A stretch of DNA of 32,000 nucleotides, from NCBI GenBank assembly GCA_030849285.1, contig CP102982.1, positions 30,001-62,000 of the forward strand, given 5' to 3'. How positions within the stretch are numbered: position 1 is the first letter of the stretch; the number at the start of each line of letters is the position of its first letter. The notes beneath the pieces were generated by a model. It did no database searches and had not been told where the DNA came from. It was given only the letters and a program-made list of their open reading frames with translations. The stretch comes from Candidatus Saccharimonadota bacterium (lineage in GTDB: Bacteria; Pseudomonadota; Gammaproteobacteria; Enterobacterales; Enterobacteriaceae_A). This document shows positions 1 to 32,000 of this stretch, piece after piece. The position numbers and the translations under genes were made by a program.

Positions 1-141
1 AAAAAAACAAAAAATATTATAAATGAAATTTTTTCAACTTTTTGTATTGGTAAATAATTAATTTATTATTTAAATTAAAATTATTTTTAAAATTAACAAT
101 TTATCTTTAATTAATTTATATATATATTTTAAAAAATAAAA

Positions 142-840
142 TTGTTAAATTTCGAAAAAAATTTTAAAAATAATGGGGTTATTATTAATATAAATAATCT
201 ATTAGAATTTAATTCACCAATTGATCGTGTTAGAAATGCTATAAAATCATTAAAAAAAAAAAAAGGGGTGATATTATTAGATGATAAAAATAGAGAAAAT
301 GAATGTGATATTATTTTTGCTGCTGAAAATATGACAATTAATCAAATGGCTTTAACAATACATCATGGTAGCGGAATTGTATGTCTTTGCATTACCGAAA
401 AACTAAGAAAAAAATTATCATTACCAATGATGGTTATAAATAATTCAAGTAAATTTAAAACACCATTTACTATAAGTATAGAATCAAATAAAAATGTAAC
501 AACAGGTGTTTCAGCTAATGATCGAATTAATACAATACGTAGTATTACATTTAATAATATTAAATCTATTAATTTTAATAAACCTGGACATGTTTTCCCT
601 TTATGTTCACAACCTGGTGGATTATTAATACGCAAAGGACATACTGAAGCTACAATTGAATTATTATCTTTTGCAAAATTTAAAAAAATCGGGGTACTTT
701 GTGAATTAACTAATAAAGATGGAAGTATGTCTAAATTATTTGAAATAATAAATTTTTCCAAAAAACATGATATACCAATATTAACTATAGAAGATATTAT
801 ATTTTATATTTATTATAAAAATAATAAAATAAAATTTTAA
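142..840 (+). CDS. ribB: 3,4-dihydroxy-2-butanone-4-phosphate synthase (riboflavin pathway)
   Basis: The 232-aa ORF aligns along its length with E. coli RibB (LDDKNRENECDIIF, MALTIHHGSGIVCLCIT, RPGHVFPL, GHTEATIEL, GVLCELTN). The ORF-track start is TTG at 142 with no clear SD, so the true start is uncertain. Stop is TAA. Confidence 0.92.
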   Translation: MLNFEKNFKNNGVIININNLLEFNSPIDRVRNAIKSLKKKKGVILLDDKNRENECDIIFAAENMTINQMALTIHHGSGIVCLCITEKLRKKLSLPMMVINNSSKFKTPFTISIESNKNVTTGVSANDRINTIRSITFNNIKSINFNKPGHVFPLCSQPGGLLIRKGHTEATIELLSFAKFKKIGVLCELTNKDGSMSKLFEIINFSKKHDIPILTIEDIIFYIYYKNNKIKF

Positions 841-947
841 TTATATTATTTAAATAAATTTGAATTTAATATAAATATTATATATAATATATTTATTTTA
901 AAAAAAATATAATAAATAATTTTAATAATAATTTATAAATTTTTAAA

Positions 948-1385
948 ATGTTACTATTAAAATTAATTTACTATCCTAATATATTATTAAGACAAAAAAC
1001 AAAATCAGTTAATAAAATAAATTTTAAAGTTAAAAACATTATATATAATATGTTTAAAGTAATGTATTTAAATAAAGGAATAGGTTTAGCAGCAACTCAA
1101 ATTGGTATAAATAAAAAAATATTTATAATTGATATTTTTCAAAATAAAAAAAGAGTTTTTATTAATCCAAAAATTTTAAAAAAAAAGGGGAAAATTTATT
1201 TCAAAGAAGGTTGTTTATCTATTCCAGGTGTATTTAATATCATAAAACGTTATTCATATATTAAAATTTTAGCTTTAAATAAAAAAAATAATTTTTTTAA
1301 ATTAAAGACTAAAGGTATTGAAGCTGTATGTATTCAACATGAAATAGACCATTTAAATGGTAAATTATTTATTGATTATTTATAA
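948..1385 (+). CDS. def: peptide deformylase, short form ending just after motif 3
   Basis: All three deformylase motifs are present: GIGLAATQ, EGCLSIPG and HEIDHLNG. The N-terminus aligns with E. coli Def. It is 145 aa versus about 169 aa in E. coli because the C-terminal helix is absent. Confidence 0.92.
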   Translation: MLLLKLIYYPNILLRQKTKSVNKINFKVKNIIYNMFKVMYLNKGIGLAATQIGINKKIFIIDIFQNKKRVFINPKILKKKGKIYFKEGCLSIPGVFNIIKRYSYIKILALNKKNNFFKLKTKGIEAVCIQHEIDHLNGKLFIDYL

Positions 1386-1408
1386 TATAATTAATAATTT
1401 ATAAAATA

Positions 1409-2794
1409 TTAAAAATCTATCATATTTGGTGTTCTAGGATATGGTATAACATCACGAATGTTATTTAATCCTGTTATATAACTTAAAATACGTTCAAATC
1501 CCAAACCAAAACCAGCATGAGGTATAGTTCCATATTTTCGTATATCTCTATACCACCAATATTTTTTTTTAACTAATTTTGATTCTTTTATTCTTTTATC
1601 TAATATATTTATACAATCTTCACGTTGTGATCCCCCAATTATTTCACCTACTTTAGGTACTAATATATCCATATTAGATACAGTTTTACAATTTTTATTA
1701 ATTTTCATATAAAAAGATTTAATATTTTTAGGATAATTTTTAATTATAACAGGACCATTAAAATATTTTTCGCATAAATAATGTTCATGTTCTGATAATA
1801 TATCCATACCCCATTTTACTGGAAATTTGAAATTTATTTTTGATCTTAATAAAATTTTAATTGCTTCAGTATAATTAATTTGTTCAAATTTATAATATAA
1901 AAATTTAATTAAATAATTTATATTTTTTTTATTATGTAAAAAAAATAAATCATCATTTCTTTTATTTAAAACTATTTTTAAAATATATTTTAACATATTT
2001 TCTGAAAGATTTATTATATCTTCTAATGTAGCAAATGCAATTTCAGGTTCAACCATCCAAAATTCTGATAAATGTCTACTAGTATTAGAGTTTTCTGCTC
2101 TAAATATAGGTCCAAATGTATAAATTTTAGATAATGAACATGCATATGCTTCACCAGTTAATTGTCCAGAAACTGTTAAAAATGTTTTTTTACCAAAAAA
2201 ATCTTTTTTATAATTAATTTTACCTATATTATTATATGGAATTTTTTTAAAATTAAAAGTTGATACCTTAAACATTTTACTAGAACCTTCCGAATCAATA
2301 CATGTAATTAAGGGTGTTGAAACCCAAAAAAATCCATTTTTATTTAAAAATTTATGTATTGCATATGATAAAGTATGTCTTATTCTAGATGTTGCACTAA
2401 TTAAATTAGTTCTTGGACGTAAATGTGCAATTTTCCTTAAATATTCTTTACTATGATATTTTGATGTTATTTGGTATGTATTAGGATTTTTAATTACCCC
2501 AATAATATTTACTTTAATAGCTTTAATTTCAAAATTTTGCATAGGTCCTAAAGAAAAAATTAATAAACCAATAATTTCTATAGAACATCCAGTTGTTAAA
2601 TTCAAAATTTTTTTATAATTTTTAATTGTATTATTTATAATAACTTGACATGTTTTTAAACATGAACCATCATATATTGAAATAAATGATATACCATATT
2701 TTGAATTTCTTTTAGTTTTAACCCAACCATTAATTATTACTTTTTTATTAATATTTATAAAACCTTTTATTATTAAATTAATAGATGTTTTCAT
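1409..2794 (-). CDS. asnS: asparaginyl-tRNA synthetase
   Basis: 461 aa, collinear with E. coli AsnS (466 aa). Shared blocks include YDGSC, HLRPRTN, FFWVSTPLIT, FGPIFRAENSNTSRHLSEFWM, GGSQRE and GFGLGFER. Confidence 0.95.
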   Translation of the reverse strand: MKTSINLIIKGFININKKVIINGWVKTKRNSKYGISFISIYDGSCLKTCQVIINNTIKNYKKILNLTTGCSIEIIGLLIFSLGPMQNFEIKAIKVNIIGVIKNPNTYQITSKYHSKEYLRKIAHLRPRTNLISATSRIRHTLSYAIHKFLNKNGFFWVSTPLITCIDSEGSSKMFKVSTFNFKKIPYNNIGKINYKKDFFGKKTFLTVSGQLTGEAYACSLSKIYTFGPIFRAENSNTSRHLSEFWMVEPEIAFATLEDIINLSENMLKYILKIVLNKRNDDLFFLHNKKNINYLIKFLYYKFEQINYTEAIKILLRSKINFKFPVKWGMDILSEHEHYLCEKYFNGPVIIKNYPKNIKSFYMKINKNCKTVSNMDILVPKVGEIIGGSQREDCINILDKRIKESKLVKKKYWWYRDIRKYGTIPHAGFGLGFERILSYITGLNNIRDVIPYPRTPNMIDF

Positions 2795-2823
2795 AATTTA
2801 CTCATTTTAAAAATAAAAAAAAA

Positions 2824-3648
2824 TTATATTTTATAATATTTATTTTTATAAAATTTATTAATTGTAATTAAGTTAGACAATATACAAAAATCAGATAATA
2901 AAATATTTTCAGCTCTATTGTTTGGATTTATTTTAATTAATTTTAATTGTTTTTTTGAAAATAAATTTTTAAAATTGTTTTTAATTTTTTTTCTACGTTG
3001 CTTAAAAGATTTTTTAATTACTAATTTTAAATTATTAATATTATTAACAAAATATTTTTTTTTAAAAGGTTTAATAATTAAAAAAATAGATTCAATTTTA
3101 GGTTTAGGTATAAAAGCGTTTTTAGATATTTTAAATATAGGTTTAATAATAAAATAATATTTAATAATAATATTTAAACGCCCAGGTTTTTTTTTATTAA
3201 TAATATATATTATTTTATCAAAAAATTCTTTTTGTAATAAAATATATACACATTTTATATAATATAAATATTTTATAATATAAAAAATTAAATTTGTTGA
3301 TATATTATATGGTATATTACCAAAAAGTTTTATTAATTTACATTCTTTTTTAGCTATATTTAATAAATTAATTTTAAAAATATTTTTTTTATAAATTAAA
3401 ATTTTTTTATTTTTAAATTGTAAAAATTTTTTTAGAAAAAATATTAAATTTTTATCAATTTCTATTAAAATAATTTTATTTATATTTAATATTATTAATT
3501 TTGAAATTATACCAAATCCAACACCAATTTCTATTAATATGTTTTTTTTTTTAATTTTTATTATTTTAATAATTTTTTTAATAATATATAAATTATTTAA
3601 AAAATTTTGACCTAATTTTTTTTTTGGAGTAAATTTTTTTATAAACAT
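2824..3648 (-). CDS. rsmA: 16S rRNA (adenine1518/1519-N6)-dimethyltransferase
   Basis: 274 aa with the N-terminal KKLGQNFL, the SAM-binding EIGVGFG and the GNIPYNIST motif typical of KsgA/RsmA. The rest is strongly N/I/K-biased. Confidence 0.88.
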   Translation of the reverse strand: MFIKKFTPKKKLGQNFLNNLYIIKKIIKIIKIKKKNILIEIGVGFGIISKLIILNINKIILIEIDKNLIFFLKKFLQFKNKKILIYKKNIFKINLLNIAKKECKLIKLFGNIPYNISTNLIFYIIKYLYYIKCVYILLQKEFFDKIIYIINKKKPGRLNIIIKYYFIIKPIFKISKNAFIPKPKIESIFLIIKPFKKKYFVNNINNLKLVIKKSFKQRRKKIKNNFKNLFSKKQLKLIKINPNNRAENILLSDFCILSNLITINKFYKNKYYKI

Positions 3649-3971
3649 TTTATAAATTTTTTATTAATTTTAATATTATAATAAATATTTAAAAAAATTA
3701 TTATTATATTTGAATTTAATATAAAATTTAAAATTTATTTTAATATTTTAATTTTAAATATTTTTTAAAAAACAAATTGTTAAATAAAATTATATATATT
3801 AACATTAATAAAAATTTTATAATTAATGAATTATTAAAATAATTAAAATAAATTTAATATTATTTTATTAAATTTAATTTAATTATTTATTATATTATAT
3901 ATTTATTATAAATTTAATAATAATATAAATTTTAAATATTATTAAAATTTTTATTATATTAATATATTTTA

Positions 3972-4045
3972 TGCGTCTGGATGGAATTGAACCATCGACT
4001 TTCATTGTGTCAAAATGATACTCTAACCAACTGAGTTACAGACGC
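3972..4045 (-). tRNA. tRNA-Val (anticodon GAC)
   Basis: The minus-strand sequence GCGTCTG-TA-ACTC-AGTTGGTTA-GAGT-A-TCATT-TTGACAC-AATGA-AAGTC-GATGG-TTCAATT-CCATC-CAGACGC-A folds as a cloverleaf. It resembles E. coli tRNA-Val(GAC). CCA is not encoded. Confidence 0.9.
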
Positions 4046-4449
4046 TTTACATTTATTTAAAGTTTTTTATTTATTTTAAAATATATTATTTATTTATTAT
4101 TTATAAAAATAATTTTATACAAATATTCAATTAAAAAAAATTATATATTTAAAATAAATTTAATATAATTATATATTAATTAATATATAAATATAAATTA
4201 ATAAATTATTTATTCAAATAAAATATATATATATCATAAAAATTAAATTTATTATTTAAATAAAAATTAAAATAATTTAATTTTATAAAAATTTAAAATT
4301 TTAATTAGTATTATAATATATATATTTAAATTTAAAAAATAAATGATTTTAAAATTATAAAAAAATATTTAATTATTTTTATAATAAAATAAATAATAAT
4401 TTTATTTATTTAATAATATTAATTAATTTATTTAAACATAGGTAATATT

Positions 4450-5316
4450 TTGATTATCAAAAAAAAACCTAAATGGATTAAAATTAAAATACCAAAAATA
4501 TATAAAAATATTAATAAAATTAAAAATATTTTTAATAAAAATAAAATTAATTCAGTTTGTAAAGAAGCAATGTGCCCAAATTTATATAAATGCTTTAATA
4601 AAGGTATTGCAACATTTATGATTTTAGGAAATATTTGTACTAGAAATTGTAATTTTTGTAATATTAAAAAGGGTAAACCTTTAAAAATAAATTTTAATGA
4701 ACCTATTAAAATATTTAAAATAATTAAATATATAAAATTAAAATATGTAGTTATTACTTCAGTTAATAGAGATGATTTAATAGATGGAGGGGCTAAACAT
4801 TTTTATAATTGTATTAAATATATTAAAAATATAAAAAATATTAAAATTGAAATATTAGTACCCGATTTTAGAAATTGTATGAATAATGCATTAAAAATTT
4901 TTAATTTTAATACACCAAATATATTTAATCATAATTTAGAAACTATATTTCGTATTTATAATAAAATTTTACCAGATTCAAAATATAAAAGATCATTAAA
5001 AATTTTAAGAAAATTTAAAAATATACAACCTAAAATTCCAGTAAAATCAGGTTTAATGTTAGGATTAGGTGAACAAACTATTGAAATTTTATATATTATA
5101 TATAAATTACGTAATATAGGTGTAAATATAATTACTTTAGGACAATATTTACAACCAAGTTATAAACATCAATTAGTTAAAAAATATATAACACCTATAA
5201 AATTTAATATATTTAAAACAAAAGCTTTAAAAATGGGTTATAATTTTGCATTTTGTGGAGTATTTATTAGATCATCTTATAATGCTAATTTTAAATATAA
5301 TAATTATAAAATTTAA
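4450..5316 (+). CDS. lipA: lipoyl synthase (radical SAM)
   Basis: The auxiliary cluster motif CKEAMCPNLYKC and the radical-SAM CTRNCNFC are present. VVITSVNRDDLIDGGAKHF, NHNLET, GLMLGLGE, TLGQYLQPS and RSSY match E. coli LipA. The TTG start has AGGT 8 nt upstream. About 33 N-terminal residues are missing relative to E. coli. Confidence 0.93.
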   Translation: MIIKKKPKWIKIKIPKIYKNINKIKNIFNKNKINSVCKEAMCPNLYKCFNKGIATFMILGNICTRNCNFCNIKKGKPLKINFNEPIKIFKIIKYIKLKYVVITSVNRDDLIDGGAKHFYNCIKYIKNIKNIKIEILVPDFRNCMNNALKIFNFNTPNIFNHNLETIFRIYNKILPDSKYKRSLKILRKFKNIQPKIPVKSGLMLGLGEQTIEILYIIYKLRNIGVNIITLGQYLQPSYKHQLVKKYITPIKFNIFKTKALKMGYNFAFCGVFIRSSYNANFKYNNYKI

Positions 5317-5354
5317 TATTTTAAAATAATATTATTAATAATATTTTATTTTAA

Positions 5355-5390
5355 AATTAGAACCAGTAAAATAATTTACTGATTCTAATT
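5355..5390. terminator. 16-bp stem / 4-nt loop hairpin between convergent lipA and ftsH (candidate bidirectional terminator or 3' stabiliser)
   Basis: 5355-5370 pairs with 5375-5390, with loop ATAA. The single imperfect position (c5363/a5382) is C-A in the plus transcript but G-U in the minus (ftsH) transcript. It is one of few G/C-containing spots in this spacer. No clean U-tract follows. Confidence 0.4.
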
Positions 5391-5418
5391 ATTAAAATAA
5401 AATATCTAAAAAAATACA

Positions 5419-7230
5419 TTAAAAATAAATATTTTTTCGATTCATTATTTTTTTAATTTGTTCATAATTTAATGTTTCATATTTAAGTAAAGCTTCTTTC
5501 ATAGAATATAAAATATCAATGTTTTTAATTAATAAATTTTTAGCTTTAATATAATTATTTTCTATTATTATTTTAATTTCTTGATCAATTATATATAATG
5601 TTGCATCTGATATAAATTTTAATTTACCTTTATCATTTTCAACATTAAAAATATTATTATTTTCATTATCATATAAAAGTGGGCCTAATTTTTTAGAAAA
5701 ACCCCATTTAGTAATCATATTTCTTGCAATTAAAGTTGCGTTTTTAATATCATTATATGATCCAGTTGATATTTTATGTTTACCATATATTATTTCTTCT
5801 GCTATTCTACCTCCATATAAAGTAGATATTTTACTTTCTAATTTTTTGAAATTTTCACTTAAAATATCTGTTTTAGGGAGAAAAAAAGTAATACCCAATG
5901 CATTACCTCTTGGTATAATACTAACTTTATGTATTGGATCTTGTTCAGGTAATAAACAACCTATAATTGCATGACCAGATTCATGAAATGCTATTAATTC
6001 TTTTTGTTTAATTGATATTAACAAAGATTTTTTTTCAACTCCCATTATAATTTTATCTCTTGCTTTCTCTAATTCTAACATTGTTACTTTTTTTTTTTTC
6101 TCACGAACAGTTAATAAAGCTGCTTCATTTATTAAATTTGATAAATCAGCACCAGAAAAACCAGATGTACTTCTAGCTATTAAAGATAAATTAATATTTT
6201 TAGATGTTATTATATTTTTAATATGAACTTTTAAAATCTTTTCTCTACCTTTTATATCAGGAAGTCCTATATATACTTTTCTATCAAAACGCCCTGGTCT
6301 TAGTAAAGCTTTATCTAAAATATCTGGTCTATTTGTTGCAGCTATAATAATAACATTAGGATTTTCTTCAAAACCATCCATTTCAACTAAAATTTGATTT
6401 AAAGTTTGTTCCCTTTCATCATTATTACCACCCCCCCACGAACCTCTTTGTCTACCAACAGCATCAAGTTCATCAATAAAAATAATACAAGGTGAAAATT
6501 TTTTAGCTTGAATAAACATATTTCTAACACGAGAAGCGCCTACTCCAACAAACATTTCAACAAAATCTGATCCAGAAACCGAAAAAAAGGAGACTTGGGA
6601 TTCACCAGCAACAGCTTTAGCTAATAAAGTTTTACCAGTTCCAGGTGGACCAATCATTAATACTCCTTTTGGTATTTTAACTCCTATTTTTATAAAATCA
6701 TCAGGATTTTTAAAAAAATCAATAATTTCTCTTAATTCTTCTTTAACTTCTTCACATCCAGCAACATCTTTAAAAGTTACTTTTATTTGATTAGGTTTAA
6801 ATAATTTAGCTTTACTTTTAATAAAAGATATTACATTTTTACCTCCATTTTGTATTTGTTTTATAAAAAAAATCCATATTCCAATTAATAATATCATAGG
6901 CACCCAAGATATAAAAATAGTTAAAAAAAAATTATTATTATTATTTTTATTACCTATAATTTTAACATTTTTAATTAATAAAGTATCTAATAATTTAGAA
7001 TCATTTATTGGAATATAAGTATTGTATTTATCATTATTTTTTTTAATAACATCAATTTTTTTATCAATAATTTTTACTTCTTTTATTTTATTTTTTGTTA
7101 AATCTGTAATAAATTTAGAATACTCAACATAATTATTATTATATGTTTTGTAAATTAAATTTTGAAAAAAAAACACAAAGGAGAATATAATTAATAAACA
7201 TAATATTAATTTTTTTATTATTTTATTCAT
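5419..7230 (-). CDS. ftsH: ATP-dependent zinc metalloprotease FtsH
   Basis: 603 aa with an N-terminal TM region, Walker A GPPGTGKT, Walker [12 protein letters not shown] ([19 protein letters not shown]) and the zinc motif HESGHA. Confidence 0.97.
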
Positions 7231-7241
7231 TTTAATACCCT

Positions 7242-7858
7242 TTATTTTAAAAATTTTAGAAAATGAAATGCTATTATGTATATTTCTTTAGATTTAATAC
7301 GAGAAGAAACAGGTTTAAAAATTTTAATTTTTTTAAATATTAAAGAAATATATTTAATATAATATTTAAAATTATTACCTTGAAATATTTTTATTATACA
7401 TATCCCTTTAAATTTTAATATATTTTTACAAATTTTAATAACTGATTTAAATAAATTTATTGATTTAGGAATATCAATTGATGAAATTCCACTTATATTA
7501 GGAGAAAGATCTGACATAATAATATCAACTTTATTATAACCAATATAATTAGTTATTTTATCAATAAAATCATTTTTTAAAATATTTTCTTTAAAATATT
7601 TTATACCTTTTATAGGGTTTATTTTTTTAATATCATATGCAATAACAACACCATTTTTACCTATTTTATTTTTAGCATATTTTGACCAACTACCAGGTGC
7701 AGCACCTAAATCAACAACAATCATATTTTTTTTAAATATTTTATAATGTTTTTGTATTTCATCAAGTTTAAACCATGCACGTGATATTAATTTTTTTTTT
7801 TAGAATAGTAAACATATTTATCTTTTAAATTTCTATTTATCCAATTATTTTTTTTCAT
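7242..7858 (-). CDS. rlmE: 23S rRNA U2552 2'-O-methyltransferase RlmE/FtsJ, interrupted by a 1-nt frameshift in an A11 tract
   Basis: ORF 7242-7724 ([11 protein letters not shown]...) matches residues ~53-209 of E. coli RlmE. My translation upstream gives MKKNNWINRNLKDKYVYYSKKK in one frame (from ATG 7858-7856) and (KKK)[23 protein letters not shown] in the ORF frame. Together these match E. coli [33 protein letters not shown]. The two frames meet in the sense-strand A11 run (7791-7801). A12 would restore a collinear protein. Confidence 0.85.
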
Positions 7859-7878
7859 ATAAATTAAAATTGTAAATT

Positions 7879-7942
7879 AAATAATTTAAAATTATAAATT
7901 AAGTTATTTTAAATAATTTAAAATTATAAATCAAGTAATTTT
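7879..7942. repeat. tandem duplication, 2 x 32 nt (30/32 identical) plus a degenerate third copy, in the divergent rlmE/glnS spacer
   Basis: 7879-7910 reads aaataatttaaaattataaattaagttatttt and 7911-7942 reads aaataatttaaaattataaatcaagtaatttt. A partial, indel-containing copy follows from 7943. Confidence 0.85.
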
Positions 7943-7979
7943 AAATAAATTTAAATTTTAAAATAAAGGGAAATTTTAA

Positions 7980-9629
7980 ATGAAAAAAGAAATATTATTT
8001 AAAAATAATTTTATAATTAATATTATTAAAAAAGATTTATTTAATAAAAAATATAAAATAATTAAAACAAGATTTCCACCAGAACCTAATGGTTATTTAC
8101 ATATAGGACATGTTAAATCATTATATTTAAATTTTAATATAGCAAAAAAATATAATGGGATATTTAATTTACGATTTGATGATACTAATCCAATTTATGA
8201 AAATATTAAATATATTAAATCTATTATTAAAGATATTAAATGGTTAGGAATAAATATAAATAATATTTATTATACTTCAAGTTATTTTAATAAATTTTAT
8301 AATTATGCAATTAAATTAATTAAAAAAAAATTAGCTTATATTGATGAATTATCAAAAAAAAAAATAAAAAAATATAAAGGTACTTTAATAAATTTTGGAA
8401 AAAATAGCCCTTATAGAAATAGAAGTATTAAAAAAAATTTAAATTTATTAAAAAAAATGAAAATGGGATATTTTTCAGAAGGATCAATATGTTTACGTGC
8501 TAAAATTAATATGTCTTCATCTAATATTATAATGCGTGATCCAATATTATATAGAATTAAATACATTAAACATCATCAAACTATTAAAAAATGGTGTATT
8601 TATCCTACTTACGATTTTTCACATTGTATATCTGATTCATTAGAAAAAATATCTCATTCATTATGTACATTAGAATTTATAGAAAATCGAATTTTATATA
8701 ATTGGATATTAAAAAAATTAAATATAATATTTATTCCTAAACAGTATGAATTTTCTAAATTAAATTTAACATTTTCAATATTATCCAAAAAAAAATTAAA
8801 ATTTTTAATTAATAAAAAAATAGTAAATGGATGGGATGACCCTAGAATACCAACTTTATCAGCTTATAGAAAAAGAGGATATAATCCTAATTCAATTTTT
8901 TCTTTTTGTAAAAATATAGGTATAAGTAAAAAAGAAAATACAATTAATATTAATATGTTAGAATCATATATTCGTAATAATTTAAATATAAATGCTTTAC
9001 GTGTTATGGGGGTATTAAATCCATTAACAATTATTATTAAAAATATGGGTAAACAAATAGAAATGATTTTAATGTTACGTAATCCAAAAAATTTAAAAAT
9101 GGGTTTTCGTATTTTACCATTTAGTAATAAAATTTATATTGATAAATATGATTTTAGAGAAAAACCTAATAAAAAATATAAACGTTTAATTTTAAATAAA
9201 AAAATAAGATTAAGAAATTCATATATAATTAAAGCTAAAAAAATAATTAAAAATATTTGTGGTATTATTAAAAAAATTTATTGTTATTATTATATAAATA
9301 CTTTAAATAAAAATCAAATTAATTATAAAATAAATAATGTTATTCATTGGGTTTCTAAAAAACATTCTATATTAATAACTATAAATTTATATGATTATTT
9401 ATTTAAAGTTTCAAATCCTATAAAATATAAAAATTTAATTTCAATAATAAATCCATTTTCTTTTATTATTATTAATGGTTATGTTGAACCTAGTTTATTT
9501 TATTCAAAAATTAAAAATTCATATCAATTTGAACGTATTGGGTATTTTAATTTAAATAATTATAATTATAATTATAAAAATAATATAATTTTTAATAGAA
9601 TAATTAATTTAAAAAAAAAAAAATTATAA
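7980..9629 (+). CDS. glnS: glutaminyl-tRNA synthetase
   Basis: 549 aa with RFPPEPNGYLHIGH (HIGH), LRFDDTNP, YPTYDFSHC and a KMSKS-like LSKKKL. It is collinear with E. coli GlnRS (554 aa). Confidence 0.95.
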   Translation: MKKEILFKNNFIINIIKKDLFNKKYKIIKTRFPPEPNGYLHIGHVKSLYLNFNIAKKYNGIFNLRFDDTNPIYENIKYIKSIIKDIKWLGININNIYYTSSYFNKFYNYAIKLIKKKLAYIDELSKKKIKKYKGTLINFGKNSPYRNRSIKKNLNLLKKMKMGYFSEGSICLRAKINMSSSNIIMRDPILYRIKYIKHHQTIKKWCIYPTYDFSHCISDSLEKISHSLCTLEFIENRILYNWILKKLNIIFIPKQYEFSKLNLTFSILSKKKLKFLINKKIVNGWDDPRIPTLSAYRKRGYNPNSIFSFCKNIGISKKENTININMLESYIRNNLNINALRVMGVLNPLTIIIKNMGKQIEMILMLRNPKNLKMGFRILPFSNKIYIDKYDFREKPNKKYKRLILNKKIRLRNSYIIKAKKIIKNICGIIKKIYCYYYINTLNKNQINYKINNVIHWVSKKHSILITINLYDYLFKVSNPIKYKNLISIINPFSFIIINGYVEPSLFYSKIKNSYQFERIGYFNLNNYNYNYKNNIIFNRIINLKKKKL

Positions 9630-9642
9630 ATTTTATAAATAT

Positions 9643-10317
9643 ATGAAAAAAAAAAGACAAATAGTTTTTGATACTGAAACAACTGGTTTAAATAAATTTG
9701 GATTACCATATATAGGACATCGTATTATAGAAATAGGTGCTATAGAATTAATAAATCGTAAATTTACAGGTAAAATTTTTCATTCATATCTTAATCCAAA
9801 TAGATTAATTAGTACTGAAGCATTTCGTATACATGGAATTAGTAATAAATTTTTAAATAATAAAAAAAGTTTTAAAGAAATTTTAAATAAATTTTTAAAA
9901 TTAATAAATGGAGCTGATTTAATAGCACATAATGCAATGTTTGATGTAAATTTTATAAATTATGAATTTTCTTTAATTGATAAAAATATACCAAAAATTG
10001 AAAATTTTTGTAATATAATAGATACTTTATCTATAGCTAGAAAACTTTTTCCAGGCAAAAATAATAGTTTAAATTCATTATGTAAACGTTTTGAAATAGA
10101 TAAAAGTAAACGTTTTTTTCATAGTGCTTTAGTTGATGCTAAATTATTATCAAAAGTTTATTTATTTATGACAGGTGGGCAAAAATTTTTAAAATTTAAT
10201 AATGAAATAAAATTAAAAAAAAAAAATATTGAAAATAAAAAAATATTAAAAATAATTAAAATAATATATGCTAATAAAAAAAATATTTTAAAACATAATT
10301 TATTTTTTAAAAATTAA
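9643..10317 (+). CDS. dnaQ: DNA polymerase III epsilon (3'-5' proofreading exonuclease)
   Basis: Exo I (VFDTETTG), Exo II (HNAMFDVNF) and Exo III (HSALVDAKLL) motifs are present in the correct order. 224 aa. Confidence 0.92.
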   Translation: MKKKRQIVFDTETTGLNKFGLPYIGHRIIEIGAIELINRKFTGKIFHSYLNPNRLISTEAFRIHGISNKFLNNKKSFKEILNKFLKLINGADLIAHNAMFDVNFINYEFSLIDKNIPKIENFCNIIDTLSIARKLFPGKNNSLNSLCKRFEIDKSKRFFHSALVDAKLLSKVYLFMTGGQKFLKFNNEIKLKKKNIENKKILKIIKIIYANKKNILKHNLFFKN

Positions 10318-10330
10318 TTTTAAAAATATT

Positions 10331-11740
10331 TTAATTAAAATTTAATAATATATTAATTAATTTATTTATACGATATAAAGTTTTATTTTTTTTAATTATA
10401 TATATAATATTATTTATATTCGGTGATATTTTTTTTCCTGTAATAATAATACGTAATGGCATATATATATTATACATATTTAAATTAAATTCTTTTTTTA
10501 TTTCAAATATTATATTATTAATATTTTTATATGTCCAAAATTTAATCTTATTAAATTTATTATAAATAATTATTAATATTTTATAAATATTTTTAAAATT
10601 TAAAATTTTTTTAATAATTTTATAATTAAATAAAATATTTTTGTTATATATATATTTAAAAAAATCAACCATTTCAATTAAATTTTTACAACGCTTACTA
10701 AATAATTTAATAATAATTTCAATTTTTGGTTTTTTATTTATAATTAATTTATTTTTTTTGATATACGGCAAAACATTTAATTTTATTTTTTTAATAGACA
10801 TATTATTAATATAATATTGATTAATCCAATTTAATTTTTTTATATCAAAAATACTAGAAGATTTAATAAAATTTTTAAAATTAAAATATTTTTTCATTTC
10901 AGAAATTGTAAATATTTCTTTATTTTTATATGACCATCCAAGTTTTAGTATATAATTAATAAAAGCTTCAGGAATATATCCATTATGTTTATATTCATTT
11001 ATATTATTTGAAAAATATCTTTTAGAAAGTTTTTTCCTATCATTTCCTAAAATTGTAGAAACATGAGCATATTTAGGTATTTTAGAATTTAAACTTTTAA
11101 ATATATTAATTTGTTTAGGAGTGTTATTAATATGTTCTTCACCTCTAATAATATGAGTAATATTCATATCTAAGTCATCTATAACTGAACTAAAATTATA
11201 AGTAGGTATACCATTTTTTCTACAAATTATAAAATCATCTAATTCTTTATTATTTACTTTTATTAATCCTCTTACTTTATCATTAAAAATAACATAACCA
11301 TTTTTTGGATTTAAAAAACGAATAACATATTTTTTTTTATTTAAATTTTTTTTAATAAAATTAATACAAAATTTATCATAACGTGGTTTTATATTATTTT
11401 TAATTTGATATTTACGTAATAAATTTAAACGATTTTTTGAACAATAACATTTATATGCACTACCATCATTTAACATTTTATTTATAATTTTTTTATATTT
11501 ATAAAGATTATTAGTTTGAAAAATAGGGCCAATATCCCAATCAATTTTTAACCATTTTAAACCTTCTATTATAGATTTAACAGATTTAGTATTAGAACGA
11601 TTAATATCAGTATCTTCTATTCTTAATATAAATAAACCCTTATTACTACGACTAAATAACCATGAATATAAAGCTGTTCTAGCTCCACCAATATGTAAAT
11701 ATCCTGTAGGACTTGGAGCAAATCTAGTTATTATTTTCAT
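10331..11740 (-). CDS. gltX: glutamyl-tRNA synthetase
   Basis: 469 aa with RFAPSPTGYLHIGGARTALY (HIGH region), IRGEEHINNTPKQ and KLSKR. Confidence 0.95.
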   Translation of the reverse strand: MKIITRFAPSPTGYLHIGGARTALYSWLFSRSNKGLFILRIEDTDINRSNTKSVKSIIEGLKWLKIDWDIGPIFQTNNLYKYKKIINKMLNDGSAYKCYCSKNRLNLLRKYQIKNNIKPRYDKFCINFIKKNLNKKKYVIRFLNPKNGYVIFNDKVRGLIKVNNKELDDFIICRKNGIPTYNFSSVIDDLDMNITHIIRGEEHINNTPKQINIFKSLNSKIPKYAHVSTILGNDRKKLSKRYFSNNINEYKHNGYIPEAFINYILKLGWSYKNKEIFTISEMKKYFNFKNFIKSSSIFDIKKLNWINQYYINNMSIKKIKLNVLPYIKKNKLIINKKPKIEIIIKLFSKRCKNLIEMVDFFKYIYNKNILFNYKIIKKILNFKNIYKILIIIYNKFNKIKFWTYKNINNIIFEIKKEFNLNMYNIYMPLRIIITGKKISPNINNIIYIIKKNKTLYRINKLINILLNFN

Positions 11741-11889
11741 AATTATATTATTTATAATTAAATTATATTTAAAATTAAATAAATATATAAATAAATTAAA
11801 ATATTTAAAATTTTTATTTAGTTATTTATTAAAATAATAAAATTATACATAATAATAAATTTAAATATTTTTTTTAAAAAAAAAAAATT

Positions 11890-12786
11890 TTAAATAATAT
11901 TATTATGTATAATTTTATTATTTTTAATTCCAATACATAAATTATTATATCCTTTTAATAATAAATCAATTGCGTATGTACCCATACGATATCCTAAAAT
12001 ACGATCATATGATACAGGTTTACCACCTCTCTGAATATGTCCTAAAACTATTGTACGTATATTTTTTTTAATTTTTTTTGTAATGTATTGTGAAAATTTT
12101 TTAATATTACATATATTTTCAGTAATAATTATAATTAAATTTTTAACACCTTTCAAAATTTTATATTTAATTTCACAAATTAAATTATCAATATTAAATT
12201 TTATTTCAGGTATTATAAAAAATTCACATTTTCCAGCAATAGCTGAAGCAATGGTTAAATTTCCACAACTTCTACCCATTACTTCAATTATAAATATACT
12301 TTGATGTGAAAAAGCAGTATCTCTAATACGATCTATTGATTCAACTATTGTTTCTAAAGCAGTAAAGTATCCAATAGAATAATCTGTATATATAACATCA
12401 TTATCAATTGTACCAGGTAAATTTATACATGAAATTCCTTCATTTATTAAATATTTAGAACCAATATATGAACCATTACCACCAATAATAATTAATGAAT
12501 TAATATTATTAATTTTAAGATTTTTAATTGCTTTTAATCTTATTTTTTTTTTTTTAAAATCTTCAAATCTTGATGAACCTAAATATGTACCTCCGGAATT
12601 ATTTAAATTAAATAATTTATTATTATTAAATATTTTTTTAATATTGTTTTTATATAATCCTTTATAACCATTATAAATTCCAAAAATTATAAAATTATTT
12701 AAATATGAATTATATAATATACCATTAATAGCAGAATTCATTCCAGGTGAATCACCACCACTAGTTAATACTCCAATATTTTTCAT
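11890..12786 (-). CDS. pfkA: ATP-dependent 6-phosphofructokinase
   Basis: 298 aa with IGVLTSGGDSPGMN, IIGGNGS, PGTIDND, EVMGR and LGHIQRGG. It is collinear with E. coli PfkA. Confidence 0.93.
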   Translation of the reverse strand: MKNIGVLTSGGDSPGMNSAINGILYNSYLNNFIIFGIYNGYKGLYKNNIKKIFNNNKLFNLNNSGGTYLGSSRFEDFKKKKIRLKAIKNLKINNINSLIIIGGNGSYIGSKYLINEGISCINLPGTIDNDVIYTDYSIGYFTALETIVESIDRIRDTAFSHQSIFIIEVMGRSCGNLTIASAIAGKCEFFIIPEIKFNIDNLICEIKYKILKGVKNLIIIITENICNIKKFSQYITKKIKKNIRTIVLGHIQRGGKPVSYDRILGYRMGTYAIDLLLKGYNNLCIGIKNNKIIHNNII

Positions 12787-12827
12787 TTTTCCCTTTTTAA
12801 AATAATTTTAAAAATATATTTAATAAT

Positions 12828-12862
12828 TTATTAATATAATATTTTAAATATTATATTAATAA
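12828..12862. repeat. 35-bp A/T-only palindrome (17-bp arms, 1-nt centre) in the divergent pfkA/prfB spacer
   Basis: 12828-12844 is the exact reverse complement of 12846-12862, centred on t12845. Confidence 0.6.
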
Positions 12863-12918
12863 TAATTATAATAAAATTATATTAAAATATAAAAATAATT
12901 ATAAAATTTTAAATTTAT

Positions 12919-14031
12919 ATGATTAAAAACAATTTTTTAAATTATAAAATTCAAAAAATTTTAAAAAATTTAATTTATATAAAAAAAAAAATAAATTATA
13001 TTAAAAAGAAAAAACGTTTAATAAAAATTAATAATGAATTTAAAAAAAAAAATTTATATAGTAATTATAATTTTTTTTTAAAATTAAAAAAAGAAATTAA
13101 TTTAATTGAAAATATTTTTAAAAAAATTATTTTTTTGAAAAAAAATATATATGATAATATTGAATTATTAGAGATATTTAAACAAACTAAAGATAAAAGT
13201 ATTTTAAAATATATTATAAAAAATTTAGAACATTTAAATAATATAATAAATAATTTAGAAAATAAATATATATTTTTTAAAAAAAATGATAAATTAAATT
13301 GTTTTTTAAATATTAAATCAGGATCTGGAGGAATAGATTCTCAAAATTGGTGTAATATTCTATTAAAAATGTATTTAAAATGGGCAGAAAAAAAAAAATT
13401 TAAAATTGAATTTATTAATAAAAAAAATAATAATAATAATGGTATTAATTCAATTACTATTAAAATTATAGGTAATTATGCTTATGGATGGTTAAGAACT
13501 GAATCTGGTATTCATAGATTAGTTAGAAAAAATTTTTTAAATAATAAAAAAAGGCATACATCTTTTAGTTCAGTATTTGTTTATCCTGAATACAAAAATG
13601 ATAATATTAATAATAATGTAAATATTAAAGAATCAGATTTACGTATTGATTTATATCGTTCTTCAGGATCAGGAGGTCAACATATAAATAAAACAGAAAC
13701 AGCAGTAAGAATTACACATTTGCCAACAAATATTGTTGTAAAATGTCAAAATAATCGTTCACAATATATAAATAAAATTTCTGCTATTAAACAATTAAAT
13801 TTAAAATTATTAAATTTAGAAAATTTAAAAAAAAAAAAAAAAATAAAAAAAATTAATGATAATAAATTAAATATTTCTTGGAGTAATCAAGTAAGATCAT
13901 ATATTTTTGATAATTCTATTGTTAAAGATGTTAGAACAAATTTAAAGGTTAAAAATATAAAATATATTTTAGATGGTAATTTAGATTTATTTATTAAAAA
14001 TAATTTAAAAGCTGAAATAAATAATGATTAA
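12919..14031 (+). CDS. prfB: peptide chain release factor 2, encoded in a single frame
   Basis: 370 aa, collinear with E. coli RF2 from residue 1. It has GSGG, YAYGWLRTESGIHRLVRK, RHTSFSSVFVYPE, the GGQ motif (SGSGGQHINKTETAVRITH) and QNNRSQ. There is no internal TGA or frameshift site. The stop overlaps the lysS start (ATGATTAA). Confidence 0.93.
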   Translation: MIKNNFLNYKIQKILKNLIYIKKKINYIKKKKRLIKINNEFKKKNLYSNYNFFLKLKKEINLIENIFKKIIFLKKNIYDNIELLEIFKQTKDKSILKYIIKNLEHLNNIINNLENKYIFFKKNDKLNCFLNIKSGSGGIDSQNWCNILLKMYLKWAEKKKFKIEFINKKNNNNNGINSITIKIIGNYAYGWLRTESGIHRLVRKNFLNNKKRHTSFSSVFVYPEYKNDNINNNVNIKESDLRIDLYRSSGSGGQHINKTETAVRITHLPTNIVVKCQNNRSQYINKISAIKQLNLKLLNLENLKKKKKIKKINDNKLNISWSNQVRSYIFDNSIVKDVRTNLKVKNIKYILDGNLDLFIKNNLKAEINND

Positions 14032-15508
14032 AAAAAAAAAATTATATATTAATTATAAAATCAAAAAATTATATATTAAAAAATATATTTTTAAAATTAA
14101 AAAAAAAAAAAAATTTATACGTATAAATATATCTAATCAACTTCATAAAAAATATAATATTATAAAAAAAAAAAAAAAAATAGTAAGTGTTGCTGGAAGA
14201 ATGATAAATAAAAGAATAATGGGATCTGCATCTTTTGTAAAATTAAAAGATATGGGGGGTTATATTCAGTTATATATAACAAAAAATAAAATATCTAAAA
14301 CTTTATATGAAAAAAAATTTAAAAAATGGAATTTAGGAGATATTATAGGAGCAAAAGGTTTATTATTTAAAACAAAAACTGGTGAAATTTCTGTTTTTTG
14401 TATAGAATTGTATATTTTAAAAAAATCAATACATATTTTACCTGAAAAATTTAATAAAATTTTAGATCAAGAAATAAGATACAGACAACGTTATTTAGAT
14501 TTAATAATTAATAATAAATCTAATTATATATTTAAAATTCGCTCTAAAATTATATTTTATATACGTAATTATATGAATATAAATAAATTTATAGAAGTTG
14601 AAACTCCAATAATTCAAACAATTCCTGGAGGTGCTACAGCAAAACCATTTATAACTTATCATAATTCTTTAAATATTAAAATGTATTTACGTATTTCACC
14701 TGAATTATATCTTAAACGTTTAGTAATAGGGGGATTTGAAAGAGTTTATGAAATAAATAAAAATTTTAGAAATGAAGGAATATCTTCTAAACATAACCCT
14801 GAATTTACAATGATGGAAATTTATATGGCATATTCAAATTATAAAATATTAATTAAATTTATTGAATGTTTATTTAAAAATATAGTTAAAAAAATTATAG
14901 GTAAAACAAAAATTTTATATAAAAATAATTTTTTAAATTTTAATATACCTTTTAAAAAAATGACAATGTATAATTCAATTAAAAAATATTATAAATATAT
15001 TAATTTAAAATATATTTATAATATTTTTTATTTAAAAAAAATTTTTAAATCTATAAATATTAAAATTAAAAAATATTATAAAATTGGAAATTTTATTAAT
15101 AAAATATTTGAAATGATGATTATACCAAAATTAATAAAACCTACATTTATTACTAAATATCCTATTGAAGTTTCACCATTAGCTAAAAGAAACTCAAAAA
15201 ACCCAAGTATAGCTGATAGATTTGAATTATTTATAGGTGGTTTAGAAATTTGTAATGGTTTTTCGGAATTAAATAATTCTAATGATCAAAATAAAAGATT
15301 TAAAGAACAAATTAAAAATTTAAAAAAAAATAATAATAATACATCATTTAATGATAAAGATTATATTAAAGCATTAGAATATGGTTTACCTCCAACAGCG
15401 GGTTTAGGTATAGGAATAGATCGTATGATAATGATATTAACTAATAGTAATACAATTAAAGAGGTAATTTTATTTCCAATAATGAAAAAAAATGAAAATA
15501 AACTATAA
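14024..15508 (+). CDS. lysS: lysyl-tRNA synthetase (class II)
   Basis: 494 aa with VAGRMINKRIMGSASF, RYRQRYLDLI, EVETP, IPGGATAKPFITYHN, FRNEGIS, HNPEFTMME and GLPPTAGLGIGIDR. It sits next to prfB as in E. coli. The start is uncertain because the N-terminal 55 aa are poly-Lys rich. Confidence 0.95.
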   Translation: MIKKKKLYINYKIKKLYIKKYIFKIKKKKKFIRINISNQLHKKYNIIKKKKKIVSVAGRMINKRIMGSASFVKLKDMGGYIQLYITKNKISKTLYEKKFKKWNLGDIIGAKGLLFKTKTGEISVFCIELYILKKSIHILPEKFNKILDQEIRYRQRYLDLIINNKSNYIFKIRSKIIFYIRNYMNINKFIEVETPIIQTIPGGATAKPFITYHNSLNIKMYLRISPELYLKRLVIGGFERVYEINKNFRNEGISSKHNPEFTMMEIYMAYSNYKILIKFIECLFKNIVKKIIGKTKILYKNNFLNFNIPFKKMTMYNSIKKYYKYINLKYIYNIFYLKKIFKSINIKIKKYYKIGNFINKIFEMMIIPKLIKPTFITKYPIEVSPLAKRNSKNPSIADRFELFIGGLEICNGFSELNNSNDQNKRFKEQIKNLKKNNNNTSFNDKDYIKALEYGLPPTAGLGIGIDRMIMILTNSNTIKEVILFPIMKKNENKL

Positions 15509-15602
15509 TTTTTATTTAAATTAAATTAATAAAATTAAATATTTTATATTTTAAAAATAAATTATATTGAAAATAATATATAGTAAATTATAATTATTTA
15601 TT

Positions 15603-15675
15603 AGCGGGATAGAGCAGTTGGCAGCTCGTCGGGCTCATAACCCGAAGGTCGTTGGTTCAATTCCAGCTCCCGCTA
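15603..15675 (+). tRNA. initiator tRNA-fMet (anticodon CAT)
   Basis: AGCGGGA-TA-GAGC-AGTTGGCA-GCTC-G-TCGGG-CTCATAA-CCCGA-AGGTC-GTTGG-TTCAATT-CCAGC-TCCCGCT-A. The core GCTCGTCGGGCTCATAACCCGAAGGTCGT is identical to E. coli tRNA-fMet. It has three G:C pairs next to the anticodon loop and A11:U24. CCA is not encoded. Confidence 0.9.
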
Positions 15676-15767
15676 AATATTAAATAATTTATTTTTAAAA
15701 ATATTTAATTATTAAATATATTTAAATTTCTCTTTTTTAAAAATATAAATTATTATAAGAATAATAA

Positions 15768-18143
15768 ATGTTAAATAATTATAATTCAAAAAAAATTAAA
15801 ATTTTAAAAGGATTAGATGTTGTACGTAAATGTCCAGGTATGTATATAGGAAATATTAATAATGGAAATGGATTACATCATATGGTTTATGAAATAATTG
15901 ATAATTCAATAGATGAAATTATTATTAGTAAATGTAATAAAATTATAGTTACTATACATAATGATAATTCTATATCTATTCAAGATAATGGTGGAGGAAT
16001 TCCAGTAAATATTGATAAAAAAAAAAAAAAACCATTAGTAGAAATATTAATGACTATTTTACATACTGGAAGTAAATTTAATAATAAAAAAACAGGAGGT
16101 TTACATGGGGTTGGAGTTTCAGTTGTAAACGCTTTATCTAAAAAATTAAAATTAATAATTTATAAAAAAAAAATTTATAAACAATTTTATAATAATGGTA
16201 ATCCTAAAAATAAATTAAGATTAATTAAAAAAACGAACAAACATGGTACAATTATACGTTTTTGGCCTAATTTATCTATATTTACTAATATTACTAATTT
16301 TAATTATTATATTATATTAAAGCGTTTACATGAATTAACATTTTTAAATCCCAAAATTTCATTTTATATAAGAGATTTATATAATAATAAAAATGATTTT
16401 TTAAAACATTATGGTAAATTAAAATCATTTATTAAATTTTTAAATAAAAAAAAAAAAAAAATAAATAAAAAAATTTTTTTAGTTTCAGTAATTAAAAATA
16501 ATATTAACATTGATATTGCTATGCAATGGAATAATGGAATTAATGAAAAAATATATTGTTTTACTAATAATATAAAACAAATTGATGGAGGAAGTCATCT
16601 TTCTGGATTAAGAAATGCTATAACTAAATCTATAAATAATTTAATAGATAAAAAAAAAAAAATTAAAAATAATAATAGAATAGGATTAGTTTGTATTATT
16701 TCAATTAAACTTTATAATCCTAAATTTTCATCACAAATTAAAAATAAATTAATTTCTTCAGATATTAAAAAAATTATTGAAATAATAATAATTAAAAAAT
16801 TTAAAAAATATTTTAAAAAAAATAAAACTGATAAAAAAAAAATTATTAATAAAATATTAAATTCTAATGAAACAAAAAATACAATTAATAAATTAAATTA
16901 TATATATAAAAAAAAAAATTTAATTAATTTCAATATAATAAATAAATTAGCAAATTGCCAAGAAAAAAACCCATTATTTTCTGAATTATATTTAGTAGAA
17001 GGAGATTCTGCAGGTGGATCAGCAAAACAAGGTAGAGATAGAAAAATACAAGCAATTTTACCGTTAAAAGGAAAAATTTTAAATGTTGAAAAAGCAAATT
17101 TTAACAAAATAATAGATTCAAAAGAAATTTTATCTTTAATTTCAGTAATTGGTTATAAAATTGGAATTAAAAAATATAATTTTAATAAAATTAAATATAA
17201 TAAAATTATTATAATGACAGATGCAGATATTGATGGATCACATATTAGAACTTTATTATTAACATTTTTTTATAGACAAATGCCAGAAATAATAGAAAAC
17301 GGGCACATATATATAGCACAACCACCACTTTATAAACTTGAAAATAATAACAATAAATACTATATAAAAGATGAAAAAAATATGAATAAATATAAAATTA
17401 ATATAGCAATTAAAAAAACTAAATTATTTAATAAAAAAATAAATTTCAAAAAAAAAAATCTTAAAAAAATAATATATGAATATTTTATTATAAAAAAAGA
17501 AATTAATAATATTAATAAAAAGTATCCCCATGATTTACTTATTTATTTAATTTATCAACCCTTTTTTTTAAGTTTTAATGATTTTAATAATTTTAAAATT
17601 ATTAAAAAATGGTTAAATATAATAATTAATAAAATAAATAAAATATATAAAAATAATTTTATTTATTATAAAATAAAAATTATAAAAAATATTAAAAAAA
17701 AAATATATGAACTATTATTTTGTAAAAATATTTATGGTAATAATATTTATTATAAAATAAATGCTAAATTTTTAAATAGTATTCAATACAAAAAAATTTT
17801 TAATTTAAGTAATAAATTATATTTATTATTTAATGAAAAAACTAAAATAATTAGAAAAAAAAATATTAAAAAAATATATTCTTTAGAAGAAGCGTTAAAT
17901 TGGCTTTTTAATGAAATTAAGGGGGACTTTATTATAAAAAGATATAAGGGTTTAGGTGAAATGAATCCAAATCAATTATGGGAAAGTACTATGAATCCTA
18001 ATAATAGAAATATGTTACGTGTTTATATAAAAAATAAAATATATACTAATAAATTATTTAATATTTTAATGGGTGATAATGTTAAATATAGACGTAATTT
18101 TATAGAAAATAATGCTTTAAATGTATTAAATATAGATATTTAA
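15768..18143 (+). CDS. gyrB: DNA gyrase subunit B
   Basis: 791 aa with GLDVVRKCPGMYIG, GLHHMVYEIIDNSIDE, GGLHGVGVSVVNALS, EGDSAGGSAKQGRDR, PLKGKILNVEKA, IIIMTDADIDGSHIRTLLLTFF and YKGLGEMNP. Confidence 0.97.
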   Translation: MLNNYNSKKIKILKGLDVVRKCPGMYIGNINNGNGLHHMVYEIIDNSIDEIIISKCNKIIVTIHNDNSISIQDNGGGIPVNIDKKKKKPLVEILMTILHTGSKFNNKKTGGLHGVGVSVVNALSKKLKLIIYKKKIYKQFYNNGNPKNKLRLIKKTNKHGTIIRFWPNLSIFTNITNFNYYIILKRLHELTFLNPKISFYIRDLYNNKNDFLKHYGKLKSFIKFLNKKKKKINKKIFLVSVIKNNINIDIAMQWNNGINEKIYCFTNNIKQIDGGSHLSGLRNAITKSINNLIDKKKKIKNNNRIGLVCIISIKLYNPKFSSQIKNKLISSDIKKIIEIIIIKKFKKYFKKNKTDKKKIINKILNSNETKNTINKLNYIYKKKNLINFNIINKLANCQEKNPLFSELYLVEGDSAGGSAKQGRDRKIQAILPLKGKILNVEKANFNKIIDSKEILSLISVIGYKIGIKKYNFNKIKYNKIIIMTDADIDGSHIRTLLLTFFYRQMPEIIENGHIYIAQPPLYKLENNNNKYYIKDEKNMNKYKINIAIKKTKLFNKKINFKKKNLKKIIYEYFIIKKEINNINKKYPHDLLIYLIYQPFFLSFNDFNNFKIIKKWLNIIINKINKIYKNNFIYYKIKIIKNIKKKIYELLFCKNIYGNNIYYKINAKFLNSIQYKKIFNLSNKLYLLFNEKTKIIRKKNIKKIYSLEEALNWLFNEIKGDFIIKRYKGLGEMNPNQLWESTMNPNNRNMLRVYIKNKIYTNKLFNILMGDNVKYRRNFIENNALNVLNIDI

Positions 18144-18166
18144 AATTTTAAAATATTTTTATAAAA

Positions 18167-18495
18167 GTTAATTGATAAGCTGGATTCTGTCATTGAGCAG
18201 TAATTTATCTAGACTAATAATTACTTATTAGTTCAAGCAATTAACCCAGAGTTTAGTATGAGCAATACAACTCTTATTTAATTTTGCACCGAGTAGAGTT
18301 TACAATATCGTTAATTGTTACCAAAACGATGTATGTTTTAAACATACTATTTCACCCTTTCTTATAATATTTTATAAGTGGTTTTTTTTCTGTTGTACTT
18401 TTCGTAATTTAATCCCAGGTATTACCTGGTACTCTGCTCTTTGGGGTCCAGACTTTCCTTCTTTATTTTTTTTTAAAGATTACTGCTTAATTAAC
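18167..18495 (-). ncRNA. rnpB: RNase P RNA (bacterial type A, reduced)
   Basis: This is a non-coding island with raised G+C. The minus strand reads GGAAAGTCTGGACCCCAAAGAGCAGAGTACCAGGTAATACCTGGG ... AAAGGGTGAAA ... GTAAACTCTACTCGGTGCAA ... CTAGATAAATTACTGCTCAATGACAGAATCCAGCTTATC. This parallels conserved blocks of E. coli M1 RNA. The ends GTTAATT/AATTAAC can pair as P1. The ends are approximate to a few nt. Confidence 0.85.
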
Positions 18496-18642
18496 TTATA
18501 AATTATTATAACATTTTTAAAATATTATTTCAATAAATATATTAATTAAATATACTAATAATTTAAAAAATATAAATGTTTAATTAATAAATTTTAAAAT
18601 TTATTTAATAATTAAAATGAAAATATAAATTATATAAATTTA

Positions 18643-18661
18643 TTTTTTTTTTTTTTTTTTT
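18643..18661. repeat. T19 homopolymer in the rnpB/mdfA divergent spacer
   Basis: Direct count gives 19 consecutive T on the plus strand, ending 74 nt upstream of the mdfA ATG. Confidence 0.9.
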
Positions 18662-18734
18662 AAAATATACATTTATTGTAAAATAAATTAAAATTAATTT
18701 AAAATAATTATTAATTATATATAAAAGGAAAAAA

Positions 18735-19958
18735 ATGATTTTATCTAAAAAAACTCGTATAATGTTTCCTATTAGCTTAGTATTATTTGAATTAATAGTT
18801 TATGTAACTAATGATATGATGCAACCAGCTATGTTAGAAGTTGTTAAATATTTTAATGTTAGTGTTGAATGGATACCTACATCTTTAACTGCATATTTAT
18901 CTGGAGGGATGTGTTTACAATGGTTATTCGGGCCTTTATCAGATAAATATGGTAGAAGACCAATTATGTTTTTTGGAGTATGTTTTTTTATTTTTAGTTG
19001 TTTATTAATAACAATTACTAATAATATTAAACAATTTATGTTTGTAAGATTTATGCAAGGTATGGGATTATGTTTTATAGGAACAATAGGATATACAACT
19101 ATTCAAGAAACATATAAAGAAAAACATTGTATTAAATTAATTGCATTAATGGCAAATATAGCCTTAGCTGCCCCACTTTTAGGACCATTAGGTGGTACAA
19201 TAATAATTAAAATTTTTCCATGGCAAAAAATGTTTATCGGTTTTTCTTTAATTGCTTGTTTATCATTATTAGGGTTGTTTTGTTTTATGCCAGAACCTAT
19301 AAAAAATAAAAATAATAATATTTCTTTTTTAAATTTATTTAAAAATTATAAATTTATATTAAAAGATTTAAAATTTTTATGTGGAGCTTTTTCAATAGGT
19401 TTTGCTAATGTCCCTTTAATATCTTGGATTGCTCTTTCGCCTATGATTATGGTAAGTAAATGTAAATTAACAATGATTTCATACGCTATTTTACAAATAC
19501 CTGTATTTTTAGGATTAATATTAGGGAATGTTACATTAGGATTTTTAAGTAAAAAAAATGATTTATATAATTTAATAACATTTGCAGGAAAACCTCTTGT
19601 AATTGGTTTAATATTAACTGTATTTTCAGTTTTTATGAAAACATATTCATCTTTATGGCTTACATTTAGTTTAGGAATTTACGCATTTGGATTAGGTATA
19701 GCTAACCCTTGTTTAACTAGAGTAACTTTATTTTCAAGTAAATTTAAAAAAGGTAGTGTATCCGCTGTAATGGGTATGATTACTATTATGATATTAATTT
19801 CAAATATTGAACTTGCAAAAACTATTTTTTTATGGAAAAATGTAATTGGATTTAATATTTTAAATATGTTAAATGGTTTTACTTGGTTATTTTTTATTAT
19901 TAATTTTTTTATTAGAAATAAAAAAATTTATAAATTGTTAAAAAATATTAAAATATAA
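18735..19958 (+). CDS. mdfA: MFS transporter of the MdfA/Cmr type (multidrug and cation/H+ antiporter family)
   Basis: 407 aa, collinear with E. coli MdfA. Shared blocks are LFELIVYVTNDMMQP (equivalents of membrane-embedded E26 and D34 kept), WIPTSLTAYLSGGMCLQWLFGPLSDKYGRRP, RFMQGMGLCFIG.IGY..IQE, CIKLIALMANIALAAPLLGPL and KGSVSAVMGM. An AAGGA SD precedes the ATG. Confidence 0.85.
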   Translation: MILSKKTRIMFPISLVLFELIVYVTNDMMQPAMLEVVKYFNVSVEWIPTSLTAYLSGGMCLQWLFGPLSDKYGRRPIMFFGVCFFIFSCLLITITNNIKQFMFVRFMQGMGLCFIGTIGYTTIQETYKEKHCIKLIALMANIALAAPLLGPLGGTIIIKIFPWQKMFIGFSLIACLSLLGLFCFMPEPIKNKNNNISFLNLFKNYKFILKDLKFLCGAFSIGFANVPLISWIALSPMIMVSKCKLTMISYAILQIPVFLGLILGNVTLGFLSKKNDLYNLITFAGKPLVIGLILTVFSVFMKTYSSLWLTFSLGIYAFGLGIANPCLTRVTLFSSKFKKGSVSAVMGMITIMILISNIELAKTIFLWKNVIGFNILNMLNGFTWLFFIINFFIRNKKIYKLLKNIKI

Positions 19959-19975
19959 AATAATATTTATTTTAA

Positions 19976-20034
19976 TATCTATTAGGTTTTATTATATATA
20001 TTATATTTATGTATATAATAAAACTTAATAGATA
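19976..20034. terminator. long stem-loop (26-bp stem including two G-U, 7-nt loop) between convergent mdfA and holA; candidate terminator
   Basis: 19976-20001 pairs with 20009-20034. The only two non-Watson-Crick positions (g19985/t20025, t19999/g20011) are G-U in the plus-sense (mdfA) RNA but C-A in the minus sense. AAUUUUAUAAAAUAAUAUUUUU follows on the plus strand. Confidence 0.5.
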
Positions 20035-20071
20035 ATTTTATAAAATAATATTTTTAAAAAAAAAAAAATTT

Positions 20072-21064
20072 TTATTTACATATTAATATTAATAAATTTT
20101 TAATTTCATTCCAAATTAAAATATTAATTTTATTATTAATTTTTATTAAATTATCAATTTTAACTAAAATTAAAAAAATATTGTTAAAATCATAATATGA
20201 TAATCTTTTTACAATTTTATTATATAATATAAATTTAAAATTAATTTTTTGTTTAATATTTAAATTTTTATATAAAATTTTATTATTATTATAAAATTTA
20301 ATTTTTATAATAATAATTAATTCATTTTGTAATATACTTAATAATAATATAGGTTTAATTTTTTTTTTACGTATTTTTTTTAAAATATTTAAAGAATTAT
20401 TAATATTACCAATAAGTAAATTTTCGATAAAATTAGAGAATGTAAAATAATATGTATTATAGATTATTTTTTTAATATTAGTAATATTAATATTATTATT
20501 TGGATATATTAATAATAATAAATCTAAAAATTGTGATAATTCAATAAAATTTTTATAAAAATAATTAAATATCAAATTAATAAAATTTAAATCAAAATTA
20601 AATTTCATTTTTATAATACATGAATTTAACCAATTATTAAAAATTTTTTTACTACAATTAATATTAATTATAGAATTATAAATATTATTATTAATTAAAA
20701 AATTTTTCAATAATTTTGTTATATATAAACCAATTAAAACTATTATAATTTTTTGATAAAATTTTTTAAATATTTTAAATATATATTTAAATATTTTATA
20801 ATTTATATTATTATTATCAAATTCTAAAAATAATATTTTTTTATCCATAAAAAGATTACTTTTTTTACATAATAAAATTATTTTATTCCAATTTATATTA
20901 TTATTTTTAATATTAATATTTATATAATCATTATTATTAAAAATTTTTTTAATTATTTTTTTATTTTCATTAATTAAAAAAATATCATTACCATTAAATA
21001 AAAAAATTTTTAATTTATCTTTATTAAATTCTTTAATAATTTTTTTAATATTTAAAAAAAACAT
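20072..21064 (-). CDS. holA: DNA polymerase III delta subunit (highly diverged)
   Basis: 330 aa, located directly downstream of leuS as in E. coli. Recognisable islands versus E. coli HolA are FLFNGNDIFLINE (YLLLGNDPLLLQE), INWNKIILLCKKSNLFMDKKILFL (TDWNAIFSLCQAMSLFASRQTLLL), FTFSNFIENLLIGNINNSLNILKKIRKKKIKPILLLSILQNEL and IWNEIKNLLILICK. Confidence 0.75.
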   Translation of the reverse strand: MFFLNIKKIIKEFNKDKLKIFLFNGNDIFLINENKKIIKKIFNNNDYININIKNNNINWNKIILLCKKSNLFMDKKILFLEFDNNNINYKIFKYIFKIFKKFYQKIIIVLIGLYITKLLKNFLINNNIYNSIININCSKKIFNNWLNSCIIKMKFNFDLNFINLIFNYFYKNFIELSQFLDLLLLIYPNNNINITNIKKIIYNTYYFTFSNFIENLLIGNINNSLNILKKIRKKKIKPILLLSILQNELIIIIKIKFYNNNKILYKNLNIKQKINFKFILYNKIVKRLSYYDFNNIFLILVKIDNLIKINNKINILIWNEIKNLLILICK

Positions 21065-21108
21065 ATTTATTTTAAGAAATTAAAAATAATTACAATAATT
21101 GTAGTAAT

Positions 21109-23649
21109 TTATTTATTATTTTTTAAAATTATATTAAATATTTTTTTTTTAATATATATTATTTTATAAATTTTATTTAAAATATTTTTTTTAAATATAA
21201 ATTTTTTTTTAATAATATTTAATATAAATTCTTTACTATAATTAGAATTAATTTTTAATTTATTAAAAAATTTACTATTTATTTGAATTATTATTTTTAA
21301 TTTTTTATTTAAAATTTTTTTATTAAAAACAGGCCAAGAAATAAAATCAATATTAATTTTTTCACCCAATAATTTCCAAATTTTAAAACAAATATGAGGA
21401 ATAAAGGGGTAAAGTAAACGAATTAAAACTAATAAACATTCATGTAAAATAAATTTATTATTATTTATTATATTTAAATTATTTAATTTATTTATAAATT
21501 TTACTATTCTAGAAATAATAGTATTAAGAGATTGACGATATTTAATATCATAATTTATTTCATAAATTAATTTATGTAAAAAAAAAATTATTTTTTTTTG
21601 ATTAAAAGTTAAAATTTTAATTTTTAAAGGTTTAATTTTTTTTTTTTTTATATGGTTAAAAACTATTTTCCAGAAACGTTTTAAAAATTTATGTATCCCA
21701 ATTAATTGCGATTCTTTCCATTCTAATTCTGATTCTATTGGTGAAGCGGATATAATAAAAAGACGTACAGTATCTGAACCATATTTTTTGATTATTTTAA
21801 TAGGATTAATTCCATTATTTTTAGATTTAGACATTTTAATCATACCTGCGTATTTTATTTTTTTTCCATTTTTATTTTTTAATTTTATAATTTTATTTTT
21901 AATATCAAATTCTATATTAATTTGATTTTTATAAATCCAAATTTTTTCTTTTTTTTTATTTAAATAATAAAAAGCATGTGACAAAACCATACCTTGACAA
22001 ATTAATTTTTTAACTGGTTCATTATAATTAATTAACCCAAAATCTCTAAATATTTTATGAAAAAATCTAAAATATAATAAATGCATAATAGCATGCTCTA
22101 TACCACCTATATATTGATCAACAGGTAACCAATAATTTGCTGATTTTAATTTTATAATATTTTTATTATATTTGGGACATGTATATCTTAAATAATACCA
22201 TGATGATTCTATAAATGTATCAAGAGTATCAGTTTCAAGTTTAGCATATTTATTATTAATTAAAATTTTAAAATATTTTAAATTATTTTTATTAAAATTT
22301 ATATTATTATTAAAAATATTTTCAGGTAAAATAATTGGTAATTGTTTTTCTGGAATTGTAATAATATTATTATTATTTATAATAGTAGCTATTGGTATAG
22401 GTGTTCCCCAATAACGTTGACGTGAAATATTCCAATCTAATAATTTATAAAATATTTTTTTTTTAATAAGATTAAATTTTATAAGTTTATTTAAAATAAT
22501 TTTTTTTTTTTTTTTAATATTTAATAAATTAAATTTATATGAATTCAAAAATAAATTATTTATAATATTAAATTTTAAATTATATATATTTAAAATTATT
22601 GGAATATTATATTTTTTAGAAAAAAAAAAATTATATTTATTATATTTCGGAATTGCTATATTTAATTTATTTATATTATCAGATAAAGTATAATTAACAA
22701 TCCATATTGGTATTTTTATTTTTGTAATTGGATGTATAACAAATAAATTAGAAAATATGCTTTTTTTTTTAAAATTACCCGAGTTTTTTTTAAAATATTT
22801 TAAAATAAATTTATTAATTTTAATATTCTTTTTTGATTCTTTTAATGAAATTGGGTTATTTATAGAAATTATAACATGTGAAATATACATTAAAAAAATT
22901 AATTTATTTAAATATATAACAATTTTTTTATTACTATTTAAAATATTAAAAGAAACTAAAATAATTTTAACCCTACCTATCCAATTTTTTTGCATATTTA
23001 TAACTTTAATTGGCCAATATTTTAAATATTTTAAATCATTTAATAATTGTTTAGCATAAATATTAATTTTTAAAAACCATTGATATAGTTTTTTTTTTTT
23101 TATTTTATTATCACATCTCCAACAATTATTATTTATTACTTGTTCATTAGCAAGTACTGTTTTATCATATTCACACCAATTTACTAATGATTTTTTTTTA
23201 TAAATTAATTTTTTTTTATACAATTTTATAAAAAACCATTGTTCCCACTTATAATATTCTGGTTTACATGTTATTATTTCTCTATCCCAATCATAAGAAA
23301 AACCTAAATATTTTAATTGTTTTTTCATTATTTTAATATTTTTATAAGTCCAAATTAATGGTGAAGTATTATGCTTAATTGCTGATGTTTCAGCTGGTAA
23401 TCCAAAAGCATCCCAACCCATTGGATGAATAACATTTTTACCATTCATTCTTTGAAATCTAGAAATAATATCACCTATAGTATAATTTCTAACATGACCC
23501 ATATGTAAATTACCAGAAGGGTATGGAATCATACACAAAATATAATATTTTTTAATATTAACATTTTTAATAGATTTAAAGGTTTTTTTAATATTCCAAT
23601 ATTTTTGGACATTTTTTTCTATATTTTTAAATAGATAATATTTATTCAT
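21109..23649 (-). CDS. leuS: leucyl-tRNA synthetase
   Basis: 846 aa with PYPSGNLHMGHVRNY (HIGH), GWDAFGLPAE, an editing-domain region and KMSKSKNNG (KMSKS). Confidence 0.97.
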   Translation of the reverse strand: MNKYYLFKNIEKNVQKYWNIKKTFKSIKNVNIKKYYILCMIPYPSGNLHMGHVRNYTIGDIISRFQRMNGKNVIHPMGWDAFGLPAETSAIKHNTSPLIWTYKNIKIMKKQLKYLGFSYDWDREIITCKPEYYKWEQWFFIKLYKKKLIYKKKSLVNWCEYDKTVLANEQVINNNCWRCDNKIKKKKLYQWFLKINIYAKQLLNDLKYLKYWPIKVINMQKNWIGRVKIILVSFNILNSNKKIVIYLNKLIFLMYISHVIISINNPISLKESKKNIKINKFILKYFKKNSGNFKKKSIFSNLFVIHPITKIKIPIWIVNYTLSDNINKLNIAIPKYNKYNFFFSKKYNIPIILNIYNLKFNIINNLFLNSYKFNLLNIKKKKKIILNKLIKFNLIKKKIFYKLLDWNISRQRYWGTPIPIATIINNNNIITIPEKQLPIILPENIFNNNINFNKNNLKYFKILINNKYAKLETDTLDTFIESSWYYLRYTCPKYNKNIIKLKSANYWLPVDQYIGGIEHAIMHLLYFRFFHKIFRDFGLINYNEPVKKLICQGMVLSHAFYYLNKKKEKIWIYKNQINIEFDIKNKIIKLKNKNGKKIKYAGMIKMSKSKNNGINPIKIIKKYGSDTVRLFIISASPIESELEWKESQLIGIHKFLKRFWKIVFNHIKKKKIKPLKIKILTFNQKKIIFFLHKLIYEINYDIKYRQSLNTIISRIVKFINKLNNLNIINNNKFILHECLLVLIRLLYPFIPHICFKIWKLLGEKINIDFISWPVFNKKILNKKLKIIIQINSKFFNKLKINSNYSKEFILNIIKKKFIFKKNILNKIYKIIYIKKKIFNIILKNNK

Positions 23650-23769
23650 ATAATAAAAACCTTTAAATAAAATATTCTATTAAATATTTTTATTAATTTA
23701 TTAATATTAATTATATTAATTTTTATATTTAAAAAATATATATATTTTATAATAAAATATTAAAAAATT

Positions 23770-24957
23770 TTAAATAATAAAATTACATATATCTGATAAT
23801 ATAAAATCAATTTTTTTAATAAAACGAGCTCCGTCAGAACCGTCAATTACTCTATGATCAAAAGAAAGTGATATAGGTAATATTAATTTAGGTATAAATT
23901 TAATTCCATTCCATATAGGTTCTATAGAAAATTTTGAAATTCCTAATATTGAAACTTCAGGAAAATTAATAATAGGTGTGAAATTTTTAGTTCCTATATG
24001 TCCTAAACTAGAAATTGTAAAACTACCATTATTAATATCATTTTTATTTAATAAACCATCACGTGCTTTTTTTGAAATTTTATTTAATAATTTTGAAATT
24101 TCTAAAATATTTTTATTATTAACATTTTTAATAACAGGGACTAATAAACCCTTTTTTGTTTCAACAGCAATACCTATATTAATATTATTTGAAATATTTA
24201 AAAATTTTCCATCCTTAGATAATGAACTATTAAATTTAGGCATTTCATTTAAAGTTATTGAAACCGCTTTAATAATAAAAACTAATGGGGTAAATTTTAC
24301 ATTTTTTTTAAAATAAATTTTATTTTGTTTTTTTCTAAAAATTTCTAAATTAGTAATATCAATTTTATCAAAAATTGTAACATGAGGTATTGTAGTCCAA
24401 TTTTTAAGTAAATTTTTACCTGATATTATTTGTAAATTACTTATTTTAATTTTTTTAATATTTTCATTATTAAAATTTATATTAGAATTAGTTAAATTAT
24501 TATTTTTATTGAATTTATTAATATCTTTTTTTTCTATAAATGATTGAATATCTTCTTTAACAATTCTACCTTTTAAACCTGAACCCTTTATTTTTTTTAA
24601 ATCAACATTAAATTTTCTAGATAAACTTCTAATTAATGGGCTAGCATATATTTCATCAATATTATTATTTTTTATATCATTTTCTTTTTCTATTGAATTA
24701 AAAGAATTTTTATTTAAAATATTTTCTATTTTATTTATAATAATAATTAAAGAATTTGTTTTAACTTTATCACCAATATTTACTTTTATTTCTTTAATAA
24801 TTCCAGAATTAGGAGAAGGAATTTCAAGAGAAGTTTTATCACCTTCAATTGTAATAAGAGTTTGATTTTTTTTAACTATATCTCCAACTTTAATAAAAAT
24901 TTCCGTAACTTCCATTTCATCTACACCAATATCTGGAATTTTTATTTCAAATATCAT
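23770..24957 (-). CDS. aceF: pyruvate dehydrogenase E2 (dihydrolipoamide acetyltransferase) with a single lipoyl domain
   Basis: 395 aa. It has one lipoyl domain (ITIEGDKTSLEIPSP), an E3/E1-binding domain (ASPLIRSLSRKFNVDLKKIKGSGLKGRIVKEDI) and a catalytic domain with SLSFDHRVIDG. It lies immediately downstream of aceE. Confidence 0.93.
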   Translation of the reverse strand: MIFEIKIPDIGVDEMEVTEIFIKVGDIVKKNQTLITIEGDKTSLEIPSPNSGIIKEIKVNIGDKVKTNSLIIIINKIENILNKNSFNSIEKENDIKNNNIDEIYASPLIRSLSRKFNVDLKKIKGSGLKGRIVKEDIQSFIEKKDINKFNKNNNLTNSNINFNNENIKKIKISNLQIISGKNLLKNWTTIPHVTIFDKIDITNLEIFRKKQNKIYFKKNVKFTPLVFIIKAVSITLNEMPKFNSSLSKDGKFLNISNNINIGIAVETKKGLLVPVIKNVNNKNILEISKLLNKISKKARDGLLNKNDINNGSFTISSLGHIGTKNFTPIINFPEVSILGISKFSIEPIWNGIKFIPKLILPISLSFDHRVIDGSDGARFIKKIDFILSDICNFII

Positions 24958-24970
24958 TAATATTATTCCT

Positions 24971-27628
24971 TTATATTATTCTAGAATTTTTTTTTTCAAT
25001 ATTAATATTAAATTTTAAAAAAGCATTATTTAATGTGAATTTATTAATTTTATCGTTTTTGTATAATAAATTTAAAGAAGCAATTACTATATAAAATGAA
25101 TCAATTTCAAAATAATAACGTAAATTAACTCGACTATCAGATCTACCAAAACCATCAGTACCTAAAGCAATATAATAATTGTTAGGTAAAAATTTAGATA
25201 TTTGTTCAGAAAATAATTTTATATAATCAGAAGAAGCAATTGTTGGTAAATTATTTAAAATTTTTTGAATATATGGAATTTTAGGTATTTTATTAGGATG
25301 TAACATATTCCAACGTTCACAATCTTGACCATCTCTAGTTAATTCTGTAAAAGATGTAACACTAAAAATATCACAAGATATATTATATTCACTTAATAAT
25401 ATATATGCAGCTCTTCTAACATTTCTTAAAATAGCACCTGAACCTAAAAGTTGAATTTTATTATTACCCCCATTTAAACTTTCTAATTTATAAATACCTT
25501 TTAAAATTCCTATTTTAATATTTCTAGAAATTTTTGGCATATTATAATTTTCATTAGTTACAGTAATATAATAATAAATATTTTCTTTATTTTTACCATA
25601 CATACGTTTAATACCATTTTGAATAATTATAGATATTTCATATGCATAAGTAGGATCATATGAAATACAATTAGGAATTGTTAATGAATAAATATGACTA
25701 TGCCCATCTTCATGTTGTAAACCCTCACCATTTAAAGTGGTTCTACCTGAAGTTGCTCCAATTAAAAAACCCTTAGCTTGTTGATCACTAGCAGCCCATA
25801 ATAAATCTCCAATACGTTGAAATCCAAACATAGAATAAAAAATATAAAATGGAATCATTTGTAAATTATTAACACTATAAGAAGTAGCTGCTGCTAACCA
25901 TGAAGAAATGGCTCCAGATTCATTAATACCCTCTTGTAATATTTGACCATTTTTATCTTCTTTATAATATGAAAATTTATTTATATCTTGAGGTATATAT
26001 TTTTGACCATTAGAATTATAAATACCAATTTGACGAAATAAATTTTCCATTCCGAATGTTCTAGCTTCATCTGCAATAATAGGAACTAAATATTTTTTAA
26101 TTGATATATTTTTTAATAATAATATTAAAATTTTAATAAAAACTGTTGTTGTTGATATTTTTTTTTTTTGTTTTTTTAATAAACTTTTAAAAAATTTAAT
26201 ATTAGGAATATTAATTTTGTTTTTAATATAAGTATTTCTATTTGGAATAAATCCATTTAATAATTTACGGCATTTTTGAATATAATTATATTCTATACTA
26301 TTTTTTTTAAAACTAATATATTCTAAATTTTCAATTTTTTTAACTGAAATATTTAATTTTAAATTTTTTTTAAAAATATATAATTCTTTAATACTCATAT
26401 TTTTAACTTGATGAGCTATATTTTGACTTTCAAAATTTTTACCCATTCCATATCCTTTAATAGTATGTACTAAAATAACTGTCGGTTTATTACTTTTATA
26501 TGCTTCTTTAAGAACAGCAAAAATTTTAATAAAATCATGACCACCTCTATTTAATTGTAAAATTTCTTTATCACTTAAATTTTCAACTAATTTATAAGTT
26601 TCTTTATAGCGTCCAAAAAATTTTTTTCGTATATAATTACCATCTTTTGTTAAAAAATTTTGGTAGTCACCATCATTAGTTTCATTTAATAATTTTATTA
26701 ATTTACCAGTTTTATCCTTTTTAAATAATTTATCCCAATTACTACCCCAAATTAATTTTAAAACTTTCCAATCAGCTCCTACAAAAATTTTTTCTAATTC
26801 ATTTATAATTTTACCGTTACCATTAATTGGACCATCTAAACGCTGTAAATTACAATTTATAATAAATATTAAATTATTTAATTTTTCTCTTGTAGCAATT
26901 GTTATAGCTCCTTTAGATTCAGGTTCATCCATTTCGCCATCACCAAGAAAAACATAAACTTTTTGTTTTGAAGTATCTTTTAAAGATCTATTTTTAAGAT
27001 ATTTTAAAAATTTAGCTTGATAAATACCATTTATAGCACTTAAACCCATTGATACAGTTGGAAATTGCCAAAAGTTAGGCATTAATTTAGGATGAGGATA
27101 TGAACATAACCCTTTTTCAAAAATTTCTTGTCTAAAATTATTTAAATGATTTTTACTTAATCTACCTTCTAAAAAAGCACGTGAATAAATTCCAGGTGAA
27201 GTATGGCCTTGAAAAAAAATTATATCACCTTCATCTGTTTTATTTGAAGCTTTAAAAAAATGATTAAAACAAACTTCATAAAACATAGCTATTGATTGAA
27301 AAGAAGCCATATGACCACCTAAATCTAATTTTTTATTTGATGCTCTCATTACTGTAATTATTGCATTCCAACGAATTGCAGAACAAATATTATTTTCAAT
27401 ATTTAAATTACCAGGATATTTAGGTTCATTTGTATAGTTTATAGTATTAATATAATTAAATTCAAAAATTTTTTTAAAATTAATATTAACTTTATATATG
27501 TTATTTATAATTTTATTAATTAAAAAATTTAAACGTTTATAACCATTTTTATTAATTATTGAATTAGCAGATTGTAACCATTCATTTGTTTCCAATATAT
27601 CTATATCATTTTCTTTAATTTTAAACAT
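24971..27628 (-). CDS. aceE: pyruvate dehydrogenase E1 component
   Basis: 885 aa, collinear with E. coli AceE. Shared blocks are GGHMASFQS, FFQGHTSPGIYSRAFLEGRL, the ThDP-binding GDGEMDEPES...NLQRLDGP and TLNGEGLQHEDGHS. Confidence 0.97.
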   Translation of the reverse strand: MFKIKENDIDILETNEWLQSANSIINKNGYKRLNFLINKIINNIYKVNINFKKIFEFNYINTINYTNEPKYPGNLNIENNICSAIRWNAIITVMRASNKKLDLGGHMASFQSIAMFYEVCFNHFFKASNKTDEGDIIFFQGHTSPGIYSRAFLEGRLSKNHLNNFRQEIFEKGLCSYPHPKLMPNFWQFPTVSMGLSAINGIYQAKFLKYLKNRSLKDTSKQKVYVFLGDGEMDEPESKGAITIATREKLNNLIFIINCNLQRLDGPINGNGKIINELEKIFVGADWKVLKLIWGSNWDKLFKKDKTGKLIKLLNETNDGDYQNFLTKDGNYIRKKFFGRYKETYKLVENLSDKEILQLNRGGHDFIKIFAVLKEAYKSNKPTVILVHTIKGYGMGKNFESQNIAHQVKNMSIKELYIFKKNLKLNISVKKIENLEYISFKKNSIEYNYIQKCRKLLNGFIPNRNTYIKNKINIPNIKFFKSLLKKQKKKISTTTVFIKILILLLKNISIKKYLVPIIADEARTFGMENLFRQIGIYNSNGQKYIPQDINKFSYYKEDKNGQILQEGINESGAISSWLAAATSYSVNNLQMIPFYIFYSMFGFQRIGDLLWAASDQQAKGFLIGATSGRTTLNGEGLQHEDGHSHIYSLTIPNCISYDPTYAYEISIIIQNGIKRMYGKNKENIYYYITVTNENYNMPKISRNIKIGILKGIYKLESLNGGNNKIQLLGSGAILRNVRRAAYILLSEYNISCDIFSVTSFTELTRDGQDCERWNMLHPNKIPKIPYIQKILNNLPTIASSDYIKLFSEQISKFLPNNYYIALGTDGFGRSDSRVNLRYYFEIDSFYIVIASLNLLYKNDKINKFTLNNAFLKFNINIEKKNSRII

Positions 27629-27773
27629 TAATAAACCTTTAATAAGTATAAATAATTATTGTAATTATTAATATTATGTAAATTATAAAATATAAATATA
27701 TCGTATTAATTTATAATATAAATTATAACATAATAATTGACATTTTATATAAATTAATTATATTTAATATTAT

Positions 27774-27846
27774 ACTCGAATAGCTCAGTTGGCAGAGCAG
27801 AAGATTGAAGATCTTCGTGTCCTTGGTTCGATTCCAAGTTCGGGTA
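27774..27846 (+). tRNA. tRNA-Phe (anticodon GAA)
   Basis: ACTCGAA-TA-GCTC-AGTTGGCA-GAGC-A-GAAGA-TTGAAGA-TCTTC-GTGTC-CTTGG-TTCGATT-CCAAG-TTCGGGT-A. It is close to E. coli tRNA-Phe. CCA is not encoded. Confidence 0.92.
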
Positions 27847-27880
27847 AATTTAATAAATTTAATAAATTTAATAAATTTAA
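27845..27880. repeat. perfect tandem repeat (TAAATTTAA) x 4
   Basis: There are four exact 9-nt units from 27845 to 27880. The first unit overlaps the last two nt of tRNA-Phe, and the last contains the bioD stop codon (27877-27879, minus strand). Confidence 0.9.
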
Positions 27881-28551
27881 AAATAAGTAAAATTTATATA
27901 TTTCCACAATTCATTTTTATTATTTTTAGTTAAATAAGGAATTTCACCTAAAAAATCTACACATATATTATTTTTAAGTGTATTAATATATTCATTATGC
28001 CAAATAGTTTTAATATTAATATTATTAGCAATCCAACCCTTTAAAATTAATCCAGTTTTTTTAATAGCTTCAATTGTTAATAAAGAATGATTTATACAAC
28101 CTAATTTTATACCTACAACTAAAATAATTTCTATATTTTCTTTTAAAACCCAATCAGAAAATTTTTTATTTTCAGAAATAGGTGTAAACCATCCACCTGC
28201 TCCTTCAATAATAATCCAATTTGTTTTTTTTTCTATATATCTTAAATTTGAAGAAATTTTATAAAATGAAATAGGTTTATTAATTTTCTTACTAATTATA
28301 TTAGGTGAAGTATTATTTAAAAAATTATACGGATTTATTATATTATATTTTAATTTTACACTACTATTTTTTTTTAATAATAAAGCATCATTATTACATA
28401 AACCATATTTAGTAAATTCACTACCAGATGAAATAGGTTTATAACCTATACTTTTAAAACCCATTTTATTTGCAATTTGCAATAACGCAATACTAGAAAA
28501 AGTTTTTCCAACTTTAGTATCAGTACCAGTAATAAAAAAACGTTTTATCAA
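27877..28551 (-). CDS. bioD: dethiobiotin synthetase
   Basis: 224 aa with the P-loop FITGTDTKVGKT (E. coli FVTGTDTEVGKT), YKPISSG and IIEGAGGW. It starts 22 nt after the bioB stop. Confidence 0.93.
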   Translation of the reverse strand: MIKRFFITGTDTKVGKTFSSIALLQIANKMGFKSIGYKPISSGSEFTKYGLCNNDALLLKKNSSVKLKYNIINPYNFLNNTSPNIISKKINKPISFYKISSNLRYIEKKTNWIIIEGAGGWFTPISENKKFSDWVLKENIEIILVVGIKLGCINHSLLTIEAIKKTGLILKGWIANNINIKTIWHNEYINTLKNNICVDFLGEIPYLTKNNKNELWKYINFTYF

Positions 28552-28573
28552 AAAATCTCCAATAAAAATTATT

Positions 28574-29593
28574 TTAATTTACACTTGCATCATAAAATTT
28601 TGCTTTTTTAATATCAAATTTATTTTGAATATTATTTTCTTTAATATTTTTAGATTCAATTTCAATACCTAATTTATTCAATAATTTTAAATCTTTATCT
28701 TCTTTTGGATTAGGTGTAGTTAATAATTTACACCCATAAAATATAGAATTAGCACCAGCCATAAAACACATAGCTTGAGTTTGTTCATTCATATTTTCTC
28801 TACCAGCTGAAAGACGAATATAAGAATTAGGCATCATTACTCTAGCAATAGCAACTATTTTAATAAAATCAAATGGATCAATATCTTTATTCTTTTCTAA
28901 AGGTGTTCCACTAATTTTAACTAACATATTTATAGGTACACTTTCTGGAGGTATTTTCATATTTGCTAATTGCATTAATAAAATCATTCTATCTTTAATA
29001 CCTTCTCCTAATCCAATAATTCCACCTGAACAAACTTTAATACCTACATTTCTAACATTTTTAATAGTATCAAGTCTTTCTTTATAACTACGAGTTGTAA
29101 TAATTTTTTTATAATATTCAGGAGAAGTATCTATATTATGATTATAATAATCTAAACCAGCTTTATATAAAATTTTAGCTTGATTTTTATTTAAAGAACC
29201 TAAAGTCATACATGTTTCAAGACCCATATTTTTTACTTTTTCAACAATATTTTTTAAATATGGCATATCTTTATCTTTGGGATTTTTCCAAGCGGCACCC
29301 ATACAAAATCTTGTTGAACCATTTTTTTTAGCTTTATTAGCTGCTTCTAGAATTTTATTAATTTTAATTAAACGTTCTTTTTCTATTCCAGTTTTATATC
29401 TAGAACTTTGGGGACAATATTTACAATCTTCAGGACAAGCTCCAGTTTTAATAGATAAAAGAGTACTTATTTGAATTTTATTAGGTTTAAAATTTTTTCT
29501 ATGTATATTTTGTGCTAAAAATATTAATTCTAATAATGGTTTATTAAAGAGTTCTTTTGTTTTATTAATTGTCCAATAAACTTTATTATTCAT
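28574..29593 (-). CDS. bioB: biotin synthase (radical SAM)
   Basis: 339 aa with [34 protein letters not shown] and the C-terminal region collinear with E. coli BioB. Confidence 0.96.
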
Positions 29594-29638
29594 TATAAAT
29601 ATCCTATTAAATTAATAGTTTTTAAGAAAAAAAATTTA

Positions 29639-29657
29639 ATATATATATATATATATA
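29639..29657. repeat. (AT)9.5 dinucleotide repeat in the bioB/bioA divergent spacer
   Basis: Direct reading shows 19 nt of strictly alternating AT, 38 nt upstream of the bioA ATG. Confidence 0.9.
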
Positions 29658-29694
29658 ATGTCAACTATTATTATTTTTAATATATAATATATTT

Positions 29695-30969
29695 ATGTTT
29701 ATTAAAATAACTAAAAAAAAATTTGATAAAAATTATATTTGGCACCCATATACTTCTATAACTAAACCATTAAAATGTTATTTAATTAAAAATGCAAAAG
29801 GTGCTATATTAAAACTAAAAAATGGTACTAATTTAATAGATGGAATGTCTTCTTGGTGGTCTTGTATACATGGTTATAATAATTCAATACTTAATAAATC
29901 AATAAAAAAACAATTAAAAAAAATATCACATATTATGTTTGGGGGTTTTACTCATAAAGAAGCTATAAAATTATGTAATAATTTAATTAATATTACACCT
30001 AAAAAATTAAAATGTGTATTTTTAGCAGATTCAGGTTCTGTTGCAATTGAAATTGCGTTAAAAATGGCATTACAATATTGGCAATCAAAGGGTGAATATC
30101 GAAAAAAAGTTTTAACATTAAAACAAGGTTATCATGGAGATACTTTTGGAGCTATGTCAGTATGTGACCCAGAAAATTCAATGCATAATATATATAAAAA
30201 ATATTTAACAACACATATTTTTGCTGAATCACCAAAATGTAAATTTAATAATATTTGGGATAAAAATGATATTAATTCTTTTAAATATTTAATAAGTAAA
30301 CATTCAAAAGAAATTGCTTGTGTTATTTTAGAACCAATTGTACAAGGAGCAGGTGGGATGAAAATTTATAATCCAAATTATTTAAAAAAAGTAAGTGAAT
30401 TATGTAAAAAATATAAAATTTTACTAATATTAGATGAAATAGCAACAGGGTTTGGACGTACTGGTAAATTATTTGCATTCGAACATTCAAAAATTATACC
30501 CGATATATTATGTTTAGGAAAATCATTAACAGGAGGATATATGACTTTATCTGCTACTATTACTACAAAAAAAATTGCAAATATTATAAGTAATAATAAA
30601 TCTGGTTGTTTTATGCACGGTCCTACTTTTATGGGTAATCCATTAGCATGTTCAGTTGCTAATGCGAATATAAAAATTTTAAATAAAAATAAATGGAAAA
30701 AAAAAGTTAAATATATAGAAAATTATTTTAAAAAAAAATTAATACCATTAATAAATTATGATAAAATATTAGATATAAGAATATTAGGTGCAATTGGAGT
30801 AATAGAAACATTTAATTTTATTGATACAAATAAAATACAAAGATTTTTAATTAATAATGGTGTTTGGGTTAAACCATTTAGAAAATTAATATATTTAATG
30901 CCACCATTTATAATAAAAAAAAAAGAATTAAAAATTTTAATAAATTCAATAATAAATTTATTCAAATAA
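29695..30969 (+). CDS. bioA: adenosylmethionine-8-amino-7-oxononanoate aminotransferase
   Basis: 424 aa with WHPYT, SSWW..IHGYN, GSVAIE.ALKMA, DEIATGFGRTGKLFA and CLGKSLTGGY (PLP lysine context). It is divergent from bioB as in E. coli. Confidence 0.95.
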   Translation: MFIKITKKKFDKNYIWHPYTSITKPLKCYLIKNAKGAILKLKNGTNLIDGMSSWWSCIHGYNNSILNKSIKKQLKKISHIMFGGFTHKEAIKLCNNLINITPKKLKCVFLADSGSVAIEIALKMALQYWQSKGEYRKKVLTLKQGYHGDTFGAMSVCDPENSMHNIYKKYLTTHIFAESPKCKFNNIWDKNDINSFKYLISKHSKEIACVILEPIVQGAGGMKIYNPNYLKKVSELCKKYKILLILDEIATGFGRTGKLFAFEHSKIIPDILCLGKSLTGGYMTLSATITTKKIANIISNNKSGCFMHGPTFMGNPLACSVANANIKILNKNKWKKKVKYIENYFKKKLIPLINYDKILDIRILGAIGVIETFNFIDTNKIQRFLINNGVWVKPFRKLIYLMPPFIIKKKELKILINSIINLFK

Positions 30970-31101
30970 TTAAATTAATTTTAAATTTTTTATTAATAAT
31001 GTAATTTTATAAAAATTATTTTATTAAAAAATATAATATAAATTTATTTTAATTTAATTAAATTTAAATATTTTCAAATATTAAAATATTAAGAGAAAAT
31101 A

Positions 31102-32000
31102 ATGAATAAAAGTACTTATAGTATTAGAAAAAAATTTCTTAAATTTTTTAAATCTAAAAATCATAAAATTTTAAAAAGTAGTAAACTTATATCCAAAAAC
31201 GATAAAACTTTACTTTTTACAAACTCAGGTATGAATCAATTTAAAAATATTTTTTTAGGATTAGAAAAAATTAATTATTCACGTATTGCAACATCTCAAC
31301 GTTGTATTAGAGTAGGAGGTAAAAATAATGATTTAGAAAATGTAGGGAAAACTACATATCATCATACATTTTTTGAAATGTTAGGAAATTTTAGTTTTAA
31401 TGATTATTTTAAATTTGATGCTATTAATTATGCATGGGAATTATTAACTAGTAAAAATTGGTTTAATTTACCTAAAAAAAATATATTAGTTACTGTATAT
31501 GCTTCTGATAATGAAACATTTAATATATGGAAAAATAATATTAAATTAAATAAAAAACAAATAATTCTTATTGGTGATAATAAAAATATACCATTTAAAT
31601 CTGATAATTTTTGGGAAATGGGTGTAAATTATCCATGTGGGCCTTGTACTGAAATTTTTTACGATAAAGGTAATAATTTTAAAGGAAGTTTACCAGGAAA
31701 AAAAAAAAAAAATAAAAATGAAAGATATATTGAAATTTGGAACATTGTATTCATGCAATTTATTTATGAATATAATAAAACCATAAAACCATTATCTACT
31801 TTATCAATAGATACTGGTATGGGTTTAGAAAGAATATCATCAATAATACAAAAAGTAAATTCTAATTATGAAATTGATTTATTTAAAGAAATAATTAATA
31901 AAATAAAAAAAATTTCTAATTATAAAAATATTAATAAAAAATCAATTTATATTATAGCTGACCATATTCGTTCATCCGCATTTTTAATTTTAGATGGTGT
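31102..32000 (+). CDS. alaS: alanyl-tRNA synthetase, 5' partial (runs off the window)
   Basis: This is not in the ORF track because it is open-ended. My translation from ATG 31102 gives [24 protein letters not shown]...[17 protein letters not shown]...[18 protein letters not shown]...[13 protein letters not shown]...[10 protein letters not shown]...[13 protein letters not shown]...DTGMGLERI...ADHIRS. This is collinear with E. coli AlaRS, with no stops to position 32000. Confidence 0.93.

What the first reader, a model, noticed from the sequence alone, without database searches (positions are those of the whole stretch)
7725..7858. rlmE (ftsJ) is split by a 1-nt frameshift inside an A11 tract, yet both halves remain conserved
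The annotated ORF (7242-7724) starts at the SAM-binding motif and lacks the first ~50 residues of RlmE. Those residues are encoded just upstream. From ATG 7858 one frame reads MKKNNWINRNLKDKYVYYSKKKN-stop. The ORF frame reads stop-[36 protein letters not shown]. The frames switch in a sense-strand run of 11 A (7791-7801). With 12 A the product aligns residue-for-residue with E. coli ...[23 protein letters not shown].... The N-terminal piece still has its start codon and conserved residues, which argues against long-standing decay. Endosymbiont genes frameshifted at poly(A) tracts are known to be partly rescued by RNA polymerase slippage, as reported for Blochmannia and Buchnera. rlmE sits directly upstream of ftsH (11-nt spacer), so its translation state could also affect ftsH coupling. 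The alternatives are a homopolymer sequencing error or a recent pseudogene.
Basis: partly seen in the sequence, partly recalled or inferred. Interest (0 to 1): 0.7.

Follow-up and report, generated by a model that had tools for sequence, protein, structure and literature searches.

The report
Frameshifted rlmE kept across psyllid symbionts
The gene for a ribosome-methylating enzyme in a tiny insect-symbiont genome is broken by one missing A in a run of eleven; the same break occurs in symbionts of three psyllid species with no other decay, so it is probably still expressed by slippage on the A run, a trick already known from other endosymbionts.

Summary
On the minus strand, ATG 7858 opens a 23-codon RlmE N-terminal piece. 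A run of 11 A (7791-7801) breaks the frame. The rest of RlmE continues in the -1 frame to 7242, 11 nt before ftsH. With 12 A the product matches RlmE end to end.

The window comes from 'Ca. Psyllophila symbiotica' of Cacopsylla picta. The same A11 break is present in five assemblies:
- two C. picta strains
- two C. melanoneura strains
- the Anomoneura mori symbiont, sequenced by another lab with Illumina only

Four relatives are in frame at the same site: A12, A13, A11T and A7GA4.

An assembly artefact is unlikely. All 36 other homopolymers of 10 nt or more inside the window's ORFs are in frame.

Decay is also unlikely. Conservation starts sharply at the start codon, and the invariant Trp and Asp and the K-D-K-E tetrad are kept. 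RlmE evolves no faster relative to its neighbour genes in A11 lineages than in intact ones.

Best explanation: a real frameshift that is tolerated because RNA polymerase slippage, and/or -1 ribosome slippage on A_AAA_AAA, restores the frame. This rescue is inferred, not shown. It is a new member of the kind known from Buchnera and Blochmannia, and it is mis-annotated in GenBank.

The parts
7906..7934 (-). Promoter-like site (TTGATT-17 nt-TAAAAT) upstream of the N-terminal piece. The TTGA(C/T) box recurs in six of the seven species compared.
   Evidence: Consensus scan (9 of 12 matches, weak on its own). TTGAC/TTGAT is visible upstream of rlmE in the alignment. It lies inside a 32-nt tandem repeat.
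7787..7858 (-). N-terminal fragment of rlmE: ATG, 23 codons (MKKNNWINRNLKDKYVYYSKKKN), then TAA.
   Evidence: It adds about 23 bits to the RlmE profile match. It keeps the family-invariant Trp and Asp. Its nucleotide identity to relatives is 0.86-0.95 within Cacopsylla and 0.77 to the A. mori symbiont, against 0.33-0.64 (counting gaps) for the adjacent spacer (the close pair pyri-pyricola, 0.87, excepted).
7791..7801 (-). Sense-strand A11 tract, the site of the frame break. A12, A9 or A15 would join the two halves.
   Evidence: The homologous site is A11 in picta (2 strains), melanoneura (2 strains) and the A. mori symbiont. It is A12, A13, A11T or A7GA4 in four in-frame relatives.
7800..7802 (-). 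TAA that closes the core (-1) frame just upstream. With the stop at 7787-7789 it confines any frame change to the A tract.
   Evidence: Read directly from the sequence.
7785..7789 (-). TAATA: the stop of the N-terminal piece (7789-7787) overlaps an ATA codon (7787-7785), which PGAP used as the start of its 181-aa CDS.
   Evidence: The same TAATA is in the A. mori symbiont. C. melanoneura has TAAGA instead.
7242..7799 (-). Core reading frame of rlmE ([11 protein letters not shown]... to TAA). It holds the SAM motif VVDLGAAPG and the K-D-K-E tetrad.
7767..7769 (-). Lys codon equivalent to the catalytic K38 of E. coli RlmE. It lies after the frameshift but before the first canonical ATG.
   Evidence: Alignment to 1eiz (AWFKLDEI). 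The position was counted. That K38 is catalytic is established knowledge.
7722..7724 (-). First ATG of the core frame. It is an internal Met (PNM/[9 protein letters not shown]), also Met in 5 of the 7 species compared and in E. coli, not a genuine start.
7231..7241 (-). 11-nt rlmE-ftsH spacer AGGGTATTAAA, with a Shine-Dalgarno-like AGGG.
5419..7230 (-). ftsH, the downstream gene of the rlmE-ftsH pair.
   Evidence: Pfam FtsH_ext/AAA/Peptidase_M41 on the orthologous product.

Best explanation
rlmE in this Psyllophila genome carries a real 1-nt deficit in a Lys-coding poly(A) tract: A11 where 12 nt are needed. The gene is nevertheless functional.

Most transcripts or ribosomes produce only a 23-residue peptide that ends two codons after the tract. 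A fraction of expression events restores the frame within the tract. This can happen in two ways:
- RNA polymerase reiteratively adds an A on the T11 template. A12 or A15 mRNA gives ...YYS-KKKK(K)-LISRAWFK...
- The ribosome slips -1 on the A_AAA_AAA heptamer, or slides on the A run.

Both routes yield the same full-length RlmE.

Slippage blurs the difference between A11 and A12/A13 alleles, and only catalytic amounts of RlmE are needed. The tract length can therefore drift between frame states among lineages while purifying selection keeps both halves.

Shown here:
- the anatomy of the break
- its presence in five assemblies of three lineages
- in-frame states in four relatives
- conservation of both halves

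Inferred, not shown: that slippage occurs here, and at what rate.
For: (1) Anatomy. A single lesion is confined to a homopolymer, and both frames are open on either side of it.

(2) The repaired product is a full-length RlmE.

(3) The same A11 break occurs in C. picta window strain and PSpicST2 (99.85% identical). It also occurs in C. melanoneura Cmel17 and ET-AT1-13 and in the A. mori symbiont AP031381. The A. mori genome was sequenced on MiSeq only by another lab.

(4) Relatives assembled with the same hybrid pipeline are in frame with A12, A13, A11T or A7GA4. The pipeline can therefore A.

(5) All other long homopolymers are in frame. That covers 36 runs of 10 nt or more (up to A17) in the other 21 ORFs of the window, all of them full-length by profile coverage. 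It also covers 64 runs in neighbour genes of the nine loci.

(6) Conservation begins sharply at the start codon. The N-terminal piece is 0.86-0.95 identical within Cacopsylla (0.77 to the A. mori symbiont), against 0.33-0.64 for the spacer counting gaps (pyri-pyricola spacer 0.87 excepted). The fragment keeps the Trp and Asp that are invariant in 34 RlmE sequences.

(7) The K-D-K-E tetrad and the SAM motif are intact in all nine genomes.

(8) RlmE amino-acid divergence, normalised to FtsH+GlnS+DnaQ, is 1.13-1.14 for pairs with A11 lineages and 1.03 for intact pairs. This is the same kind of test, with the same outcome, as used for Blochmannia (PMC3017870).

(9) My neighbour-gene tree and the published tree both require at least 2-3 changes of frame state. 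The broken state is therefore either old or recurrent, and it is tolerated.

(10) In an AlphaFold model of the intact C. pruni ortholog, the tract lies at the end of the second N-terminal helix and in the loop leading to the core. A variable number of Lys should therefore be harmless.

(11) Precedent. Slippage at long poly(A) runs gives 12-50% corrected transcripts in Buchnera and Blochmannia (PMC5009743, citing Tamas 2008). Frameshifts conserved between species without degradation are reported in PMC3017870.
Against: - There are no transcript, protein or rRNA-methylation data for any Psyllophila.
- NG86 dN/dS over the whole gene is somewhat higher for pairs that include A11 lineages (0.42-0.65) than for intact pairs (0.20-0.40). 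Selection may be mildly relaxed.
- C. melanoneura has changed the FQG motif to FYN.
- The genome is so full of long in-frame poly(A) tracts (up to A17) that frequent slippage would spoil many essential mRNAs. If this lineage's RNA polymerase has become more faithful on A runs, rescue at rlmE would be correspondingly rare.
- No stimulatory RNA structure follows the tract (z = +1.7).
- A11 could still hide a mixed A11/A12 genome population.
Confidence: 0.65

Rival explanations
1. Young or recurrent pseudogene. The A12 tract is hypermutable and lost one A independently in three lineages. RlmE is simply not made there, and too little time has passed for further decay.
For: - Homopolymer indels are the usual first step of gene erosion in endosymbionts (PMC3017870).
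- dN/dS is somewhat higher in pairs with A11 lineages.
- The FQG motif is altered in C. melanoneura.
- rlmE is not strictly essential in E. coli (PMC9074899 abstract).
Against: - Three of seven lineages are in the broken state, and it is fixed in both sampled strains of two species.
- There is no second lesion anywhere in about 620 nt in any of five assemblies, although the gene contains other A/T runs.
- The rate relative to neighbour genes is not elevated.
- Invariant residues are kept in the orphaned N-terminal piece.
- These 220-240 kb genomes carry only 0-3 annotated pseudogenes, apart from the C. mali strain (12), so dead genes do not linger.
Confidence: 0.12
2. The core is translated on its own, without any frameshift. 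Ribosomes finishing the 23-codon upstream ORF at TAA would reinitiate at the overlapping ATA (TAATA), or initiate there directly as PGAP annotates. The product would be a 181-aa N-truncated but catalytically complete enzyme.
For: - The stop and ATA overlap by one base in C. picta and, through an apparently independent AGA-to-ATA change, in the A. mori symbiont.
- The product would begin almost exactly where the crystallised 180-residue E. coli FtsJ chain begins. Chain residue 2 aligns with residue 24.
- It retains K38.
Against: - ATA is a very poor bacterial start codon (established knowledge).
- C. melanoneura has A11 but AGA, not ATA. PGAP's ATA start there lies downstream of K38.
- No Shine-Dalgarno box precedes the ATA.
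- This model gives no reason for the N-terminal piece to keep the invariant Trp/Asp and coding-level conservation.
- AGA-to-ATA and GCT-to-TCT are both G-to-T changes, which the AT mutational bias favours, so convergence is cheap.
Confidence: 0.08
3. Rescue happens at the DNA level. The symbiont is polyploid, and replication slippage keeps a sizeable minority of A12 genome copies. A11 is only the consensus, and the functional protein comes from the A12 copies.
For: - Extreme polyploidy is documented for the co-resident Carsonella (cited in PMC11427311).
- A11/A12/A13 all occur among close relatives, which shows that the tract mutates readily.
- Intergenic homopolymer length differs between conspecific strains.
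Against: - No read data are available to show heterogeneity.
- Consensus A11 was called five times.
- Other tracts of equal or greater length show no frame-breaking consensus.
Confidence: 0.08
4. Assembly or polishing artefact. The true tract is A12 and the gene is ordinary.
For: - The C. picta and C. melanoneura genomes were assembled from Nanopore R9.4 reads, which undercall homopolymers, before Illumina polishing.
- The A. mori DNA was whole-genome amplified.
Against: - The same A11 appears in five assemblies, including an Illumina-only one from another laboratory.
- The same pipelines call A12 and A13 at this very site in C. mali(?) and C. pyricola.
- 36 of 36 other long runs in the window and 64 of 64 in neighbour genes are in frame, including A12-A18.
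Confidence: 0.05

Closest known systems
Poly(A)-frameshifted genes of Buchnera aphidicola and Blochmannia that are rescued by transcriptional slippage (Tamas et al. 2008; Wernegreen et al. 2010; Williams & Wernegreen 2010, PMC3017870)
   Same: - An AT-rich obligate insect endosymbiont.
- A single indel inside a sense-strand poly(A) run of about 10-12 nt, in an otherwise intact gene.
- A frameshift shared between populations and species, with evidence for independent events or reversion.
- No rate acceleration.
   Different: - A different lineage (Psyllophila, 220-240 kb, about 17% GC) and a different gene (rlmE).
- Slippage has not been measured here.
- Long coding poly(A) tracts are roughly ten times denser than in Blochmannia and reach A17. 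The cost-benefit balance of slippage may therefore differ.
dnaX recoding: -1 programmed ribosomal frameshift at A_AAA_AAG in E. coli, and transcriptional slippage on A9 in Thermus thermophilus (reviewed in PMC5009743)
   Same: - A Lys-codon slippery run.
- A -1 shift or a +1 A insertion leads to the alternative frame.
- The zero frame terminates shortly after the site.
   Different: - dnaX recoding makes two useful products and is fixed. In E. coli it is helped by an upstream SD-like element and a downstream hairpin.
- Here no stimulators were found.
- The zero-frame product is a 23-aa stub.
- Four of seven relatives are simply in frame.
Citrobacter rodentium tssM, an interrupted gene rescued by transcriptional frameshifting on a poly(A) run (PMC4256274)
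   Same: A gene prematurely interrupted at an A run is expressed as full-length protein through RNA polymerase slippage.
   Different: That case is a free-living pathogen, it was shown experimentally, and both length variants are functional. Here the rescue is only inferred.
E. coli rlmE (ftsJ/rrmJ)-ftsH operon
   Same: - The same gene order and a short spacer.
- The same fold, SAM motif and K38-D124-K164-E199 tetrad.
- RlmE is the one 23S modification enzyme whose loss causes a major growth defect (PMC9074899), which explains why a 225-kb genome keeps it.
   Different: E. coli has QKKG (AAAAAAGG-type codons) rather than a long A run at this site, and it is in frame.

Membership tests
RlmE/FtsJ 23S rRNA U2552 2'-O-methyltransferase | FtsJ-like methyltransferase domain with the SAM-binding motif (V)DLGAAPG | tested here: met
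   PF01728 on P0001. NF008390 and TIGR00438 are the top hits, at 213.9 and 213.1 bits. Both are below NCBI's curated cut-offs of 269 and 300, as expected for an extremely AT-biased ortholog. The motif [11 protein letters not shown] is present.
RlmE/FtsJ 23S rRNA U2552 2'-O-methyltransferase | Catalytic K-D-K-E tetrad (E. coli K38, D124, K164, E199) | tested here: met
   All four residues align in the phmmer alignment to 1eiz. They are conserved in all nine Psyllophila-type genes.
RlmE/FtsJ 23S rRNA U2552 2'-O-methylttransferase | N-terminal W...D.YV motif preceding RSRAxxKL, encoded in one continuous reading frame | tested here: not met
   The motif residues are present: W6, D13 and V16, which are invariant or nearly invariant in 34 sequences. 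They lie in a different frame from the core, separated by the A11 tract. Continuity needs one extra A.
RlmE/FtsJ 23S rRNA U2552 2'-O-methyltransferase | Methylates U2552 of 23S rRNA | not testable with these tools
   Needs RiboMethSeq or primer extension on bacteriome RNA.
Endosymbiont genes frameshifted in poly(A) tracts and rescued by slippage | A single indel confined to a homopolymer of 9 nt or more, with the gene otherwise intact | tested here: met
Endosymbiont genes frameshifted in poly(A) tracts and rescued by slippage | Frameshift shared by distinct populations or species, without further degradation or rate acceleration | tested here: met
   Five assemblies from three host species share it. 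The RlmE-to-neighbour divergence ratio is about 1.1, against 1.03 for intact pairs. dN/dS is mildly higher.
Endosymbiont genes frameshifted in poly(A) tracts and rescued by slippage | mRNA pool heterogeneous in tract length with frame-corrected species, and full-length protein made | not testable with these tools
Programmed -1 ribosomal frameshift (dnaX type) | Slippery heptamer X_XXY_YYZ in the zero frame | tested here: met
   A_AAA_AAA lies within tcT AAA AAA AAA AAT.
Programmed -1 ribosomal frameshift (dnaX type) | Downstream stimulatory structure and/or upstream SD-like stimulator | tested here: not met
   The 113-nt fold gives -6.4 kcal/mol and z = +1.73, with 196 of 200 shuffles folding at least as well. 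No GGAGG-like box lies upstream.
Programmed -1 ribosomal frameshift (dnaX type) | The recoding site is conserved in relatives | tested here: not met
   Four of seven species are in frame at the site.

The most novel reading that the evidence does not exclude
The frame-broken A11 state is ancestral to the whole Psyllophila / A. mori-symbiont clade. Two changes of state explain the tree under this reading, against three if the ancestor was in frame. Selection would then hold A11 as a genuine recoding device, not merely tolerate it. For example, it could set RlmE output far below FtsH from their shared promoter, or couple ribosome maturation to the fidelity state of the expression machinery. The stop-overlapping ATA that arose in parallel in C. 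picta and A. mori could be a second, reinitiation route.
Probability: 0.12. Interest if true: 0.65.

Novelty: new member of a known kind. Interest (0 to 1): 0.45.

Why it matters
- Annotation. Five public genomes model rlmE as a truncated CDS with an ATA start (181, 178 or 166 aa), and a second annotation of the A. mori genome as a 157-aa 'hypothetical protein'. The 166- and 157-aa versions even lack the catalytic K38. None of the three Psyllophila genome papers mentions a frameshift or rlmE.

- A clean natural experiment. Closely related symbionts carry A11, A12, A13, A11T or A7GA4 at one site of one conserved gene. Slippage rates, RlmE protein level and Um2552 stoichiometry can therefore be compared directly between hosts.

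- A wider question. This genome packs in-frame coding runs up to A17. How does a 225-kb genome with that many slippery tracts make enough correct mRNA?

Tried and rejected
- Exact-sequence look-ups of the window's FtsH and of the 160-aa ORF found nothing. The window strain itself is not indexed. The sister strain PSpicST2 was reached through the homology search.
- The look-up of the DFAST 157-aa A. mori protein failed. The PGAP 178-aa version worked.
- A metagenome-wide scan for the conserved 33-mer downstream of the tract found no further relatives. The genome-contig scan gave only one close relative, because that collection holds one genome per species.
- The search for a frameshift-stimulating RNA structure downstream of the tract was negative.
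- NG86 dN/dS on the 19-codon N-terminal piece alone gave 0.15 to 2.9, too noisy to use. I relied instead on nucleotide identity against the spacer, on invariant residues and on relative rates.
- The idea that rlmE translation controls ftsH by coupling was set aside, because ftsH has its own AGGG box.
- Tamas 2008 and Wernegreen 2010 are not in the held library. They are cited through PMC3017870 and PMC5009743.

Full report
WHAT IS THERE

On the minus strand, ATG 7858 opens a 23-codon ORF, MKKNNWINRNLKDKYVYYSKKKN, which ends at TAA 7789-7787. A sense-strand run of exactly 11 A occupies 7791-7801. The -1 frame is closed by TAA 7802-7800. It then reads [36 protein letters not shown]... through to TAA 7244-7242, 11 nt before the ftsH start at 7230.

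The two stops confine any frame change to the A tract. One extra A gives a 205-aa protein that matches the NCBIfam RlmE equivalog over positions 11-205 of 209, at 213.9 bits. The ATG-7724 ORF scores 157.5 bits and the 181-aa piece after the tract 191.2 bits. The repaired protein also matches E. coli FtsJ at 1e-46.

The catalytic Lys equivalent to K38 (codon 7769-7767) lies after the frameshift but before the first canonical ATG. A product started at ATG 7724 would therefore be catalytically incomplete.

ORGANISM

The window is 99.85% identical over 6.5 kb to CP102981.1, with 9 substitutions and one intergenic homopolymer indel. CP102981.1 is 'Ca. Psyllophila symbiotica' strain PSpicST2 of the apple psyllid Cacopsylla picta. 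The window is therefore a second C. picta strain. The window averages about 17% G+C.

It encodes, in full length by profile coverage: ribB, def, asnS, rsmA, lipA, ftsH, glnS, dnaQ, gltX, pfkA, prfB, lysS, gyrB, an MdfA-like transporter, holA, leuS, aceF, aceE, bioD, bioB and bioA. It also carries three tRNAs and RNase P RNA.

COMPARATIVE PICTURE

I retrieved the rlmE locus from eight further genomes and read the tract in each.

Frame broken, always A11:
- C. picta, 2 strains: TCT-A11-TTAATA
- C. melanoneura, 2 strains: GCT-A11-TTAAGA
- the Anomoneura mori symbiont AP031381: TCT-A11-TTAATA

In frame:
- C. pruni: A7GA4
- CP181165 (222,480 bp, probably C. mali): A12
- C. pyri: A11 followed by T
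- C. pyricola: GT-A13

A neighbour-joining tree of FtsH+GlnS+DnaQ reproduces the published topology: (A. mori,((picta,(melanoneura,pruni)),(mali,(pyri,pyricola)))). On that tree the frame state changed at least twice if A11 is ancestral, and three times if the ancestor was in frame.

IS IT AN ARTEFACT?

The Cacopsylla genomes were assembled from Nanopore R9.4 reads and polished with NovaSeq reads. C. pyri was Illumina-only. The A. mori genome came from a different laboratory and used MiSeq only.

The same pipelines call A12 and A13 at this very site in other species. In the window, 36 other homopolymers of 10 nt or more (up to A17) lie inside the other 21 ORFs, and every one is in frame. In the neighbour genes of the nine loci, 64 of 64 such runs are in frame. 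Systematic undercalling of A12 as A11 is therefore very unlikely. I put it at about 5%.

IS IT A DECAYING PSEUDOGENE?

The evidence points away from decay:
- The multi-species alignment is poorly conserved and full of indels in the glnS-rlmE spacer. It becomes highly conserved exactly at the start codon of the N-terminal piece.
- Pairwise identity of that piece is 0.86-0.95 among Cacopsylla symbionts (0.77 to the A. mori symbiont), whether or not a lineage is frameshifted. The spacer scores 0.33-0.64 when gaps are counted, apart from the very close pair pyri-pyricola (0.87).
- The piece keeps the Trp and Asp that are invariant in an alignment of 34 RlmE proteins, and the nearly invariant Val.
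- The K-D-K-E tetrad and the SAM motif are intact in all nine genes, and none has a second lesion.
- RlmE amino-acid divergence divided by that of FtsH+GlnS+DnaQ is 1.13-1.14 for pairs that include A11 lineages and 1.03 for in-frame pairs. There is no pseudogene-like acceleration.

There are caveats. NG86 dN/dS over the whole gene is somewhat higher with A11 lineages (0.42-0.65 against 0.20-0.40). C. melanoneura has changed the FQG motif. Some relaxation is therefore possible.

MECHANISM

Moving from the N-terminal frame to the core frame needs a +1 nt change in the RNA or a -1 step by the ribosome. Both give ...[15 protein letters not shown]...

The tract is a T11 template, of the length at which bacterial RNA polymerases reiterate. 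[quoted passage not shown] Frameshifts conserved between Blochmannia species without degradation are documented (PMC3017870).

The zero-frame codons tcT AAA AAA AAA AAT also contain the fully slippery heptamer A_AAA_AAA. I found no downstream structure (z = +1.73) and no upstream SD-like box. A dnaX-type programmed site is therefore not supported, and any ribosomal contribution would rest on the run alone.

An AlphaFold model of the intact C. pruni ortholog has mean pLDDT 86.9. It places residues 3-22 in two helices and the Lys run at the end of the second helix and the start of the loop that precedes the K38 helix. Products with three, four or five Lys (A9, A12, A15 mRNAs) should all be acceptable.

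My best explanation (0.65) is a real frameshift made nearly neutral by such slippage. The tract length then drifts among frame states while both halves stay under selection. Slippage itself is inferred, not shown.

A caution: this genome carries so many long in-frame A runs that high slippage would damage many essential mRNAs. gyrB alone has eight runs of 10 nt or more. If fidelity on A runs has improved in this lineage, rescue would be weaker.

RIVALS

- Young or recurrent pseudogene (0.12).
- Separate translation of the core from the ATA that overlaps the upstream stop (TAATA) (0.08). PGAP annotates it this way. The ATA arose in C. picta and, apparently independently, in A. mori. It is absent in C. 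melanoneura, ATA is a very poor start codon, and this model leaves the N-terminal conservation unexplained.
- A12 minority genome copies in a polyploid symbiont (0.08).
- Assembly artefact (0.05).

COMPARISON AND NOVELTY

This works like the poly(A) frameshifts of Buchnera and Blochmannia, and it meets the computationally testable criteria of that class. The criteria are a single indel in a long homopolymer, an otherwise intact gene, sharing across populations and species, and no rate acceleration. The defining experimental criteria, heterogeneous transcripts and full-length protein, could not be tested.

It fails two of three criteria for a dnaX-type programmed frameshift.

It is a new member of a known kind. 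The lineage is new (Psyllophila and the A. mori symbiont), the gene is new (rlmE), and the case is unrecognised so far. The three genome papers do not mention it. GenBank carries five truncated CDS models with ATA starts, and one 'hypothetical protein' model from the submitters' own annotation.

Interest is moderate. A specialist would not be surprised by the mechanism. The series A11 / A12 / A13 / A11T / A7GA4 at one site in sister symbionts is, however, a convenient natural experiment.

Noticed in passing
window, whole; e.g. 13827-13843 (A17, prfB), 14164-14180 (A17, lysS), 16446-16461 (A16, gyrB), 22500-22515 (A16 sense, leuS): The density of long sense-strand poly(A) runs inside intact genes is extraordinary. 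There are 36 homopolymers of 10 nt or more in 32 kb, and gyrB alone has eight. That is roughly ten times the density reported for Blochmannia (PMC3017870). If RNA polymerase slips on these as it does in Buchnera, most mRNAs of such genes would be out of frame.
   Followed up: partly
window 12919-14031 (+): prfB (release factor 2) is a single uninterrupted ORF covering profile positions 2-353 of 353. The classical programmed +1 frameshift of prfB is absent here.
   Followed up: partly
L082 6031-6501 (C. melanoneura Cmel17) versus L087 6032-6501 (strain ET-AT1-13); window 2824-3648: In Cmel17, rsmA (16S dimethyltransferase) is called as two pieces of 165 and 126 aa. It is one 277-aa gene in the conspecific strain ET and 274 aa in the window. 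The break lies just beyond the fetched DNA, next to a poly(A) run that starts near 6493. It may be a second, strain-polymorphic poly(A) frameshift in an rRNA methyltransferase.
   Followed up: partly
window 7877-7966: A 32-nt tandem repeat lies in the glnS-rlmE spacer (2.8 copies, 87% matches). It carries the TTGAT/-35-like box, and C. melanoneura shows a similar pair of ACTTGAC/ACTTAAT boxes. This may be a duplicated promoter.
   Followed up: no
window 7785-7787; L082 about 3001; L085 3001: NCBI PGAP gave the truncated rlmE genes non-canonical ATA start codons (P0001 181 aa, P0005/P0121 166 aa, P0123 178 aa). DFAST called the A. mori gene a 157-aa hypothetical protein (P0006). The 166-aa and 157-aa models lack the catalytic K38.
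   Followed up: yes
window 5408 versus L081; L082 5779 versus L087: Between conspecific strains, the only length differences in 6.5 kb are single-base changes in intergenic homopolymers: A8 versus A7 in C. picta, and a T run in C. melanoneura. Coding runs differ only by substitution, for example T11 versus T12 through G-to-T in melanoneura glnS.
   Followed up: yes
L083 (CP181165.1): This record is 222,480 bp, whereas the paper gives 222,308 bp for Psyllophila of C. mali. The paper also lists 12 pseudogenes in essential genes (smpB, rplP, ileS, leuS, valS...). Either the record was revised, or these are further homopolymer frameshifts worth checking.
   Followed up: no

Follow-up and report, generated by a model that had tools for sequence, protein, structure and literature searches.

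The prfB locus and its reading frame

The window, by which we mean the whole 32,000-nucleotide stretch of DNA analysed here, comes from a 'Ca. Psyllophila'-type co-symbiont of the psyllid Cacopsylla picta (PMC12592730); the genome is ~226 kb long with 16–17% GC. The window is 99.77% identical to CP102981.1 of the sister strain PSpicST2, and its nearest relatives are psyllid co-symbionts with genomes of 221–239 kb. Scanning the window for tandem repeats and Rfam families returned low-complexity AT repeats, three tRNAs and rnpB, and nothing else. Its sole broken gene is rlmE, which carries a homopolymer frameshift, and tilS in PSpicST2 is likewise homopolymer-frameshifted. The gene under study is prfB, and the features discussed below are the following:

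12919..14031, + strand: prfB (peptide chain release factor 2, RF2), a single ORF of 370 codons from ATG to TAA
12979..12999, + strand: ancestral +1 frameshift site, now in frame, reading I-K-K-K-I-N-Y with an A11 run inside
13318..13350, + strand: SGSGGIDSQNW block (E. coli GSGGTEAQDW), with Gly138 kept, E140 replaced by D and D143 by N
13417..13449, + strand: N-K-K-N-N-N-N-N-G-I-N in place of E. coli EESEGEVAGIK, with the acidic patch 167–172 neutralised and K177 replaced by N
13531..13566, + strand: codon-recognition loop N-F-L-N-N-K-K-R-H-T-S-F, in which the tripeptide position reads NFL and which is 1 residue shorter
13672..13680, + strand: GGQ peptidyl-tRNA hydrolysis motif, residues 252–254, intact (SSGSGGQHINKTETAVRITH; SGSGGQHINKTE)
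14024..15508, + strand: lysS, with an 8-nt overlap with the prfB stop (ATGATTAA)

The prfB product aligns with the E. coli RF2 structures (PDB 1GQE, 5MDV) in one stretch covering residues 3–365 (E=1.5e-95), and shares with canonical enterobacterial RF2 its domain architecture and ~47% full-length identity. It passes the RF2 model TIGR00020 narrowly, at 384.3 bits against a cut-off of 370, whereas RF1 models score 226–232 bits, under their cut-offs of 400–423; both the PCRF (PF03462, 135.8 bits) and the RF-1 (PF00472, 112.9 bits) domains are recovered. GGQ, RHTSF and the α5 glycine are common to the window and E. coli proteins, as is prfB-lysS synteny, an arrangement described for E. coli in PMC11903333 and kept in the same gene order across all relatives, while the prfB stop is TAA in the window and TGA in E. 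coli. The RF2s of the relatives are named by NCBI only as 'PCRF domain-containing protein'.

Unlike its E. coli counterpart, the window gene is without the CUU-UGA +1 frameshift. Programmed frameshifting was defined by an in-frame stop following CUU near codon 26, an SD-like AGGGGG upstream and the need for a +1 shift to make the full protein. The site reads ATA AAA AAA AAA ATA AAT TAT in the window, and neither the SD-like AGGGGG nor a CUU-stop was found there, whereas in the symbiont of Donacia marginata, our positive control, the homologous place reads ATT AGG GGG TTT CTT TAA T. The initial annotation had described prfB as continuous, collinear with E. coli RF2 and lacking the CUU-UGA-C site, and the single 370-codon ORF and its one-stretch alignment bear this out. 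Continuity at the site extends to PSpicST2, PSpruni (CP181095.1), Secondary_AM (AP031381.1), PSpyr (CP116499.1), PSpyc (CP102983.1) and Makana. Bacteria whose prfB naturally lacks a programmed frameshift are reportedly a minority; the window gene shares with such genes a continuous ORF without SD-like element or CUU-stop, but differs in that the loss occurred within the Enterobacterales, where the one non-psyllid relative examined, the Donacia beetle symbiont, keeps the site. Frameshift autoregulation is lost in the sampled psyllid co-symbiont group, inside the Enterobacterales.

The codon-recognition loop and constraint on RF2

Residues 205–207 of the window RF2 are N-F-L (AAT TTT TTA, 13531..13539) where SPF is expected. 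The HMMER alignment places N-(gap)-F at the tripeptide and MAFFT places N-F-L with the gap later; whichever is used, Ser and Pro are lost, and neither recovers an intact SPF. The loop ends in RHTSF (from R213), which is invariant, so that its His-Thr is present. Thus the earlier description of a degenerate SPF in a loop one residue shorter, next to a conserved GGQ, stands. Of the 111 non-psyllid nearest homologues, 103 have S and 8 have N at residue 205, 110 have P at residue 206 and 108 have F at residue 207. The exact SPF occurs in 102 of 120 when all nearest homologues are counted, and in 138 of 150 diverse cluster representatives. Because SPF is near-invariant both in the outgroups and in the diverse representatives, the NFL loop, judged by these alignments, is not chance variation.

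The loop is altered in the relatives too. The clade tripeptides are NFL, KTV, NPF, NLF and NLF, with indels and a loop length of 7–9 residues, and the corresponding codons run from AGT CCT TTT to AAT CCA TTT and then to AAT TTA TTT, AAT TTT TTA or AAA ACT GTT. N205 with P-F kept recurs in many symbionts (9 of the 120 nearest homologues). SPF is independently lost elsewhere, among insect symbionts with AT-rich genomes of ~0.2–0.3 Mb: RF2 reads NPL in Carsonella, NLL in the endosymbiont of Sipalinus gigas (presumably a Nardonella-type weevil symbiont), NPF or NSL in Makana and NPI in Lightella, which have in common an independent AT-ward erosion of the tripeptide starting with S205N. Carsonella RF2 is also without the loop His and the N-terminal domain, whereas Psyllophila RF2 is full length, and RF1 is degenerate in Carsonella (PKN) but intact in Psyllophila.

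Outside the tripeptide, the other decoding elements of RF2 (α5 G138, D at position 140 and RHTSF in the loop) are present. In the SGSGGIDSQNW block, which we take to be the tip of helix α5 that reads U1, 98 of the 111 outgroups have E and 13 have D at position 140, and 109 have D at position 143, where three clade members have N. At position 172, E or D is found in 110 of the 111 outgroups, and each of the five clade RF2s has N; K177, which all 111 share, is replaced by N in the window. The window RF2 thus carries S205N, F207L, E167N, E170N, E172N and K177N. None of the substitutions with experimentally altered specificity (S205P, F207T, E167K/E170K/E172K/K177R) is identically present in the window, where the same positions hold other residues. 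In Salmonella RF2, E167K, E170K, E172K and K177R broaden specificity (PMC7530605). The neutralised patch 167–172 and K177N may be a lead to a specificity change, and no more than a lead, given how widely symbionts differ at positions 167 and 170; since these include symbionts that keep SPF, we set the two positions aside as evidence of omnipotence.

RF1 served as a control. In six clade genomes, the sister strain included, its PxT loop RIP[EK]T[ED][ST][QK]GRIHTS is intact, and both C. picta strains and five relatives carry prfA, the prfA/smpB locus of the C. picta symbiont having been read in the sister strain only. The idea that prfA had been lost with RF2 left as the only factor was rejected on the same grounds. 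Over positions with at least 97% conservation among outgroups, RF2 differs at 10–14 of 99 and RF1 at 4–6 of 89 (for the window pair, Fisher P=0.044 in a comparison that is not phylogenetically independent), and the window RF2 keeps 86 of the 99 normally invariant residues. Its identity to PSpruni, 72%, is the second lowest of 14 neighbouring genes (others 66–91%), and that of RF1 is 77%. Between Secondary_AM and a Psyllophila genome, published dN/dS values are 0.060 for prfB and 0.044 for prfA (PMC11427311 supplement), which are rough because dS is saturated (3.2). Both tmRNA and smpB are present; prmC and prfC are absent from the Secondary_AM gene table and from the list of termination factors of the T. 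apicalis symbionts. The initial annotation had suggested that selection on RF2 specificity and on UGA autoregulation is relaxed, and the comparisons support this: the RF2 loop varies while the RF1 PxT is invariant, and the frameshift is gone in every co-symbiont examined. The sequences thus support a constraint on the codon-reading loop that appears relaxed specifically in RF2 and across the clade.

Stop codons and the genetic code

All 22 complete CDS stops in the window are TAA, as previously counted, although this is what base composition leads one to expect. At two-fold purine third positions A:G is 97.9:2.1, which predicts 95.9% TAA and a probability of 0.39 for 22 out of 22; taking instead the clade-wide frequency, 165 of 171 sampled gene ends, this probability is 0.46. 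Since composition alone predicts ~96% TAA, the uniform usage is unremarkable, and we rejected it as a signal of UGA avoidance. Of these 171 ends, TGA and TAG each make up ~1.75%, where 2.1% would be expected; as the sample covers ~27% of the sister-strain genome, a genome-wide TGA count is an extrapolation.

Genuine TGA stops were found at the orthologous C-terminus of smpB in PSpicST2 and in ET-AT1-13, and of holA in PSpyr (the Psyllophila of C. pyri), and the prfB of Makana itself ends in TGA. The smpB stop, found in the sister assembly rather than in the window, is the sole TGA stop found in this species. An in-frame TAA lies 0–8 codons 3' of each of three genuine TGA stops. Four TGA 'stops' of PSmali (CP181165.1) and the tilS TGA of PSpicST2 were discarded as not genuine, since they close frameshifted or truncated pseudogene fragments.

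No in-frame TGA occurs in the window genes, in which all 90 Trp codons are TGG despite a GC3 of 5.8%, and all 22 are full-length ORFs under table 11. The tRNA-Trp of Secondary_AM has the anticodon CCA in the published gene table (PMC11427311 supplement), and a tRNA-Trp gene is absent from the window and from the examined loci of the C. picta symbiont. We rejected recoding of UGA to Trp on the basis of the missing in-frame TGA, the 90 TGG codons and the CCA anticodon in Secondary_AM. On these gene ends and Trp codons, UGA reads as a rare but real stop that is not decoded as Trp.

Two suggestions of the initial annotation are not supported by these results. UGA was considered possibly unused as a stop, but it ends smpB, holA and Makana prfB and is as frequent as TAG. 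RF2 was considered possibly on its way out, in a state preceding recoding, but prfB is found in every clade genome examined with a dN/dS of 0.06, and the genes of the window contain no in-frame TGA. Psyllophila shares with the UGA-to-Trp recoders that have lost or damaged prfB (Hodgkinia, Zinderia, Nasuia, Stammera, and Providencia siddallii PSAC as an early stage) a tiny reduced genome, rare UGA stops and weakened constraint on RF2. Unlike in those, however, its prfB is intact without in-frame UGA, no Trp codon of the window is UGA, tRNA-Trp is CCA in the relative checked and UGA still ends genes of the clade; prfB, the loss or inactivation of which is one criterion for code 4, is intact in the window and five relatives.

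Interpretation of the altered loop

The reading that we favour, with a probability of about 0.6, is that prfB encodes a functional, selectively maintained RF2, the decoding loop of which has probably been eroded by GC-to-AT mutation under selection that is relaxed but not absent. AT-ward substitutions and small indels have turned Ser-Pro-Phe and the Gly-rich part of the loop into Asn, Phe, Leu and Lys; the replacements differ between sister lineages, and the RHTSF end is kept along with GGQ and domain 3, the catalytic half of the protein. We regard this as mutational erosion and not as a step into a new code because UGA continues to serve, if rarely, as a stop. As UGA ends ~2% of genes, RF1 covers UAA and populations are small, selection for telling UGA from sense codons quickly and accurately would be weak, and selection on RF2 dosage control may be weak likewise. 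RF2 is probably still able to terminate translation at UAA and, with lower efficiency, at the few UGA codons, where failures would be cushioned by the nearby in-frame TAA and by tmRNA/SmpB. We propose that the persistence of some UGA stops, together with roles that RF1 does not take over, keeps RF2 in the genome; in E. coli, RF2 could not be deleted even when RF1 was there and every TGA codon was gone (PMC11903333). Carsonella retains both UGA stops and RF2 (PMC2704378) and, with its NPL tripeptide, sets a precedent for the coexistence of an SPF-less RF2 with UGA stops.

A different and rather unlikely explanation is that RF2 now acts at UAA only and leaves UGA effectively unassigned, the few UGA-ended genes being read through by near-cognate tRNA-Trp to the next in-frame TAA or rescued by tmRNA. 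In E. coli RF2, S205P alone attenuates or abolishes UGA termination and spares UAA, and F207T alters specificity (PMC11903333), so that a loop without S, P and F and one residue shorter may not read UGA; RF2 also depends strongly on contacts with the second codon base (PMC5776981). The replacement of all three residues with a change in loop length, the TAA within 0–8 codons of all three genuine TGA stops, the presence of tmRNA and smpB and the loss of a UGA-dependent autoregulatory site would fit such a factor. However, the smpB TGA is common to two diverged lineages, TGA is no rarer than TAG, and UGA is absent from Trp positions despite strong AT pressure. N205 moreover recurs in many symbionts that keep P-F, Asn could in our judgement offer a hydrogen bond donor and acceptor as Ser does, and Carsonella, which relies on ATGA overlaps, is also without SPF. 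A UAA-only RF2 would be the natural counterpart of the one-stop-codon E. coli and the codon-capture intermediate suggested by the initial annotation. In engineered RF2 (S205P with E170K in the one-stop-codon 'Ochre' E. coli, and the omnipotent F207T and E167K) the same residues are changed (205, 207 and 167–172), and the 'Ochre' strain and the window genome have in common that almost no stops are TGA; unlike the engineered variants, the clade substitutions (N, F/L/T, L/V) arose naturally, are variable and come with indels.

It is improbable that RF2 has instead broadened its specificity to become 'omnipotent', accepting also UAG and partly UGG, through loss of F207, of the acidic patch 167–172 and of K177. 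F207T and E167K do yield omnipotent RF2 (PMC11903333), E167K, E170K, E172K and K177R raise release at UAG and UGG 10–70 fold (PMC7530605), and in the window N occupies positions 167, 170, 172 and 177 and L position 207. These substitutions differ from those assayed, though, residues 167 and 170 vary, and a patch of low acidity is common in AT-rich symbionts keeping SPF; the clade genomes have a strongly conserved RF1, which is therefore not redundant, and termination at UGG is toxic in Salmonella (PMC7530605). More improbable still is a prfB decaying toward loss, as a functionless remnant or as a gene kept only for translational coupling to lysS. Of 14 neighbouring genes it is one of the fastest to evolve, and it clears the TIGR00020 cut-off narrowly, overlaps lysS and has relatives named 'PCRF domain-containing protein', but none of the clade genomes examined has a broken prfB ORF despite tracts of A11–A17, GGQ and 86 of 99 invariant residues are kept and the published dN/dS is 0.06. 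A sequencing or assembly artefact of an AT- and homopolymer-rich genome, for which the frameshifts in rlmE and in sister-strain tilS might speak, is extremely improbable, as two independent C. picta assemblies carry the same prfB with one synonymous difference and an identical RF2 protein, changes of this class recur in five more genomes produced by different laboratories, and what distinguishes the loop is substitution with the frame left intact.

The tripeptide-anticodon model of bacterial stop reading is based on mutagenesis of E. coli factors, and structural work and simulation still disagree about the role of Ser205. Natural RF2s in which S, P and F are variously replaced, under purifying selection and with a few genes still ending in UGA, are test cases for it. 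We suggest only tentatively that the supposedly universal SPF 'anticodon' may be dispensable in vivo, both here and, through independent changes, in Carsonella, Makana and the weevil symbiont. If so, either UGA is read without SPF, and the tripeptide would not be the second-base specifier, a role that simulations already dispute, or these are natural UAA-only RF2s with UGA effectively unassigned, which would represent the long-postulated and never observed codon-capture intermediate, the stage between UGA rarity and the loss of prfB with UGA read as Trp. The main texts of the Psyllophila, Secondary_AM and Triozidicola genome papers make no mention of release factors or stop codons, and a literature search for a paper linking SPF, RF2 and Carsonella found none. 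Annotation pipelines already demote these RF2s to 'PCRF domain-containing protein'. The clade, which is well sampled, sits on the path of tiny symbionts to UGA as Trp, before any recoding, at a stage where UGA is rare, autoregulation is gone and the loop is eroding, with prfB and tRNA-Trp(CCA) unchanged, and it thereby allows the succession of steps in stop-codon reassignment to be tested.

The prfB frame and its lost frameshift site

The window has a GC content of 16-17%; alongside housekeeping genes it carries genes for biotin, riboflavin and lipoate, and this content is that of an enterobacterial insect symbiont with a very reduced genome. It is 99.77% identical over 12.3 kb to CP102981.1 ('Enterobacteriaceae bacterium PSpicST2', 225,865 bp), and the closest RF2 proteins are those of psyllid co-symbionts of 221-239 kb, Psyllophila of Cacopsylla pruni, C. 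pyri and C. pyricola and Secondary_AM of Anomoneura mori (PMC12592730). The papers that describe the genomes of this group discuss neither release factors nor stop codons in their main text. The features concerned are:

12919-14031, + strand: prfB, encoding RF2
18160-18498, - strand: rnpB, RNase P RNA (RF00010, 202 bits), in the seeming gap between gyrB and an MFS transporter gene
7242-7890, - strand: rlmE (ftsJ), frameshifted

The prfB gene is a single 370-codon ORF whose product passed the RF2 model TIGR00020 (384 bits, cut-off 370), failed the RF1 models, and aligns unbroken to residues 3 to 365 of E. coli RF2. At the position of the E. coli CUU-UGA-C site it reads ATA AAA AAA AAA ATA AAT TAT in frame, in agreement with the initial annotation that the programmed frameshift is absent. 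The site is likewise missing, with a continuous frame, from PSpicST2, PSpruni, Secondary_AM, PSpyr, PSpyc and 'Ca. Makana argininalis', and such loss is an already known type of variation. The symbiont of the beetle Donacia marginata keeps the textbook site, AGG GGG TTT CTT TAA T (L020 3061..3078, CP046184.1); its shift-site stop is TAA where the canonical one is TGA, and autoregulation would therefore respond to RF1 and RF2 together instead of only to RF2.

Window prfB contains poly(A) tracts (A11 at 12981, 13042 and 13388; A17 at 13827), one A11 coinciding exactly with the ancestral frameshift site; although polymerases tend to slip on such tracts, two strains have an undisrupted frame. In rlmE, the first ~23 codons (MKKNNWINRNLKDKYVYYSKKKN) are out of frame with the remaining 160-codon ORF, the junction lying among consecutive Lys (AAA) codons, and the orthologues of relatives have 205-207 aa; this break could mark a true pseudogene, a sequencing error in a homopolymer or a frame rescued by transcriptional slippage.

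The codon-recognition loop

Residues 205-207, Ser-Pro-Phe (SPF) in RF2, are Asn-Phe-Leu (AAT TTT TTA) in the window, and the loop that leads to the conserved RHTSF has one residue fewer than that of E. coli. HMMER places the gap as N-gap-F and MAFFT gives N-F-L with a later gap; Ser and Pro are gone in both, so that the tripeptide is indeed not intact, as had been noticed initially. Among the 111 nearest non-psyllid homologues, the majority from AT-rich symbionts, position 205 is Ser in 103 and Asn in 8, 206 is Pro in 110 and 207 is Phe in 108, and representatives of 50%-identity clusters show exact SPF in 138 of 150 and SPY in 6. The loop change exceeds chance variation. Within the clade the spacing from K204 to the loop His is 7, 8 or 9 residues, and nearly all tripeptide codon changes run from GC to AT.

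RF2 tripeptides and their codons
Donacia symbiont: SPF, AGT CCT TTT
Secondary_AM, Makana: NPF, AAT CCA TTT
PSpyr, PSpyc: NLF, AAT TTA TTT
PSpic (window): NFL, AAT TTT TTA
PSpruni: KTV, AAA ACT GTT

Replacement of SPF is not unique to the window, since it recurs in several tiny-genome symbionts, although no description of it was found in the literature searched. S205N with Pro and Phe kept occurs in Donacia symbionts, one Buchnera and Makana (9/120 nearest homologues), and erosion is deeper in one Makana (NSL), Lightella (NPI), the endosymbiont of the weevil Sipalinus gigas (NLL; 230,546-bp contig) and one MAG (NPL). The co-resident Carsonella of A. mori has an NPL RF2 with the loop His replaced, and its RF1 is also degenerate (PKN). 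Carsonella is reported to keep UGA stops, many in ATGA overlaps, plus RF2 (PMC2704378). An SPF-less RF2 can therefore coexist with genes that end in UGA, or else such genomes tolerate poor termination. Both A. mori Carsonella factors (CRAM_0470, CRAM_1310; PMC11427311, supplement file 2) are N-terminally truncated, at 230 and 265 aa, and their loops, PKN...GKMQTS in RF1 and NPL...NKIQTS in RF2, have both lost the His.

Stop codons and the use of UGA

All 22 window genes end in TAA, as initially counted. The A:G ratio at two-fold purine-ending third positions, 97.9:2.1, predicts 95.9% TAA, 2.1% TAG and 2.1% TGA, and therefore 22/22 TAA with P = 0.39; the count stands but is no signal beyond composition. 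We extended the survey by 30 kb in the sister strain and by 20-40 kb per genome in six relatives, limited to ORFs with orthologues, and compared every non-TAA stop with orthologous C-termini. This gave 171 genuine gene ends: 165 TAA, 3 TGA and 3 TAG.

Genuine stops other than TAA
TGA: smpB, PSpicST2 (L017 11058..11513)
TGA: smpB, same position, ET-AT1-13
TGA: holA, PSpyr
TAG: rlmN, PSpicST2
TAG: holA, Secondary_AM
TAG: gltX, PSpruni

With three of each, UGA is a rare but real stop, no rarer than UAG and as frequent as mutation bias predicts. Makana prfB (loop NPF) also ends in TGA, its end (4098) and the lysS start (4095) giving a 4-nt overlap from called gene coordinates (L019, JBISJS010000001.1), so this RF2 would have to end its own synthesis at UGA. 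The premise that UGA is essentially unused as a stop is not supported. For each of the three TGA ends in the table, an in-frame TAA comes 0-8 codons later. A search for in-frame TGA in the 22 window genes found none; they have 90 TGG codons at a GC3 of 5.8%, and UGA is not a Trp codon. The Secondary_AM tRNA-Trp has a CCA anticodon (PMC11427311).

Five further TGA 'stops' are not genuine and close frameshifted fragments; PSpicST2 tilS accounts for one of them and PSmali for four. The sister-strain tilS (L017 8289..9612, CP102981.1) is split by a 1-nt frameshift, its first fragment ending at an out-of-frame TGA and ...EILLLGHHL going on in the +1 frame. PSmali smpB, ileS, lepA and tilS are cut short by premature TGAs, in agreement with a published note of many pseudogenes, and PSmali prfA (L003 10166..11053, CP181165.1) is open for 295 codons only, with its N-terminal part out of frame or missing.

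Constraint on RF2 and interpretation

The presence of prfA, initially left to be checked, was established: it is in the published Secondary_AM gene table, loci were found in five relatives with Secondary_AM RF1 as query, and RF1 proteins were also obtained from both C. picta strains. The prfA gene occupies 95,762-96,799 of CP102981.1, flanked by infA and smpB. All clade RF1s keep RIP[EK]T[ED][ST][QK]GRIHTS, so the PxT loop is intact. Neither prmC nor prfC is in the Secondary_AM gene table or the termination-factor list of the Trioza apicalis symbionts; the T. apicalis supplement has RF2 alone under termination in one of two factor lists. The order infA-prfA-smpB-tmRNA is conserved in six clade prfA loci (L017 11058..11857; L002-L006), and tmRNA tag peptides differ (AEKNLKYSLVA, AKKNYSLAA and others).

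Taking positions with at least 97% conservation in outgroups, we counted 10-14 differences out of 99 for clade RF2s (window 13) and 4-6 out of 89 for clade RF1s, the latter all conservative; for the window pair Fisher P = 0.044, which is descriptive because the sequences are phylogenetically related. RF2 ranks second lowest in conservation of 14 neighbouring genes (72% identity to PSpruni; range 66-91%; RF1 77%). For Secondary_AM against a Psyllophila genome, the published dN/dS values are 0.060 (prfB) and 0.044 (prfA), both rough because dS is saturated (PMC11427311). RF2 is not drifting freely, and its erosion is clade-wide, variable and RF2-specific.

We consider it best supported, with a probability of about 0.6, that RF2 is functional and that, with selection weak, AT mutation pressure has eroded its decoding loop and its autoregulation. 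UGA termination would be required at just ~2% of genes, RF1 would cover UAA, and nearby in-frame TAA codons and tmRNA/SmpB could cushion missed UGA termination; RF2 may be retained for residual UGA stops and functions that RF1 cannot replace. The main rival, near the initial proposal and distinctly less probable, holds that the loop has ceased to read UGA, leaving a UAA-only factor and UGA effectively without assignment. S205 contacts the second codon base, on whose functional groups RF2 strongly depends (PMC5776981), and S205P attenuates or abolishes UGA reading but spares UAA; RF2 resisted deletion from a TGA-free E. coli that still had RF1 (PMC11903333). An eroded but functional RF2 and a UAA-only RF2 are inseparable from sequence alone.

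Broadened specificity is unlikely. F207T and E167K extend reading to all stops (PMC11903333), and changes that neutralise charge at E167, E170, E172 and K177 increase release at UAG and UGG (PMC7530605). The window RF2 has Asn at all four positions, E172N being shared by the whole clade (E or D in 110/111 outgroups) and K177N confined to the window (K in 111/111); as a putative specificity change this is a lead only, because the experiments used other residues and AT-rich symbionts with an intact SPF commonly have a patch of low acidity too. Pseudogenisation of prfB is still harder to credit, as GGQ, RHTSF and 86/99 invariant positions are retained and the ORF persists despite its A11-A17 tracts. 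An artefact can be practically discounted, the RF2 protein being identical on two ~226 kb contigs.

The suggestion of a pre-recoding intermediate, with RF2 on its way out, is not borne out, given that UGA is still a stop, in-frame TGA is absent and GGQ and the invariant positions are kept; an SPF-less RF2 is no evidence of ongoing code change. The SPF-less symbiont RF2s provide useful natural cases in which to test RF2 reading of the second and third bases of stop codons.
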